Part shown: in pieces, positions 1 to 64,000 of the stretch
Position numbering within the stretch: position 1 is the first letter of the stretch
How the letters are laid out: the number at the start of each line of letters is the position of its first letter
Origin: an uncultured delta proteobacterium
Lineage (GTDB): Bacteria; Desulfobacterota; Binatia; JACPRU01
Reading direction: 5' to 3'
Assembly (NCBI GenBank): GCA_963745025.1
Contig: CAVUWD010000006.1
Span: 384,001-448,000, forward strand
DNA: 64,000 nucleotides
Made by a program: the position numbers and the translations under genes
The notes under the pieces: model-generated
What the model saw: only the letters and a program-made list of their open reading frames with translations
Told to the model about the DNA's origin: nothing
The model's database searches: none

Positions 1-105
1 TCCGCCGCGCCGACGATCTCCTCGACCGGCGGGTGAAGGCGCTGCGCTCCCGCAAAGAGAGACGCAGCGAGGCGGCCGAGTTCGACGCTCGATAGCAAGA
101 GACGC

Positions 106-540
106 GTGTTCCGAACCCACATTTGCGAGATGCTCGGCACGGAATACCCGATCTGGCTGGCAGGAATGGGCGGCGTGTCCGTGGCGCCGCTCGTCGCCGC
201 GATTTCCAACGCGGGAGAACTCGGTGTCATCGGTGCGGCCACACCCGGTCCCGAAGGCTTGCGGCGCGAGAGCCGCAAGACGCGAGAGCTGACCGACAAG
301 CCGTTCGCCGTCGATCTTCTCGCCCCGATCCCCGACATGATCGGGCCGCACATGCGGGTTCATCAAGTGGCCTACTCCTCGCAGCAAGGTGTGACCGACT
401 ACGTCGGCCGCGGCGGCGGTTGTGACCCGGCGGCGGAGATTTTCCGTACGATCGTCGTGGAGGCGGACGGCCTCGTCGAGGGAACCTTCCGAAATGACGA
501 AAGCGACGGGCGACGTGGGCCGGCCGCGGCTCGGCCTTGA
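106..540 (+). pseudogene. Nitronate monooxygenase-family remnant, internally deleted
   Basis: The N-terminus is typical (LGTEYPIWLAGMGGVSVAPLVAAISNAG.LGVIGAA...TDKPFAVDLL), then jumps to C-terminal-like pieces (PAAEIFRTIV.EA). It is only 144 aa, far shorter than the family norm. Confidence 0.7.
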
Positions 541-544
541 CCTG

Positions 545-1089
545 ATGCTGCCGCTCCGTCGTCTCGAAATCTGTCGCCACGCCCCAAGGGATCGGAGCTC
601 GGTGGTGACTGCCTGAGCCCGGAAGGCATTGAGCAAGCCCACCGGTTGGGGCGTTCACTTCGAGACGGTTACACGCATCTGTATTCCTCCGGCGCACAGC
701 GCGCGACCCAAACGCTCGCCTGCATCGTCGCCGGCATGGGTCGCCACGTGCTGAGGGGGGTCGTCGTCAGACCCGGTCTCGGATCACCTCGTGAGGCCGA
801 ATGGCGCGACACCGTTCGTGCCGCGGGGAGCACGAGCCTCGAAAGCTGCTCTCCCAGAATGAGTCTCTGGTCCGCGAGGAATCCGCACGCCTCGCGACGG
901 AGCTGCGCGCGATTCTCGCCGATCTTCCGGAAGGTGCTTACGGTCTCGCGATCGGCCACAGCCCGCTCACGGAATGCGGCGTTTATGGCCTTCACTGGAA
1001 CTTTGTATGCCCCGCTCAAGGAATGCGGTGGATTTTTGATCGTGCAGGTGAAGGGCGGGAGGCTTGATGTGGAAAGCATGGAAGCATGA
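545..1089 (+). pseudogene. Histidine phosphatase (phosphoglycerate mutase-like) family gene broken by frameshifts
   Basis: Pieces in alternating frames join to LEICRHAP / LSPEGIEQAHRLG..YTHLYSSGAQRATQT / ..GLAIGHSP, which gives the RH, LS.xG.xQA, SS..RA.QT and late His motifs. Confidence 0.6.
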
Positions 1090-1108
1090 TGCGTTTATCC
1101 ACGTTTAC

Positions 1109-2443
1109 CTAGCTAGGCCATTCCGCGATACGCTCGGCAGGAACACTTATTGTGAAGACGGAGCCCCCACCATCTCTAGGTTCGTACTTTAGCGTCCCTC
1201 CCCAGTTACGCACAAGGTTACTCGAAAGACCTAGCCCCGCGCCGAGGCCACCGCCGGGCCTCATTCCGACTTTCGGAGTGGACAGCTGAAACAATCGCTC
1301 ACGAGCCTCCGCCGATACCCCCTGGCCGTTATCTATGACAAAGACTTGCGCGCCGTCCCAACCTGGCACTTGGCTTGATCGTATCACTATCGCGCCCGTG
1401 CCGTTGTCCTCGACCGATTTTATGCTGTTCATTACAAGGTTTCTGAGCACATGATATGCATGTTCCCGCTTCACCCGCACGATCGGCCAACGGCCTTCAA
1501 TGGCTAGATTGACATTGCGTTCCTTGCATTCCGAGCTCAAATCCCGAGCGAGTTCACAGACCACATCCACCAATTTGTATGTAGGCGTCTCTTCGTTTTC
1601 CTGACCCAACTGGAACAAGCCCAGAGTGGCAACAGCAGATTCTACGCTGCGCAATCGGTCGTCGATCATGCCAATGAATCTCCCACAGCCAGTTAGATCC
1701 TTCTCTCGACAACTTCTAAGAGCTTCGCTGCACGCGCCGGAAATTGCCGCAAGCGGGCTATAGACATCATGCTGCACCAGGGCGGATAGCAACACCATAC
1801 CCTCTCTCGCCGTCTGCTCTTTGCTGTACGCAACCCCTAGTTCGCGCTTCTGCGTATACACTTCCAGTGTCTTTTCTCTCAGCTGCTCGGCTAGTGTCCC
1901 CGCTAAATATCCGAACACAAAAAACTGCAATATCGATCCAGCGAGCATTATCACCTTCCCCTCCGGCGTGAAATGCGCACCGAAAGCAACGTGCTGATGG
2001 GGTATTAACGCCATTTCCTCTGCCACGACCAGAATGGTGAGACAGAAAGCAGACCATGCTGCGAGTCGAAACGACGTCTTCATCGTGGAAAACGTAGCGG
2101 ACGTCACGATCATAATAATATACGCAACTATCGATATTGGAATATCCAAAGTGCCGAGACAATAGACGATTGCTGTCACGGCCAAAAGGTCGAAAGCCCA
2201 GTGAAAACGGAAATCATCCAGCGGATAACCTCTCTTCTTACCAATCCACCACAATAGAGGATTAACACAAATAAGCAGCGTCAACATTCCGTTTAGCCAC
2301 TGCAAGCCCGCTATTTGCTCACCTATTCCCCCTGCTTTTAGACTCACAAAGAGCGCAAGAAACACAGCCGCCGCCACGCCGCGGATCATCAACCCGCGCC
2401 TATAGATCGTGCGGCGATCTACAGACGACCACGTGACTTCCAT
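1109..2443 (-). CDS. Membrane-bound sensor histidine kinase (multi-TM sensor + HisKA + HATPase), HK2
   Basis: Several hydrophobic helices; H-box LVQHDVYSPL, N-box RNLVMNSIK, G1 IDNGQGVS, G2 GGGLGAGLGLS. Confidence 0.9.
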   Translation of the reverse strand: MEVTWSSVDRRTIYRRGLMIRGVAAAVFLALFVSLKAGGIGEQIAGLQWLNGMLTLLICVNPLLWWIGKKRGYPLDDFRFHWAFDLLAVTAIVYCLGTLDIPISIVAYIIMIVTSATFSTMKTSFRLAAWSAFCLTILVVAEEMALIPHQHVAFGAHFTPEGKVIMLAGSILQFFVFGYLAGTLAEQLREKTLEVYTQKRELGVAYSKEQTAREGMVLLSALVQHDVYSPLAAISGACSEALRSCREKDLTGCGRFIGMIDDRLRSVESAVATLGLFQLGQENEETPTYKLVDVVCELARDLSSECKERNVNLAIEGRWPIVRVKREHAYHVLRNLVMNSIKSVEDNGTGAIVIRSSQVPGWDGAQVFVIDNGQGVSAEARERLFQLSTPKVGMRPGGGLGAGLGLSSNLVRNWGGTLKYEPRDGGGSVFTISVPAERIAEWPS

Positions 2444-2485
2444 TGGGAGCTCGTGATGCTACTTGTTTTCTCGGTAACGCGAAAG

Positions 2486-3910
2486 CTAAGAGCGGCTTGC
2501 CGAGCCTACTTCTCGATTCGCGGTTTTCGGCACGGAGAAGCAAAACCGACTACCCACTCTCGACTGTGACTCGACCCAGATTCGGCCGCCCCACCTTTCG
2601 ACGATCCGCTTCGACATTGCTAATCCCACACCCTCTCCTTCCTGCACGACGCCTGCCACTGTTTGGTCGGGGCCCCGATGATACAGCTGAAATACGCGCT
2701 CGCGTTGTCCACTGCTGATCCCTATGCCGTTATCTGTGACTGAAATGATCCACTCCGTGCCCAACTGATGCGAAGCGATCTGTATTTGCGGATGTGGTTT
2801 GTCGCCCACGTACTTAATGGCGTTATCGATCAAGTTGGTCAAGACGTGCTTAACTTGCGTCTCACTTGCCATTATTGTGGGCAGATCTGTGACCGTGATG
2901 CGCACTCCTTTCGATTCTAACCGCGCGCTCTCCGCTCGAAGGATCGCCTGGGTCACTTCTGCGACATCAATAAGCCGTTCAGCCGCCTCTTGATGATCGA
3001 CACGAAACAGGCGGAGAAGCTGGACCAACATTTCGTTCATTCGTCTCGTGTCGTCAAGTAAATGCTCAGCATATCGCCTAGCTCGATCTCTTACCCCGCC
3101 CCCCTCGATCGCCAATAGACGTCGTGCAGTTTCGGTGGCACCGACTGAGACATTCTTTAGGTCATGGGTTACAATGTGGACAAACCCCTCGATTTCTGTG
3201 TTGCGTCTTTCCAGTTCACGAGTTCTCTCCGCAACTTTGGCTTCGAGAAACTTGTTCTGCGCCTCAATCTGATTTCGCGCACGACCTAGATCCGCGTTCG
3301 CGTACTTCAGTTGGTCCGCCAATGTCCCAGCAAGGTATGCGAAGATGTAGTAGAAGGCGACGGCAAATATCAGGGAAGCGATCCGCATCCCGTCTGTCAT
3401 GTCCATACCCCAGACGTGAGGAGGGTTTATCAGTTCGTAAAGCTGTGCGACTGAAAACACTATAGTCGTCACTGTTGCTGCGGAGGCGACCACAAACGAC
3501 GATCGCTTCGAAAGGAAGGTGGCAGACGTAACGACGATCATCACATACGCCAGGAAGCCGTAAGGGACATCGATTCCTCCGAGCAGATACAAAACCCCCG
3601 AAATCAAAATCAAATCTATCAACCAGTGAATGTAGAACTGGCGTAAAGGGAAAGCGGCTCTTACGGCGGCATACCAGTACAGTCCGTTCACAGCAACGAG
3701 ACAGCCGAGAATACTGAAAAGAGCTGAGAGTTGAAGCTCTGGGAGGTATGTAAGTTCGGCAATGCAAAAGAACACAAACGCGAATGCCCCGCTAACTCTC
3801 GAGCGAAATTGTAGACCGTCGGCAAATTTGTGACGCCGCTCGGGAAGCGGCTCATCAGGACACGGAAGAACGATGTTTAGGTATTCCGAAAACACCATCT
3901 TGCGCGTCAC
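2486..3910 (-). CDS. Membrane-bound sensor histidine kinase, HK1 (paralog of 1109-2443)
   Basis: TM region, coiled coil LEAKVAERTRELE, H-box IVTHDLKN, NLIDNAIKY, DNGIGI, GEGVGLAM. The start is GTG 3910 (directly after the upstream stop) or ATG 3898. Confidence 0.9.
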   Translation of the reverse strand: MTRKMVFSEYLNIVLPCPDEPLPERRHKFADGLQFRSRVSGAFAFVFFCIAELTYLPELQLSALFSILGCLVAVNGLYWYAAVRAAFPLRQFYIHWLIDLILISGVLYLLGGIDVPYGFLAYVMIVVTSATFLSKRSSFVVASAATVTTIVFSVAQLYELINPPHVWGMDMTDGMRIASLIFAVAFYYIFAYLAGTLADQLKYANADLGRARNQIEAQNKFLEAKVAERTRELERRNTEIEGFVHIVTHDLKNVSVGATETARRLLAIEGGGVRDRARRYAEHLLDDTRRMNEMLVQLLRLFRVDHQEAAERLIDVAEVTQAILRAESARLESKGVRITVTDLPTIMASETQVKHVLTNLIDNAIKYVGDKPHPQIQIASHQLGTEWIISVTDNGIGISSGQRERVFQLYHRGPDQTVAGVVQEGEGVGLAMSKRIVERWGGRIWVESQSRVGSRFCFSVPKTANREVGSASRS

Positions 3911-3911
3911 A

Positions 3912-4634
3912 TCAGGAAGGCCAGCGGTTGTTAAGAACCTCTCGCCCGTGTTGCCGCACACCCTGAAGCGCCTCGCTTATGATCCTCACATGGTCGACTG
4001 TTCTTAGGTTCGATGGCGCATGGAATCGGATAGCTTCGCCAAACGTGCTGAGAACACGGCTCCTGGGCAATGGAAGAGCGACCGCGACCCTAAAGTTAGT
4101 CATCCGAACCGCCGGCACTGCTAGTACGGCGAAAGGCACAACAGCAGCGCCAATTGACTTGGCGAGGCTTACGAGACCCGGGGGAACAGTGAAGTAGGGA
4201 CCGTGGCCATCTACAGCCACGAAGGCACTGCACCTTTCCTGTACAACCGTTCGTAGCGACCGAAGGCGAGCCGCTGCGTCCTGAACACTCACGGGCAGAA
4301 TCCTGGCTCCGAGCTCCGTGACTGCAGATTGCATGACAACGCCGCCGAATGAGTCGTCGGCAACGAAGGCAAACTGCTGCGCCAATCTGCGAAGGAAGGA
4401 TGAGGCAAATCCTATGGAAAGCAGCGCCACATGATCCGAAATCCAAAGGGCATAAATTACGGGACCATCTTGCCGTTGCTTCTCGAAAAATTCCGAAATA
4501 CAGGGGTCGTCTCCACCGCAAACAGCCCCGTCAGGGAATGAGAATGCAACCCTCAGTGAGCGCCCAATCAATCTAAGGTATCCACATAAAACCACCGAAG
4601 CGATCCTGGCAGAAACCGTAGCGAGAGATCCCAC
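3912..4634 (-). CDS. DUF374-like / lysophospholipid acyltransferase-superfamily protein
   Basis: Pattern IYALW...; AFVAVDGHGPYFTVPPGLVSLAKSIGAAVVP; LPLPRSRV..FGEAI resembles DUF374 (DGPxGP..VKPG...LA...G.PIVP), but is divergent. Confidence 0.65.
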   Translation of the reverse strand: MGSLATVSARIASVVLCGYLRLIGRSLRVAFSFPDGAVCGGDDPCISEFFEKQRQDGPVIYALWISDHVALLSIGFASSFLRRLAQQFAFVADDSFGGVVMQSAVTELGARILPVSVQDAAARLRSLRTVVQERCSAFVAVDGHGPYFTVPPGLVSLAKSIGAAVVPFAVLAVPAVRMTNFRVAVALPLPRSRVLSTFGEAIRFHAPSNLRTVDHVRIISEALQGVRQHGREVLNNRWPS

Positions 4635-4646
4635 GTCCAGGCAGGT

Positions 4647-4883
4647 CTAGTCAGAAAGGCGATCAAAAAGGCGCTCTAAATCTTGTACCGTCACCAGCGT
4701 AACGACGTCCTCCTCTTTGATTACAATGTCCAACTCCTTCTCTGCGGCAAAAATCAGATTCAATGCGATAATCGAGTCCATTCCGAGGTCTTCGCGAAGC
4801 CGCTGGCTTGGCAACAACGCACTCAAGTCGACGTTGAGCTCCCTGGACAGAATCAGTCTAGCTCGATCAACCAGCTCACGCAC
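4647..4883 (-). CDS. Acyl carrier protein
   Basis: 78 aa and acidic, with the phosphopantetheine motif DLGMDSII. Its start overlaps the ketosynthase stop. Confidence 0.9.
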   Translation of the reverse strand: MRELVDRARLILSRELNVDLSALLPSQRLREDLGMDSIIALNLIFAAEKELDIVIKEEDVVTLVTVQDLERLFDRLSD

Positions 4884-6198
4884 AGCTACCGACGTCCCTT
4901 ATCACCAAGGCAGCGTTCCGAGATCCGAACCCGAAGGTAGGCGATAGCGCGGTGCGAATCTTGGCCTTTCGCGCCTCATTCGGTACGAAATCGAAACCCT
5001 GGCGCAAATCTTCCGGAGCTAGGTTGATCGTAGGAGGCAGCGTGGACGATTCGATCGCTCGCGCGCAGGCAATCAGCTCCAGAGCACCCGCAGCTCCCAT
5101 GGAATGTCCGATCATAGACTTGATTGAGCTCAGTGGAATTTGGGGAACCCGCTCCCCAAAGACGTGCCGCATGATATCGAGTTCGATCGGGTCGTTTCCC
5201 TTCGACCCGACCGCATGAGCGTTAACGTAATCGACTTTGTCAGGGGTCACGTTAGCCTGCTCTAGTGCCAAATAGATCGCCCGCACGCCTTCATCGCCCG
5301 TTGGCAGCGGGGAGAAGCCATGAAAGGCATCGGACGTCGCAGAGTACCCAGAAATCTCAGCTAGCGGTTCCGCACCGCGCTCGGCGGCAGCGTCTTCAGC
5401 TTCCAGAATACACGCTCCGGCTCCTTCGCTCATGACGAAGCCGTCGCGAGCAGCTGCGAACGGGCGAGAGGCGCGCTCAGGACCGTCGTTCTGACGCGAC
5501 ATAACTCCTAGGCGGTCAAATGCCGAAAATAAGAAGGGCTCAAGTGGTGCCTCTGCGCCACCCACGATCGCGCGGTCGATCAAGCCCGCACGGATATGCA
5601 ACAACGCCAGGCCGATAGCGTCAGTGGCCGAGGTACACGCGGTGGAAACGCAGATCGCCGGACCGCGAATATCGAATTGAATCGCTATCTGCGTAGCAAC
5701 GACGCCGGCGTACGACTGAGCTGGGAACAAGGGATGAATCCGGCGTATCCCCTTCTCGAGAAACACCGCATGATTCTCGGCTGCATAAGAGAACGTACCC
5801 ACCGACGTGCCGAAGAAGACCCCGATCCTCCTGGAGTCGGTCCCTTGAATGGAAAGGCGAGCATCCTCGAGAGCCATTCGTGCGGCAGCAACACCTAGCT
5901 GCATGCACCGAGCACTTCCGGATATGGCCTTCTGCGACATGAAGTCAGCGGGACGGAAATCTGGGATCTGGCCCGCCACGCGGGTCCCGTAAGGGGTAGG
6001 ATCAAAGGCAGTGAGCGGTCCAATGCCTGGCCTTCCAGCGACGAGATTCTCCCAAAAGCAGTCGAGGCCCGTTCCGTAGACGGTCACGCATCCCATCCCC
6101 GTGACCACCACGCGCCGATCACGGCCCCCCTGGGCAACGGCGACAGATTTGTGCGCCCCCTCCCCCCCATGACGATCGCTCCTGGTTGTAATTGACAT
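4876..6198 (-). CDS. Beta-ketoacyl-ACP synthase II (FabF/KS-alpha-like), divergent
   Basis: RRVVVTGMG; catalytic Cys in STACTSA; His in VNAHAVG and KSMIGHSMGAAG; C-terminal FGFGSRNA. The exact start is uncertain. Confidence 0.9.
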   Translation of the reverse strand: MSITTRSDRHGGEGAHKSVAVAQGGRDRRVVVTGMGCVTVYGTGLDCFWENLVAGRPGIGPLTAFDPTPYGTRVAGQIPDFRPADFMSQKAISGSARCMQLGVAAARMALEDARLSIQGTDSRRIGVFFGTSVGTFSYAAENHAVFLEKGIRRIHPLFPAQSYAGVVATQIAIQFDIRGPAICVSTACTSATDAIGLALLHIRAGLIDRAIVGGAEAPLEPFLFSAFDRLGVMSRQNDGPERASRPFAAARDGFVMSEGAGACILEAEDAAAERGAEPLAEISGYSATSDAFHGFSPLPTGDEGVRAIYLALEQANVTPDKVDYVNAHAVGSKGNDPIELDIMRHVFGERVPQIPLSSIKSMIGHSMGAAGALELIACARAIESSTLPPTINLAPEDLRQGFDFVPNEARKAKIRTALSPTFGFGSRNAALVIRDVGSCA

Positions 6199-6338
6199 CA
6201 CGTTGCGCGATTATTTTCTGGTGTCGCGCCGAACTCTTACGCTTTAATTTCGCCCTTCTGGGGGTTGCAAGTCAAGAGAAGCTCGTGTCGCGAGGCGCGA
6301 CAGGGTTTTAAAAGGTTTCCCTAAGAGGAGGCAGACAA

Positions 6339-7457
6339 CTGAGGGTCCTCGTTGTTGAAGACAACCGTCGCCACGCTGAGCTGATTTCGGACGAGCTCCA
6401 TGACAGCGCCATGGCGACGCATGTGGATTGGGCGGAGACAGGGGCCGATGCCCTAGAAATCCTGGCGGCTCAGCCAATCGACCTAATCGTTCTCGACTAC
6501 CGCCTTCCCGACACCGACGGGATCGAGTTCATGAAGGCGCTGCGTTCTCGCGGAATTAACACGCCGATCATCTTCGTGACTACCGCCGACTCGGTCCAGC
6601 TGGCCGTCGAGGCCATGAAGCTCGGCGCCGAAGACTTCGTGCAGAAGCAGGAAGGATACCTCGCGGTGCTTCCCCTACTCGTCCGCGAGGCTCTCGAGCG
6701 GCAACGCCTTCGGAACGAGAAAACTCGCCTCGAGGCCGAGCTCCGCCAGGCCGATCGTCTCGCCTCGCTCGGCATTCTCGCTGCAGGGCTCGCGCACAAC
6801 ATCAACAACCGCCTGACCTCGCTCAAAACCTTCTTCGATCTCATTCCCCAGCGTTACGACGATCCCTACTTCCGCGACGAGTTCCTCAAGACCTGCCAGA
6901 TGGACCTGGATAAGATCGCTCTCCTCGTTCGCGAGTTGACGCGCTACGCCTTCACGGAAGACTCACCCCGGCCGCTGCAGCCGCTGACGGACCTCATCAT
7001 GCGGGCGATCGGCCACCTCGACGACGAGATCCACAAGAAGCAACTCCGCATCCGCACCGAGTTTGCCGAGGTACCGCTGCTTCCTCTCGATCCCGAGGGA
7101 GTCAAGCAGCTGTTCATCAACCTGCTGAAGAACGCGATTCAGGCGAGCCCGGTCGGCGGTGAGATTCTCGTCAGCCTGGCTCTCGAAACCCACGCCGAGC
7201 CGCAGATCGTCGCTCGCGTGCGAGACCACGGGCCGGGACTGCCGGCCCAGATGCGCGAACGCATCTTCGATCCGTTCTTCACGACCAAGGATCACGGCCT
7301 CGGAATCGGGCTCTACCTCTGTCACAAGATCGCCAGCTTGCACCGGGGCCGGGTCGAGGCGGGGAACCCGATAGGCGAAGGGGCCGAGTTCGCGGTCTAC
7401 CTACCGGTCGCACCGAGCGAAGAAGGCGCTGCGCCTTCGTCCGAAATGATGAGCTGA
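6339..7457 (+). CDS. Cytoplasmic hybrid protein: N-terminal receiver + histidine kinase (probable CTG start)
   Basis: The receiver beta1 strand and acidic pocket (RVLVVED) lie upstream of ATG 6411. SD AAGAGGAGG (6323-6331) precedes an in-frame CTG at 6339, and there is an in-frame TAA at 6309. Other motifs: LDYRLPD, AHNINNRL, NLLKNAIQA, DHGPG, FFTTK, GLGIGL. Confidence 0.88.
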   Translation: MRVLVVEDNRRHAELISDELHDSAMATHVDWAETGADALEILAAQPIDLIVLDYRLPDTDGIEFMKALRSRGINTPIIFVTTADSVQLAVEAMKLGAEDFVQKQEGYLAVLPLLVREALERQRLRNEKTRLEAELRQADRLASLGILAAGLAHNINNRLTSLKTFFDLIPQRYDDPYFRDEFLKTCQMDLDKIALLVRELTRYAFTEDSPRPLQPLTDLIMRAIGHLDDEIHKKQLRIRTEFAEVPLLPLDPEGVKQLFINLLKNAIQASPVGGEILVSLALETHAEPQIVARVRDHGPGLPAQMRERIFDPFFTTKDHGLGIGLYLCHKIASLHRGRVEAGNPIGEGAEFAVYLPVAPSEEGAAPSSEMMS

Positions 7458-7517
7458 CGGCTTCTGCGACCGGCTCATCTTGAAGCGCTCGCCCGCACGG
7501 GATACCTGTGACAGATC

Positions 7518-8588
7518 GTGCCGACTCCTCAGGAGATTCTCACGCAGCTGAAGCAAGTGACATATCCTGGCTTCAGCCGCGACATCGTCGCCTTCGGCTT
7601 CGTGAAGGACATCGAAGTCGGCGGCCGGGGGGTCACGATCACGCTCGCACCGACGACCGACAACCAAGAGGTGATCGGTGAGATTCGCCGGCGCGTAGTC
7701 GAGACGGTCCAGGCCATGGGCGTGCCGATGGTCGAGATCGTGATCGAAGAGCCGCCGCGCGCGGCGCTCGGTGCGATACGACCGAAGCCCAAAGTCGGTA
7801 ACGTCAAGAAGATCGTCGCCGTGGCGAGCGGCAAGGGCGGGGTCGGCAAGTCGACGGTCGCGGTCAATCTCGCGCTCGCGCTCCGGAGTCTCGGACGCGA
7901 AGTGGGCTTGCTCGACGCCGACGTCTACGGGCCGAGCGTCCCCGTCATGCTCGGCTTGTCGGAGCGGCCGCGCGCCGACGAGGAGAAGCGGATCGAGCCG
8001 ATCGAGCGCCACGGCCTGCGCGCGATCTCGATGGGCCTCTTCGTCGAAAATGCCAAGCCGATCATCTGGCGGGGTCCGATGATCACCAAGCTGCTGGTCG
8101 AGTTCGTGCGCAACGTCTTGTGGGGCGACCTCGACTATCTCGTGATCGACATGCCACCAGGTACCGGCGACGCGCAGCTGACGATCTGCCAACAAGTGCC
8201 ACTCTCCGGTGGCGTGATCGTCACCACACCGCAGGAGGTGGCCCTTCTCGACGTCAAACGCGGCGTGACGATGTTTCGCGAGGTAAACGTCCCCGTGCTC
8301 GGTGTCGTCGAGAACATGAGCTACCACCTCTGCCGCAAGTGCGGAAGCAAGCACGATCTTTTCGGCAGCGGGGGCGGGCAACGGATGGCGGAGAAGTTCG
8401 GGATTCCGTTTCTCGGCGCCTTGCCGTTGGTGCGCGAGTTGCGCGAAGCGGGAGACCGGGGCGCACCGATCGTTGCCGTAGACCCGGATCACGCGCTGAG
8501 CCGCACGTTCGTGGAAATCGCGCAGCACCTCGAACGCGAGCTCGAGCGGCAGCAAGCCGCTCCCGCGCGCGCCCACTTCCTGCAGTAG
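7518..8588 (+). CDS. apbC: Mrp/NBP35 Fe-S cluster carrier ATPase with N-terminal DUF59 domain
   Basis: SGKGGVGKST, DADVYGPS, WRGPM, DMPPGTGD, ENMS..C..C. Confidence 0.93.
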   Translation: MPTPQEILTQLKQVTYPGFSRDIVAFGFVKDIEVGGRGVTITLAPTTDNQEVIGEIRRRVVETVQAMGVPMVEIVIEEPPRAALGAIRPKPKVGNVKKIVAVASGKGGVGKSTVAVNLALALRSLGREVGLLDADVYGPSVPVMLGLSERPRADEEKRIEPIERHGLRAISMGLFVENAKPIIWRGPMITKLLVEFVRNVLWGDLDYLVIDMPPGTGDAQLTICQQVPLSGGVIVTTPQEVALLDVKRGVTMFREVNVPVLGVVENMSYHLCRKCGSKHDLFGSGGGQRMAEKFGIPFLGALPLVRELREAGDRGAPIVAVDPDHALSRTFVEIAQHLERELERQQAAPARAHFLQ

Positions 8589-9091
8589 GAACTCGTCGGA
8601 GGTAAGCGCCGAATCGAGTCGGTTTCGACGCGCAGGGCGTTTCTGCGATCGGCCCAGCCGCACTGCCAGTTCGGACAGCCGCTCCGGCGCGAGGCTCGCT
8701 CGTGAACCTCTATGCCTCGAAGTGGCGCTACCTGTGTAGCGGGCTTCGCAACCACGCTGCGGCGGGACTCGCTTATTGGCGCCTCGAGGCGATCGGCGGC
8801 GAGTACCGTGTCATCGCCAACATCTCCGTCTATCCGCGACGACGTCCAGCGCTTTCGTTACCTCTCGCATCGCCTTGCAGCGAAAATACCTGGACCCCCA
8901 GAGCCTGCCGAAGCCGCACCCGACTTGGCCGCCACGAGCTGCAACACGACAGGTCGGCGACTGTCTCGTGCGCGTTTACCGCAGGCGGCCGCGGGCGACC
9001 GTCTGGAAACGGTGCTCCGCGCCCACGGAACCGCAGCGGCCGAGGTGCACGACGAGCACCCGGAACGCATCGCGCACCGGCGCGGAAGCTT

Positions 9092-9376
9092 TCAGAGAAA
9101 CATTAGCAGCGGAAGGAGGGCCGAGCCGATCGTCATAGCCACGTAGCCGACCGAAAACAGAATTTTGCCCGCGGTTCCTCCTGCAGTCGAACTTTCCGCG
9201 CGAAGGAACGGGTCGTCCGCGTCGTCTTGGTCCAGCACCTCTTCCTGTCCCCCGTCGTCCGCGGTCTCCATATTCGGATTCGCATCCTGGCCAAGCGACG
9301 CCGAGCACGCACCGATTGTCGAAGCGCAAACAAAGACGAACAGGATCAGCACGAGCGCCTTGTTTTTGCGGCTCAT
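9092..9376 (-). CDS. Small exported/membrane protein
   Basis: Basic-hydrophobic signal-like N-terminus, acidic linker and C-terminal TM helix; divergent from priA. Confidence 0.6.
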   Translation of the reverse strand: MSRKNKALVLILFVFVCASTIGACSASLGQDANPNMETADDGGQEEVLDQDDADDPFLRAESSTAGGTAGKILFSVGYVAMTIGSALLPLLMFL

Positions 9377-9437
9377 GTCGGTCTTCTAGCAGCATGCGGG
9401 GGATGAAGTCGAAGATACGTGGCAACGGGACCGGCGC

Positions 9438-11918
9438 GTGAACGAGCGTCGCAGCCTCTCGAGCGCAACCACCGCGATCGCTCGCATTGCGGTGATTCCA
9501 CCGATTCCCGGCCACGAGCTGCTCTCGTATTCGGTCCCCGCTTCGCTCGCCGGCCGCCTGCACGAGGGCATGCGTGTCCTCGTGCCACTCGGCCCGCGCC
9601 AGGTGACCGGGATCGTTCTCGGCTTCGGCGGCCAGCGCCCCAGCATGAAGCTCCGTGAAGTTCTCGACGTGCTCGACGAGTCACCGCTGCTCTCCCGCGA
9701 GCTCCTCGCCCTCTGCCGCTTCGCCGCGTCCTACTACCTGGCTTCGCTCGGCGAGGTGCTTGCGACCGCCGTGCTCGCTGGCTTGCGGGCGCAGAGCCAC
9801 CGGGTCGTTCGGCGGCTGGCACCGGCACTCGAACGAGAGCCGAAAGGACTCACTCGAACCGAAGCGGAGATTCTCCGCCGTCTCGCCGTGGACCGCCCGG
9901 TGCGAGCCACGACGCTTGCGCGCGCCGTCCGCTCGAGTTCGTTCTACGAGGCGCTCCACTCTCTTGCGGCCGACGGATGGATTAAAATTGATGAGGTCCG
10001 GCCACGAGCTTCCGCCAACGTCCGCTACGAGAAGGTCTGGAAGGTCGCCCGCGAGGTCACTCCCGAAGAGCGCACCACGCTCGAGCGCCCCGCCAAGGCG
10101 CAGTGGGCCCTGCTCCAGCGCCTGGCCAACGCAGGGGCCGAGGGTCTGCGCACAAGCGAGCTCGGCTTGCCCGGCACCACCCCACCTCTGCACGCACTGC
10201 TCGAGCGTGGGCTCGTTCGTTTCGAGCGCGCGGAGAGCTACCGATCCGTCGTCGCGCGACCCGAACGGCTCGACGCCCCGCTCGCGGCCAATCCGGCGCA
10301 GCAGCAAGCGATCGAGGCCATCGCCGATTCCGCCGCCCGGCGCTGCTTCGAGCCGTTCTTGCTCCGAGGCGTGACCGGAAGCGGCAAGACCGAAGTCTAC
10401 CTACAGGTCGCCGCGCGCGCGCTCGCCGATGGCCACGGCGTGCTCATTCTCGTGCCCGAGATCGCGCTCACGCATGATCTCGTGCAGCGCGTCTGCGCTC
10501 GCTTCGGCGCCTCGGTCGCGCTTCTGCACAGCGCCTTGTCGGACAGCGAGCGCTTCGACGAGTGGCGGCGACTTGCGCGCCGCGAGGCGCGCGTGGCGAT
10601 CGGCGTGCGCTCGGCCGTCTTCGCTCCGCTTCCTGACCTCGGCTTGGTGATCGTCGACGAGGAGCACGACGGGGCCTACAAGCAGGAGGAGGGGCTTCGC
10701 TACAACGCGCGGGATCTGGCGATCGTGCGTGCGCGCGACTCTTCGTGCCCTGCAGTCCTCGGCTCGGCCACGCCCTCGATCGAGAGCCATCACAACGCGC
10801 GCACCGGCCGTTATCGTCTGCTCGAGCTGCACGAGCGGGTCGAGCGTCGCCCACTGCCGCTCGTCGAGCTCATCGACCTGAAGACCGAGCGACCCGAGGG
10901 GGATCCGCCGGTGTTGGCGCCGCGCCTGCGCGACGCAATCGTGGCCAACTTCGCCGCCGGCGGGCAGACGCTTCTCTTCATCAATCGGCGAGGCTACGCG
11001 CATTATCTGCAGTGCACTCTCTGCGGCTCCGTGATGGGCTGTCCGAATTGCAGCGTCACGCTGACGTTTCACCTGCGTGCGCGCCGCGTGCGGTGCCATC
11101 ACTGCGACCATTCCCTTCCCGCACCCGACCTCTGCCCCGAATGCGCGAGCCCGCACCTGCGTGACTTCGGAGTCGGCACGGAGCAGGTCGAAAGCGTCCT
11201 CCGGGCGCTCTTACCGGCGGCGCGGATCGCTCGCCTCGACCGCGACACGACCGGCCGCAAAGGAGCGCTCGGCCAGATGCTCGGCGACTGGGGTGCCGGG
11301 CGGGTCGACGTACTCGTCGGCACGCAGATGGTCACCAAGGGACACGACGTGCCCGGCGTGACGCTCGTCGGCGTCGTCGCGTCGGACCAGACGCTCAACT
11401 TCCCCGATTTCCGCGCCGCCGAACGAACGTTCCAGATCCTTACGCAAGTGGCCGGCCGCGCCGGCCGGGGCGATCAGCCCGGCCGCGTGCTCGTGCAGAC
11501 CTACCGGCCGACGCACTATGCGGTGCGCTTCGCGGTGAATCACGACTTCTCGGGCTTTGCCGAGCACGAGCTCCGCTATCGCGAGGCCCTCGGCTATCCG
11601 CCCTACTCGAAGCTGGCGAACCTGCGCTTCGACGGCATCGACGCCTCCCACGTGGAGACGCTCGCGCGCGCCACGGCCGAGCGTCTTCGTGCCGAGAACG
11701 TGCGCCTGCCGCGGGCTCGACAAGCGACGATCCTCGGGCCCGCACCCGCGCCTCTCGAGCGGCTGCGCGGTCGCTACCGCTGGCAGATCTTGGTCAAGGG
11801 GAAGTATGCCAAGACTCTGCAGAACCTCATCCGTCCGGTCCTGGGGCCCGCGGACCGACGCGGGCGCAGCAGCGAGGTCCGTCTCTGCGTCGACGTCGAC
11901 CCGTACGGCATGCTTTGA
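9438..11918 (+). CDS. priA: Primosomal protein N' (replication restart helicase)
   Basis: GVTGSGKTEVY, VDEEHD, NRRGY, Cys-rich CxxC pairs, GTQMVTKGHD, QVAGRAGR, DVDP end. Confidence 0.97.
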   Translation: MNERRSLSSATTAIARIAVIPPIPGHELLSYSVPASLAGRLHEGMRVLVPLGPRQVTGIVLGFGGQRPSMKLREVLDVLDESPLLSRELLALCRFAASYYLASLGEVLATAVLAGLRAQSHRVVRRLAPALEREPKGLTRTEAEILRRLAVDRPVRATTLARAVRSSSFYEALHSLAADGWIKIDEVRPRASANVRYEKVWKVAREVTPEERTTLERPAKAQWALLQRLANAGAEGLRTSELGLPGTTPPLHALLERGLVRFERAESYRSVVARPERLDAPLAANPAQQQAIEAIADSAARRCFEPFLLRGVTGSGKTEVYLQVAARALADGHGVLILVPEIALTHDLVQRVCARFGASVALLHSALSDSERFDEWRRLARREARVAIGVRSAVFAPLPDLGLVIVDEEHDGAYKQEEGLRYNARDLAIVRARDSSCPAVLGSATPSIESHHNARTGRYRLLELHERVERRPLPLVELIDLKTERPEGDPPVLAPRLRDAIVANFAAGGQTLLFINRRGYAHYLQCTLCGSVMGCPNCSVTLTFHLRARRVRCHHCDHSLPAPDLCPECASPHLRDFGVGTEQVESVLRALLPAARIARLDRDTTGRKGALGQMLGDWGAGRVDVLVGTQMVTKGHDVPGVTLVGVVASDQTLNFPDFRAAERTFQILTQVAGRAGRGDQPGRVLVQTYRPTHYAVRFAVNHDFSGFAEHELRYREALGYPPYSKLANLRFDGIDASHVETLARATAERLRAENVRLPRARQATILGPAPAPLERLRGRYRWQILVKGKYAKTLQNLIRPVLGPADRRGRSSEVRLCVDVDPYGML

Positions 11919-11953
11919 TTCCCCGGTGAAAGACGCTACCTTCGCCCGGCGGG

Positions 11954-12511
11954 ATGCAACAAATCTACAAATACCCCGACAACGTCCTCAAGCAGATCGC
12001 GAGGCCAGTCCGGACAATCGATGGCAAGCTCGTCGCCTTCCTCGACGAGATGGCGAAGACGATGTACGCCGCGCCCGGCGTGGGGCTCGCCGCACCGCAG
12101 GTCGGCCTTTCCGAGCGGGCGATCGTCCTCGATTGCGATTCCGCCGAAGAACGAGCGGGGGGCGGGGGGCGCGGTTTGCTTCGGCTCATCAACCCGGAGG
12201 TCGTCGAAGCCGAAGGCACGATTTCCTGGGAAGAAGGTTGCCTGTCCGTAGTCGACTTCACGGCGGAAGTGGAGCGCGCGGCGCACGTGCTCGTGCGAGC
12301 GTTCACCCTCGAAGAGAAGGAGCTCCGCATCGAAGCGGAGGGGCTCCTCGCGGTGGCCCTTCAGCACGAGATCGATCATCTCGACGGCAAGCTCTTCATC
12401 GACCGCATCAGCCGCTTGAAGCGCGACCTCTACAAGCGAAAGCTCAAGAAGATGCAGCGCGAGGGGCGCTTCGAAGAAGCGACGGCGAAGAATCCTGCGG
12501 TGCACATCTGA
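11954..12511 (+). CDS. def: Peptide deformylase
   Basis: GVGLAAPQ, EGCLS, QHEIDHLDG. Confidence 0.97.
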   Translation: MQQIYKYPDNVLKQIARPVRTIDGKLVAFLDEMAKTMYAAPGVGLAAPQVGLSERAIVLDCDSAEERAGGGGRGLLRLINPEVVEAEGTISWEEGCLSVVDFTAEVERAAHVLVRAFTLEEKELRIEAEGLLAVALQHEIDHLDGKLFIDRISRLKRDLYKRKLKKMQREGRFEEATAKNPAVHI

Positions 12512-12516
12512 GGATG

Positions 12517-12571
12517 GGCTTCAGACTTCAGGCTTCAGCAGGACGTTCTCTGTGTTCTGAAGCCTGAAGCC
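12517..12571. repeat. Intergenic 7-bp tandem/inverted repeat hairpin
   Basis: GGCTTCA-GACTTCA-GGCTTCA ... TGAAGCC-TGAAGCC. Confidence 0.7.
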
Positions 12572-12575
12572 GTTC

Positions 12576-13508
12576 ATGAGACTTGTCTTCTTCGGAACCC
12601 CCGCGTTCGCGGTGCCCTCGCTCCACGCCCTGCTGGCACGAGGTCACGAGATCGCCGCCGTGTTCTCCCGGCCCGATCGGCCCGCAGGAAGAGGGCAAGC
12701 GTCGCGCGTCTCGGCGGTCAAGCGGGTCGCGCTCGAGCGCGGGCTTCGGATCGAGCAGCCCGAGACGCTGCGGGATCCCGCCGTGGTGGAGCGTCTGCGC
12801 GCGCTCGCTCCCGAGGCGATCGTCGTTGCGGCGTACGGCAAGATCTTGCCGAAGAGCTTGCTCGATCTACCGCCGCGCGGTGCGATCAACGTTCACGCAT
12901 CGCTGCTTCCGAAACACCGCGGCGCGGCGCCGATCCAGCGCGCCATCCTGGCCGGCGATCCGACGACCGGCATCACCATCATGCAGATGAACGAGCAAAT
13001 GGACGCAGGCGACCTCCTCCTGCAGGAGCAGGTCACGATCCACGCCGACGACACCGCCGAATCGCTCGGCGGGCGGCTCGCCGAAGTCGGCGCGCATCTG
13101 ATCGTCGCGGCCCTCGATCGCCTGGCCCGCGGTCTCCTGGTACCGCGGCCGCAGCACGACGCCGAAGCCACTCTCGCGCCGATGGTGAAGAAGGAAGAAG
13201 GGATGATCGACTGGCACCGCAGCGCCGTGGAGATCGAACGCGCGGTGCGCGCCTTCACGCCGTGGCCGAGCGCCTACAGCTGTGTCGGTGGAAGGCTCCT
13301 GAAAATCCACCGCGCGGCAGTATGCGCCGCGGCGACACGTGCCGCGCCCGGTACCGTCGTGCGCGCCTGCCGCGACGCGCTCGAAGTCGCCACGGGGCAC
13401 GAGTGCCTGCGCCTTCTCGAGGTCCAGCTCGAAGGCAAGAGGCGACTCGGCACGCGGGAATTTCTCGCCGGCAGGCCGCTCCGCGAAGGCGACGTGCTGG
13501 GACGGTGA
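12576..13508 (+). CDS. fmt: Methionyl-tRNA formyltransferase
   Basis: FFGTPAFA, INVHASLLPKHRGAAPIQ, MDAGD; follows def. Confidence 0.97.
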   Translation: MRLVFFGTPAFAVPSLHALLARGHEIAAVFSRPDRPAGRGQASRVSAVKRVALERGLRIEQPETLRDPAVVERLRALAPEAIVVAAYGKILPKSLLDLPPRGAINVHASLLPKHRGAAPIQRAILAGDPTTGITIMQMNEQMDAGDLLLQEQVTIHADDTAESLGGRLAEVGAHLIVAALDRLARGLLVPRPQHDAEATLAPMVKKEEGMIDWHRSAVEIERAVRAFTPWPSAYSCVGGRLLKIHRAAVCAAATRAAPGTVVRACRDALEVATGHECLRLLEVQLEGKRRLGTREFLAGRPLREGDVLGR

Positions 13509-13509
13509 C

Positions 13510-13571
13510 GGCCACCGGCTTCCCGCTACCGGCAAAGAAGTCGCGGTTCATTTTTGCGGCAGCCGCTAGCC
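13510..13571. repeat. Intergenic 7-bp tandem/inverted repeat hairpin
   Basis: GGCCACC-GGCTTCC-CGCTACC ... GGCAGCC-GCTAGCC. Confidence 0.55.
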
Positions 13572-13610
13572 GTTGAGCACCCTTCGCTCGTTCAGTATGT
13601 TCGAACCGTC

Positions 13611-14261
13611 ATGACACTCATCGCTCCGTCGATTCTGTCCGCGGATTTCAGCCGGCTCGGCGACGAGGTCGAGGCGGTGACGAAAGCCGGCGCGGATTGG
13701 ATCCACGTCGACGTCATGGATGGGCATTTCGTCCCGAACATCACGATCGGCCCGCTGGTGGTTCACGCCATCCGCGCGCACTCGCGAAAGTTCTTCGACG
13801 TCCATCTCATGGTCGAAGACCCCGATCCGCACATCCCGACCTTCATCGCAGCGGGTGCCGATCAGGTCGCCGTTCATCCCGAAGCCTGCAACGAGTTCTC
13901 GGTCACATTGCGCTTGATCCGCGAAGGAGGAGCCAAGGTCTCCGCGGCCATCAACCCCGAGACCGCGCTTTCGGTGCTCGACGGCTTCTGGGCGGAAGTC
14001 GACACGCTTCTCATGATGAGCGTTCACCCCGGCGCCGGCGGTCAGGAGTTCATCGGCGAAGTGCTCGACAAGATCCGCGAGGCGGCGCGCATCAAACGCG
14101 CAGGAAGCCATCGCTTCGCGATCGAGGTGGACGGCGGGGTAAAACCCCACAACGCTTCGCAGATCGTTCGCGCGGGCGCCGAGGTCTTGGTTGCGGGCTC
14201 CGCAATATTCGGCGCCAACGACTACGCGGAAGCGATCGAGGTCCTGCGACGAGCGGGATGA
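13611..14261 (+). CDS. rpe: Ribulose-phosphate 3-epimerase
   Basis: IAPSILSADF, HVDVMDGHFVPN, DVHLMV, EVDGG, VAGSAIF. Confidence 0.97.
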   Translation: MTLIAPSILSADFSRLGDEVEAVTKAGADWIHVDVMDGHFVPNITIGPLVVHAIRAHSRKFFDVHLMVEDPDPHIPTFIAAGADQVAVHPEACNEFSVTLRLIREGGAKVSAAINPETALSVLDGFWAEVDTLLMMSVHPGAGGQEFIGEVLDKIREAARIKRAGSHRFAIEVDGGVKPHNASQIVRAGAEVLVAGSAIFGANDYAEAIEVLRRAG

Positions 14262-14354
14262 ACGCGTCGAGAGGACGCTTTACGCGACTCTCAGCGATCG
14301 GCTACCGGCTTGTCGGTAACCGAAAGCTGATAGCTGTGATCCCCTTGAAACTCC

Positions 14355-14396
14355 GGTAGTGGGTCATTCTTGAGATTTCAAAAATGACCCACTACC
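14355..14396. repeat. Long palindromic (REP-like) hairpin
   Basis: GGTAGTGGGTCATT-c-TTGA-gatt-TCAA-a-AATGACCCACTACC; 14-bp perfect arms. Confidence 0.7.
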
Positions 14397-14454
14397 AAAC
14401 GTCCCCTCCCGTTTACCCACCCGGCACCCTATGTTAGTAGACCCCCTCTGGCGT

Positions 14455-14528
14455 CGGGGTGTAGCTCAGCTTGGTAGAGCGCACGGTTCGGGACCGTGAA
14501 GTCGGAGGTTCAAATCCTCTCACCCCGA
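14455..14528 (+). tRNA. tRNA-Pro (anticodon CGG), CCA not encoded
   Basis: Acceptor stem CGGGGTG/CACCCCG, D arm GCTC/GAGC, anticodon arm CACGG-TTCGGGA-CCGTG, T loop TTCAAAT. Confidence 0.96.
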
Positions 14529-14554
14529 TTTCTGCTCTTCCTGAGAGAGAACCG

Positions 14555-15235
14555 ATGACATTCGCGCGCATCGCTCGTTGGCTGGCTGGCCTCGCGCTGC
14601 TCTCGGCCATCGAATTCGCTGCCTTTGCGGGCCCAGCGGAGATCTCGGGGATCGACAAGATCTATCTTCGCTCGGGGCCCGGCACGGACACCGCCCCCGT
14701 CACGGTTCTCAATGCCGGGGACCAAGTGAACATCATCGGCGGCGACGGCTCCTGGACGAAGGTCGAGACCCAAGACGGCAAGGTCGGCTTCGTCTCCCAC
14801 CGTTACGTCGTTCCCAGAGTCGACGGCAGCCCGGCCCAGGTAGCGCCGCAGCCCGTCGCGCCTGCGAGCAACGTTGCCGCCGCGCCAGGCGCGGCCCCTC
14901 CGGTCCCTTCCCCGACCGCGGCGGAGGGGGCACCCAACGACGAGCTCTCCGCCGAGCTCACGGGCCTGCGCGCTGAAGTCGCCGACCTCAAGCAGAAGGT
15001 GCAGGCGCGGGGGGATCAGACCGGTGAGGTGCAAGCCCCAGGCGGAGCGTCCGTTTCCTCGATTTCCCCGGCGCCGCTGAACGCCCCGCTCGTCCCCGCG
15101 TCAGCGCCTTCCGGCAAAGAGCAGGGCATCGGCGTCTTGACCGTCGCGTTCCTGTCGCTCCTCGTCGGCTGGGTTCTCGGCTCCGCGTTCGCCCGCCGTC
15201 GCCCGCGCTCGCAGCGGCCGCGTCTGCGCCTCTGA
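14555..15235 (+). CDS. SH3 domain membrane-anchored protein (YgiM/TIGR04211-like)
   Basis: Signal peptide, IYLRSGPGT...WTKVET.DGKVGFV SH3b motif, coiled coil, C-terminal TM helix and basic tail. Confidence 0.8.
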   Translation: MTFARIARWLAGLALLSAIEFAAFAGPAEISGIDKIYLRSGPGTDTAPVTVLNAGDQVNIIGGDGSWTKVETQDGKVGFVSHRYVVPRVDGSPAQVAPQPVAPASNVAAAPGAAPPVPSPTAAEGAPNDELSAELTGLRAEVADLKQKVQARGDQTGEVQAPGGASVSSISPAPLNAPLVPASAPSGKEQGIGVLTVAFLSLLVGWVLGSAFARRRPRSQRPRLRL

Positions 15236-15239
15236 GTCC

Positions 15240-15830
15240 GTGGTCGCAGCCGTCGCCGTCGTCCTCGCCTATCTGGTCGGTTCGATCCCGACCGGCGTGC
15301 TGCTCGGTCGGTGGGCCGGTGTCGACGTGCGCTCCGCAGGCAGCGGCAACATCGGTGCGACGAACGTCGCCCGCACCGCGGGTCGGGCTCTCGGCATCCT
15401 GACGCTCGTCGGTGATGCCTTGAAGGGCCTGATTCCGGTACTGGTCGCGCGTGCGCTCGGGCTCGACGACGCGACGGTCGCCGGCGTAGCGGTCGCCGCG
15501 CTCTGCGGGCACGTGTGCTCGATCTTCCTCTCGTTTCGAGGTGGGAAGGGCGTCGCAACGGGGGTCGGCGTGCTGCTCGGCCTCGCGCCGGCAACCGTTC
15601 CGATCCCACTCGGCGTTTTCGTAGTGACGATGGCACTCTCGAGAATCGTCTCGCTGAGCTCGATCCTGGCATCGCTGAGCGCGCCGCTCATCGTCTTCGT
15701 GTTCCGCTACCCTCCGCCAATCGCTTGGGCAGCTCTCGTCATCGCCCTGTTGATCGTGCTGCGGCACCGCGAGAACATCATCCGGCTCATGGCGGGAACC
15801 GAGCGGCGATTCGAGAGCAGGAAGCCATGA
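15240..15830 (+). CDS. plsY: Glycerol-3-phosphate acyltransferase PlsY
   Basis: YLVGSIP, GSGNIGATNV.R, GH..SIFL.FRGGKGVAT, RHRENI.RL..GTE. Confidence 0.96.
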   Translation: MVAAVAVVLAYLVGSIPTGVLLGRWAGVDVRSAGSGNIGATNVARTAGRALGILTLVGDALKGLIPVLVARALGLDDATVAGVAVAALCGHVCSIFLSFRGGKGVATGVGVLLGLAPATVPIPLGVFVVTMALSRIVSLSSILASLSAPLIVFVFRYPPPIAWAALVIALLIVLRHRENIIRLMAGTERRFESRKP

Positions 15831-15866
15831 TCAAAGAGGCGGCACTGCCCGAAAACCCACCACTGA

Positions 15867-17941
<2,075 letters not shown>

Positions 17942-17964
17942 TTCGATCGCGGTCCGCTACGTGC

Positions 17965-18007
17965 GGAAAAGGCCGGTCTCCCGTCTTGGGGCCGGCCTTT
18001 TCCTTTT
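17965..18007 (+). terminator. Rho-independent terminator after glnA
   Basis: GGAAAAGGCCGG...CCGGCCTTTTCC stem followed by T-runs, between convergent glnA and ahcY. Confidence 0.75.
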
Positions 18008-18206
18008 CGCCAGGCGCGGTCGCTACGGGTCGGACGCGGCCTCGTAAAGGAGCGTCTCGGCCTCTTCCCAGCCGATGCAGGCGTCGGTAATCGAGACGCC
18101 GTACTCCAGGACTCCGTCGCTTCTCCAGGCTTGCCGGCCGGGCTCGAGATGGCTCTCCAGCGGCGATCGGGGTTTCGGCGGTCGTAGGCCCATCGCCGAT
18201 CGACTC

Positions 18207-19493
18207 CTACGTCCCCTGATCCCAAGATCGCAAGTACTTCTCCTGTTCCGCCGTCAGGCGGTCGATCTTGATTCGCATGCTTGCGAGCTTCAGCGTCGCG
18301 ACGCGGTCCTCGATCGTCTTCGGCACATCGTGAACCTTGACCTCGAGCCGACGCGTGCGGCCGTTCTTCGCCGCCCACTGCGTCATCAACGCCTGGGTGG
18401 CGAAGCTCATGTCCATGACCGCCGGAGGGTGTCCCTCCGCCGCGGCAAGGTTCACGAGTCGTCCCTCGCCGAGCAGATATAGCGTGCGGCCGTCTTTCAG
18501 GACGTAGCCGTCGACCGAGGGCCGCACGTTGTTCAACACCTTCTTGGACATCGCCCGCAGCGCCTTGATGTCGATCTCGATGTCGAAGTGCCCGGAGTTG
18601 GCGAGCAGGGACCCGTCCTTCATCTTCGCCAGGTGCTCTTTGCGGATCACGTGCGCGTCACCGGTCAGCGTCACGAAGATGTCGCCGACGGCGGCCGCCT
18701 CCCCCATCTGCATCACCCGTAAGCCATCCATCGCCGCCTCGAGCGCCTTGATCGGATCGACCTCGGTGACGATGACGTTCGCCCCCATTCCTCTCGCGCG
18801 GCTCGCCACGCCCTTGCCGCACCAGCCGTAGCCAGCGACGACGATGTTCTTGCCCGCAAGTAGCACGCTGGTCGCACGGAGGATCCCGTCGATGGTCGAT
18901 TGCCCCGTGCCATAGCGATTGTCGAACAAGTGCTTGGTAGCGGCGTCGTTCACGGCGACCACGGGGATCTTGAGCGCGCCGTCGGCGGCCATGGCGCGCA
19001 GCCGGATCACGCCCGTCGTCGTCTCCTCCATGCTCGCGACCACGCGATCGGAGATCTTGGCGTATTCCGTGTGCAGCAGCGAGACCAGGTCGGCGCCGTC
19101 GTCGAGGGTCACGTCGGGACGCGCATCGAGCACCGCACGAAGGTGCTTGTAGTAGGTCTTGTGGTCTTCGCCGTGTATCGCGAAAACGGGGATCCCCTCC
19201 TTCACGAGCGCGGCGGCAGAGTCGTCTTGGGTCGAAAGCGGATTCGATGCGCACAGCAGCACCTTCGCCCCCGCGGCCTTGAAGGCGCGCATCAAGTTTG
19301 CCGTTTCGGCGGTTACGTGGAGACACGCACCCACGGTCATGCCCTGCAGCGGCCGCGTGCGGGCAAATTCGTCGCGGATTTGCCGCAGCACCGGCATGCC
19401 CTGATCCGCCCAGTTGACGCGTCTTAGGCCCTGCTTGGCGAGGGCCGGGTTGGCGACGTCGTATCCCCTTCCGTTCGGGCCCATTCTCACCAT
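18207..19493 (-). CDS. ahcY: Adenosylhomocysteinase
   Basis: [58 protein letters not shown]. Confidence 0.97.
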
Positions 19494-20653
19494 CCCTCCT
19501 TGCGCAGCTTCTCCACTCCGTCCGTCTTCTCCCAGGGGAAGAGGCCGCCCTCGGGATTGCGCCCAAAGTGCCCATACGAAGCCGTCGGCTGATAGATCGG
19601 GCGCTTCAAGTCGAGGGCTTCGATGATTCCCGCGGGGCGGAGATCGAAGTTCTTGGTCACGAGCTCGACGATCTTCTCGTCGGGAATGAGGCCGGTGCCG
19701 AAGGTATCGACGAGCACCGACAGCGGCCGCGCGACGCCGATCGCGTAGGCAACCTGCACCTCACATTTCTTCGCGAGGCCGGCAGCGACGACGTTCTTCG
19801 CCACGTAGCGTGCCATGTACGCGGCGCTGCGGTCGACCTTCGAGGGGTCCTTGCCCGAGAAGGCACCGCCGCCGTGACGGCCATATCCGCCGTAGGTGTC
19901 GACGATGATCTTTCGACCGGTCAAACCGCAGTCCCCCTTGGGTCCGCCCGTCACGAATCGCCCCGTCGGGTTCACGTGATAGTTCGTCTTGGCGTCCAGG
20001 TACTGCGCCGGGATGATCTTCTTGATCACCTCTTCGACGACGACTTCCCGGAGCGTCTCGTTCGAGACGTCCGCAGAATGCTGGGTGGAGATGACCACCG
20101 AATCGACGCGTACCGGCTTCCCGTCACGATACTGAACCGTGACCTGCGACTTCGCGTCGGGGCGCAGAAACGAGTACCGGCCGTCCTTCCGGACCTTCGC
20201 CAGGCGTTTGACGAGCTCGTGCGCAATCTGAATCGGCAGCGGCATCCGCTCGGCAGTCTCGTCACACGCGAAGCCGAACATCATCCCTTGGTCACCCGCC
20301 CCTTGCTCCTTGTTGACCGAGGCGTCGACGCCCATCGCGATGTCGCCCGACTGGCGATCGAGGGCGATCAGAACCGCGCAGGTATCGGCATCGAAACCCA
20401 TTTCGGACGAGACGTAGCCGATGTCGCGAACGACTTTACGGACGACGTCCGGGTAACTGATGAGAGTGTTGGTGGTGATCTCGCCCGCGACCACGACCAT
20501 CCCGGTCTTGGCGAGGGTTTCGCAGGCCACCCGACTCTGCGGATCCTTGGCGATCAGCGCGTCGAGGATGGCGTCCGAGATCTGGTCGCACATCTTGTCG
20601 GGATGGCCCTCGGACACCGACTCCGAGGTGAAGAAAAAGTCTTTCAATGGCAT
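19487..20653 (-). CDS. metK: S-adenosylmethionine synthetase
   Basis: [42 protein letters not shown]. Confidence 0.98.
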
Positions 20654-20969
20654 GAAATTCCTCCGCGGGAGGCTCTAAGACGCAACCGACCGTAGGTAGC
20701 CGATCGCCACCGGACAATCAACCCCGAAGCCTAAAGAACGTCCGCCCCGTGCGCGGGTCGCGCGAGAAGGGTCCGTCCCGGCACGCGCGCTTCTGTAGGG
20801 GTCCCTCTCGTCCCGAGCGCGCGGCGAGCGCCCCCTTCTCGCGCCATCGCGTACGAAGCGGGGCCGGTACGGCCTCATCCTGCCTCGACGGAACGGCGCT
20901 AGCTCGGTAAGCCGTTTGATCGGAGACGGTTCGCGACCAACGCGAGCGATCCGTGACGCAGCTTCCTCG

Positions 20970-21260
20970 TTACTCCGGCTCCCTGAACTTATCCCCGATC
21001 AGCGCGCCGATCTTCGCGAGGGCCTCTTGCGCCGCGGGGCCGCGCGCTTCGACGTCGATCGACCTCCCCATGCCGGCGGCCAGCATCATGAGGCCCATGA
21101 TGCTCTTGCCGTTCACCGTTTCGTCGCCCTTGCTGACGAACACGTCCGCGTCGAGCCCCGCAACCGTCTGCACGAAGAGCGCCGCCGCCCGGGCGTGGAG
21201 CCCGAGACGGTTTTGGATCACGAACGTCTCCTTCAACGACGGGGTCCGCGGCTCGCTCAT
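20970..21260 (-). CDS. ptsH: Phosphocarrier protein HPr
   Basis: NRLGLHARAA (His15) and NGKSIMGLMML (Ser46); ATGA overlap with the EIIA gene. Confidence 0.95.
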   Translation of the reverse strand: MSEPRTPSLKETFVIQNRLGLHARAAALFVQTVAGLDADVFVSKGDETVNGKSIMGLMMLAAGMGRSIDVEARGPAAQEALAKIGALIGDKFREPE

Positions 21261-21673
21261 CGACGAACGGCTCCGTCGGTCGAGCGGCTGTGCTCGCTCG
21301 CCCAGAAGATGTGGTCTCGTCCGTACTCGCGAATGAAGCCCGCGAGTTCGCGAAGTGCCATGGTGCCGCGGGCGCTCGCGGCCTTGATGAGCATCGGCAT
21401 GTTGACCCCAGCCACGACCTCCGCGCACGACGTGCCGGCAAAGTTGAGGCTGAGGTTCGTGGCCGTGTCGCCGAGCATGTCGGTGAGCACGAGCACCCCG
21501 TCGCCGTCGTCGACTCGCTCGGCCATGCGCCGGATCTCAGCCTTGACGACCTCCGGATCCGCTTCGCTGCTCGAAACGGCCTCCAGCCCGGGAACGGGGC
21601 CAAGGACTCCGTGCAGGGTCCGCACCATCTCTTCCCCGAGACGCCCGTGCGTCGCCACGACGATGCCGATCAT
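21257..21673 (-). CDS. PTS EIIA component, mannose/fructose family
   Basis: IGIVVATHG, GVLVLTDMLG, AGVNMPMLI. Confidence 0.92.
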   Translation of the reverse strand: MIGIVVATHGRLGEEMVRTLHGVLGPVPGLEAVSSSEADPEVVKAEIRRMAERVDDGDGVLVLTDMLGDTATNLSLNFAGTSCAEVVAGVNMPMLIKAASARGTMALRELAGFIREYGRDHIFWASEHSRSTDGAVRR

Positions 21674-21685
21674 CTCATCCTCTTC

Positions 21686-22552
21686 TCATCTCGCGATGTC
21701 ACGATGCCGTATCTGCACGCGGTAGCCTTCGGCCGCGAGCCGCCGACCGATCTCTTCGACGAGCACGATCGAGCGGTGTCGGCCCCCGGTGCAGCCGAGG
21801 GCCAGCGTGAAATACGACTTGCCCTCGTGAAGATAGCGGGGCAAGAGGAATCGCAGCAAGGCCTGGCCGTGATTCAGGAACTCCACGGTCTCGGGACGGT
21901 CGAGGAGAAATCGTACCACCGGTTCGTCGAGGCCCGAGAGCACGCGCAGCTCGTCGATAAAGAACGGATTCGGCAGGAAGCGCACGTCGAGAACCATGTC
22001 CGCGTCGGTCGGAATTCCGAACTTGTAGCCGAACGAGGTGAGGAAGAGCGACATTCCCTCCTGCGCCGTGTGCTCGCCATAGTCGCGGGTCAGCTCGGCG
22101 CGAAGCTGGTGAACGGTGAGCGCGGTCGAATCGAGAATGCGATTGGCGCCGGCACGCACGGCTGCCAACCGCTCTCGCTCGCGGCGGATCCCGTCGATCG
22201 GAGATCCTCCGTCGGCGAGCGGATGCGGCCGACGGGTTTCGCTGAATCGACGCACCAGCACCTCGTCGGCGGCATCGAGAAAGAGCACCTCCACGCGATA
22301 TCCCTGGCGGCGCGCCTGGTCGATCACGCCGGGCAATTCACCGAAGAACGCCCGCTCCCGCAGATCGATTCCTAGTGCGATGCGGTTGATGCCTTCGCCG
22401 AGCCCCTCGCAGAGCTCGAGAAACCGAGGCATCAGCACGACCGGCAGGTTGTCGATGCAGTAGAACCCGAGATCCTCGAGCACGTGGATCGCCGTCGATT
22501 TTCCCGAGCCCGAGAGCCCCGTGACGATCACCACGCGGGGGCGCTCAGCCAT
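21686..22552 (-). CDS. rapZ: RNase adapter RapZ (YvcJ/YhbJ)
   Basis: TGLSGSGKS, CIDNLP, RFSETRRPHP, SFGYKFG, DVRFLPNP, GCTGGRHRS. Confidence 0.95.
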   Translation of the reverse strand: MAERPRVVIVTGLSGSGKSTAIHVLEDLGFYCIDNLPVVLMPRFLELCEGLGEGINRIALGIDLRERAFFGELPGVIDQARRQGYRVEVLFLDAADEVLVRRFSETRRPHPLADGGSPIDGIRRERERLAAVRAGANRILDSTALTVHQLRAELTRDYGEHTAQEGMSLFLTSFGYKFGIPTDADMVLDVRFLPNPFFIDELRVLSGLDEPVVRFLLDRPETVEFLNHGQALLRFLLPRYLHEGKSYFTLALGCTGGRHRSIVLVEEIGRRLAAEGYRVQIRHRDIAR

Positions 22553-22611
22553 TTCGCCGCTCCAGACCAGAGCCGACGTCGCGACCAACGGGAGCGACGT
22601 CGAAGAAGCGT

Positions 22612-23586
22612 TCAGCCATTTCTGCGTCCCGGTCCTTTGGCCGCCTGCTCGGCTTGCGCGGCGAGAACCGCGTCGAGCCGCGAGGAGAACTCGCGTGCGC
22701 TGTAGACGCCGCGGCGCTTGAGCACCTGGTTTCTCACCGCGACCTCGACCAGCACGGCGATCGACCGACCCGGACGGACGGGGATCCGCACGAGCGGCAA
22801 ATCGATGTCGAGGATACGATAGTTCTCCTCTTCGAGCCCCAGCCGCTCGATCTCGTCTTGCACTTGCGATTCTTCTAGCTCGAGCACCAAGTCCACGCGG
22901 CTCTCTTCGAGCGTTGCGAGGAGGCCGTAGAGCGACGCTACGTCGGCGATGCCGAGTCCGCGGATCTCGACGTGATGACCGAGCAGGCGGGGGCTCATGC
23001 CGACGAGCTCGGCGATCCCCTCGCGGCGGATGACGACGACGTCGTCGGCGACCAGACGGTGACCGCGACTGACGAGATCGAGGGCTGCCTCGCTCTTGCC
23101 GATACCACTCTGCCCGAGGATGAGCGCACCGAGGTAGAAGACCTCGAGCAGCGCGCCGTGGAGCTGCGTTTGCGGCGCCAAACGTCGCTCGAGCCAGACC
23201 GTGACGCCGCGGATCAAGAGCGCGCTGCGCAGTCGCGTCAAGAGCAGCGCGACCCCGGCCCGATCCGCCTCCTCCCGCAAATAGTCGGGGAGCGTCGCGG
23301 CGTTGGTGACGATCACGCACGACACACCCGCATGCAGCAACGTCCGTACGGCCTTTCGCGCGCGGGCGCGTTGTAGCGTTGCGAGGTAGGAGACCTCGGT
23401 GTTCCCGAGCACCTGAATGCGGTCCGGATGGATCTGCGGCAAGTACCCCGCGAGCGCCAGACCAGGCTTCTGAATCCGCGGAATCTCGACCGAGCGCGCC
23501 AGTCCCCGCCGTCCGCCGATGAGCTCGAGGCTCAAGCTCTCGCGGTTGGCCCGGAAGAACTCCTCGATCGTGACGCGCGGATTCAT
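22612..23586 (-). CDS. hprK: HPr(Ser) kinase/phosphorylase
   Basis: PGLALAGY, RIQVLG, GQSGIGKSE, GHRLVADD, EIRGLGI, PVRPGR. Confidence 0.95.
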   Translation of the reverse strand: MNPRVTIEEFFRANRESLSLELIGGRRGLARSVEIPRIQKPGLALAGYLPQIHPDRIQVLGNTEVSYLATLQRARARKAVRTLLHAGVSCVIVTNAATLPDYLREEADRAGVALLLTRLRSALLIRGVTVWLERRLAPQTQLHGALLEVFYLGALILGQSGIGKSEAALDLVSRGHRLVADDVVVIRREGIAELVGMSPRLLGHHVEIRGLGIADVASLYGLLATLEESRVDLVLELEESQVQDEIERLGLEEENYRILDIDLPLVRIPVRPGRSIAVLVEVAVRNQVLKRRGVYSAREFSSRLDAVLAAQAEQAAKGPGRRNG

Positions 23587-23590
23587 GAAC

Positions 23591-23643
23591 GGCTGCAGGC
23601 TACCGCAAAAGGAGCCAGGCGTCTTCGCCGGTAGCCGGTAGCC
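23591..23643. repeat. Intergenic 7-bp tandem/inverted repeat hairpin
   Basis: GGCTGCA-GGCTACC ... GGTAGCC-GGTAGCC. Confidence 0.6.
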
Positions 23644-23656
23644 GCAAACCCCTCTT

Positions 23657-24118
23657 TCAGTATTTGTCGTCCTCTTCGCGGATCGTCTGGTAGATCTGCC
23701 CCGCGCCGTCTGCCGCAAGCAGTCGATGGCGAAAATCGTTGTCACGTAACAGCCGCGACACCCGTGCCAGAGCCTTCAGATGCGCACCGGAGGCATCCTC
23801 GGGAGCGACGAGAAGAAAGAAGAGCCGGGTGAGACCACCGTCGAGAGATTCGAAGTCGACTCCGGTGCGGCTGCGCCCGAAGGCGGCGACCACGCCCGCG
23901 AGCTTGGGCAGCTTGCCGTGGGGGATGGCGATGCCTTCTCCGATCGCGGTCGAGCCGAGCTTCTCGCGATCCAACAGGACTTCCACGAGCCGGTCCTTGG
24001 CGATCTCCGGATGACGCTCGGCGAGCACCGTGGCAAGCTCTTCGAGAACCTCGAGCTTCGAGGTTCCCCGTAAATCTGCGACGACGTTTTCAGCGGCGAG
24101 GATGTCGAGGATTTTCAT
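23657..24118 (-). CDS. ptsN: PTS EIIA(Ntr)
   Basis: REKLGSTAIGEGIAIPHGK, HLKALA; position in the rpoN operon. Confidence 0.93.
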   Translation of the reverse strand: MKILDILAAENVVADLRGTSKLEVLEELATVLAERHPEIAKDRLVEVLLDREKLGSTAIGEGIAIPHGKLPKLAGVVAAFGRSRTGVDFESLDGGLTRLFFLLVAPEDASGAHLKALARVSRLLRDNDFRHRLLAADGAGQIYQTIREEDDKY

Positions 24119-24128
24119 TCGTCGTGGG

Positions 24129-24668
24129 TCACTGCGCCTCGGATTCGATTAGGCCGTAGTTGCCGTCTTTTCGCCGATAGATCACGCTCAGGCTCTCGCT
24201 CTGCGCGTTGCGGAACACAAAAAACTCGTTGTTCGTCAGATCCATCTGCATCACCGCCTCTTCGACCGACATCGGCTTGGCGGGAATCCGCTGCGTGCGG
24301 ATGATCTCCGGCACGCCACGCTCGTCGAGGCGATCTGGCGACAGAACCTGCAGACGGAGCCCGGGGAGCGTGCGCTCGGCTTGGTGATTCTTGCGTTTCG
24401 CGTTGAGCTTCTTCACCTGCCGCTCGATCTTGTCGAGCGCCAGGTCGATGGCCGAGTAGAGATCGTTGGTCTCGTCTTCCGAGAACAGCGAGGTGCCGTT
24501 CGCCGACAGGTTGATCTCCGCACGATGGATCTTCTTCAACACCGAAAGGATCACGTGCGCATCCATCGGACGGTGCAGATATTTCGACAGTCTTTGAAGC
24601 TTGTCTTGGGCGTACTTGCGCAGCGCTTCGGTAGGCTGGATGTGCCGGAACGTCACCGTAACCCGCAT
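24129..24668 (-). CDS. hpf: Ribosome hibernation promoting factor (long form)
   Basis: DLYSAIDLALDKIERQ, KPMSVEEAVMQM, VIYRRKDGNYGLIE. Confidence 0.95.
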   Translation of the reverse strand: MRVTVTFRHIQPTEALRKYAQDKLQRLSKYLHRPMDAHVILSVLKKIHRAEINLSANGTSLFSEDETNDLYSAIDLALDKIERQVKKLNAKRKNHQAERTLPGLRLQVLSPDRLDERGVPEIIRTQRIPAKPMSVEEAVMQMDLTNNEFFVFRNAQSESLSVIYRRKDGNYGLIESEAQ

Positions 24669-24681
24669 GACAACCCTCCAT

Positions 24682-24742
24682 GGCTTCAGGCTTCGGGCTT
24701 CAGAAAAAACCTTCCCTTCGTCTCTCGCCGAAGCCTGGGGCC
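24682..24742. repeat. Intergenic 7-bp tandem/inverted repeat hairpin
   Basis: GGCTTCA-GGCTTCG-GGCTTCA ... CGAAGCC-TGGGGCC. Confidence 0.65.
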
Positions 24743-24750
24743 AGGATTCA

Positions 24751-26220
24751 TCAGTACATCTGCTTCCTCTTCGAGGACGGCAAGATGCCCATCATCTCGC
24801 GATACTTCGCGACCGTGCGGCGCGCGATGTACACGTTCTCTTTGGCGAGTAGCGCGGCGATGTACTGATCACTGTATGGATGGCGGGCATCCTCGCTCTG
24901 GATGATCTCGCGAATGCGCTGTTTGACGCTCTCCGAGGAGACGTCCTCTCCTCCTCCGCCGGCGTGAAGGCTCGACGTGAAGAAGAACTTGAGCTCGAGG
25001 GTGCCCTGCGGCGTATGCACGTACTTGTTGGAGGTCGCGCGGCTAACGGTCGACTCGTGCATGCCGATGTCGTTGGCCACGTCCTTGAGTACCAGTGGTT
25101 TCAGTCCCGAGATGCCTTTCTCAAAGAAGTCGCGCTGGAACTTCACGATCGACTGGGTCACGAGGTAGATCGTCCGCTGGCGCTGTTGGATACTCTTGAT
25201 GAGCCAACTCGCCGCTCGCATCTTCTCCTGGATGTAGCCTTTGGCTTCGCCAGAAGGGTCCGCGCCGAGCATCTTTTTGTAGTAATGGCTGACGCGCAGG
25301 TAGGGGAGGCCGTCGTCGTTCAGGTTGATGACGTATTCGTCACCGACCTTGGTGATGAAGACATCCGGCGTGACGTAGCGGGCCTCGCCTTCGCCGAAGT
25401 TGCGGCCGGGCTTCGGCTCGAGCGAGGCCACGATCTTCGACGCTTCGAGTACGTCCTCGATCGAGACCGAAAGATCGCGAGCGAGCTTCTCGAAGCGATG
25501 GCTCTCCAGCGCGTTGAGATGGTCGCGAACGATCCGGGCGGCGAGCGAGTCCCCGGCTTCGAGCTGGCGAAGCTGGATCAGCAAACATTCGCGCAAGGTT
25601 CGCGCGCAGACCCCCGGTGGATCGAATTCCTGAAGCTTGGCGAGCACGCCTTCGACCGCGGCCGGCTCGACGTCGCCGATCTCGGCGATCTCTTCGACCG
25701 TGGCGCCGAGATACCCGTCGTTGTCGACGTTACCGATGATCAGCGCCGCGATCCGCTCCTCTTCGTCCGTGAAGCTCGAGAGCCTGAGCTGCCACTCGAG
25801 GTGGCCGAGGAGGTCCTGGGTCTTGGTGAGGACGTTCTCGAGCGAGGGTCGGCGGTCGTCGTCGCCGGGATCCGTGTCGGCGTAACTCGCACCATGAAAC
25901 TCGTTGCCGTAGGTTTCGAAGTACTCGCCCCAATCGATCTCTTTGAGATCCTTCGCGTTCTCCGCCTCGGGCTTCGGCGCTTCGGGAGTCGGCTCGACTT
26001 CACCCATCACGCCGTCGACCCGCGGCTCTTCGGTTTCGACCTCGATCGCGACCTTCTCGGGCGACCCTTCCTCGAGAATCGGATTCTCCTCGAGCTCCGT
26101 CTCGATCAGCGATTCGAGCTCGGTGCGCGAAACCTGCAGGATCTTGATGGCCTGCCGCAGCTGGGGGGTCATCACCAACTGCTGGGAGAGCTTCTGGAAG
26201 AGCTTCGGCTCGAGGGCCAT
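24751..26220 (-). CDS. rpoN: RNA polymerase sigma-54 factor
   Basis: MTPQLRQAIKILQ, HESTVSRAT, RpoN box ARRTVAKYRE. Confidence 0.98.
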   Translation of the reverse strand: MALEPKLFQKLSQQLVMTPQLRQAIKILQVSRTELESLIETELEENPILEEGSPEKVAIEVETEEPRVDGVMGEVEPTPEAPKPEAENAKDLKEIDWGEYFETYGNEFHGASYADTDPGDDDRRPSLENVLTKTQDLLGHLEWQLRLSSFTDEEERIAALIIGNVDNDGYLGATVEEIAEIGDVEPAAVEGVLAKLQEFDPPGVCARTLRECLLIQLRQLEAGDSLAARIVRDHLNALESHRFEKLARDLSVSIEDVLEASKIVASLEPKPGRNFGEGEARYVTPDVFITKVGDEYVINLNDDGLPYLRVSHYYKKMLGADPSGEAKGYIQEKMRAASWLIKSIQQRQRTIYLVTQSIVKFQRDFFEKGISGLKPLVLKDVANDIGMHESTVSRATSNKYVHTPQGTLELKFFFTSSLHAGGGGEDVSSESVKQRIREIIQSEDARHPYSDQYIAALLAKENVYIARRTVAKYREMMGILPSSKRKQMY

Positions 26221-26251
26221 CGTCGGTCCGTCTGGCGTCTGTGCAGTGCGT

Positions 26252-27046
26252 CTACAGCCGGAATTTTTCGCCGAGATAGATTTCGCGGGCTCTCTTGCTG
26301 CCAGCGATCTGCGCAGGGTTCCCTTCTTCCAGAATCACGCCTTCATTCAGGATATACGCCCGGTCGCAAATTCCCAAGGTCTCGCGGACGTTGTGATCCG
26401 TGATGAGGATGCCGATCCCCCGCTCCCGGAGTTGTGCCACTATGTTCTGGATGTCGAGGACGGCGAGCGGGTCGATGCCGGCAAAGGGCTCGTCGAGCAG
26501 CATGAAGGCAGGCGAGATCACCAGCGCGCGGGTGATCTCGAGCCGCCGGCGCTCACCTCCCGACAGCGAGTGCGCTCGGTTCTTGCGAAGGTGCGCGATC
26601 GACAGCTCATCGAGCAGAGTCGTCAGCCGCTCCTCGCGCTCTGGGTGCGTCAAGTCGAGGGTCTCGAGAATCGCCAGGATGTTCTCCTCTACGGTCAGCT
26701 TGCGGAAGACCGATGGCTCCTGCGGCAGATAGCTGATCCCGGAGCGCGCCCGCTGATACATCGGAAGCTCGGTCACGTCCGCGTCGCCTAGAAAGACACG
26801 GCCGCCGTTGGGACGCGTCAGGCCGACGATCATGTAGAACGTGGTCGTCTTGCCCGCCCCGTTCGGTCCGAGCAAGCCGACGACTTCGCCGCTGCGGACC
26901 TCGATCGACACTCCCTTGACGACGGTCCGTCCCCCGTACGTCTTGCTCAGGCTTTCGGCGCGGAGGATCCGTGAAGCGGCGTCGCGTTCGTCAGCGACGT
27001 GCAGATCGGCCTGGGCTGTCGTCCGAGGATTCAATGGGAGGGCCAT
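26252..27046 (-). CDS. lptB: LPS export ABC ATPase
   Basis: [55 protein letters not shown]. Confidence 0.96.
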
Positions 27047-27058
27047 CGGCGGACACCT

Positions 27059-27712
27059 TCACGGATTCTGCGTGCCGAGAGGCCCCTTGTTCCGCTCCGG
27101 GGTCACCGCGGGCGCGGAGGTTGCGCTCGGCTTGGGGTTCGTCTTGTCTTTGCCGGGGGTGCCGCTGGCGAGCGGCCCTTCTCCCGGAAACAGGATGACT
27201 TTGACGCGCCGGTTCTCTCCGAGCACTTCCATCCGCGATTCGTCGGGATGGACGATGATCCGGTCGCCATTCAATTGGTTCGAGCCTTCCGAGAGTACGG
27301 CGTTGCCGGTGAGCACGACGGTACGACTCGACTGATCGAACACCGCGTGGCTCCCCGTCGCCTTCTTGGGTCCCTGCGTGATGGTCACGTGTCCGTCGGC
27401 GGTGACCGCCTTGAGCTCCTGTTTATCCCCGACTTGGGCATAGTCCACCGTCAGGACGTCGCTCTGCAAGTGCACCTCGCCCTGGATGACGTCTACGTCG
27501 CCACGGAACACCGTACGTCGATTTTTGTAATCGAAGTCGAGCTTTTCCGAAGTGATTTCGATCGGCTCCTTCTTCGAGGTGAAGCTGAAATCCCCCATGC
27601 CCGGTAGTGCCGTAGAATCGGTCTTGGCGGGAGTCGGCGCCGGACCGGCAAAAATGCCGGTGGCTAGAGCGAGGATCAGTCCGAGCCCTGCACGAACGTT
27701 CCGTAAGGACAT
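27059..27712 (-). CDS. lptA: LPS transport periplasmic protein LptA (OstA domain)
   Basis: Signal peptide, PIEITSEKL, FRGDVDVIQG, VLTGNA, GDRI; lies between lptC and lptB. Confidence 0.88.
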   Translation of the reverse strand: MSLRNVRAGLGLILALATGIFAGPAPTPAKTDSTALPGMGDFSFTSKKEPIEITSEKLDFDYKNRRTVFRGDVDVIQGEVHLQSDVLTVDYAQVGDKQELKAVTADGHVTITQGPKKATGSHAVFDQSSRTVVLTGNAVLSEGSNQLNGDRIIVHPDESRMEVLGENRRVKVILFPGEGPLASGTPGKDKTNPKPSATSAPAVTPERNKGPLGTQNP

Positions 27713-27720
27713 GCAGCGGT

Positions 27721-28320
27721 TCAGGAGGGACGGGACGTCTGGAGCGCTTTCGGCGACAATGTCACCCGGACCGGCTTCTTGAGCTCGAAGCGCGATTCCT
27801 TCACGAAGACGGTCATGTCGTTGCCTGCCACCTGTACCTGCTCTCCGACGATCGTGACCGGGCCCATGGCGACGATTTTCTCCGTGCCGCGGTCATAGAC
27901 CGCATCGTTGGCGCGGATCACGAACCCTCGGACATGGATTTCCACGCTATCGTGAAGCATCGCCTTCTGCAAATCTTTACCCGCGAATTCGACCTTGCCC
28001 TGATCGCCGGTGACCGTGACCTTTTCCCCATCCTTCATGTAGAGCGTGGTCCGCGGCTTGCGGACGACGACCTGGTTATCGCCCTCGAGGTACTGCGCCT
28101 CGTCGGCTACGAGTTCCCAGGCTTTCTTGCCTTCCCGGATCTCGATGCGGTGAAAGTTCTGTATCCACTGTACCGCATCTGGCAGCATGCCTTCGAGACT
28201 CGAGCGGTCGACCTGTTTGGACTTCCCGGCCTCGAGGCTCGAATGAACCAGATACCCGACGCCCGCGAGCGAGGCCACGATCAGGACCCCTACTGCGGAG
28301 CGGACATTACGTCGCCGCAC
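27721..28320 (-). CDS. lptC: LPS export protein LptC
   Basis: N-terminal TM anchor, GKKAWELVADEA jellyroll pattern; synteny. Confidence 0.82.
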   Translation of the reverse strand: MRRRNVRSAVGVLIVASLAGVGYLVHSSLEAGKSKQVDRSSLEGMLPDAVQWIQNFHRIEIREGKKAWELVADEAQYLEGDNQVVVRKPRTTLYMKDGEKVTVTGDQGKVEFAGKDLQKAMLHDSVEIHVRGFVIRANDAVYDRGTEKIVAMGPVTIVGEQVQVAGNDMTVFVKESRFELKKPVRVTLSPKALQTSRPS

Positions 28321-28406
28321 GCGAGGAGAGTAAAGCGAAAGGTGCCGAGAGTAAAGATGGCCTTCGGCGAACGCCTTTGCTAGGAGAGAGCCTGGAGGTG
28401 ACGCTC

Positions 28407-29382
28407 ATGGAGTTTTCCGGTGATCGCTTGGTCGAAACCTACCGGACGATGCGGACCATTCGTAGCTTCGAGCAGACCTTGAACGAGCTTTCGCAGGCTG
28501 GCCGGGTTCCGGGATTTCTACATCTTTATGCAGGCGAAGAGGCAATCGCCGCCGGTGTATGCTGCTCGCTCGGCGACGGCGACTACGTGACGAGCACCCA
28601 CCGCGGCCATGGGCATTCGATCGCCAAGGGCGTGGATTTGAATGCGATGATGGCCGAAATCTTCGGCAAGAGCGCAGGGATCTGCCGGGGCAAGGGCGGC
28701 TCGATGCACATTGCCGACGTCAGCAAGGGGATGCTCGGCGCCAACGGCATCGTCGGCGCCGGCATCCCATTGGCGATCGGCGCCGCTCTATCGGCCAAAG
28801 TCCGCAAGAGCGGCGGCGTCGCGATCGCCTTCTTCGGCGACGGCGCCAGCAATCAGGGGGCGTTCCACGAGAGCCTGAATATCGCCTCGATCCTGAAGCT
28901 GCCCGTGGTCTTCGTGCTCGAGAACAACGGCTACGGCGAGGCGACGCCGGTAGAGTACCACGTGAACATCCCCGACCTCGCGGTGCGGGCGACGAGCTAC
29001 GGCATTCCGGGCGTGATTGCCGATGGCATGGACTTCTTCGACGTATTCGAGAAGGCGTCGAGCCGCCATCGAGCGCGCGAGGCGGGGCGACGGACCGACG
29101 CTCATCGAATGCAAGACGTATCGCTACTTCGGACACTACGTCGGCGACCCGCTGACCTACCGGAGCAAGGAAGAGACCGAGAAGGTTCGATCCAGCCGCG
29201 ATCCGATCGACAAATTCGAGAAGCGGGTGGTGTCGGGCGGCAAGGTCTCGGCGAGCGCGCTCCGCGCTGTCGACGATCAGGTTTCCAAGGCAATCGCCGA
29301 GGCGGTGAAGTTCGCCGAGGCGAGCCCGCCGCCGAGCGTGTCCGAGCTCCTGACCGACGTGTACGTCGACTATCCGAGCTGA
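28407..29382 (+). CDS. acoA: TPP-dependent acetoin/2-oxoacid dehydrogenase E1 alpha (frameshift near 29060)
   Basis: GFLHLYAGEEA, STHRGHGH, GKGGSMHIAD, FFGDGASNQG..HESLN, then in another frame LIECKTYRYFGHY.GD. Confidence 0.8.
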
Positions 29383-29392
29383 GGAGGGCGCC

Positions 29393-30401
29393 ATGGCAAG
29401 CCGCAAACGAGCGTTCGTACAGGCGATCAACGAGGCGCTGTTTCAAGCCATGGAGCACGATCCTTTGGTCATCGTGCTCGGCGAGGACGTGGCCGGCGGC
29501 GCGGGGCAGAAGGAGGACGCCTGGGGGGGAGTGATGGGCGCGACCAAGGGGCTGATCGGCCGCTTCGGCGCGGACCGCGTCATCGACACGCCGATCAGCG
29601 AGATCGGCCTTATCGGCATGGCGGTCGGCGCGGCGGCGACGGGCCTCCGTCCCGTGGCGGAGCTCATGTTCATGGACTTCATCGGCGTCTGTTTCGATCA
29701 GCTGCTGAACCAGGCCGCGAAGCTCCGCTACATGTTCGGCGGCAAGGCCAAGCGTCCCGCTCATGGTGCGCACGATGATCGGGGCGGGGGTCCGTGCGGC
29801 GGCGCAGCACTCGCAGTCGCTGTACGCGCTGACGACGGCGATTCCGGGCTTGAAGACCGTCGTGCCGTCGAATCCGTACGACGCCAAGGGGCTGCTCCTC
29901 GCCGCGATCGCCGACGACGATCCGGTGATCTTCTGTGAGCCGAAATCGCTTTACACCGTGAGCGGCGAGGTTCCCGAGGAGCCCTACACCGTGCCTCTCG
30001 GCAAAGCGGCAATTGCCCGGCAAGGTGGCTCGGTGACGATCGTCGCCTGCGGCCGGATGGTCGATACGTCGCTTGCCGCCGCCAAGACCCTCGCGGGAGA
30101 GGGCATCGAGGCGGAAGTCGTCGACCTCAGAACGCTCTCGCCGCTCGACGAAGAGACCGTTCTCCAGTCGCTCGGGAAGACTGGCTACCTCGTCGCCGTC
30201 GACGAGGCACCTCCGCGTTGTGGGATGGCCACCGACATCGCCGCCCTCGCGGCGGACAAGGGATTCGATCTACTGCGCGGTCCGATCCGGCGCGTCACCG
30301 CTCCGCACTCGCCCGTCCCGTTCAGCCCGATTCTCGAGGACGCATACATCCCCTCTCCGGCGCAGGTGGTCGAAGCGGTTCACTCCGCGCTCGAGGGTTA
30401 G
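29393..30401 (+). CDS. acoB: Acetoin/2-oxoacid dehydrogenase E1 beta (frameshift near 29755)
   Basis: GEDVAGG, DTPISE, AELMFMDF, NQAAK.RYMFGG / AAQHSQS, DDDPVIF.E.K, DLRTLSPLD. Confidence 0.8.
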
Positions 30402-30407
30402 TTCGCA

Positions 30408-31673
30408 TTGGCCACTGCAGTCACGATGCCGCGCCTCGGCCTGACGATGGTCGAGGGTACGGTGGTGGAATGGAAGGCGCAGTCCGGCGACAACGTCGAC
30501 AAGGGCCAGATCCTGCTCGTCATCGAATCCGAGAAGGTCTCGGTGGAAGTCGAAGCGTTCGCTGCGGGAACGCTCGCAGCGATCTACGTCGAGCCGGGAA
30601 CGACCGTTCCGATCGGTTCGCTGCTCGGCGCGATCGTCGAGCCCGGCGAGGCGTTCGACCGCGATATCTTCGAGAAGAGCTTCGTTCCCGAGATCGAAGG
30701 AGCGCCAGCGGGCGCGACGCCGGCGGCAGCCGAACGGCACGCTCCGCCCGTGCCGAGCCGAGCCCCGGCCGCAGGCGTCAAGGCCGCGCCGGCCGCGCGC
30801 GCGCTCGCGAAGAAGCTCGGCGTCGACCTCGAGTCCGTGAGCGGAACCGGACCGGGAGGACGGATCACCGTCGAGGACGTCGAGCGCGCCGGGTCGAGCG
30901 GGCCCGGGTTGGCGATCGACGTCGACGGGAGTGGTCCCGCCCTGCTTCTCATCGCGGGCTTCGCCGTCGACAGGACGAGCTGGCGACGGCAGATCGACGG
31001 GCTTCGATCCTCCTTCATGGTCGTCAGCTACGATCATCGGGGCATCGGCGCCTCGCGCCCGATGCCCGACGAATCGCTGACCATCACCACGATGGCGGAA
31101 GATGCCGTTGCGTCGTTGTCGGAAAAGGGGCCGGCGACGGTGGTCGGGGCGAGCATGGGCGCGGCGATCGCGATCGAGCTCGCGATCGCCCATCCCGACG
31201 TCGTCGGGGCGCTCGTGCTGATCACGCCAGCAGTGGAAAAGGATGCGCGTCTCGAGGCGGTGTTGCGCTCGTGGATTGAGTTCGAATCCCCGCAGTCCGA
31301 GGCGCGGATCCGCTCGATGCTTCCCTGGTTCCTAAGCCGTCACTTTCTCGCCGAGGTGCCGAAGCGCGAGGCCACCGCTCAGGCGCTCCGTGCCATGGCA
31401 GCGCGGACGCCGCTTCCCGCGCTGCGACACCAGGTCCGCGCGTTCGACGCATGGCTCGGAACCCGGGTCGGCAATCTCAGTCGGATCTCCGTTCCGACGC
31501 TGGTCATCGCCGGGGCCGAGGACCTCCTCGTTCCATTCGCGCAAGCCGAGCGCGTGGCGGGCAGCATCCCGGGCGCCCGTCTCGAGGTCCTTGACGGCGC
31601 GGGGCACGCCGTGACGATCGAGGGCGCCGAGCGCGTGAACGAGCTCATCACGAACTTCATCCGTCGCGGCTAG
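30408..31673 (+). CDS. AcoC-like E2: lipoyl domain + subunit-binding domain + alpha/beta hydrolase
   Basis: MPRLGLTM.EG..IESEKV (lipoyl Lys), GTGPGGRITVEDV, nucleophile elbow GASMG, GAEDLLVP, GAGH. Confidence 0.85.
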   Translation: MATAVTMPRLGLTMVEGTVVEWKAQSGDNVDKGQILLVIESEKVSVEVEAFAAGTLAAIYVEPGTTVPIGSLLGAIVEPGEAFDRDIFEKSFVPEIEGAPAGATPAAAERHAPPVPSRAPAAGVKAAPAARALAKKLGVDLESVSGTGPGGRITVEDVERAGSSGPGLAIDVDGSGPALLLIAGFAVDRTSWRRQIDGLRSSFMVVSYDHRGIGASRPMPDESLTITTMAEDAVASLSEKGPATVVGASMGAAIAIELAIAHPDVVGALVLITPAVEKDARLEAVLRSWIEFESPQSEARIRSMLPWFLSRHFLAEVPKREATAQALRAMAARTPLPALRHQVRAFDAWLGTRVGNLSRISVPTLVIAGAEDLLVPFAQAERVAGSIPGARLEVLDGAGHAVTIEGAERVNELITNFIRRG

Positions 31674-31697
31674 CATACGCTGGATGCCGGCTCGAGC

Positions 31698-33176
31698 ATG
31701 ACGCTCGCGGACGTTCCGCCACCCGCCGTGCTCTGCCGGTTCCCGCTCGGCCTGCGCTCGCTCGCGTTGATCGTCGCCTTCGGCGGCTCGCTGCTCTTCG
31801 CGCTCGCCGCGAGCGGAAAATCGTTCAACTATCACGAGGCTCGCTACGCTCAGGGCGCTCGCGAGATGCTCGAGAGCGGAAGCTGGCTCATCCCCACCAT
31901 CGGCACGCGGCCGCGATTGCAGAAGCCTCCGATCGTCTATTGGTCGATGGCCGCGGCCATGGCCGCCTTCGGGACAGAGCAGGAATGGCCAGCGCGGCTG
32001 CCGAGCGTGCTCGCCTCGCTGACGGTCGCCCTCTGCGTGGCCGACCTCGGCGCTCGGCGGCTCGGGCGAACCTTTGGCCTCGTCGCGGGTCTCGCCCAGG
32101 TGAGCTCGGTCTACGTCTTGGTGAGCGGGCAACTCGCGGACCCGGACCTGCTCCTCGCCGCGGCGGTAACGCTCGGGATGTGGAGCTTCGCGCGCGGCCT
32201 GTTCGACGAGGGAGAGCTGCGGCCGCGGCGCTTCGCCGTCGCGTTCTGGACTGCCGCCGGGGTCGCCTTCCTCGTCAAGGGCCCGATCGGCTCGCTGCTG
32301 TTCGTCCCCGCAGCCCTTCTCTTCTCGATGACGACGCGACGCAGCGACGCCGCACGGCTCTTCCTCGATCCCTGCGGTCTCGCCGCGTTTGCTCTTCTCG
32401 TGCTGGCATGGCCCCTGGCCGCGTATCTCTCCTACCCCGCGATCCTCGATGCCTGGCGCGACGAGAACGTGGCGCGCTTTCAGGGCGAGCTCGGACGCTC
32501 CTCGCCCCTCCTCTACCTGTATACGGCACCATGGATGGCGCTGCCGTGGACGCCGTTCGCGCTCGTCGGCGCAGTCTCGCTGTGGAGGGAGCGCCCGCGC
32601 GACCCGGTGTGGGGTTTGCTTCTGGCGTGGCTCTCCGTCGGTATCGCGATCCTCTCCATGAGCGCGGGAAAACACGATCGCTACCTCATTCCCGTGCTGC
32701 CGCCGACGGCGTTCTTCGCCGCGCGGGGGCTTCTCGACGTGGCGCCCCGCGTCTCCGAGTGGGTGCGTCCCGCGACCGCGTTCGCGGTCGCTCTCGCCCT
32801 CGAGTGGGGAGTGGCGATCGTCACGCAGCGGGTCGTCGCCGCGCGCTTCGACACGTACGGGCCGCACCGGGCGCTCGCACAGCGGCTGAACGACGAGATG
32901 TCGAGGGGAGCACGGCTCTTTGTGGTAGCCGTTCCGAACAACGTCCGAACCCAGATCCTCTACTACATCCGCCATCCGACGGAGGTCGTCGACGAGCCCC
33001 AAGCGCTCGAGCGGGTCCTCGCGAAGGGTTCCGAGGTGTGGGTGCTGACTCCGGAGTCGGCGCGAGTCGGGCTCAGCCACTTCGGGGCGGTGGAGGTCGT
33101 GGACCGCTCGGAGCGGCTGCTCGCTCACCAGAACGATTCGGACCGGCTGACGCTCGCACGGCTGCGAGCGGGCTAG
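31698..33176 (+). CDS. ArnT/PMT-family (GT39/GT83) membrane glycosyltransferase
   Basis: HEARYAQGAREM..SG.W..P, KPPIVYW, ARLPS, LVKGP, K..RYLIP; many TM helices. Confidence 0.88.
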   Translation: MTLADVPPPAVLCRFPLGLRSLALIVAFGGSLLFALAASGKSFNYHEARYAQGAREMLESGSWLIPTIGTRPRLQKPPIVYWSMAAAMAAFGTEQEWPARLPSVLASLTVALCVADLGARRLGRTFGLVAGLAQVSSVYVLVSGQLADPDLLLAAAVTLGMWSFARGLFDEGELRPRRFAVAFWTAAGVAFLVKGPIGSLLFVPAALLFSMTTRRSDAARLFLDPCGLAAFALLVLAWPLAAYLSYPAILDAWRDENVARFQGELGRSSPLLYLYTAPWMALPWTPFALVGAVSLWRERPRDPVWGLLLAWLSVGIAILSMSAGKHDRYLIPVLPPTAFFAARGLLDVAPRVSEWVRPATAFAVALALEWGVAIVTQRVVAARFDTYGPHRALAQRLNDEMSRGARLFVVAVPNNVRTQILYYIRHPTEVVDEPQALERVLAKGSEVWVLTPESARVGLSHFGAVEVVDRSERLLAHQNDSDRLTLARLRAG

Positions 33177-33267
33177 CCCGATGCGAAATTCCCGTGGTGC
33201 CCCGTCCGTGTGCGCAATTCGCACGGGGCCCGTCGTCGGCGCGGGCCGTGCGAATTTTGGATCGAGA

Positions 33268-34316
33268 TTAGATTACGCCCGCCCTCAACAGATCGTGCAG
33301 ATGGATGATCCCCTGCGGCCTGCGCTTGGCGTCGATGATGAAGAGCGCGGTGATCGAGTGCCGTTCCATGACGGCGAGCGCTTCGGCGCCGAGCGCCTGC
33401 GCACCGATCGTCAAGACGCCCCGGCCGGCGCCGAGCTCGTGCTCTCGGATCGTCTTCGGATCGCGATGCAAGAGCTCGCGCACCGACACGTCGAGCACCA
33501 CCCCGCGGCTCTCGAGCGCGCGGCGGAGATCCCCGTCGGAGAGAACACCGACGAGCTGGCCGACCGCGCTCACCACGCCGGTGTGACCGAGCCGCTTGGC
33601 GGTCATCTCGTGAATCGCCTCCCGGAGAGTCGCCGTCTCGGCGACGATCGGCATGTCCTCGCCGCGGTGCATGAGGTCCTCGACGCGCATGAGCTTGCGG
33701 CCGAGGCTCCCTGCCGGGTGGAGAAAGGCGAAGTCCTCTTCGCGGAAGCCGCGGCGCTCCATGAGCACGAGGGCGAGCGCATCGCCCATCGCCAGCGTCG
33801 CGGTCGTGCTGGCCGTAGGCGCCAAAGCGAGCGGGCACGCTTCTTCGCGAACGCTCACGTCGATCACCACCTCGGCGCTCCTGGCGAGCGTCGAATCGAG
33901 AACGCCGCTCAGCGCGACCACGGGCGATCCGAGGCGCTTGAAGAGCGGCAGCATGGCGAGAATCTCGCGCGTCTCGCCGCTGTAGGAAACCGCGATCACC
34001 GAATCCCCCTTCACCACCATGCCGAGATCGCCGTGCACGCCTTCTCCCGCGTGAACGAAGAAGGCGGGCGTTCCCGTGCTCGCCAGCGTGGCGGCGATCT
34101 TCCGCGCGATGATGCCGGATTTGCCGAGGCCTGTGACGACGACCTTCCCGGGCGTCTGTGCGAGCACCTCGACGGCCCGCTCGAGCTCCGGACCGACGCG
34201 GTCGACGAGCGCACGCACGGCCTCGGCCTCGATCTCGAGAACTCGCCGTGCGCGCTCCACGGGCGAAGAGCCCTTCGTTTTTCCCGCAACCCGTAACCCA
34301 TCACCCGTAGCCTTTT

Positions 34317-34320
<4 letters not shown>
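33268..34320 (-). CDS. kdsD: Arabinose-5-phosphate isomerase (SIS + CBS)
   Basis: [51 protein letters not shown]. Confidence 0.94.
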
Positions 34321-37565
<3,245 letters not shown>

Positions 37566-37658
37566 AAAAAACCGTAGCCGCCGCTCGCAGAATCGCGAGA
37601 AGGCGTAGCTACGGGATTCCTTATATAGGAGCGCCGTCCGCGAGTGTCAAATCTCGAG

Positions 37659-37760
37659 GGGACGTTTCACAGTTTTCGCAGTTTTCAAACTTTCCGTCGT
37701 TGCAGCGCACAGATCCAGAACACGACCGCGAAAAAGAAACTGCGAACTGTGAAACGTCCC
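37659..37760. repeat. About 100-bp inverted-repeat element (REP/MITE-like)
   Basis: GGGACGTTTCACAGTT(TT)CGCAGTTT ... AAACTGCGAACTGTGAAACGTCCC. Confidence 0.7.
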
Positions 37761-37778
37761 GACGTCAGAACCTCGCCG

Positions 37779-37916
<138 letters not shown>

Positions 37917-37924
37917 CTAATTTG

Positions 37925-38158
37925 TTAGCTGGCGAACAACGCCCGCTGGTTAACAGCCTTGGGTAGGTCGATCGGGATGAAGAACTCAGCAGGATAGAGA
38001 TAATCGTCGCCGGATTCATCGATGACCCGAGTTAGGCCGTGCTGCGCACCGTCAGGATCGGGAACCGCGCGATAGACTTTTCGCAGCTCGAGAGATGCGG
38101 GGTACCCCTGGTTCTTTACGCACAGCACAAAAGGCGAAGCGGTCTTACGGGTCTTCAT
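37925..38158 (-). CDS. Small hypothetical protein (candidate antitoxin/immunity), cassette-borne
   Basis: MKTRK..FVLCVKNQGYPASLELRKVY...RVIDESGDDYLYP; ATGA-coupled to the upstream gene; its stop lies in an AGCTAAC attC-like half-site. Confidence 0.75.
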   Translation of the reverse strand: MKTRKTASPFVLCVKNQGYPASLELRKVYRAVPDPDGAQHGLTRVIDESGDDYLYPAEFFIPIDLPKAVNQRALFAS

Positions 38159-38397
38159 GGTCGTTCTTGAAGCAGGCGCTTCAGCTTGAGTTCCTTGCGT
38201 CCGATTCCGTGTGCCTCGTACCAATGTAGCTCAGCTCGAGACACCGTGCCATCGGGAAAGCGCACCGTGGCCGTGCCTTTGCGCTTCCTCCACGGTCCAC
38301 CACCATACTTGCGCCGCAGTCGTCTGCGGTCACGGACGGAGCGGCCAGTCGCAATCGTCTCGACATCGCCGATTTCACCGACAACCTCGAACCACAC
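38155..38397 (-). CDS. Small basic hypothetical protein (candidate toxin), cassette-borne
   Basis: 80 aa with WRKRKG and AELHWYEAHGIG; begins about 40 bp after the attC crossover. Confidence 0.75.
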   Translation of the reverse strand: MWFEVVGEIGDVETIATGRSVRDRRRLRRKYGGGPWRKRKGTATVRFPDGTVSRAELHWYEAHGIGRKELKLKRLLQERP

Positions 38398-38433
38398 ACG
38401 CTTCGTTGTATCGCTTCGTCACCGGTCTTCACC

Positions 38434-38526
38434 AGCTAACGGACTGCGGTTGAGCGGCCGGCGCCCACCGCCGCCCGGCCGTGACGAGCTGGTCGTGCGC
38501 CGGTCCGCTCCAACCGCGTGTTAGAC
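38434..38526 (-). mobile_element. Integron attC recombination site
   Basis: Minus strand GTCTAAC-ACGCGGTTGGAGCGGACCGGCGC...GCGCCGGCCGCTCAACCGCAGTCC-GTTAGCT: RYYYAAC/GTT ends, paired L boxes and extrahelical bases. Confidence 0.85.
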
Positions 38527-38533
38527 CGCACGG

Positions 38534-38568
38534 TTGACCTGTGCATACGAGCGTGCATACCATATAAT
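38534..38568 (+). promoter_or_regulatory. brnTA promoter with direct-repeat operator
   Basis: TTGACC, 18 bp, TACCAT (TATAAT also present at 38563); GTGCATAC repeated at 38541 and 38553; no SD before the GTG start. Confidence 0.6.
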
Positions 38569-38571
38569 GTG

Positions 38572-38847
38572 GTGGATTTCGAGTGGGATGAGGAGAAGGC
38601 GAAGGAGAACCTGGAGAAGCACGGCGTCGATTTTGCCGACGCGGTTACCGCGTTCGAAGACATGATGGCGCTGACTATGCCGGATCGTGCGTCGGAGGAG
38701 GAAGAGCGGTTCGTGACGCTTGGGACGGACGCACTCGAGCGCCTCCTGGTCATCGCGTACACGTGGCGCGAGGATCGGATACGTCTGATTTCCGCGCGGA
38801 AAGCGACGCGCCGCGAGCGGCGGCAGTACGAGGGCAAGCGAGTATGA
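38572..38847 (+). CDS. brnT: BrnT-family toxin (RNase)
   Basis: FEWDEEKAKENLEKHGVDFADA, EERFVTLG, IRLISARKAT..ER. Confidence 0.92.
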   Translation: MDFEWDEEKAKENLEKHGVDFADAVTAFEDMMALTMPDRASEEEERFVTLGTDALERLLVIAYTWREDRIRLISARKATRRERRQYEGKRV

Positions 38848-39131
38848 AAAGGGAATACGATTTCAGTAAGGCGCGACGCGGTCCCGTTGTGCCCGTGCCA
38901 ACGGGGAAGACTCGCATCACCATCCGGCTGGATGATGACGTGCTCAACTGGTTCCGAAGGCAGGTTCACGCTGCGAAGGGTGGAAACTACCAGACGTTGA
39001 TCAACAACGCGTTGCGAGAATTCATCCGGCACCGGGGGCAGCCGTTGGAAGAGACCATCCGCCGCGTGTTGCGTGAAGAACTTCAGAAACGTCCGAGGAG
39101 ATCTGCTGCCTCGAGTTCGCGTGCAGTCTAA
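38844..39131 (+). CDS. brnA: BrnA-family antitoxin
   Basis: EYDFSKA.RG, ITIRLDDDVL.WFR, NYQTLIN.ALR; ATGA overlap with brnT. Confidence 0.92.
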   Translation: MKREYDFSKARRGPVVPVPTGKTRITIRLDDDVLNWFRRQVHAAKGGNYQTLINNALREFIRHRGQPLEETIRRVLREELQKRPRRSAASSSRAV

Positions 39132-39257
39132 CGTCCTGCCGATCAGCGGCCCGGGTGCCGATGCGACGGCGGGTCGGAGACAAGCCGCCCACTCGAGAAG
39201 CGACGAGACGGTCGATCTAGCCAGTGCACCCGGGTCCGCTGCATCGGCTGGTTGGGC
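39126..39257 (-). mobile_element. Integron attC recombination site
   Basis: Minus strand GCCCAAC-CAGCCGATGCAGCGGACCCGGGTGC...GCACCCGGGCCGCTGATCGGCAGGAC-GTTAGAC; same orientation as the 38434 site. Confidence 0.88.
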
Positions 39258-39387
39258 GGCGCCGCGAATTTACATGCGCGAACACGCGCGGTGCGGAGCC
39301 CTGGCTGCTATGCCGGAACGCCAGGACCTCAGAGGCCGATCCTCTGACTTGGTAGTAGATGTGGTACCGGATGCGCGCGAGGTGGAC
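39258..39387 (-). pseudogene. C-terminal remnant of a ParE/RelE toxin (truncated cassette)
   Basis: VHLARIRYHIYYQVRGSASEVLAFRHSS immediately before the attC. Confidence 0.6.
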
Positions 39388-39394
39388 GTTGTAG

Positions 39395-39483
39395 AACTAT
39401 CACTCGAGATCAAGGCGAAGCTCGGCGTGCGTACCGACATAGAATTGACCCGGGTCGCCCTCAAGCTCGGACTGATCTGGGAC
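39395..39483 (+). pseudogene. C-terminal remnant of a LuxR/NarL-type HTH
   Basis: NYHS/IKAKLGVRTDIELTRVALKLGLI. Confidence 0.55.
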
Positions 39484-39501
39484 GTGTCTGCGAGTCGTTC
39501 C

Positions 39502-39954
39502 TCATCCTGGTCTGCTCGCCTGCTGAGACTGATAAAGCTCCACCAGCGTCTGAAAGGTAATCGTTCCGAGCGGATTGAATGCGTCATCGAGGACGTCGTA
39601 GAGCACTTCGTCGTTACCAGGCCGGATGCTGAAGCAAACGATGACGTCCTGTTCTCCGCCCCCTTCCCGATGGGGCTGCTCGCTGGCGGGTGAGACGGTG
39701 TAGCTGCCCGTCAATCGGGCTTCACGTAGGCTGCCATCGGCTTCATAAAGTCGGTGTTCCCCCTGTACGACGAAGGTGTGGTTGAGAGCTCGATGACGGT
39801 GCAGAACGATTTGTTCGTTGGCGGGGAACTTGAACAGCACGTCGACGATCCGGCTTTTCTCATCCACATGAAGGATGGTGTAGTGGAAGGGGGGAACATA
39901 GTCGCCAAAGCGGTTCCAGTGAATGGCGTGATCATCGAAATGGTAGTTGGTCAT
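39502..39954 (-). CDS. Cupin-fold protein (ChrR-like)
   Basis: LHRH...FVVQGEH and PHREGGG His motifs; SD AGAAGGAG upstream; AT-richer composition. Confidence 0.75.
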   Translation of the reverse strand: MTNYHFDDHAIHWNRFGDYVPPFHYTILHVDEKSRIVDVLFKFPANEQIVLHRHRALNHTFVVQGEHRLYEADGSLREARLTGSYTVSPASEQPHREGGGEQDVIVCFSIRPGNDEVLYDVLDDAFNPLGTITFQTLVELYQSQQASRPG

Positions 39955-40239
39955 CTGAAATATCTCCTTCTGATTGCCTAACTATTACTTCACCTGCGAG
40001 CGGGAGCTCCACGAATCTGGATTAGCCGGACCTGATAATTGGGCCACCCCCAGCAGATCTACGCCGGCAGCTCTGCGAAATCTCTCGGGTAAGTTCATTG
40101 GTGGGCCGAAATTGTTAGCGTGTTATCCGGCGAGAGTCGTCGGATAACGCCGAAAACTACTTCCGCGGGCTCCGCCTGATAATTGTAGAGCGGTCCATTG
40201 GCGGGCGGCTCACAGTCCATCGGCGGATGAGATTCGTCG

Positions 40240-41265
40240 TCACGAGATTCCTTCGGCCGACACCGGCGGGGCAACCGCGCGAGGCGCCGGCGACCGTCGG
40301 TGGACCTCCTCGCGCATCCGCTCCATCGCCTTGTAGAGCGCGCGCGTCGCATCGGAGACCGCCGTGCCCGGAGCGAAGCGGATTGGCTCGCCGATCCGTA
40401 CCAGCACGGGCCCCACCTTGATCTCCTGCGCCCCCTTCGGCCGGAGCTCGCGCAGTCCATCCATGTAGATCGGAACGACGGGCACGCCCTTGTCGAGCGC
40501 AAGGATGGATACGCCGTGACGGAAGGTGGCGAGCTTGCCGGTGGTCGAGCGCGTACCTTCGGGGAAGATGACGAGCGACCAGTGCCGGTCGAGGAGCCAC
40601 TCCGCGTAGCCGAGGGCGGCCTTCCCTCCGCCTCGCTGGATCGGGAAAGTGTTCATCGTCAACGACATGTACCAGGGCTGCTTTTGAATTCCCTTCCGCC
40701 CCTTCAGGAACCAGCGGTCTGCCGCGCTACCGAAAGCAACCCGGCGCCGGAAGCGCTCCGGAAGCGCCGTGAACAGCACCAACGAGTCCATGTGGCTCGA
40801 ATGGTTGCCGATGAAGATCGCAGGATTTCGTAGACCGTCGAGACGCTCCCTGCCTTCGACCGCGAACGGCTTGCAGTGCTTCCGGACGTAGCGGGTGGTC
40901 GTGTGGTAGCGCATGATGCGACGCACGAGCTGGGCCCAGGCACTGATTTGCCAAGGATAGGGACCGACGGTCTCCGTGGTCTGTCCCAGCAGGCGCACGA
41001 AGACGTCGAGGTCGATCGCGGGCAGGATATCCATGTGAACGCGGCCCGTCGCTTCCCGCTCGGTGACGGCCCGAACGGCCGCGAGATTGTCCGGCGCCTC
41101 GACGACGGTGAGAAAGTCGTAGGGTCCGATGAGTGCGTACTGCTGGACGATCTTCGCGTCGAGCGCTTCCATCGCACGGCGCGCCTCGGCGAGAAGTTCC
41201 GGTTGCGAGCGGATCGCTTCGAAGCCTTGCGCGTTCAGCCGGGTCAGCAAGACGTATCGTGGCAT
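40240..41265 (-). CDS. GYD-domain / 1-acyl-glycerol-3-phosphate acyltransferase fusion
   Basis: N-terminus MPRYVLLTRL...QYALIGPYDFLTVVEAPD (GYD); C-terminus NHSSHMD and FPEGTRS (PlsC-like). Confidence 0.85.
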   Translation of the reverse strand: MPRYVLLTRLNAQGFEAIRSQPELLAEARRAMEALDAKIVQQYALIGPYDFLTVVEAPDNLAAVRAVTEREATGRVHMDILPAIDLDVFVRLLGQTTETVGPYPWQISAWAQLVRRIMRYHTTTRYVRKHCKPFAVEGRERLDGLRNPAIFIGNHSSHMDSLVLFTALPERFRRRVAFGSAADRWFLKGRKGIQKQPWYMSLTMNTFPIQRGGGKAALGYAEWLLDRHWSLVIFPEGTRSTTGKLATFRHGVSILALDKGVPVVPIYMDGLRELRPKGAQEIKVGPVLVRIGEPIRFAPGTAVSDATRALYKAMERMREEVHRRSPAPRAVAPPVSAEGIS

Positions 41266-41288
41266 CGGTCCGACCCGCGTTCACTCGC

Positions 41289-41588
41289 TTACTTCGTGCC
41301 GCCCTCCCGGAGCATCTGCGTGAAGGCGTCGATGCCGATCGCCGGCAGGGTCGTCAGCTGCACCGTGCCGCGCGCGCCAAGCTCCACCGAGATGCGGGCG
41401 ATCACCTCGTTGCTCGGCGCCTCGATGATGTTGATGAAGTCGTAACCGCCGAGCACGGCGTACTGCGTAATCACGCGAGCGCCCATGCGCTCGATCTCCT
41501 GGTTCACTTCCTTCAGGCGCTCGGGGCGCTCCTTCAGCGTCTTGCGGCCCTCGTCGGTCAGGCTGCTGAGCATGATGTACGTCGCCAT
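41289..41588 (-). CDS. GYD domain protein
   Basis: MATYIMLSSLTDEG...QYAVLGGYDF.NIIEAP...TLPA. Confidence 0.88.
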   Translation of the reverse strand: MATYIMLSSLTDEGRKTLKERPERLKEVNQEIERMGARVITQYAVLGGYDFINIIEAPSNEVIARISVELGARGTVQLTTLPAIGIDAFTQMLREGGTK

Positions 41589-41663
41589 GGCTCTGGCCTC
41601 CCCTCTCGCGCGCATATACCGCCAGAGGTCTTTGTGTGTAAACTCGCGGCACGGAGGCCGCCG

Positions 41664-42680
41664 ATGAAGGCCGCAGTCTGGAACGACCAAGGAAGCCTCG
41701 ACGTCGTCGATCGGCCGCTGCCGGATCCGAAGCCTGGATGGGTGAGGCTGACCGTCGCGTCCATCGGGATCTGCGGGACCGACCTGCACTTCTATCGCGG
41801 CGCATTCCCTTCCCCGGTGGGTCTGCAGCCGGGTCATGAGATCGGCGGAACCATCGACGCCGTCGGCACCGGGGTATCACTTCCGACCGGTGTGGCCGTG
41901 GCCGTCGATCCGCTCGTCGTCTGCGGAGAGTGCGGGCAATGCCGCACGGGGAATCCCAACCGATGCGCGAAGCGGGTCCTCCTCGGCGTCAACGGCAGAG
42001 GCGGCTGCGCGGAACTCGCGGTCGTGCCGGCCTACGCGGTCTACCCGCTCCCCGACACCGTGACCGCCGCGGCGGGCGCCCTCGCCGAGCCGCTTGCTGT
42101 CTGCGTGCGCGGCACGCGCCAGGGGCGCGTCACGAGCGGCGATCGCGTGGCGATCCTCGGCGGCGGCACAATCGGGCTCATGACGATCCTCACGGCTCGC
42201 GCCGCCGGCGCGAGCCAGGTGATGATCACGGCGCGGCATCTCCACCAGCGGGAGGCCGCCCGCGCGCTCGGTGCCGACGGAATCTTCGAAGACGCCGCCG
42301 GGATGATTCGTGAGGCCGGCGATTCGCTGTTCGATTGCGTGATCGAGACAGTCGGGGGGCACGCCCCGACCCTCTCAGACGCGGTGCGGCTTGCGCGCCC
42401 GGGAGGGATGATCTCTATGCTCGGGGTCTTCGAAGGCCCGATCGCGATTCCCGCCCTCGACTTCTCTCTCAGGGAGCTGACGCTCGTCGGCTCGAACTGC
42501 TATGGCCGCGTCGGACCGCGCACCGACTTCGCGATCGCGATCGAGCTGCTGCGGAAGCATCACGACGCGCTGACCGCCCTCGTAACCCACCGCTTTCGCC
42601 TCGAGGAGATCAACGCGGCGTTCGATGCGGCCGGCGACAAGCGCAGCGGCTCGATCAAGGTGCACGTGCTTCCGGGCTGA
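41664..42680 (+). CDS. Zn-dependent alcohol dehydrogenase (MDR)
   Basis: GICGTD, GHE, CGECGQC..G.PNRC, GGGTIG. Confidence 0.92.
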   Translation: MKAAVWNDQGSLDVVDRPLPDPKPGWVRLTVASIGICGTDLHFYRGAFPSPVGLQPGHEIGGTIDAVGTGVSLPTGVAVAVDPLVVCGECGQCRTGNPNRCAKRVLLGVNGRGGCAELAVVPAYAVYPLPDTVTAAAGALAEPLAVCVRGTRQGRVTSGDRVAILGGGTIGLMTILTARAAGASQVMITARHLHQREAARALGADGIFEDAAGMIREAGDSLFDCVIETVGGHAPTLSDAVRLARPGGMISMLGVFEGPIAIPALDFSLRELTLVGSNCYGRVGPRTDFAIAIELLRKHHDALTALVTHRFRLEEINAAFDAAGDKRSGSIKVHVLPG

Positions 42681-43487
42681 TCAGATCGAACCGGTCTCGA
42701 GCAGGCGCTCCACCGCGACGGCGACCCCGTCCTCGTCGTTCGTAGCCGTGACGGCGGTCGCCATCGACTTCACGTGGTCGCTCGACTGGCCCATCGCCAC
42801 GGACGCGCCTGCGACGCGGAACATCTCGATGTCCGCCTCGGCATCGCCGAACGCGACGACCTCGCTCGTCGACAGGCCCATGTCCGCGCACGCGACGGAG
42901 AGTGCGGCGCCCTTATCCGCGCCGGCCGCAGTCAGCGTCAACATGCTCTTGCGCCGGCTCGAGAAGGACTCGACGAAGCGAACTCGCTCCTTCCACCGCT
43001 TGCCGAGCCGCTCGACGACGTGCGCGGTCGTCTCGCTGCCCTGAACGAGCACGATGCGGGGCCCGACGTCCGATGCGCCCGAGAGCTTGCGCGTGTACAC
43101 CATCTCCCGCGGCAGGTCGGACCGATTCGGCTCGCCGTCCATCTTGAACAGCACCGTGTCGTCGAGGGCGATCCAGGCCATGCAGCGGCGCGAATCGAGG
43201 ATCGCGTAGAGCTCTTCTGCGAACGCTTCGGGCATCCTCAGATCGAGCAGATCGTGTTCGTCGGCGAGCCGGCGCACCTGCGCGCCGGCGCAGGCGATGA
43301 CTGGCTCCTTCGCATCGATGTCCCGGGCGACCCGCTTGGCGAGCTGATACCACCGCGCCGTCGCGATGATGATCCTCAGGCCGGCGTCCTCCGCCGCACG
43401 CAGCGCGCGGAGGCTGCGCTCGGTCACGCGGTCGTCGGAGTGCAGCAGCGTCCCGTCGAGGTCGACGGCGAGCGCCCGGTAGCGCAT
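42681..43487 (-). CDS. Cof-type HAD phosphatase
   Basis: DLDGTLL, IATAR, DKG, FGDAEADIEM, NDEDGVA. Confidence 0.9.
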   Translation of the reverse strand: MRYRALAVDLDGTLLHSDDRVTERSLRALRAAEDAGLRIIIATARWYQLAKRVARDIDAKEPVIACAGAQVRRLADEHDLLDLRMPEAFAEELYAILDSRRCMAWIALDDTVLFKMDGEPNRSDLPREMVYTRKLSGASDVGPRIVLVQGSETTAHVVERLGKRWKERVRFVESFSSRRKSMLTLTAAGADKGAALSVACADMGLSTSEVVAFGDAEADIEMFRVAGASVAMGQSSDHVKSMATAVTATNDEDGVAVAVERLLETGSI

Positions 43488-43488
43488 C

Positions 43489-44022
43489 TCAGCGCGATTT
43501 GACGGCGTCCTCGATGCCGAGCGTTGCCATCGCGGAGGAACGGTCATCGACGGAGTGGGCGAGGAGGATCAGGTCGCGGAGCTCTCCGGAGCGATCGCGC
43601 ACGTAGTTGCGAAGCAGCGCCTCGGCACCGAAGCCGAGCGCCTGAAACATGGCGATGGCCGGAGTCTGATCGGCGACGACCTCGACGACGATCTGGCGCA
43701 GTCCCAGACCAAGGGCGTCGAGCAATCCACGACGCGCGAGCTGCCGGCCGAGCCCTTGTCGGCGCCGGCTCGGATCCACGACGAGGCGCAGCTCGCCGAC
43801 GTGGCTCGACCAACCGACTCCCGGGATGACGACGACGCAGCCGACGATCCGGTCGCCCTCGACCGCTACCGCGCGCCGCGCGCGTTTGTCTTGCACCCAT
43901 GAAGGGACAATCTGTGGATCGAGGACGTCTTCCTTGAAAAACGTGCGGTCGCCCTCGGGGATACGGTCGAAAAAGGAGCGAAGCGCCTCAGCGTCGTGCG
44001 ACTCGATCGGACGGATCTCCAT
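43489..44022 (-). CDS. GNAT acetyltransferase
   Basis: VDPSRRRQGLGRQL CoA motif, AIAMFQALGF; SD GGGAGG. Confidence 0.88.
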   Translation of the reverse strand: MEIRPIESHDAEALRSFFDRIPEGDRTFFKEDVLDPQIVPSWVQDKRARRAVAVEGDRIVGCVVVIPGVGWSSHVGELRLVVDPSRRRQGLGRQLARRGLLDALGLGLRQIVVEVVADQTPAIAMFQALGFGAEALLRNYVRDRSGELRDLILLAHSVDDRSSAMATLGIEDAVKSR

Positions 44023-44036
44023 CTGGCCTCCCGTGG

Positions 44037-45119
44037 TTAGAGCTCGTCGCTGTGCCGGCGCATCCAATCGATGACCTTCGGTAGCGTGACCTTCCGCGAC
44101 GAGCGGCCGATGAAAAGCCCGACGTGGCCTGCGTCGATGCGCAGCTCTTCGACGTCTTTCGATCCTACGGCCGAGGTGAGCGGCGACGCCGCCTCGATCG
44201 GGGCGAGATGATCCCTCTCGGCAATGACGTTCAGGAACGGGCACGTGATGTCCTTCAGACTGATCGGGCGGCCGCCGAGCCGCATGGTGTCTTTGGCGAG
44301 CCGGTTCTCGCGGCTGAGCATCCGCGTCGTCTGCGCGAAGCACGCTCCAGCGAAAGGAATCTGATCGCGGGCCCATTGATCCACCGCCTGGTAGGCCTCG
44401 AAGAATTCGTCGCTCCAGAGGTTCTCCCAGAGATTCGCGTACGAGGCGATCTGAGCGGTCGGCCGGGCGAGCTGAAACCCGTTGACGATGACGTCGGGGG
44501 GCACGTTGCCCGTCTCGTCGAAGAGCTCCTCCGGCTCGAGACGGCCCGGGTTGAGGACTCCCGGGAAGGCGCTCGCCTTCGAGCTGTCGAAGGGAGTGGC
44601 TGCCGAGATGAGGTTCCGCACCTGTGGTCCGGGATGGCCCGCGGCATAGAGGAGCGAGAGAATGCCGCCGAAGCAGTAGCCGAGCATGGTGACGCCGTCG
44701 GTTTCCGCCTCGGAGCCCGCCGCGGCGACCGCACGCGGCAAGTACTCGTCGCAGTATGTCTCCAGCGTATTACCGGCGTCGACCTCGTCCGGGATTCCCC
44801 AGTCGAGGAGGAACACGTCGAAGCCTGCTTCGAGGAAGTCCTCCACCATGCTGCTGCCCGGCCGCAGGTCGAGGATGTACGAGCGGCTCACCAAGCTCAT
44901 GACGAGGAAGAGCGGCGGCCGGTATCGCCGCTTCTCGCTGTGGAAGCGCCACAGCTGCACCTTGTCGCGAGTCCAGACCGTGTCCTTCGGCGAGCGCCCC
45001 AGATCAGGGCGACCGATGCCGGCCATGTACTTGATGCCGTTCTTCGCTCGGAGTACCGAGCGCTCGACGTCACGCCGTATGCGAGCGGCGAGGTCGCTGG
45101 GGCTGAGGGCGCTGGCCAT
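44037..45119 (-). CDS. phaC: Polyhydroxyalkanoate synthase, class III/IV-sized
   Basis: SYILDLRPG.S, DWG.P, lipase box GYCFGG, AERDHL, GHVGL; 360 aa. Confidence 0.88.
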   Translation of the reverse strand: MASALSPSDLAARIRRDVERSVLRAKNGIKYMAGIGRPDLGRSPKDTVWTRDKVQLWRFHSEKRRYRPPLFLVMSLVSRSYILDLRPGSSMVEDFLEAGFDVFLLDWGIPDEVDAGNTLETYCDEYLPRAVAAAGSEAETDGVTMLGYCFGGILSLLYAAGHPGPQVRNLISAATPFDSSKASAFPGVLNPGRLEPEELFDETGNVPPDVIVNGFQLARPTAQIASYANLWENLWSDEFFEAYQAVDQWARDQIPFAGACFAQTTRMLSRENRLAKDTMRLGGRPISLKDITCPFLNVIAERDHLAPIEAASPLTSAVGSKDVEELRIDAGHVGLFIGRSSRKVTLPKVIDWMRRHSDEL

Positions 45120-45411
45120 GAATCTCCTCCGCGAGTTCGTCGAAGCGCTTGGCGAGATCGCGCAGTCTACGCTCGACCGATGCGACCTGATCGGACAGCC
45201 GCTTCATATCGCTGCCGGCCGGCAGGTTCCAGAAATGAAGCGCCCGTCGCATCGCTCGTTCCGCGCCGCGGGCGACGTCGGTACGGACGCGCATCGCGAC
45301 GGTGGCGACGTCTGCGAACTCGTCGCTCTTCACCGCGGATTCGAGCCCGGGCCCGATCGCCCGTTCCACAGAGTCGAACGCCTTTCTCCACAATGGCCGC
45401 TGATCTGCCAT
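45070..45411 (-). CDS. Small PHA-synthase-associated protein (PhaE/PhaR-subunit-like)
   Basis: NLPAGSDMKRL..QV..VERRL coiled-coil motif; overlaps the phaC start. Confidence 0.6.
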   Translation of the reverse strand: MADQRPLWRKAFDSVERAIGPGLESAVKSDEFADVATVAMRVRTDVARGAERAMRRALHFWNLPAGSDMKRLSDQVASVERRLRDLAKRFDELAEEIHGQRPQPQRPRRSHTA

Positions 45412-45521
45412 GACGCGAACCTCCGTTCCCAACCCCGTTCGTACGTACAGTCGCTGCGTGAAGTCAATCCCGCGTCTGCTAGCCTACCCCGGCCCCGAAC
45501 GGAGCGTGCCCGCCGCGGTGT

Positions 45522-45887
45522 TTACTCGCCGCCGCCGCGCAGGAACCCGCGATAGACCTCGAGCAGGGCTTCCTTCTGCCGTGCGTTGAGCCGCGGATCA
45601 GTGCGGATCGCGGTCTCGACGTCGGCTTCGCCGTTCTCGGCGTTCTCGGCGCTCTCGTCGCCGAGCCAGCCCGCCGCCGCGTAGAGCTTTTCCGGGGGGA
45701 TCCCAAGCGCCGCGGCGATCGATTTGAGGATCGCCGCCGAGGGCTGGTGCAAGCCGCGCTCGATCTGGCTCAGGTACGGGTTGGAGATGCGCGCCAGATT
45801 GGCGAGCTGTCGCAGCGAGAGCCGCGTGATGTCGCGCTGATTGCGAATGAATTCGCCGAGCGGACTGCGGGGCAGGCGTGGTGGCAT
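45522..45887 (-). CDS. XRE-family HTH regulator
   Basis: LSLRQLA..ARISNPYLSQIERGL..PSA.IL, D.RL..RQK.ALLEVY. Confidence 0.9.
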   Translation of the reverse strand: MPPRLPRSPLGEFIRNQRDITRLSLRQLANLARISNPYLSQIERGLHQPSAAILKSIAAALGIPPEKLYAAAGWLGDESAENAENGEADVETAIRTDPRLNARQKEALLEVYRGFLRGGGE

Positions 45888-46040
45888 CGTCGCTCTTATA
45901 CCGCCGCCCGTCCGCCAACCGAGTAGCCCTCTTCACCGTGGATCCTTCGCATGCAAGTTATTTTTGTATCATCGCTTGACATATCTAGCAAGCCCCATTA
46001 TGCTGCGTGTAACGTTGACCCAATGACACAGGAGGTTTCG

Positions 46041-46340
46041 ATGGAGACACTGAAGAGAATCGACGACGCGGGTGAAAATGTGATCGCGGCGGTCCGCACC
46101 GTGCAGGGCTGGATCGCCTCGGCCGCCGAGACGGTCGGAGCGCCGATCGTACGGCGGATTCCCGACCTGCCGCTACCGGAGGCGCTGCGCCCCCCACGCG
46201 CGCGGGACGTCGTCGCGACGACGTTCGGGTTCTGGGAAGGCCTCGCGCGGGCGCAGAACGAATTCACGCTGCGCATTCTCGATGCCTTCGATCCGGCGGC
46301 GTACCGGGCGAAGGCCGCGCGCCATCCCAAGGCTGCTTGA
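46041..46340 (+). CDS. Small amphipathic helical protein (phasin-like?)
   Basis: SD CAGGAGG, Ala/Lys-rich tail, followed by a terminator; function inferred from context only. Confidence 0.6.
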   Translation: METLKRIDDAGENVIAAVRTVQGWIASAAETVGAPIVRRIPDLPLPEALRPPRARDVVATTFGFWEGLARAQNEFTLRILDAFDPAAYRAKAARHPKAA

Positions 46341-46346
46341 GCAGTC

Positions 46347-46386
46347 GTGATCGGCCGGGAGGGCACCCTCCCGGCCGATCACTTTC
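46347..46386 (+). terminator. Terminator-like hairpin
   Basis: 16-bp perfect stem GTGATCGGCCGGGAGG/CCTCCCGGCCGATCAC followed by TTT. Confidence 0.7.
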
Positions 46387-46447
46387 AACGGAGTCCGCGT
46401 CCGGATCTTGCCAGACTCCGCCCGCGGGGCGCGGTATAAGGCGGATC

Positions 46448-47926
46448 ATGGAGCTCGCCGACTCGGTCTGCTACCGCGCGATCGCCACGCGCGACGCGCG
46501 CTTCGACGGCCGCTTCTTCGTCGCCGTACGCACGACCGGGATCTACTGCCGGCCAATTTGCCCCGCTCGGACGCCGAAGCGCGAGAACGTCACGTTTTTC
46601 TCGTGCGCCGCAGCCGCCGAGGCCGCGGGGTTTCGGCCCTGTCTTCGCTGCCGCCCCGAGACGTCACCCGGCACACCGGCTTGGAACGGCACCTCGGCGG
46701 TCGTGTCGCGGGCGCTCCGCCTGATCGAAGACGGCGCGGCCGACGACGGCGGAAGCGAGACGCTTCCCGCCCAGGTCGGACTCGGCGAGCGTCAGCTTCG
46801 CCGCCTCTTCCAGAGGCATCTCGGTGCATCGCCTGCCGAGATCGCCCGGGCGCGGCGCCTTCATTTCGCCAAGACGCTGATCGACGAAACCGCGCTCGGA
46901 ATGACGGACGTCGCGATTTCCACGGGCTTCCGGAACATTCGCGAGCTCAATCATTCGATTCGCAAGACGTTCGGACGCTCGCCGCGCGAGCTTCGCCGGC
47001 AGCGAGCGGACGGGCGCGGGATCGCGGCAGCAAGCGCTCGAGGAGCGCTCACGCTGCGGCTCTCCTACCGCCCGCCGCTCGAATGGCGCGCGCTTCTCGA
47101 ATTCTTCCGCGAGCGCGCTACCCCCGGCGTAGAGGCCGTCGACGAGGAGAGCTATCGGCGAACGATCGTCTGGGGCGGCGTGCCGGGATGGATCGAGGTT
47201 TCGCCGGCCGAGCGCGGCACGCAGCTCGTTCTCCGCGTGGAGCTGTCGACCGTTCGCGGCCTCATCCAGCTCGCCGAGCGCGTGCGGCGGATGTTCGACC
47301 TCAATGCCGATCCGCTGCGCGTCGCCGCGGGGCTTTCCCGAGAGCCGTACCTCCGGAGGCTCGTCCGCGCACGACCCGGGTTGCGTGTACCCGGAGCGTG
47401 GGAGGGATTCGAGCTCGCCGTGCGCGCGATTCTCGGCCAACAGATTACGGTGCGGGCTGCGACGACGCTCGCCGGCCGCCTGGTCCAGCGCTTCGGCCGG
47501 TCCGTCGAGAGCTCCGTGCCGAGCCTCACCCATCTCTTCCCCGATCCGCAGACGCTCGCGAACGCCGACCTCACCGGACTCGGGCTCACGAGATCTCGCG
47601 CCGAGACGATCCGCGGCCTTGCCCGCGCCGTCGCCGCCGGCACACTGACGCTCGACGCTTCGCGCGGCCTCGAGGACGGAGTCGCGCGCCTCGCCGCGCT
47701 TCCCGGTATCGGCGAATGGACGGCCCAGTACGTCGCGCTGCGCGCCTTCGGCGAGCCCGATGCGTTTCCCGTCGGTGATCTCGGCCTCCGGCGCGCGCTG
47801 GCAACCGGCAACGGCATGCCATCGACGCGAGCGGTCGCCTTGATCGCCGAAGCGTGGCGGCCGTGGCGAGCGTACGCCGCCATTCACCTCTGGACGAGCG
47901 AGCCTGCGAAAGAGAAGCGATCGTGA
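46448..47926 (+). CDS. alkA: Ada Zn-domain/AraC - AlkA DNA-3-methyladenine glycosylase fusion
   Basis: RDARFDG.FF.AV.TTGIYCRP.C, GFRPCLRCRP, RAILGQQ, HhH LPGIGEWTA, DLG, WRPWRAYA. Confidence 0.93.
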   Translation: MELADSVCYRAIATRDARFDGRFFVAVRTTGIYCRPICPARTPKRENVTFFSCAAAAEAAGFRPCLRCRPETSPGTPAWNGTSAVVSRALRLIEDGAADDGGSETLPAQVGLGERQLRRLFQRHLGASPAEIARARRLHFAKTLIDETALGMTDVAISTGFRNIRELNHSIRKTFGRSPRELRRQRADGRGIAAASARGALTLRLSYRPPLEWRALLEFFRERATPGVEAVDEESYRRTIVWGGVPGWIEVSPAERGTQLVLRVELSTVRGLIQLAERVRRMFDLNADPLRVAAGLSREPYLRRLVRARPGLRVPGAWEGFELAVRAILGQQITVRAATTLAGRLVQRFGRSVESSVPSLTHLFPDPQTLANADLTGLGLTRSRAETIRGLARAVAAGTLTLDASRGLEDGVARLAALPGIGEWTAQYVALRAFGEPDAFPVGDLGLRRALATGNGMPSTRAVALIAEAWRPWRAYAAIHLWTSEPAKEKRS

Positions 47927-48474
47927 TCATCATCGAGACCGCCGAGCTCGCGTCGCCGATCGGAACCGTCGTGCTCGCCGTCCATGAGGGGTGTCTGTGC
48001 GCTCTCGGCTTCCACGACCACTGGCCACGACTCGAGCGGGCGCTGCGGCGGCGATTCCCTGGAGCCGAGCTCCGGCGGTCGGGCGATCCCGCGGGAACCG
48101 TCGGCCGATTGCGGGCGTACTTTCAGGGCCACTTTGCCGCGCTCGATTCCATCCCGCTCGATCTCGGCGGCACGCCGTTCCAGCAAAAGCTGTGGACACG
48201 ACTCTGCGCGATCCCGTGCGGCCAGACCGTCTCATATCGGGACCTCGCCACGGCGATCGGTGCGCCCACCGCCGTGCGCGCCGTCGGAGCTGCCAACGGT
48301 GCGAACCCGGTGTCGATCGTCGTCCCGTGCCACCGTGTTATCGGCGTCAACGGAAGTCTCACCGGCTACGGAGGCGGCATCGAACGCAAGCGGTGGTTGC
48401 TCGAACACGAGGGAGCGCTGGAGAAGACCGGGCGACGGGCTACAGGAAAGGCGTCGCGGAATCCCCTCCCATAG
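47923..48474 (+). CDS. ogt: Methylated-DNA-protein-cysteine methyltransferase
   Basis: GTPFQ, RAVG.ANG.NP, active site PCHRV, LLEHE; GTGA overlap. Confidence 0.95.
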   Translation: MIIIETAELASPIGTVVLAVHEGCLCALGFHDHWPRLERALRRRFPGAELRRSGDPAGTVGRLRAYFQGHFAALDSIPLDLGGTPFQQKLWTRLCAIPCGQTVSYRDLATAIGAPTAVRAVGAANGANPVSIVVPCHRVIGVNGSLTGYGGGIERKRWLLEHEGALEKTGRRATGKASRNPLP

Positions 48475-48656
48475 CCCGGGACTCGCGCGACGGAAGTTCC
48501 GGGTTCCATCTGACGCGGCGACTGTCGGCGTAAGGCTCGTGACCCCACCCGAAAGGGTCGTCTCCTCTCCAAGCCGATCAGGACTGCAACAGAGTCGGGT
48601 TGTGGCGGAAGGAGATCACATTTCGAGGAATCGCTCTATGCCTTTTCACCACACCC

Positions 48657-49148
48657 TCACTTCCGATGTTGACGTGGGGCCTCGTCCATCGACGGCTGAG
48701 ATGCGGGCCGCCGCGCGTAAATGCCTCGAGTGATCATCGTCATCACCTTCTCGCCCTTCTGGTTGAAGACCTCGTAGCTCGCGCGCATGTGCCCGCGATC
48801 GGGCTTGGAGCGTGACGGAACGACATCGAGGATCACGGCGCGCGCGGTCAGCGTGTCGCCCGGACGGACCGGCTTCAACCAACGAATCTCGTCCGTGCCG
48901 GGGGAGCCCATGCTGGCGGCACCCGCGACCATTCCATCCACGAGTAGGCGCATCAGCATCGCGGTCGTGTGCCAGCCGCTGGCGATGAGGCCGCCGTAGA
49001 TCGATTGCCGCGCGGCCTCTTCATCGACGTGGAACGGCTGCGGGTCGTAGCGGCGGGCGAACTCCAGGATTTCCTCCCGGCTGACGTGACAGCTGCCGAG
49101 CTCGAAGGTTTCACCGACCTTGAAGTCCTCGAGATACCTCTTCTCCAT
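48657..49148 (-). CDS. MaoC-family dehydratase
   Basis: [31 protein letters not shown]. Confidence 0.9.
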
Positions 49149-49507
49149 TGGTCCCTTCTGGCGGACGCCGCGAAGCGAGGAAAGCCCCCACCAGTCGATC
49201 AATCAGTTGATGAGACCCGCGGGCGATCGCAGCGCTCGCCGAGATCGCCGGGGCGCTGCGCTGGAGCGCGTCTTCGACCCGCGACGACTTCACGGGTCCC
49301 TGATCGGCGAGCAGGACGTTTCGCCGAACTGGCTGCCGACGTGACTGCGAACCGGCCTCCACGTGCCGATGAAGCCGACGAACAGGGGTCGATTACGCGA
49401 CCTTCGGCGGCGCCAACAGCATCACCGTCGTGCTGCAGGTGAAGGAACGGATCGTGGACGCGAGGATCATCATGCGGCGGCGGGGACGGCCTTCGACGTC
49501 GAGCGGC

Positions 49508-50527
49508 TCACAGCGGCGCTTGCGAGAAGTGCATTTCCTTTCCGTTTACGGCGAACGTAGCCCCGGCGGCGCCGACCAGCATGCCCTGGCCGGATGGCAA
49601 GACGCTCAGACCACGGACCCATGAGAGCCTCCACTCGGAAGGCAACAGAGATTTCGTCCATGTCTCTCCTCCGTCCTCGCTCACGAGAACGTTTCCGACG
49701 TCGCCGACGATGTAACCCTTGTCGCCACGGATCTTGATGTCGTAGAGCGCGGGGTTATTCAGCAGATCCATGACGCCGATCGCTTCGAAGCCCGCCAATT
49801 CCCCTTGGCCCCGTTGGATCTCCCAGCTCGCGCCGCCGTCCTTCGTGCGCGCGACGAGCCCGTCGATCCCAACCGCCCAGACCTTGTCCTTCGAGACGGC
49901 CGTCAGGCCGAAGAACGTCTTCTGCGTGGCCACCTGCTGCTGCACCCAAGTCTTGCCACCGTCGGTCGTATGCCGGATGGCGCCGAACTCGCCGACCGTC
50001 CAGCCGTTGTCGCGATCCGCGAAATCAATCGCGTAGATGATCTGATCTTCACCGAGCGAGCGGTCTTCCCAGGTCGTGCCGCCATCGCCTGTGTGCACCA
50101 TCACCCCCCAGTCGCCGACCGCCCACCCTTCGCGAGCATCGAGAAAACGCACGTTGAAGAGATGCTTGCGCGTGTTGCTCTGCTGATCCACCCAATGAGC
50201 GCCGCCGTCGGAGGTGTTGAGGATCTCGCCGCTTCGACCAACCGCCCAGCCGTTCCTCACGTCGGTGAACGAGACGCCGTAAAGATGCTGCGTCGTCGGC
50301 GTCTGCTGCTGTTGCCAGTGCTTGCCTCCGTCGCTCGTGTGATAGATGGCGCCGAAGACGCCGACGGCCCATCCCGCGTTCGCATCGATGAATTGGGTGT
50401 CGTAGAGATCTTCGAGGATCTGCGACCGCGCTTTGATATCCTGGGCGACGGCTGCCTGCGAGGCGCAAGACAAGACGGCCGTCAGTGCCGCCGGCACGAA
50501 GGCACGTCGCACGGTTTGAGCGAGCAT
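49508..50527 (-). CDS. Secreted YCF48/BNR-repeat beta-propeller protein
   Basis: Signal peptide; repeated GWAVG...T.DGG..W. Confidence 0.9.
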   Translation of the reverse strand: MLAQTVRRAFVPAALTAVLSCASQAAVAQDIKARSQILEDLYDTQFIDANAGWAVGVFGAIYHTSDGGKHWQQQQTPTTQHLYGVSFTDVRNGWAVGRSGEILNTSDGGAHWVDQQSNTRKHLFNVRFLDAREGWAVGDWGVMVHTGDGGTTWEDRSLGEDQIIYAIDFADRDNGWTVGEFGAIRHTTDGGKTWVQQQVATQKTFFGLTAVSKDKVWAVGIDGLVARTKDGGASWEIQRGQGELAGFEAIGVMDLLNNPALYDIKIRGDKGYIVGDVGNVLVSEDGGETWTKSLLPSEWRLSWVRGLSVLPSGQGMLVGAAGATFAVNGKEMHFSQAPL

Positions 50528-50567
50528 CGAAACCTCCCGAGGAGTCGGGTGACAGCTAGGTCAAGCG

Positions 50568-50595
50568 ATTGATTCATGTCAAATTGATTCAATCA
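50568..50595 (-). promoter_or_regulatory. AT-rich operator/promoter-like site upstream of the YCF48 gene
   Basis: ATTGATTCA twice (50568, 50583), palindrome TGATT-C-AATCA, and TTGACA on the minus strand (50582-50577). Confidence 0.4.
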
Positions 50596-51401
50596 CGTGC
50601 TCGAGGACAACCTGCCGTCGCCGCGCATCGCGCGCGCCGGTTCGGCGGCAAGCAGACGGAGACGTACTTGATGTTTGAGAAGATGCTGTGAACGGTTGTC
50701 GGCGATCCCTTTCGGCTATCAGGTATCAGTTTTCAGTTCATCTTCGATGCCGCCAAGACCCCGACGCCCGCCGTAGGGCCCCCTGAGCGCTTGCTCGAAG
50801 TGGTCGGGTCGCGATAAAAGATCGTAGGATGTCCGTGCGCCGGCGAAGGGCCGGAGCGATGGACGATTCGACGGTTCGTTGAGGTCGACAAATCCGCTCG
50901 TCGTAGACGCGGAGGGTCACTGGGTCGAACCGCGGCATGTGTGTCGGTAGTACCTGGAGCTGCGAGAGCGCACGCCGTCGATCGAGCGCGTGAGGACGGA
51001 TGGGAGGACTTCGTCATCGAGGGCAAAACCTCTTCCCGCGTTGGGAGTCAACAGGATCTCGGAGCGCTCGGCGTGAGGACCGACACTTCCGACAAGGACA
51101 ATTGGTCAGCGGATCCGGGAAATCCACCGGGCGCTTTACACGGCCCTCTGCCGGGCCTACAAGGGAACCGTCGGATTATCGCTCGGCCGGGGCGCAATGT
51201 CTGTTTGGAGCAGCGATGATTCCGGTCGCCGACGTGGCAACGGCGGTAGTCGAGATCGAAGTTTCGGTCCGGCGGCACGGTTACCGAATTGCGCTTTTGC
51301 GGAGCCGGATCCGCGGCAGGGCGGGAAGCTCTACGATCGGGTGTGCGAGCCTCGGTGAGAAGGCTCCACGCCTCTACTCCCTGCTCATGTAGATCGAGAT
51401 C

Positions 51402-53330
51402 GTGGCCGACGAAGAACAAAAGACGACCTGGTCCGAAACGGCACCGTCCGCTGTGGTGAACGCGGAGGCCCCGAACGACCGCATGGCAGAAGCGCCCGCG
51501 AGTGACGCGCCCGCCATCGCCGGCCAAAACGCGGTGCGTCCTGCGGGAGAAGGGCATCGTCGGCGGCGACGGCGGCGACGGCGGCACCACCACGGCCCGC
51601 ATACGAACGGCGCTCCAGCCGCGGCGGCCGCCGAGCGCACCCCTTCGCGCCCGCCGAACGAGATCGATCTCGCCGCCCGCCGGCTCGGCATCCAACAGCT
51701 CTACGGGGAGCAGGAGCGGGTGATCCGCGCCGCGCTGGCGGGGCGCGAAGTGCTCGTCGTGCTGCCGACCGGATTCGGCAAGTCGGCCTGCTACCAGATT
51801 CCTTCGATGGTGCTGCCGAAGCCCGTAGTGCTGATTTCGCCGCTGCTCGCGCTGCTCCGCGACCAACACGAGAAGCTCTTGAAGCACAACATCCCGTGCG
51901 TGCGGCTCGACGGTACGGTCCGCGGAAAGGTTCGTCGCGAAGCGCTCGAGCGAATCAGCGCGGGCGGGTCACTGCTGGTCATGACGACTCCCGAGACGCT
52001 CGGCTCGGCCGAAGGGGCCGAGGCGCTCCGGCAGTCGGGTATCAGTCTCGCCGCCATCGACGAGGCGCACTGCATCTCGGCGTGGGGCCACGATTTCCGC
52101 CCCGCCTACTTGCAGATCGGCGAGCGCTTGCGCGAGCTCGGGGCGCCGCCGATCATGGCACTGACGGCGACCGCGACCGAGAATGTCCGCGAAGATATCG
52201 TCCGCTTCCTCCGCCTGAAGGACCCCGAGCTGGTCGCCGCCTCGCCGCACCGCGCGAACCTCGCCTTCGAGGTGCTCGAGAGCCGCTCCGAAGCCCGACT
52301 GCGCGCGCTCATGCGCTTCGCCAAACGCCTGCGTCGGCCCGGCATCATCTACTGCTCGACCACCCGCGAGGTCGACAACGTGTACCTGGCCCTGCAGATG
52401 CTGCGCATCCCCGCGCACCGCTATCACGGCAAGATGAACGGCGGCGACCGCAACCAGGAGCAGGAGATGTACATGAAGGCGGGACGGCGCACGGTCATGG
52501 TCGCGACCAGCGCGTTCGGCCTCGGCATCGATAAGCCCGACATCCGCTACATCGTCCACTACCAGGCCCCCGCCTCGCTCGAGCAGTACGTGCAGGAGGC
52601 TGGACGAGCCGGACGCGACGGCAACAAGGCGAACTGCATCCTGCTCTACGATCCGGACGATCGCACGATCCACGAGGCGTTGCTCGCCAAGAGCCGCGTG
52701 CGCCCCGATCAGCTCTTCAGGCTGGGCACGGCGCTCGCAGCGTGGAGGGGCGAAGGCCGAACACCGGATCTCGACGCGCTGGCGCTCTCCGCCCAGCTCT
52801 CGAGCCGCGTCACCGAGGCGCTGCTCGCGGTGCTCGAAGAGGCGGGGATCGTCTCGATCGGCGACGGCGGACCGATTCAGATCCTCGCCCCGGCCGAGTC
52901 GATCGAAGATCAGTCGCGAAGTCTCGCCGGCCAGTTCGAGACCCTGCGCACGCAGGATGGTCGGCGCCTCGATCGCATCGGCGAGTATGCGGGAAGCACC
53001 GAATGCCGCGCTGTCTTTCTGCGCCGTTACTTCGGCGAAGAGGACGGCGCGACGTGCGGCCTCTGCGACGTCTGCCGCGGGCGCCCCGAGCGACCGGAAA
53101 GCTTTTGGGAGCCGATTGCACAGCCCGAGCATCGCCGGAAGAAGCGGCGACATCGTCGCGGTCGGCGACGCGGCGGAGCCGGGCCGGTGCGCGCGCAAGG
53201 CGCTCCGAAGGTGGCCCCCGGGGAGCGCACCTCCACCTCTCCCGGTGCCCTCCCCGAGGCTCCCGAGCAGACGGACCTACCTGCCAACGGCGAGGACGCG
53301 GGGGAGTGGATCGAGGGCGACGGGGATTGA
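51402..53330 (+). CDS. RecQ-family DNA helicase with Arg-rich termini
   Basis: LPTGFGKS.CYQ, IDEAHCIS.WGHDFRP, ALTATA, AFGLGIDK, QEAGRAGRDG, CR....YFGE..CGLCDVC; no HRDC visible. Confidence 0.92.
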   Translation: MADEEQKTTWSETAPSAVVNAEAPNDRMAEAPASDAPAIAGQNAVRPAGEGHRRRRRRRRRHHHGPHTNGAPAAAAAERTPSRPPNEIDLAARRLGIQQLYGEQERVIRAALAGREVLVVLPTGFGKSACYQIPSMVLPKPVVLISPLLALLRDQHEKLLKHNIPCVRLDGTVRGKVRREALERISAGGSLLVMTTPETLGSAEGAEALRQSGISLAAIDEAHCISAWGHDFRPAYLQIGERLRELGAPPIMALTATATENVREDIVRFLRLKDPELVAASPHRANLAFEVLESRSEARLRALMRFAKRLRRPGIIYCSTTREVDNVYLALQMLRIPAHRYHGKMNGGDRNQEQEMYMKAGRRTVMVATSAFGLGIDKPDIRYIVHYQAPASLEQYVQEAGRAGRDGNKANCILLYDPDDRTIHEALLAKSRVRPDQLFRLGTALAAWRGEGRTPDLDALALSAQLSSRVTEALLAVLEEAGIVSIGDGGPIQILAPAESIEDQSRSLAGQFETLRTQDGRRLDRIGEYAGSTECRAVFLRRYFGEEDGATCGLCDVCRGRPERPESFWEPIAQPEHRRKKRRHRRGRRRGGAGPVRAQGAPKVAPGERTSTSPGALPEAPEQTDLPANGEDAGEWIEGDGD

Positions 53331-53687
53331 AGAGGTTCTCCGGTGTCCAGTCTCCGGCGAGAAACATCGTGGCCGCTGTTGAGGACTAGCGACCGTCGTG
53401 TTGCCGGCGTACGGGTGACTTGTTAGGCGGAAACGCTTCTGACTGCTTCGATCACGGGAAGACTGCCGCGGTCCCCCGGCTCGAGGCTGAGCTCAGCTGC
53501 TACGTTCTGCGACGCGAACCGAATGCCTATCGGCGCTCGCCCACCTGCGCCGCAACAAGAAGATCGACGCCGACGACGAGGCTCTAACCAAGCGCTTGCT
53601 CTTTCGCCTCCCGGCCGAGTGGACCGAGATCGCGCCCGACACACGTTTGCGCGACCGGGCCGAGCGCCTGCTGTGGGTGGACGTTCC

Positions 53688-54248
53688 CTACCCCCGCGCG
53701 AGCCCGAGGTGGTGGAATGCCACGACGACCAGCGCATGGCTGATGACGCCCTGACGGATGAGGTCCGGAATCTCGTCGAGCGGGGCGAGCACCACCTCGC
53801 ACTCTTCCGTGCTGTCGAACGAGGCGACGCTTTTGAGCTCCACGTTGCGCGCCAAGAACGAGTGGCACCGGTTCGTCTGGATCGCGGGATTCGGATGGAT
53901 AACGCCGAGGGGCACCACGTCATCGCTGTCGTAGCCGGTCTCTTCCTGCATCTCGCGCCGCGCCGCCTCGAGCGGTGATACGTCCTCCGCATCCACCATC
54001 CCGCCTGGGACCTCGAGGGTGAACTGATCGATGCCGTGGCGGTACTGGCGCACCATCACGACGCGCTGGTCGGCAGTCAGCGGGACGATGTTCACCCAAT
54101 CGGACGAATCGAGGACGTAGAAGTCGTGCAGCTCACCGGTTCTCGGGGAGCGCCGACGATGCTCGGTGACGGAGAAGACGCGGCAGTCATACACCGCGGA
54201 GGCCTCGAGCGTTTCCCAAGGGAGAAGGTTTTGCGGCTTGCGAGTCAT
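53688..54248 (-). CDS. NUDIX hydrolase (ADP-ribose pyrophosphatase-like)
   Basis: VRQYRHG, EVPGG.VD...AARREMQEETGY Nudix box. Confidence 0.92.
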   Translation of the reverse strand: MTRKPQNLLPWETLEASAVYDCRVFSVTEHRRRSPRTGELHDFYVLDSSDWVNIVPLTADQRVVMVRQYRHGIDQFTLEVPGGMVDAEDVSPLEAARREMQEETGYDSDDVVPLGVIHPNPAIQTNRCHSFLARNVELKSVASFDSTEECEVVLAPLDEIPDLIRQGVISHALVVVAFHHLGLARG

Positions 54249-54489
54249 CGCGACCACCTCGTTGTCCGACGATAGCAGAGGCGGCTCGGACGATCAGCCA
54301 GAGACGCGCGAGCGTGCTGCGCCGTTTGCAAGCCCCCGTGCGCCGCGAGATCGATGAGCCTCACCTCCGCCTTCCGCCAGAGGCCGGTCAGGAAGCCGCT
54401 GGTGCCGGCGTCGCCGAAGCGTTTCGCTGCTCCTCGCCGATGCCGATGTTAGGTTTCATTCGTCCTCTCCTTTCGGGTTGCCCGCAGGG

Positions 54490-55224
54490 CTACGAAGCCC
54501 AAGCGCTCCGTGCGCGGGTGAGCAGCCCGTCGTCGCTCGAGCGGCGGATCTCGGCGGCGGTCTCGATTTCTCCCACGGCGGACCGAAGCGGCCAGATTCG
54601 GCAGGTGAGACGGTCACCAGCGCGCGCCTCGTCGAGGTACTCGAGGTCGTGGCGTCGCGCACCGAGCCCGTTGCCGGCCATGGCGCGGCGCGCCGCCTCG
54701 AGGTAATCGAAGTACTTGGCGTTGTTTACGTGATCGAGCGCGTCGAGGTCGGCGGCATCGACGACGAGCTCGACGGCGAATGCGTCGGCAGGAGCATCCG
54801 GAAGCTCCAGCGTCGGGCGCGGGAGCGGGGGCACGTCGCCTTCGGGCACGAACGCGCGCATCATCTCGTCGGGAATCCGCCGCGGCCGGCCCGACGCTGC
54901 GTCCACGTACACCCAGTCGGTGTGTGCGGTCAGCATCCCGACCAGTTCGCCCGGCACGCGCACCGTGTATTCGCGGCGCGACCGCACGCGGCGGAAGTCG
55001 GCGACCCACGTCGCGATCTCCAGCTCGACGCCGCGCGGAATCGCCATCGGGCACTCGATCGTGGAGCGGCGGATGACCCAAGCCGTAGCGTGCCCAGCGT
55101 ACCACTCCGGCGGATAGCCTGCGTCCGCCGAGGCCAGCGTCGCGGATTCCTCGAGCAGGCGCGCGTAAACGGCGAAGCCCGCCTGCGGCGGAAGCGAGCG
55201 ACGGAACGAGAATCGCCGCGCCAT
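54490..55224 (-). CDS. Acyl-ACP thioesterase-like double-hotdog protein
   Basis: WVIRRS.IE, TWV..FRR.RSRREY, TDWVYVD...GRPRRIP, DLDALDHVNNAKY. Confidence 0.82.
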   Translation of the reverse strand: MARRFSFRRSLPPQAGFAVYARLLEESATLASADAGYPPEWYAGHATAWVIRRSTIECPMAIPRGVELEIATWVADFRRVRSRREYTVRVPGELVGMLTAHTDWVYVDAASGRPRRIPDEMMRAFVPEGDVPPLPRPTLELPDAPADAFAVELVVDAADLDALDHVNNAKYFDYLEAARRAMAGNGLGARRHDLEYLDEARAGDRLTCRIWPLRSAVGEIETAAEIRRSSDDGLLTRARSAWAS

Positions 55225-55229
55225 CCCGC

Positions 55230-56429
55230 TCACGCCGACTCCTCGATCGCTCGTGCGAGAATCGCGAGGCCGCACTCGATCTCGGCTTCGCCGATCACAA
55301 GCGGAGGCGCCAGCCGGATCACCCGATCGCGGTGAAGCGTCCAGTTGAGGATCAGGCCGTGTGCGAACGACCGCTCGGTGATCCGGCGGGTGAAGCGCGC
55401 GTCGTCGAACTCCAGGCCGACAAGTAGGCCGACACCGCGGACGTCGACGAGGTGGCCCTGCCACGCGAGCGCGCGGAGACCCGCCTGGAGCATGGCGCCG
55501 AGCACCTCCGCCCGCTCCCAGAGCCGCCCGCGCTCGAGCACTTCGAGTGCCGCGAGACCCGCCGCGCACGAGACCGGGTGGCCGCCGAACGTCGTCACGT
55601 GAGCAAGCGGCGGATCGCTCGCCAGCGTCGCCAGGATCTCGGGCGCCGCCACGAACGCGCCGAGCGGCATGCCGCCACCGAGGGCCTTGGCCAGCACCAG
55701 CAGATCCGGCGTCACGTCGAAGCGCTCGAAGGCGAAGCGCCGTCCGGCGCGGCCGAAGCCGGTCAGCACCTCGTCGAGGACGAGCAAGGCGCCGACCTCC
55801 GTCGTCCGTCGACGAACCTCGCGAAGGTAGCCGGCCGGAGGGATGCGCACGCCGCCCTCGCCCTGCACGGGTTCGATCACCACGGCCGCCGTCTCGCGGT
55901 CGATGGCACCGAGCGCGCCGTGATCGCCGAACGGCAGCCGCTCGACCCGCGGCAGCAGCGGCTCAAACGGACCCCGGTAGAGCGCGTTGCCGCCGAGCGA
56001 CAGCGCGCCGAGCGTGTCCCCGTGAAAGGCACCCTCGAAGGCGATGAGCTTGGCCCGGCCCGTGTGTTTGCGCGCGGTCTTTAGCGCGCCCTCGATCGCC
56101 TCGGCGCCGCTGTTCACGAAGTAGACCATCGACAGCGGCGCGGGCAACAGCGCGGCGAGCCGCGCGGCCAGCCGCACCTGCGGCTCCTCGACGTACTCAC
56201 CGTAGACCATCGCGTGCAGGTAGCGGCCTGCCTGCTCCCGCACCGCCGCGACCACCTCCGGATGCCCGTGGCCGACGTTGGCGACGCCCATGCCGGAAAG
56301 AAAATCGAGGTATGTGCGGCCGTGACGGTCGGTCACGGTCGAGCCTTCCGCGTTCGCGATCTCGAGCCCGAGCGGGGCCGCCGAGGTCTGCGCCACGTGG
56401 CGGCGAAAGAGCACGTCGAGCTCGCTCAT
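55230..56429 (-). CDS. Class III PLP aminotransferase
   Basis: YLDFLSG.GV.NVGH, NSGAEA.EGA.K, FHG, EPVQGEGG, DEV.TGFGR, PLP Lys in LAKALGGG, TTFGGHP. Confidence 0.93.
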   Translation of the reverse strand: MSELDVLFRRHVAQTSAAPLGLEIANAEGSTVTDRHGRTYLDFLSGMGVANVGHGHPEVVAAVREQAGRYLHAMVYGEYVEEPQVRLAARLAALLPAPLSMVYFVNSGAEAIEGALKTARKHTGRAKLIAFEGAFHGDTLGALSLGGNALYRGPFEPLLPRVERLPFGDHGALGAIDRETAAVVIEPVQGEGGVRIPPAGYLREVRRRTTEVGALLVLDEVLTGFGRAGRRFAFERFDVTPDLLVLAKALGGGMPLGAFVAAPEILATLASDPPLAHVTTFGGHPVSCAAGLAALEVLERGRLWERAEVLGAMLQAGLRALAWQGHLVDVRGVGLLVGLEFDDARFTRRITERSFAHGLILNWTLHRDRVIRLAPPLVIGEAEIECGLAILARAIEESA

Positions 56430-56902
56430 TCGCTCTCGAAGAGCCGGCGGGCCTGCGCCGTGCGCAGCCAGAGGATCGCGAGCAGCGGAAACACGAGATC
56501 CCAGATGTCGCCGCCGACGAGGAGTAGGCGGAGCTTGATGGCGATCGCCAGCGCGGGATCCTTGTGACCCGGCCCGATCGTGAAGTTGAGCACGGTGTAG
56601 AGGACCGTCGCCGCGAGCGACAGCGCCGACAGCGAAAGAACGGCCATCCGAGCGCGCGGCTCGAAGCGGCGCAGGCGCTGGGACGAAGTCAGGAGCAGCG
56701 TATAGAAGAGAACCTGCGGGATCCAGTAGAGAGTGCGGCTGCTGTCGGCGTCCGTGCCCCCAACTGCCACCAGCGCCGAAACGTAGGCGAGCGCGCTCGC
56801 GGTGACCTTGATCGCCGAAAACACGACGAGCAACAGCGCCAGGAAAAGCAGCTGCGCACGCAGTTCTTCGTCTGCGTGCTCCGCTTCCGGCGAAGGCTTC
56901 AC
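56426..56902 (-). CDS. Small multi-TM membrane protein
   Basis: About 4 hydrophobic helices; GTGA and ATGA overlaps with both neighbours. Confidence 0.75.
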   Translation of the reverse strand: MKPSPEAEHADEELRAQLLFLALLLVVFSAIKVTASALAYVSALVAVGGTDADSSRTLYWIPQVLFYTLLLTSSQRLRRFEPRARMAVLSLSALSLAATVLYTVLNFTIGPGHKDPALAIAIKLRLLLVGGDIWDLVFPLLAILWLRTAQARRLFESE

Positions 56903-58185
56903 CTCTGCTTCCCTAGGATGATTCCCGCCATCGGATCCAGTCCTCCCTGCCGCCAGTCGAGACCCGGGGCCTGCATGTGTCCGAGCGCTGCGATCCGGGG
57001 AACGCCGAGCGCTTCGAGCGATGCGCCGGTCTCGGCATCGGGCCATGGACCCATACCGACACATTCGACACGCGGCAACCACTCGCCGACCGCGTGGCGG
57101 AGGTCTCCGATCGTTTCGAGCGGGCGCACGAAGATCGTCCGGTGGAGCGGGCTCGGCCGGAAGCCGGCGGTCGGATCGTCGAGAATCGTCCAGCTCCTGC
57201 CGGCGCGGAGCGATACGCCCCCGCCGCCGAGCTCGCGCCATTCGTACTCGTCACGCAGCCGTCGAATGGCGACGGCGTCACCCTCGCCAAGCACGCCGCG
57301 TGGCCAGCGACATTCGGCCTCTTCCAGAGCTTCGGCCAGACACTCGACGAACTCACGACGCCGCGACGGCTCGGCTCCGACCACGTAGAGCGTCTGCGGC
57401 GATAGGCAGCCGAGCTGGTCGTAGAGCGCCACGTCGACCGCCGCGGCCGCGGCCAGCGACTGGACGTCGCTTGCCCGATCGAGACGAACGAGAGCGATGC
57501 TCAGCTTGTGGCCGAAGCCAACGAACCGCCCGCTTCTTCTCGCCGCGAGCGCGGCGACCGCTACGTCCGAGCCGTAGGCGACGAGCGAATCGACGCCGCG
57601 CACGAGCGCTTCCTCGCCGCCGCCGGATCCTCCTTCCCACCAGCTGACCGCGAGCGCCGAGGCGAGCGATGGAGCGATCGCACCGAGCGCTTCGGCGAAG
57701 AGCGCGGTGAGAAGCGGCTCCCCGGCCGCGGTCTTCACCACGCAAGAGGCCCCCGCCGTCAGCGCGAGCGCCGTCTTGAGGAGCGCGACACCGGGGATGT
57801 TTCCCGCCGCGACGATTCCGAAGAGGCCCACGACCTGCTTTGCCGGCCTCGCGATCGCCGCGAGAGTCTGCGCGTCCGCGAGCGGTGCGAAGACGCGCGG
57901 CAGAGTCTCCTCGATCATCGCCCGCGAGAAGCCGGTCACGTCGGGCAGCGCCCCGAGCGCGCGAAGCCGCAATCGATCGTCGGGATCGAGAAACCGTCGA
58001 GCCGCAGCGGCCACCGCAGCCGCGCGATCGCCGGGTTCTCCGTGCGCCACACGACTGCGCAACCGTGCGAGCAGCTCCCGCATCTCATCGGCGGAAAGCT
58101 CTGCGACCGCTAGCGCGAGCGTGCCGAATGCGGCCGGCCGCGTGCGGACCCGCTCCAGCGCGGGCAGATGAAAGGCGCGCTCCAT
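56899..58185 (-). CDS. LuxC-like acyl-CoA/acyl-protein reductase
   Basis: AAGNIPG, VAYGSD, FGHKLS, catalytic Cys in YDQLGCLSPQ, LGHMQAP. Confidence 0.88.
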   Translation of the reverse strand: MERAFHLPALERVRTRPAAFGTLALAVAELSADEMRELLARLRSRVAHGEPGDRAAAVAAAARRFLDPDDRLRLRALGALPDVTGFSRAMIEETLPRVFAPLADAQTLAAIARPAKQVVGLFGIVAAGNIPGVALLKTALALTAGASCVVKTAAGEPLLTALFAEALGAIAPSLASALAVSWWEGGSGGGEEALVRGVDSLVAYGSDVAVAALAARRSGRFVGFGHKLSIALVRLDRASDVQSLAAAAAVDVALYDQLGCLSPQTLYVVGAEPSRRREFVECLAEALEEAECRWPRGVLGEGDAVAIRRLRDEYEWRELGGGGVSLRAGRSWTILDDPTAGFRPSPLHRTIFVRPLETIGDLRHAVGEWLPRVECVGMGPWPDAETGASLEALGVPRIAALGHMQAPGLDWRQGGLDPMAGIILGKQR

Positions 58186-58191
58186 CGAGCG

Positions 58192-59253
58192 CTACGCCAC
58201 TTGCTCGAGGAGCAGCGCGCAGCCTCGCGCCTCGGCGCCGCTCGCGCGGCCGACGACTTCGAACCCCTCGCCGACCTCGATGCCCACGTCCTCGGTTTGG
58301 AGAGCGAGCACCGAGCCGACGTTGGCGAGATCGAAGTGGCGGAGAAGACCTCGCTCGCCGCGCGGCACAGGCTCGAACGTCTGCGGTGACATCACCCGCG
58401 TGCGCGCCCACTCCGGCGCGAGCTTCGCGCGGTCTCGCTTGCGGCCGGCGAAGTGGTTCTGGATCGAATCGTCGTAGAACTGCGAGCACATCTCGGTCAT
58501 GCCGTACTCGTTCGCCACGTAGTAGCCGGGCACGCCGAAGTAGTCCCAGAACGCGCGCAGTAGGCCGTTGCGCGACAGCGAACGGCTCTTCCCTTTGGTT
58601 CCTCCGGTATCGACGATCCGCGACCCATAGGGCAGACGAAAGCGAGCGCTGCTCGCCTGGCAGCGGTCGATGAAGCGGATGAACGCATACGTGAGGCCGA
58701 TCAAGAGAACCGGCTCGCGCGTCGGCTCGCACTCACGGAGCCGCCGTTCGAGCGCCTCGGCCTGAACCTCGCCGCGGACGACGAAGCATTCGGGCGGGCC
58801 GGCGGCAAACGATTCCGCGAGCCACTCGATCATCTGGCAGAGCGAGGACTGCGGCTGCTCGGCGAGCGTCGGAGCGAGGACCAGGAAATGCGGCCGCGCA
58901 CCATCGGGAAGAACACAGCGCGCGAAGTGAGCCAGCGCGGCGGCTCGGTAGATCGAGGGATCAGGCACGCGATGGCGACCTCGCTGCCTGGCACCTTCGG
59001 TCGTGCCGCTGGTCACGAACACACTCCCCTCGGGGAGACCGCTGACGACGAGCTCCGCTCGCTTGAACGCGGACACGGGCACAGCCGGGATCTCGGTCCA
59101 GTCCGTGACGTTCGCCGGCGTCCCGCCGCGGCGATCGCAGAAGCGCCGGTAGGGCACATTCCGCTCGTACTGGAAGCGGAAGAGCGCGAGCGCGAGGTCC
59201 GGAAAGCGGGCCGGATCGGGCGCGCCGATGAACTCACGCACCGCGGAAAACAT
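58192..59253 (-). CDS. LuxE-like acyl-protein synthetase
   Basis: FRFQY..N.PYRRFC, VPV.AFK, TSGTT, DTGGTKG, NEYGMTE, QTED.G, GR..GAE.RGC (acyl-acceptor Cys). Confidence 0.88.
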   Translation of the reverse strand: MFSAVREFIGAPDPARFPDLALALFRFQYERNVPYRRFCDRRGGTPANVTDWTEIPAVPVSAFKRAELVVSGLPEGSVFVTSGTTEGARQRGRHRVPDPSIYRAAALAHFARCVLPDGARPHFLVLAPTLAEQPQSSLCQMIEWLAESFAAGPPECFVVRGEVQAEALERRLRECEPTREPVLLIGLTYAFIRFIDRCQASSARFRLPYGSRIVDTGGTKGKSRSLSRNGLLRAFWDYFGVPGYYVANEYGMTEMCSQFYDDSIQNHFAGRKRDRAKLAPEWARTRVMSPQTFEPVPRGERGLLRHFDLANVGSVLALQTEDVGIEVGEGFEVVGRASGAEARGCALLLEQVA

Positions 59254-59525
59254 CCCTCCCGATATGCGGAGCGGCTCGATTCGAAGTCAAGGAGGTGCCA
59301 CGCGCGCGACGGGGAAACCACGGCCGCAGGAGGAGCATCGAATCCGGCGTGAGGAGCCTTTCCGAAAACGGACCATCCACCTGGCGCAAGTCGATCTTCG
59401 ACGTCAGGATCGCCGGATGCCGCGCTGGCTTGGAAGGACCGATCTCGGCCGGGTCACGCTGGCCGCGAAGCGCTACCGGAGCCGGCGTCCCCTGCCCACG
59501 CCGATGCACCTCGGGCGTGAGAGGC

Positions 59526-62500
59526 TCACGCCCGTACCCACCGCTCGTAGATCTTCGGCAGCTCGGTCGGCAGCGACGAGACGTCCTCGATCACCAGGTA
59601 CCGCGAGGTCTCGCACATCTGGCGGAGATAATCGTGTCCCGTCTTGTCGACGGTGATGCAGAAGGGCGTGATACCGGCGGCCTCGGCATTCCTGGAGGGC
59701 GACCATCGTGTCCTGGATGCCGTACGCGTTGCGAGCGGCGATCGTTCCCGTAGTCGAAGTCCTGCGGAAAGCCATCGGAGAGGAGGAAGAGGTGCTTGGA
59801 GCGCGTCGTCAGGTTCGCCATCTTCGCCCGCGCGTGGCGAAGCGCCGGCCCCATGCGCGTCGAGCGCCTCGGCTCGATGCCACCGATGCGGCCGCGCACG
59901 CGAGCGGTCAAGCGCCTCCTGGAAACGCTTCACGAGATAGAACTCGACGTTGTCCCTCCCCTGTCCGGAGAAGCCGTAGACGGCGTAGCGATCGCCGAGC
60001 TCTTCGAGCGCCTCGGCCATGATCACCAGCGCCTCCTTCGTCACGTCGATGATGCGCCGCTCGCTCCCGCGCGTGCCGCACGCGGTGGCGGGACGCCCCG
60101 CGGGCTCGGCAGACTTCGGCTGCAGCGGCTCGTCGGTCGACGCGCTCATGTCGAGGAGAAAGAGCGTCGCCACGTCGCGCTCCTCGCGCGACGCGCGACG
60201 TAGAGGCGGGTCGAGGGCGCACGGCGCGCGCGGAGCTCGACGCGCGCTTCGACGACCGCGTTCAGATCGAAGTCCTCGCCGTCCTCGAGGCCGCGCACCT
60301 TGCGATAGCGTCTCGGGGCGAAGCCGCTGGAACTGGCGGCGAACTTCGGGAAGCAGGTCGGCGTAGCGGGCGAGCGTGTCCTGGAAGAACTCGCCCGCAT
60401 CGCCCGCCGAGGTGGATTTCCTCGAGATGGCACCAGCGGCTGCGGTAGTCGCGGATCTGGTAGTCCCACTCGTCGTAGTCGAATCCCGCGCGATCGGCCA
60501 CACCGCGCCGCCCGCGGCGCGTGCCGTCGTGGATCGACACCTCGCTCTCGCCTTCGTCTCGCCCTGGAGACTGCGGCAGCCGCAGGTCCCGCGCGAAGAT
60601 GCCGGCGCTCTCCACGGTCTCGGTCGAGCGCCCGACCTTGAGCACCGCGCCGGCCTCGAGCAGGCGCTTCAGCTCGTCGCCGGAAAGCGGCGTACCCGGT
60701 CCCTCTTCGTCGCTCTCCTCGACGGCCTTCGGCTCGAGATCGAGCACCTCCGTCGGCGGAGGCTTGTCTGCCGGCTCGTCGCCTTCCTCCGGCTCCGGGT
60801 CGAGAGCCGCGGCGCCGATCACCTTCTCGAACAAGAGCTCCTCGTATGTCGTCGCCGCACCGAAGCCCGATATCGCAATCGAGTCGGCGAGCCGTTCGCG
60901 AATCTGGATGGCGACCGCCAGCGCGTCATCGACGGTGGCGTCCGGGCTCCGGAGCACCGCGGCGACGAAGCCGACGAGCTCCGCCGGCAGCTCCTCGGTC
61001 GATAGCTCGGCCGGCGAAACGCCGGCGCCGATCAGGAAGAGAACGAGCTCGGCGCTTCGTCGCGCGCGCGGCACCCGCCGGGCGAGACGTTCGCTGATTC
61101 GGCCGAGCTCGGCGGCGTGGCCGCGATAGCTTCGGCGCATTCGACAATCGATGCGCGCGCCCTCGCAGGCGGCGAACAGCGGGATCAACGGATCGGCGTC
61201 GGGCACGGCCTCGAACAGATCGCCGAGCGTATCGCCGTTCACCAGGGCGGCGACCACGGATGCGAGCGGAGGCGGCAGCCGCGTCGACACCCGCCCGAGC
61301 GAGACGTCGTACGTGCCGTAGAGCAGCCGGCCCACGCCGCCCGCGGTCGCGAGCTTGAGGATCGAGAAGTTGTCCTCCCAAGACTGGAAGAAATCCACGT
61401 TGTCTGGCAGCGCGAGGCTCGCACCCTCTAGGCTCTCGCGGTCGAGAAATGCGCGCAGCGAGACGCCGTCCACGCCGCGGAGGGTCAGACTCTCGCCCGA
61501 GAGCATCCGCGCGTAGGAGCGGAGCACGCCGTGGATCTCTTCGAGACGAACCGCCGCGGAGTTCTCGCGCAAGAACCGAAGCGCCGTACGCGACTCGAGC
61601 GCGAAGTAGGCTCGCCCGGCGTCGAGATTGGCTTCGGCAAGCGCTTCCCCACGCTCGATCCAGCGCGGCAGCCGGCGCGGGCCCGCCTGTTCGAGCGCGC
61701 GCGGCAACGAGCGGACGAGCGGAACGACGCAGAGCGGAAGCCGAGCGCCGCTCTCGGCCACGCGCTCGAGGATCGCGGAGCGCGACGTCTCGGGAATCGA
61801 GCGCACGATCGCCTCGAGGAGCGGCACGAGCGCGAGCACCGCCTCTGCGTCGACCGCGGCCGGAACGAGCGCGCGGAGGAGCGGCGACCGTGCCGACGGA
61901 TCGATGCGAGCGAGCTCTGGCGGCAAGCCGGCGAAGAGGCTCGCCGCGGCGCGCGGCGCCCGCGGCGCGGCCGCCGCGCAGAGCTCGAAGAGGTTTGCTC
62001 GCTCCGCGGCCGACAGCAGCGCGATGCCGTCCGGCATCTTCTGGAAGAATCCTTGGCCGAGCTCGCGACCGACCTGCACCGCGGTGCCGAGCGTGGCCCA
62101 CCGCCGGATCTCTTCGTTGGACAGCACCGGCAGCACCGAGGCACCCGACGAAAAGAACGCTGCGGCCAAGAACTCCCCGCGCCAGCCGCTTCCGGAGGCG
62201 AGGCGCATGCCAGCCGCGGCCCATTCCTCGAGCCGCGCGCGCGCCTTTTCGTGAAGCCCCGGCAGCGCCGCGCCGCTGCCCTCGAGGAAGAGCGCCGCGA
62301 GCTTTCGCGACAGTCCCTGCACCGAGCCGGCAAGTGTGAGCCAGTGCGCGAGCAGCGGCCGGCTGCAGGACGCGATCGCCACGGGATCCAGACGCAGGAA
62401 CGCGGCGGCGGCCTCGCGATTGGCGAGCGCCCGCGAGGCGATGTCGACCGCTAGCTTCCCCCAGAGGGCGAAGCGCTCGCGGTCCATTCGTGCACGCGCG

Positions 62501-62685
62501 TGCGGTGCCCGTAGCGCATACGCCTGCGCCAGTGCGAGGCTCGTCTCGGCGAGCGCGTCGCCGAAATGAACGATCTCGCGCTGCTCCGCCTCGGGCAGGC
62601 GGCGAAACTTCGCGAGCGCCTCCGCACCGCCTTCCGCGCGCGCGAGGTGCGGGCTCCGCAGCCACTCGGCGCGCGACGGGCTCAT
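59526..62685 (-). CDS. Large NorD/CbbO-like VWA protein (3' part frameshifted)
   Basis: YDEWDY...[59 protein letters not shown]; ATGA-coupled to cbbQ. Confidence 0.85.
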
Positions 62686-63485
62686 GGAAATACGGTGGAA
62701 CAGAGCTCGTCGATCGCGCGCTCGGTCTCGGGGTCGTCCGACAGCGCCCGGGTCACCGCAGCCGCGCACGCCGCTCGGGCCGATACGCCCCGGCGCATGA
62801 GCCGCGCGGCGTAGATCAAGAGCCGCGTGCTCACCCCCTCCTCGAGGCCGCTCGCCTTCAGATTTCGCACCTTCTCGCCGAGCGCGGCGAGCTCGAGCGC
62901 CACGTCGGCGGTGATGCCGCTCTCGTGGGCGATGATCTCGGCCTCCTTGTCGCGCGGCGGATAGTTGAACTCGATCGCTACGAAGCGCTGGCGCGTCGAT
63001 GGCTTCAGATCCTTCAGCACGCTCTGGTAGCCGGGGTTGTAGGAGATCACGAGCAGGAAATCGCGGTGCGCCTGGAGGATCTCGCCGCGCTTGTCGATGG
63101 GCAGAATCCGCCGGTGATCGGTGAGCGGATGGATCAACACGGTCGTGTCCTTGCGCGCCTCGACGACCTCGTCGAGATAGCAGACCGCGCCGCTGCGCAC
63201 CGCCTGCGTGAGCGGCCCGTCGATCCACACCGTGTCGTCGCCCTTGATGAGATATCGGCCGACGAGGTCGCTGCCCGTCAGATCCTCGTGACAGGCGACG
63301 GTGATCAGGCCCGGCACGCCGTCCGCCGCTTCGCCGTGAAAGCGGCGAGTGACGTGCTCGATGAACCGCGTCTTGCCGCAGCCCGTCGGCCCCTTCAGTA
63401 ACACCGGCAGGCGGCACTCGAAGGCGGCGCGAAAGAGCTCGATCTCCTCGCCGATCGGAAGGTAGTAGGGAATGTGGCGGGTCAT
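62682..63485 (-). CDS. CbbQ/NirQ/NorQ-family MoxR AAA+ ATPase
   Basis: [62 protein letters not shown]. Confidence 0.95.
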
Positions 63486-63494
63486 GCCTTCGGA

Positions 63495-63563
63495 GGCTAC
63501 CGGCTTCCGGCTACCGGCTTCCGGAAGAGACTTCGCGGCGTCTCTTTGCGGTAGTCGGTAGCC
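63495..63563. repeat. Intergenic 7-bp tandem/inverted repeat hairpin
   Basis: (GGCTACC-GGCTTCC)x2 ... GGTAGTC-GGTAGCC. Confidence 0.7.
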
Positions 63564-63574
63564 GTCTTCTCCTC

Positions 63575-64000
63575 TCATTTCGTGCTCACCGTCATCATCA
63601 CTTGACCGCTCGGGTCGTCGACGAGCTCGAGTGCGCCCATCCCCGCGAGACCGCTCTGGCGCTTCGCGCTGTCGAGGTCGCCCTGCAGGCGGTCGAGAAA
63701 CTTCGTACGCGCCATCTCCGGCATCCCCTGCATGGGAAAATCTCGGAGGCGCACTCGGCCGGCGCTCGGCGACGACCACTCGAATCGCACGATCTTCGGA
63801 CCGACGATGGGATGGCTCCGAAGGCTCGCCTCGACGAGACCCTGAAAACTCTTCGGCTCCGTCGAGCCGGTCGGCTCCGACGCCCCTTTTCCTCCTTCCG
63901 CACGATCGATCATCGCCTGGATCTCTGCGCGCGTTCGCTCGTCGGGTGCGAGCGCGAGCGCGTGACCGAGCGCCTCGCGGGCCTTCGGCGTGTCGCCTGT
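63575..64000 (-). CDS. 3' end of a hypothetical protein (possibly TPR-containing), runs off the window
   Basis: Open frame to the window edge: [19 protein letters not shown]...[18 protein letters not shown]. Confidence 0.6.

Follow-up and report, generated by a model that had tools for sequence, protein, structure and literature searches.

A cassette of five genes, encoding a ketosynthase (KS), an acyl carrier protein (ACP), a histidine-less acyltransferase relative (AT*), a membrane histidine kinase (HK) and a receiver-kinase hybrid (REC-HK), was found in 35 of 301 genomes of class Binatia, in three families. It looks like an undescribed way to make and sense a lipid cue. In our preferred reading, for which we see about an even chance, KS and ACP would make a dedicated acyl product, which the membrane kinase senses and relays; the wiring would be that of phcB-phcS-phcR, with other chemistry. 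A preliminary description of the locus had proposed synthesis and sensing of a lipid cue. This is still the best reading, although the details concerning the acyltransferase and the kinase pair fail. A literature search, covering neither subscription papers nor bioRxiv supplements, found no description of the cassette.

Layout and base composition

The window is the whole stretch of DNA analysed (64,000 nucleotides). It contains the following features:

1109..2443, minus strand: HK2, diverged HK1 paralogue (HATPase)
2486..3910, minus strand: HK1, six-helix PilS-like membrane histidine kinase (PF25323 6TM_PilS and HATPase)
3912..4634, minus strand: AT*, His-less DUF374/LpxJ-derived LPLAT-fold protein (by fold, profile-profile comparison and alignment)
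4647..4883, minus strand: ACP, dedicated acyl carrier protein (PF00550)
4876..6201, minus strand: KS, FabF-type ketosynthase (PF00109 and PF02801)
6202..6338: divergent KS/REC-HK intergenic region, 137 bp
6339..7457, plus strand (probable CTG start): REC-HK, soluble receiver-histidine kinase hybrid (Response_reg and HATPase)

The tight packing of the five minus-strand genes, reported earlier, was confirmed by open reading frames and domains. KS and ACP overlap by 8 bp, followed by gaps of 12 bp (ACP-AT*), 1 bp (AT*-HK1) and 42 bp (HK1-HK2). As also described before, no reductase, dehydratase, chain-length factor, cyclase or exporter is encoded within the six-gene unit. A promoter scan of the intergenic region revealed no sigma-70-like site, and promoter and terminator scans at the locus gave results at or below chance.

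The GC content was lower than in the flanks, as first noticed (0.50-0.60 across positions 1001-6500 versus 0.62-0.70, in 500-base windows). The five operon genes had a GC3 in the lowest 0.3% of the 4003 called genes of the genome, and the GC3 of REC-HK was unremarkable (20th percentile). A recent horizontal island was ruled out: the cassette adjoins apbC-priA in all five members of the window's family and the gene trees track the host families. The low GC is therefore no sign of recent import. The island reading is further weakened by other loci at which the GC dip is missing, e.g. L029, L035, L036, L040 and L097.

Conservation across genomes

AT* was followed by the same six-helix HK in all 35 genomes, with a second KS in between in three, and its gene never occurred apart from the kinase gene. 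KS and ACP were found upstream of HK in 33 genomes, which bears out the predicted linkage of the kinases to KS/ACP beyond the window. REC-HK adjoined in 34 (one a contig-end fragment); the misses for KS/ACP and REC-HK are contig ends. In its general form, the operon encodes a single membrane kinase together with one or two REC-HKs. The kinase pair, previously seen as part of the system, is a duplication restricted to the window's family, and the head-to-head orientation of REC-HK, correct for the window, is specific to that family as well.

Gene order was kept at three different chromosomal sites, even where REC-HK is inverted or duplicated and where KS or HK occurs twice. Only the five genes were co-retained across the three families, while every flanking gene changed. 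Intergenic distances were 25 bp or less for HK-REC (27/27), KS-ACP (27/28) and AT*-HK (19/29), in a tally that leaves out four frameshifted loci; in 13 of 29 loci, the genes of AT* and HK overlap or abut. In quick trees, KS, HK and REC-HK each formed a clade (SH-aLRT 99, 100 and 97), with subclades tracking the host families. Purifying selection acts on each of the six genes (dN/dS 0.08-0.28).

Metagenomes yielded 33 loci with HK, partly duplicating the genome loci: 24 had KS, ACP or AT* upstream, six had no room and three were without them. As controls, none of 106 other kinase loci (median locus 3.7 and 7.7 kb) was flanked by a KS; a receiver-kinase lay within ~6 kb in two of 12 other KS loci, and within 1.5 kb in none of 30 fabF loci. 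All cassettes come from one class and probably have one origin, so these counts are not independent.

Some loci have lost genes. G508 is missing AT* and retains KS, ACP, HK and REC-HK. HK and REC-HK are kept without KS, ACP and AT* in G010 (100% complete) and on the metagenome contig L175; the kinase can therefore outlast the synthase. Around the cassette, an MMPL transporter lies beside 13 of 18 loci of one family, 2 of 13 of another and none of five in the window's family; with 11 MMPL tblastn regions in this genome, this adjacency may be due to chance. A histidine-phosphatase gene adjoins 16 of 18 loci of one family. Among the neighbouring genes, no DNA-binding response regulator and no PhcQ-like lone receiver was conserved, and no LuxR gene lies beside the 12 annotated loci.

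Beyond the class, AT* had no family-level match in 400 genomes of the phylum and none in 251 genomes of the acidobacterial centre's phylum, where two matches (80-85 bits) were canonical WH proteins. For HK, no match spanned the membrane domain in 200 + 201 such genomes. No KS at cassette level was found among 151, the best match reaching 484 bits, which is FabF level (the tally includes the unpublished G721). A scan for the KS signature in one genome per species (185,579 species) returned 39 stretches, 28 of them in KS (26 genomes, all coinciding with class Binatia) and 11 being chance matches. The signature pattern misses some members, and therefore the result is "not found" rather than "absent".

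Ketosynthase and acyl carrier protein

The catalytic set of KS (Cys189, His329, Lys361 and His366) is intact, and the alignment showed the Cys-His-His(-Lys) set to be kept in all 32 cassette KSs. Homology begins at about residue 29, and the family signature is FGFG(S/A)RN. With TIGR03150 (FabF), the window KS scored 432.5 bits, under the cut-off of 493.75; the genome's own fabF scored 638, and one cassette KS (G034) narrowly passed, with 499. In a quick tree, a branch with SH-aLRT 99 separated the 32 cassette rows from the 18 FabF rows; the cassette clade also excludes KS-alpha and NodE. The sub-cut-off score, the separate clade and the separate true fabF in the genome rule out a housekeeping FabF, in agreement with the earlier distinction of the two. 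A type II polyketide synthase (KS-alpha, chain-length factor and ACP) was rejected too, as no chain-length factor occurs in 35 loci and KS falls outside the KS-alpha clade. The second KS of L023 and L103 lies inside the cassette clade and keeps the catalytic set.

FabF/KAS II and the cassette KS are of the same fold class and have Cys-His-His-Lys in common. They differ by G107 to S/A, I138 to Y/H (32/32), G198 to L and T403 to R (32/32). The acyl pocket is altered relative to FabF, and its bulkier residues hint at a chain other than a standard membrane fatty acid. ACP carries an LGMDS motif with the phosphopantetheine serine. Elsewhere, the genome encodes a separate acpP-like gene and three PPTases.

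A histidine-less acyltransferase relative

The AT* reading frame had no Pfam match at E<=0.1 and no sequence match among solved structures. PF04028 matched 4 of 24 AT* members (best E 0.02, below the cut-off), compared with 20 of 20 DUF374 proteins in the control. When its profile was compared with that of 20 bona fide DUF374 proteins, the probability was 99.9% (E 6e-33), and the predicted structure (pLDDT 91) matched GPAT 1iuq (Z 12.9, rmsd 4.3, 202 aligned). This clear homology points to an LPLAT fold and a DUF374 ancestry.

The equivalent of His61 (WH motif) was found in none of 97 AT* members by alignment column; 37 have a His anywhere in residues 62-70, at variable position. D93, G98, D142 and Y147 are invariant or near-invariant, and R123 is present in 88 of 97. 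The equivalents of LpxJ Asp132 (D142) and Trp60 (W64) are kept in 97 and 82 members, respectively. Asp86, Trp172 and Asp173 of LpxJ are missing, aligning to G97 and F181-R182, and Asp is outside the six commonest residues at columns 97 and 182. Asp86 varies among His-bearing relatives too. AT* thus shares homology, fold and the Trp60 and Asp132 equivalents with the LpxJ/DUF374 late acyltransferases, and differs in having lost the catalytic His and gained a conserved DD, R123 and Y147. An excerpt of the LpxJ study reports that His61Ala abolishes activity (PMC6148475). Because the catalytic His is absent from all 97 members and the gene is missing from one otherwise intact cassette (G508), AT* is not the canonical acyltransferase for which it had been taken.

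Two canonical DUF374 genes are present elsewhere in the genome. AT* is the fastest-evolving member of the cassette (dN/dS 0.27), still under selection. The family comprised 105 clusters at E<=1e-30, and the first Atlas match was a 78-member cluster without Pfam, commonest in Gemmatimonadota (13 with known phylum). A search at E<=1e-15, which is a weak test, gave no fused AT* proteins of greater length. In L027, an error-prone assembly, AT* and the HK membrane domain share a reading frame.

Membrane and soluble kinases

HK1 matched PF25323 6TM_PilS with 32.2 bits (cut-off 27) and has six hydrophobic helices and no periplasmic domain. W79, F87, H95 and D99 are invariant in the membrane part, and the H-box His249 and the ATP-binding boxes are intact. 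Its GTG start at 3910 lies 1 bp past the AT* stop. A fold search with HK1 matched the kinase core only. Distant HK relatives are fused to or adjoin MMPL transporters. HK2, present only in the window's family, is 30% identical to HK1 (dN/dS 0.17).

PilS is likewise a six-helix sensor without a periplasmic domain, and the excerpted source has it sensing a membrane protein, not lipid (PMC6058289), which for this named relative of the sensor domain speaks against lipid sensing. In contrast to PilS/PilR, no PilR-type sigma-54 activator or pilin gene adjoins, and HK is coupled to REC-HK and lipid genes; its neighbour was REC-HK, not PilR, in 34 of 35 loci.

REC-HK has no DNA-binding domain and shows no variation at the acceptor Asp, the Lys or the H-box His. 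Read from ATG 6411, the receiver lacks its first strand and helix (Pfam positions 24-100); from CTG 6339, the domain is matched from position 1. Its start is probably CTG 6339, after GGAGG, rather than ATG 6411. A CTG 7-9 nt past GGAGG was also seen in three of five relatives inspected.

Proposed pathway and alternatives

A housekeeping PPTase and FabD, with genes elsewhere in the genome, would charge the dedicated ACP. KS, with its catalytic residues in place, would use malonyl-ACP to extend an acyl chain by condensation, giving a beta-ketoacyl or short polyketone product. AT*, an acyl-ACP-handling fold that has lost its His, may dock the loaded ACP at the membrane and hand over or free the chain beside the kinase; it is not a standard lipid acyltransferase. 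The product would bind the HK1 six-helix domain around the invariant His95/Asp99 and alter its activity. HK1 would then phosphorylate the REC-HK receiver, and the REC-HK kinase would pass the signal to a regulator encoded elsewhere, as suggested by the intact residues and the co-inheritance of the genes. The product would be released and, like the Phc signal, could act on other cells. Against release, a thioesterase, a cyclase and an intact transferase are all missing from the unit; against the reading as a whole, AT* is missing from G508, and the kinases are kept alone in G010 and L175.

The missing releasing enzyme fits with an acyl gauge inside the cell, which we consider possible but doubtful. 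KS would load the private ACP according to acyl/malonyl supply, the dead AT* would present acyl-ACP to the membrane kinase, and the phosphorelay would report fatty-acid flux, with nothing released. AT* remains under selection despite having lost His61 and the equivalents of LpxJ D86 and W172/D173; its overlap with or abutment on the HK gene and the shared reading frame in L027 also suit such a role, and mitochondrial acyl-ACP is described, in an excerpted source, as a signal of metabolic state (PMC9006962). However, G508 retains the other four genes without AT*, G010 and L175 keep the kinases without any ACP, and fused AT* proteins were not found. Regulated membrane remodelling is unlikely to a greater degree. 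Here, the kinases would sense a membrane property and control KS, ACP and AT* as a lipid-modifying unit, AT* would transfer a special chain in a His-free manner, and the product would not be read. The descent of AT* from lipid A acyltransferases with Asp132 kept throughout, an HK with only a membrane domain and MMPL-linked distant relatives, and the survival of HK after loss of the enzymes (G010) agree with this. It is opposed by the loss of LpxJ activity in His61Ala, the two canonical DUF374 genes already in the genome and the lack of a conserved DNA-binding response regulator beside the cassette. The unit also has no reductase or dehydratase, though housekeeping ones could serve, as for NodEF.

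A single origin within one class would also be expected if a spare KS-ACP and a kinase pair had become neighbours once and were co-inherited without functional coupling, and other neighbours, such as the histidine-phosphatase gene, are family-conserved too. We regard this as highly improbable: only these five genes stay together in three families while the flanks change, stop and start codons overlap, and duplicates of KS, HK and REC-HK remain inside the cassette.

Comparison with known systems

LqsA/LqsS pairs a fatty-acid-derived cue with a membrane kinase as reader. The synthases RpfF, CqsA and LqsA are a crotonase-type enzyme or PLP enzymes, without a dedicated KS or ACP. Membrane kinases also read fatty-acid-derived cues in RpfF/RpfC and CqsA/CqsS, as stated in an excerpt of PMC13220807. 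The layout is shared with Ralstonia phcB-phcS-phcR-phcQ, where a single operon encodes the synthase of an acyl signal, a sensor kinase and, as PhcR, a soluble receiver-kinase that the excerpted source gives as lacking a DNA-binding domain (PMC8578825). The Phc synthase PhcB is a methyltransferase, whereas the cassette has none and instead has KS, ACP and a His-less LPLAT; the likeness is one of layout.

In rhizobia, the acyl chain of a signal comes from a dedicated ACP and a stand-alone KS (NodF/NodE, with NodA; PMC9048898, excerpt), but NodE lies outside the cassette clade, the receptor is in the plant and the operon has no kinase. The comparison with PpyS (photopyrone) and DarB (dialkylresorcinol) in the preliminary description holds in that a stand-alone KS makes the signal, as proposed here. 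It does not hold further: according to an excerpt of PMC7154725, PpyS resembles FabH, and the receptors of both signals are LuxR-type proteins, while the cassette KS is FabF-type (PF00109/PF02801).

The words kinase, two-component, ketoacyl, quorum and polyketide are absent from the main text of a Binatota genome survey (PMC8262859). The cassette, whose five genes can be reconstituted in full, is a candidate new lipid signal or acyl sensor of an uncultured, widespread lineage. If the proposal is true, FabF-type ketosynthases join the makers of histidine-kinase cues, or a kinase reads acyl-ACP. For a PilS-like membrane domain, the cassette would point to where the ligand comes from, with His95/Asp99 as candidate ligand site, and AT* adds a new branch, devoid of the histidine, to the LpxJ family. 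Natural variants that lack AT*, keep the kinases alone or carry a second KS provide built-in controls. The kinase-only remnants in G010 and L175 resemble listeners.

Locus organization

Five minus-strand genes and a divergent receiver-kinase gene, reported in the preliminary description, were found again in the sequence:

1109-2443 (-), HK2, second membrane kinase
2486-3910 (-), HK1, membrane kinase
3912-4634 (-), AT*, acyltransferase-like protein derived from DUF374
4647-4883 (-), ACP
4876-6201 (-), KS, ketosynthase
6339..7457 (+), REC-HK, receiver-kinase

Operon spacing is tight, with an 8-bp overlap followed by gaps of 12, 1 and 42 bp. Pfam and NCBIfam searches bore out the identities of KS, ACP, both kinases and REC-HK. 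The proposed lower GC content also held, at 0.50-0.60 for the locus versus 0.62-0.70 for the flanks, and the GC3 of the five operon genes lies within the lowest 0.3% of called genes of this genome. The originally listed REC-HK was too short, as the receiver domain is complete when read from CTG 6339. This CTG (6339-6341), downstream of GGAGG, is the probable start codon. The same arrangement was seen in three of five inspected relatives (loci L021, L022 and L054); L025 and L027 differ.

Just downstream of HK2 are two damaged genes, reflecting either decay or assembly error: a nitronate-monooxygenase-like gene (106-540) without codons 86-253 of its orthologues, and a frameshift-split gene (545-1089) resembling, by eye, a histidine-phosphatase.

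Distribution within the class

The AT* family profile matched 35 of 301 Binatia genomes, all within three families (4 of 7 genomes plus that of the window, 12 of 20, and 18 of 19), and none of 254 genomes from 17 other families of the class. Outside the class, the samples searched gave no family-level match. The same six-helix kinase lies downstream of AT* in all 35 loci, in three of them with a second KS intervening. The conserved neighbourhood that the preliminary description proposed to look for exists: KS and ACP precede AT* in 33 of 35 loci, the exceptions being contig ends. REC-HK adjoins the cassette in 34 (one as a fragment; the exception is again a contig end). The usual order is KS-ACP-AT*-HK-REC-HK in a single operon. 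The kinase pair with a divergent REC-HK is thus not general, since the second membrane kinase and the outward REC-HK occur only in the window's family. Each family carries the cassette at one chromosomal site, different from those of the other two, and among the flanking genes compared none accompanies it in all three. The cassette is real, old and under selection.

Several loci have peculiarities. The same-genus cassette L021:5934-12295 has several one-base insertions in KS, HK1, HK2 and REC-HK and none in ACP or AT*, either assembly noise or decay. The second KS between AT* and HK (L023:2082-3386, L103:2490-3734, L109) is of the module type and forms its own sub-branch. In host family f10, 16 of 18 loci also contain a histidine-phosphatase gene (PF00300), which we take to be SixA-like. 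It is located upstream of the cassette (e.g., L032:6321-6839), on the same strand in six annotated loci.

Ketosynthase

The window KS scored under the FabF cut-off; the genome's own fabF scored 638. Grouping with housekeeping FabF, a concern raised earlier, was not seen. A quick tree placed all 32 module sequences in one group (SH-aLRT 99), whose subgroups tracked host families; 18 FabF, two KS-alpha, two CLF and NodE fell outside it. The catalytic Cys, both His and Lys are invariant (32/32). Relative to Escherichia coli FabF, G107 is changed to S/A, I138 to Y/H, G198 to L, T403 to R and A193 mostly to P. FabF chain length is limited by the I108-F202 gate, according to PMC9006962, and positions neighbouring this gate are altered in the module KS. 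We infer from sequence that the product differs as a result of these substitutions. Elsewhere in its genome the host encodes FabD, PPTases and an acpP-like gene.

Acyltransferase-like protein

AT* has no Pfam match of its own. Its alignment to true DUF374 proteins spans the full length (probability 99.9%), and its fold resembles GPAT, PatA, PlsC and LpxM. In LpxJ, a DUF374 late acyltransferase, W60, H61, D86, D132, W172 and D173 are each required, with H61 probably acting as the base (PMC6148475). AT* keeps the equivalent of D132 (97/97) and mostly that of W60 (82/97), but lacks D86, W172 and D173 by alignment, and His61 is found in 0 of 97 members, contrary to its first reading as an acyltransferase. 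Among 1.84 billion representative sequences searched, the top-scoring group also had no WH-motif His; WH proteins appeared only near E 1e-20. AT* has the highest dN/dS of the six genes (0.27), still purifying selection. By its residues, AT* would be either non-catalytic or using other chemistry, and should not be filed as LpxJ.

The nearest His-bearing relatives (proteins P0124-P0155) include a DUF374 subgroup with RG replacing the usual DG motif. In L027:7905-9386, AT* and the HK1 membrane domain share one stop-free reading frame, at a locus with other frameshifts.

Kinases

HK1 has six membrane helices, no periplasmic domain and a PilS-like domain match. W79, F87, H95 and D99 in its membrane part are invariant in 29 of 29 aligned orthologues. 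The H95/D99 pair is not generally present in seven more distant six-helix kinases inspected, and is therefore a plausible candidate ligand site. HK1 and REC-HK both retain an intact H-box and ATP boxes, and the receiver Asp and Lys are invariant. In 27 of 27 loci the HK gene overlaps that of REC-HK or is separated from it by at most 25 bp. Near the cassette no DNA-binding regulator is conserved, so output presumably lies elsewhere.

Two further families of the class have distant six-helix kinases that either form a fusion with an MMPL/sterol-sensing transporter or are encoded right after one (L233:5662-9336, L234:4801-9169).

A kinase profile run against the 301 genomes recovered largely the AT* genome set plus two more. 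One (G508) has KS-ACP-HK-REC-HK, AT* missing. The other (G010, 100% complete) has HK-REC-HK, and no module KS, ACP or AT* was found in it. Its kinase is a long branch nested within the module clade, which suggests loss of the lipid genes. The kinase was also present at 33 metagenome loci. Of these, 24 have lipid genes upstream, six have no room and three are without: one with a transposase in place, one broken and one kinase-only unit. In L166:2-1045 the transposase-like ORF stands immediately upstream of HK, where lipid genes would be.

Proposed function

The cassette belongs to no known family and is, in its working, most like acyl-signal synthase plus receptor systems. It shares the wiring of synthase, sensor kinase and receiver-kinase with the phcB-phcS-phcR quorum-sensing operon of Ralstonia, as presented in PMC8578825. 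Judged from literature listings, no description of the cassette was found, and the relevant terms are unused in the main text of a Binatota survey (PMC8262859).

We give about an even chance to the cassette making and sensing its own acyl cue. KS and ACP would build the cue, AT* would hand it over or free it at the membrane, HK1 would detect it and REC-HK would relay the signal. We infer every biochemical step of this scheme, alongside genes, linkage, catalytic residues and a missing histidine that are observed. The kinase-only remnants are consistent with a listener role. A tethered version, in which the chain stays on ACP throughout and AT* is an adaptor, is possible, if rather doubtful; if true, it would make the cassette categorically new. 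Control of lipid remodelling by the kinases is unlikely. That the two halves are merely neighbours is very improbable. In controls with short flanks and non-independent kin, KS occurred in the flanks of none of 106 other kinase loci, and a receiver-kinase within 1.5 kb of none of 30 fabF loci and within about 6 kb of 2 of 12 other KS loci.

A different, stand-alone KS type (motifs ALHGT and GHPQG, no FGFG match) occurs in family f2 (L241-L243) with no kinase nearby. In the window's family none of five loci has an MMPL transporter flanking the cassette; one of the other families has it at 2 of 13 loci and the remaining one at 13 of 18.

Follow-up and report, generated by a model that had tools for sequence, protein, structure and literature searches.

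A conserved LuxE-LuxC-aminotransferase module in Binatia as a candidate route to preQ1

The genes for a LuxE-like protein, a LuxC-like protein and a class-III aminotransferase (AT) in a Binatia genome (G000, 92.65% complete) are well supported as one conserved module that would convert a carboxylate to an amine. Because the phyletic pattern of queuosine genes and the linkage of queE and queG to the module point to 7-carboxy-7-deazaguanine (CDG) as the substrate, we propose that the trio makes preQ1 from CDG by way of an aldehyde, in non-orthologous replacement of QueC and QueF. We give this reading a probability of about 0.65. If true, the trio would be the main queuosine route for most members of Binatia and for some lineages elsewhere, Methylomirabilota and Nitrospirota among them. 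No published account of an acid-to-aldehyde-to-preQ1 route by such a trio was found.

The locus and its conserved core

The window analyzed here is a stretch of 64,000 nucleotides (C6:384001-448000) whose minus strand carries five co-directional open reading frames, encoding the LuxE-like protein, the LuxC-like protein, a small hydrophobic protein, AT and a thioesterase (Table 1). The coordinates of these frames and a reading of the sequence bore out the close junctions described in the initial annotation: a 6-bp gap between the LuxE-like and LuxC-like genes (58186-58191), a GTGA overlap shared by the LuxC-like stop and the GTG start of the membrane protein (56899-56902), an ATGA overlap shared by the membrane protein stop and the AT start (56426-56429), and a 5-bp gap between the AT and thioesterase genes (55225-55229). 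The absence of luxAB was likewise confirmed, as none of the 59 luciferase-like monooxygenase matches in the genome falls in the window, and the closest match on the same contig lies more than 125 kb away. A Pfam search of the five genes found no LuxD-type alpha/beta-hydrolase in the cluster, and the locus does not have the luxA/luxB and luxD genes beside luxC/luxE by which a bioluminescence lux operon is recognized. A search limited to the five genes and their neighbors found no PP-binding (carrier) domain.

Table 1. Features of the locus, with positions in the window.
Feature	Position	Strand	Length	Remarks
LuxE-like adenylating acyl-protein synthetase	58192..59253	-	353 aa	Opens the module; PF04443
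LuxC-like thioester reductase, ALDH superfamily	56899..58185	-	428 aa	PF05893
Small hydrophobic protein	56426..56902	-	158 aa	GTG start; no Pfam or NCBIfam family matched
Class-III (omega) aminotransferase, luxCE-linked subfamily	55230..56429	-	399 aa	PF00202
Double-hotdog thioesterase, weakly FatA/B-like	54490..55224	-	244 aa	Acyl-ACP_TE domains and 4HBT_2
NUDIX hydrolase, downstream of the thioesterase	53688..54257	-		PF00293, 60.2 bits

The LuxE-like protein matched its Pfam family over residues 21-351 (59.1 bits; cut-off 24.9) and carries the motifs TSGTT at 81, DTGGTKG at 215 and NEYGMTE at 248. Its Cys345 lies eight residues from the C-terminus and is among 52 columns that were invariant across 20 Binatia LuxE homologs. 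In the sole PDB match of this protein, chain E of the Photobacterium phosphoreum structure 7XC6, KGC of LuxE aligned with the RGC that contains Cys345, which we take to be the acylated residue. The LuxC-like protein is present as one copy in G000 and scored 153.7 bits against its Pfam family (cut-off 21). Its sole PDB match was chain A of 7XC6, in which YDQQACFSTQ of LuxC aligned with YDQLGCLSPQ, placing Cys260 at the position of the presumed catalytic cysteine. In AT, the PLP-binding Lys248 sits in LAKALGGG and aligned with the same motif of Thermus thermophilus LysJ (1VEF). The three catalytic residues are intact, as originally annotated.

The trio recurred across phyla. LuxE, LuxC and AT co-occurred in 17 of 20 Binatia loci, with AT beside LuxC in 18, and the trio was also present in records from Methylomirabilota and Nitrospirota. 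Among 80 loci with LuxE relatives, LuxC was found in 65 and AT in 52; where enough flanking sequence was available, AT was found in 41 of 50 loci. No AT was found near LuxE in nine well-flanked loci from Gemmatimonadota and Chloroflexota, and searches of five genomes from these groups (G076, G077, G079, G080 and G081, whose loci include L116, L122, L135, L141 and L152) recovered only ATs 37-45% identical to the one studied here. Two gene orders were observed, LuxE-LuxC-AT and, in Methylomirabilota, AT-LuxE-LuxC. Fusions were frequent: of the 57 long relatives sharing 55% identity or more with AT, 56 were LuxC::AT fusions (55-66% identity) and one joined LuxE to AT, and many LuxE::LuxC fusions were also found. 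The trio is housekeeping-like in Binatia, being single-copy and near-universal, with LuxC-like proteins found in 52 of the 61 genomes. Because it is conserved across loci and fused in other proteins, the arrangement of LuxE-like, LuxC-like and AT genes is beyond chance; the same cannot be said of those for the thioesterase and the membrane protein. Collectively, conservation and fusions support the functional coupling of LuxE/LuxC with the aminotransferase, as an acid-to-aldehyde-to-primary-amine sequence, that the initial annotation had put forward.

The membrane protein and the thioesterase were limited to the family of this locus, f1. Hydropathy analysis gave 3 to 5 hydrophobic segments for the small protein, which makes the annotated 4-TM topology plausible. 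Its homologs occupied the same position in family f1 only (4 of 20 Binatia loci and 3 of the 80 LuxE-relative loci), and it is best read as a lineage-specific accessory. The thioesterase matched the N-terminal and C-terminal Acyl-ACP_TE domains marginally (PF01643 and PF20791; 32.5 bits against a cut-off of 23.7 and 30.1 against 21, respectively), and both were outscored by 4HBT_2 at 41.3 bits. Direct adjacency of this gene to AT was seen in G000 only. In G006 and G003 it lay about 1 kb from the trio with a metallophosphoesterase gene in between; it was absent beside AT in the same-genus genome G001 and in G007 and G005, and beside the trio in all 15 loci of other Binatia families. In the 80-locus set it appeared in L079 and L080 alone, which are the G006 and G003 loci refetched. 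The thioesterase is a variable neighbor outside the conserved module, and that it might clear mis-acylated enzyme would be a guess only. Given these distributions, neither its proposed role as a substitute for LuxD nor a part for the membrane protein in the pathway was borne out. A NUDIX homolog lay downstream in all five f1 loci; the gene is a conserved neighbor inside this family, and no membership in the pathway is claimed for it. Zn-ribbon NUDIX genes were also observed 1.5-2.2 kb past luxE in two loci of family f7 (L049 and L053).

Queuosine genes in genomes with the module

The distribution of queuosine genes was profiled in 61 Binatia genomes, with canonical QueC defined as a match of at least 232 bits. 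Canonical QueC was found only in G008, G016, G024, G040, G056, G032 and G048, corresponding to seven of nine LuxC-negative and none of 52 LuxC-positive genomes, a contrast that rests on three families (f2, f14 and f16) whose related genomes are not independent. A QueF match reaching at least 110 bits was present in six of the seven QueC genomes and in none of the 52 LuxC-positive ones; the leftover matches to the QueF profile, at 27.5 bits or less, were FolE where checked. One genome (G026, 93% complete) had no detectable LuxC, QueC or QueF. The rest of the pathway was widespread, with Tgt in 59, PTPS/QueD-like proteins in 60 and QueE-like proteins in 58 of the 61 genomes.

A similar picture was obtained for individual genomes. 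In G000, Tgt and QueA scored above their NCBIfam cut-offs, and a QueE-like gene lay 3.7 kb from the gene for FolE (252.6 bits). In the same genome, the QueD-like and QueE-like proteins had the QueD and QueE models as their top matches, yet fell below the NCBIfam cut-offs, and neither QueF nor QueG was found. A divergent QueC-like gene (80 bits with Pfam; 52.9 bits with TIGR00364 against a cut-off of 150.3), which adjoins a gene for a pteridine-reductase-like SDR, could be a real QueC; QueC-like genes of 80-134 bits occurred in about 16 of the 52 LuxC-positive Binatia and in 5 of 24 genomes from other phyla. The complete genome G037 encodes QueE (360 bits; cut-off 240) and QueG, and neither QueC nor QueF was found in it; in complete relatives of this kind the missing QueC/QueF step is unambiguous. 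Carriers of the module keep FolE, QueD-like and QueE-like proteins, Tgt and QueA; thus, the gap that is left is exactly the conversion of CDG to preQ1. Absence of QueC and QueF in the presence of Tgt can also mean salvage. A search for a preQ1 riboswitch found none.

The relationship was also seen in a second phylum, Methylomirabilota (that of G062), sampled as 101 genomes. QueF was missing in 12 of 16 LuxC-positive as compared with 9 of 85 LuxC-negative genomes, a contrast that probably reflects one clade. All ten genomes with a LuxC score of the trio type (232-252 bits) were without QueF, and four LuxC-positive genomes retained it. Complementarity between the trio and QueC/QueF was observed in two phyla whose majority states are opposed. 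Among 24 genomes from other phyla with this LuxE subfamily, Tgt was present in 23, QueF in one and canonical QueC in two; G083 and G070 have canonical QueC alongside the LuxE subfamily.

No que genes were found within the window, and the Tgt, QueA, QueD-like, QueE-like and FolE genes of G000 lie on different contigs or at a distance of about 117 kb. In three other lineages, the module has a bona fide queE or queG as its immediate neighbor, and the three arrangements are separate. In L098, QueE (310.4 bits; cut-off 300) is encoded directly upstream of LuxE, and L101 has in the same place a QueE homolog, itself unscored by NCBIfam, that is 81% identical to the QueE of L098. In the metagenome locus L202, an AT comes within 2 bp after QueE (301.9 bits; cut-off 300), and a LuxE::LuxC fusion is next. 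In L097, the gene for QueG (390.6 bits; cut-off 200) ends 3 bp before AT, and QueG homologs were found directly upstream of AT in five further Methylomirabilota loci.

Candidate function and alternatives

In the proposed route, the LuxE-like protein would adenylate a carboxylic acid and keep it bound to its C-terminal cysteine through a thioester. The acyl group would then move to Cys260 of the LuxC-like protein, where NAD(P)H-dependent reduction would give an aldehyde; the PLP enzyme AT would transaminate this aldehyde to a primary amine, with glutamate as the probable donor. The substrate would most likely be CDG, the product of QueE, with 7-formyl-7-deazaguanine, free or channelled, as the aldehyde intermediate and preQ1 (7-aminomethyl-7-deazaguanine) as the product. 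Such a route would bypass both QueC, which takes the acid through the amide to the nitrile, and QueF, which takes the nitrile to the amine, and would cost one ATP, one NAD(P)H and an amino donor. We infer the substrate, cofactors and donor. The chemistry is plausible, AT belonging to the ArgD/LysJ/putrescine aminotransferase group, which acts on polar aldehydes. Hydrolysis of the imine intermediate of QueF is described as yielding 7-formyl-7-deazaguanine (PMC13740343).

The trio might instead aminate another small polar carboxylic acid, such as an amino-acid, polyamine or cofactor intermediate, with the QueC/QueF anticorrelation reflecting the shared ancestry of a few clades. We consider this unlikely, although it retains appreciable weight. 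Coupling within the module is seen and does not in itself fix the identity of the substrate, and the neighbors in most loci are unrelated to queuosine (PNPOx-like, PEP-mutase-like, LpxL-like acyltransferase and NUDIX genes). The four of 16 LuxC-positive Methylomirabilota that keep QueF and the carriers without a linked AT point the same way, as do the fusions of the LuxE family to Zn-ADH in some proteins, by which the module would serve more than one end. However, a different acid would not be expected from the three separate arrangements with queE or queG, from the recurrence of the same complementarity in two phyla or from a pathway gap confined to the step between CDG and preQ1.

The initial annotation had proposed a fatty-amine pathway, in which the thioesterase hydrolyzes acyl-ACP, LuxE and LuxC produce a fatty aldehyde, AT aminates this aldehyde and the membrane protein handles the resulting fatty amine. 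The logic of acid to aldehyde to amine held up in the conservation and fusions described above. The fatty-acid substrate did not: across the loci inspected, no conserved ACP, FAS or lipid gene was found beside the trio, which is linked to queuosine genes instead. The family names and conserved cysteines of LuxE and LuxC favor a fatty acid, as does the thioesterase with weak acyl-ACP domains 5 bp downstream of AT. LpxL-like acyltransferases adjoin the trio in L055 and L057, and a precedent exists in TabE, a LuxC-related reductase, and TabA, a class-III transaminase, which yield dodecylamine (bioRxiv 10.1101/2025.08.11.669332). However, the NCBIfam equivalog scores were far below cut-off, at 60.4 bits against 550 for the long-chain-fatty-acid ligase LuxE (NF052244) and 56.1 against 750 for the long-chain fatty-acyl reductase LuxC (NF052251). 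The restriction of the thioesterase and membrane protein to f1, the housekeeping-like distribution of the trio and the 55-65% identity of AT across phyla argue against this pathway as well, and we regard it as improbable.

That AT is the ArgD (or LysJ) of the cell, merely adjoining an unrelated luxCE pair, is very improbable and already largely refuted. AT (PF00202, 333.9 bits) has LysJ (1VEF, 295 bits) and the putrescine aminotransferase YgjG (4UOX, 281 bits) as its closest solved structures. Its best NCBIfam matches were ArgD models, all below cut-off (373.3 bits against 457 for NF002874 and 346.7 against 410.05 for TIGR00707), and the LysJ cut-off was not reached either. The class-III aminotransferases of G000 all fall short of the ArgD cut-off; this AT ties for the top score (346.4 against 346.5), and the only other ArgD-like gene (C14:122016-122914) is frame-disrupted, as would suit an ArgD role. 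In contrast, four complete relatives (G013, G037, G045 and G019) hold a separate ArgD of 476-502 bits (cut-off 410) besides a luxCE-linked AT of 338-386 bits. In a tree, 66 luxCE-linked ATs formed their own clade (SH-aLRT 99), apart from true ArgD. True ArgD relatives are fused to ArgB or OTCase, at 47% identity to AT or less, whereas the close relatives of AT are fused to LuxC, and no arg genes lie beside AT. Profiling and neighborhood analysis thus found an aminotransferase that co-occurs with luxCE across phyla and is not a plain ArgD, in agreement with its initial assignment.

Comparison with known systems

AT shares its fold and PLP-lysine motif with ArgD, LysJ and YgjG, and differs from ArgD and LysJ in its sub-cut-off scores, separate clade and fusion partners. 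The LuxC-LuxE fatty acid reductase of P. phosphoreum (7XC6) belongs to the same two Pfam families, is the sole solved relative of both proteins and has both cysteines aligned, although the pair resembles it only very distantly (matches of 48 and 60 bits to 7XC6). The presumed chemistry of adenylation, thioester formation and NAD(P)H reduction to an aldehyde would be shared. Unlike in luminous bacteria, the pair here is without LuxD and LuxAB and is coupled or fused to AT, and a fatty-acid substrate is unlikely.

The alkylamine branch of the Streptomyces tambjamine BE-18591 pathway comprises TabE and TabA, with TabQ and TabJ (bioRxiv 10.1101/2025.08.11.669332). In this branch, too, a primary amine arises from the successive action of a thioester reductase, grouped with LuxC by a sequence network, and a class-III omega-transaminase. 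Both systems have a thioesterase close by, that of Tab being described in the report as a type II editing enzyme. In the same account, Tab acts on an ACP-bound acyl chain, has no LuxE and sits in a pigment gene cluster, whereas no ACP or natural-product genes were found in the cluster studied here or its neighbors, and the distribution of the trio is housekeeping-like.

In the proposed conversion of CDG to preQ1, the trio would have start and end metabolites identical to those of QueC and QueF combined. The two systems exclude one another in Binatia and show strong anticorrelation in Methylomirabilota. Their enzyme families and chemistry are unrelated, with transamination of an aldehyde proposed for the trio in place of the amide and nitrile route.

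The five-gene cluster in the window

The five minus-strand genes described in the initial annotation were present with the junctions claimed for them, as determined from open reading frame coordinates and junction sequence. Read from the LuxE-like gene to the thioesterase gene, the first two genes are 6 bp apart, the next two junctions are overlaps of GTGA and ATGA, and the last two genes are separated by 5 bp. The catalytic Cys, Cys and Lys residues were likewise intact, with LuxC Cys260 and LuxE Cys345 aligning with 7XC6 and aminotransferase Lys248 with 1VEF. The absence of luxAB was also confirmed, as none of the 59 luciferase-like genes of G000, the genome whose contig 6 includes the window at 384001-448000 (a 5.6-Mb metagenome-assembled genome [MAG], 92.65% complete with 7.6% contamination), lay inside the window. 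The LuxE-like and LuxC-like proteins scored far below the NCBIfam equivalogs of luminous bacteria (60 against a cutoff of 550, and 56 against 750, respectively). A scan of positions 53300-59700 detected no promoter-like site and one terminator-like site, which was intragenic; these were fewer than in shuffled sequences.

Features of the cluster and their Pfam matches
Feature	Coordinates	Strand	Match
LuxE-like	58192-59253	-	Pfam LuxE, 59.1 bits
LuxC-like	56899-58185	-	Pfam LuxC, 153.7 bits
Hydrophobic (membrane) protein, 158 aa, GTG start	56426-56902	-	no Pfam family
Class III aminotransferase	55230-56429	-	Pfam Aminotran_3, 333.9 bits
Thioesterase, 244 aa	54490-55224	-	Acyl-ACP_TE N- and C-terminal domains, 32.5 and 30.1 bits

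Two features were observed beside the cluster. Between the thioesterase and NUDIX genes, the interval 54365-54459 (minus strand) contains an ATG with an upstream ribosome-binding site, in a frame of only 23 codons. In the same interval, a stretch of 24 residues resembles (62% identity, E 8e-5) the C-terminal portion of the Dps/ferritin gene that occupies this position in the relative G003, and may mark the remnant of a lost Dps gene. At 59526-62703 (minus strand), after a CbbQ/NorQ-type AAA+ gene (62685-63470), a large VWA-domain gene is divided between two reading frames. Its G006 homolog matches frame 62703-60385 with residues 23-796 and frame 60404-59529 with residues 790-1075, an apparent frameshift near 60385-60404 that is either real or an assembly error.

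Conservation and fusion of LuxE, LuxC and the aminotransferase

In stretches of 12 to 17 kb surrounding LuxC homologs in 20 relatives, LuxE, LuxC and the aminotransferase (the trio) occurred together in 17 loci, and the aminotransferase lay beside LuxC in 18. An aminotransferase of the same type was located about 11 kb away in G013, beyond the fetched stretch, and none was present on the 9.7-kb contig of G021. Scanning of a LuxE alignment against one genome per species yielded a second set of 80 loci, at least six of which repeat places in the first. LuxC was found in 65 of these loci and the aminotransferase in 52; for the aminotransferase, the count was 41 among the 50 loci whose flanks reached at least 1.5 kb upstream and 4.5 kb downstream. 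Judged by record titles, the carriers included Binatia, Methylomirabilota (in the order aminotransferase-LuxE-LuxC), Nitrospirae and several MAGs with the labels Myxococcales, Thermodesulfobacteriota and Deltaproteobacteria. Coupling of the aminotransferase with luxCE was thus borne out in both sets. The nine well-flanked loci without an aminotransferase belong to Gemmatimonadota/Longimicrobiales and Chloroflexota. A search for a linked aminotransferase in Herpetosiphon, Longimicrobiales, Gemmatimonadota and Dehalococcoidia genomes revealed only enzymes of 37 to 45% identity, and LuxC and LuxE of Herpetosiphon were unlinked; the trio model does not carry over to these groups as it stands.

The membrane protein was found in four and the thioesterase in two of the 20 loci, all in f1, the Binatia family of the window. 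In G001, a member of the same genus, a NUDIX gene directly follows the aminotransferase and the thioesterase is absent; the aminotransferase and thioesterase genes of G006 and G003 are separated by a metallophosphoesterase gene. Owing to this lack of conservation inside a single genus, the thioesterase was rejected as an integral LuxD substitute. The proposal that it and the membrane protein belong to the pathway is most likely wrong.

Other neighbors of the trio were noted in further Binatia families. At four loci of families f7 and f8 (L049, L053, L054 and L056), the recurrent ones were PNPOx-like split-barrel, Lactamase_B_2 and 4Fe-4S proteins, a protein of the PEP-mutase/isocitrate-lyase family and a Zn-ribbon NUDIX protein; this recurrence may reflect either synteny or function. 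In f11, the trio is flanked by genes for LpxL-type lipid A acyltransferases and for a KdsD-like SIS/CBS protein (L055 3897-6607, L057 11284-12270), probably by chance adjacency.

Fusion proteins were also identified. Among the 57 proteins of 700 to 2,000 aa with at least 55% identity to the aminotransferase, 56 joined LuxC to Aminotran_3 and one joined LuxE to Aminotran_3, while ArgD fusions with acetylglutamate kinase or ornithine carbamoyltransferase appeared at 47% identity or less. LuxE relatives were frequently fused to LuxC. A LuxC-query search for long fused LuxC relatives gave no scoring match, which is weak evidence, and none of 55 long LuxE relatives was a fusion with a que gene. The occurrence of aminotransferase-LuxC and LuxE-LuxC fusions therefore makes the coupling of acid to aldehyde to amine well supported.

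Seven LuxE relatives were fused instead to a Zn alcohol dehydrogenase. One such fusion adjoins LuxC (L154 5732-8083, plus strand) in a Thermomicrobiales MAG with QueC and QueF; further entries are P0107, P0109, P0110 and P0112-P0114. Together with LuxC, this fusion probably constitutes a module variant leading from acid through aldehyde to alcohol.

Queuosine genes in genomes with the trio

To our knowledge, queuosine synthesis is treated as settled, with 7-carboxy-7-deazaguanine (CDG, the QueE product) converted to 7-aminomethyl-7-deazaguanine (preQ1) solely via QueC and QueF. Genomes with Tgt, QueA and QueE but without QueC and QueF are then taken for salvagers or for incomplete.

In a profile survey of 61 Binatia genomes, LuxC-like proteins were detected in 52. 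Canonical QueC (232 to 260 bits) was found only in seven of the nine LuxC-negative genomes (G008, G016, G024, G040, G056, G032 and G048), a contrast that spans three families whose members are relatives and not independent; the next-best QueC score across Binatia was 105 bits. QueF (110 to 124 bits) was shared by six of the seven and absent from all other Binatia genomes, and the remaining QueF-profile matches (at most 27.5 bits) coincided with FolE in each of four genomes inspected. The remaining LuxC-negative genomes, G004 and G026, are 65% and 93% complete, respectively; the surveyed genomes are mostly MAGs. Tgt was found in 59 of the 61 genomes, PTPS/QueD-like proteins in 60 and QueE-like proteins in 58, the QueE-like gene often lying a few kilobases from FolE. 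In G000, QueA-Tgt scored over the cutoff, FolE lies 3.7 kb from the QueE-like gene, and no que gene lies within the window. The complete genome G037 has QueG, and its QueE scores 360 bits against 240.

G000 also encodes a divergent QueC-like PP-loop protein (C2:152306-152941; locus L176 6307-6942, minus strand; Pfam 80 bits, TIGR00364 52.9 against 150.3), adjoining a pteridine-reductase-like SDR gene and an HpnJ-like radical SAM gene. This divergent gene (80 to 105 bits) is shared with about 15 other LuxC-positive Binatia genomes, and QueC-like genes of 80 to 134 bits were confined to genomes without canonical QueC. Separately, in family f7, two PTPS/QueD-like domains (128 and 114 bits) lie in tandem in a protein of about 290 aa (G037 C1:3010666-3011481; homologs in G013, G021, G029, G045 and G053), which occurs in addition to a single-domain QueD-like gene.

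A second sample comprised 101 Methylomirabilota genomes, the phylum to which the Methylomirabilis genome G062 belongs, with QueF in 80 and LuxC in 16. QueF was absent from 12 of 16 LuxC-positive versus 9 of 85 LuxC-negative genomes, a contrast that probably rests on one clade and in which the QueF-positive, LuxC-negative cell includes three unpublished genomes. All 10 genomes with trio-type LuxC scores (232 to 252 bits) were without QueF; two or three of the four LuxC-positive genomes that keep QueF have a higher-scoring, apparently different LuxC type. Among 24 further carriers of this LuxE subfamily, Tgt was found in 23, QueF in one and canonical QueC in two.

Direct linkage was observed at several loci. 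A QueE gene over the cutoff lies directly upstream of LuxE at L098, as does, at L101, a QueE homolog assigned by its 81% identity to the former alone. At L202, no more than 2 bp separate QueE from a downstream aminotransferase, only 39% identical to that of the window, after which comes a LuxE::LuxC fusion. QueG ends 3 bp ahead of the aminotransferase at L097, and QueG homologs lie directly upstream of it at five more Methylomirabilota loci.

Rfam searches detected no preQ1 riboswitch, giving only three chance-level matches at window positions 52000-62000 (E up to 5), one unrelated DUF3800-VI RNA at nine Binatia loci, and no match at twelve loci of other lineages; absence is uninformative for these phyla. 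The DUF3800-VI motif (L053 6945-6995, plus strand, in G045; 61.8 bits, gathering score 35) is situated close to the aminotransferase gene on the opposite strand.

Proposed route, alternatives and known systems

We consider it probable (about 0.65) that the trio forms a route from CDG to preQ1. By analogy with their families, the LuxE-like protein would adenylate the acid and hold it as a thioester on Cys345, the LuxC-like protein would take the acyl group onto Cys260 for NAD(P)H-dependent reduction to the aldehyde, and the aminotransferase would use an amino-acid donor to turn this into the amine. If the acid is CDG, the aldehyde would be 7-formyl-7-deazaguanine and the next product preQ1, the Tgt substrate. 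According to the accessible text of PMC13740343, 7-formyl-7-deazaguanine is a known compound, freed by QueF variants on hydrolysis of the imine intermediate.

Action on another polar acid would employ the same chemistry and is possible but unlikely, given the que-gene pattern and the linkage to que genes. A fatty-amine pathway, as first proposed, is quite improbable: conservation and fusions upheld its conversion of acid to aldehyde to amine, while the que-gene pattern and linkage indicate that its substrate is most likely wrong.

The aminotransferase is ArgD-like in NCBIfam but under every cutoff, and is one of about 13 class III aminotransferases in G000, the others including GABA-AT, AptA-type and HemL-type enzymes. 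Four complete or near-complete relatives have a separate ArgD of 476 to 502 bits (cutoff, 410) and a luxCE-linked enzyme of 338 to 386 bits. In a maximum likelihood tree of 83 rows (77 distinct), 66 luxCE-linked aminotransferases occupied one side of a branch (SH-aLRT 99), with ArgDs and the G000 paralogs outside. A plain ArgD was therefore rejected on the basis of sub-cutoff scores, separate ArgDs, an own clade and the LuxC fusions; the enzyme is set apart from true ArgD and co-occurs with luxCE. Within G000, no aminotransferase reaches the ArgD cutoff, and the only other ArgD-like gene (C14:122016-122914; locus L179 3026-4155) is frame-disrupted, its 3' end lying in three successive frames; it may be the true argD, broken or misassembled. 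For these two reasons, the window aminotransferase may have a second role in this genome. That an ArgD adjoins luxCE by chance is extremely improbable against the same tree and fusions, even with this gap in G000.

If the preQ1 route is correct, many "orphan" luxC/luxE homologs would have their function explained, the metabolic reconstructions of several uncultured phyla would be corrected, and preQ1 synthesis would gain a cheaper route without a nitrile. The trio would also provide a compact acid-to-amine cascade, sometimes in one fused protein, of possible use in biocatalysis.

No report tying LuxC or LuxE homologs to queuosine was found in the literature, subscription journals and supplements being outside the scope of the search. 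As stated in an excerpt of a 2026 review, no enzyme family other than QueF is known for the direct reduction of nitriles to amines. LuxE, LuxC and the class III aminotransferase are members of known Pfam families and are neither luminous-bacteria equivalogs nor ArgD. As far as the accessible part of bioRxiv 10.1101/2025.08.11.669332 describes it, the TabE/TabA system resembles the proposed trio in reaching an amine by a reductase and a transaminase; the trio differs by employing LuxE for activation, by lacking a carrier protein and, most likely, by acting on a deazapurine.
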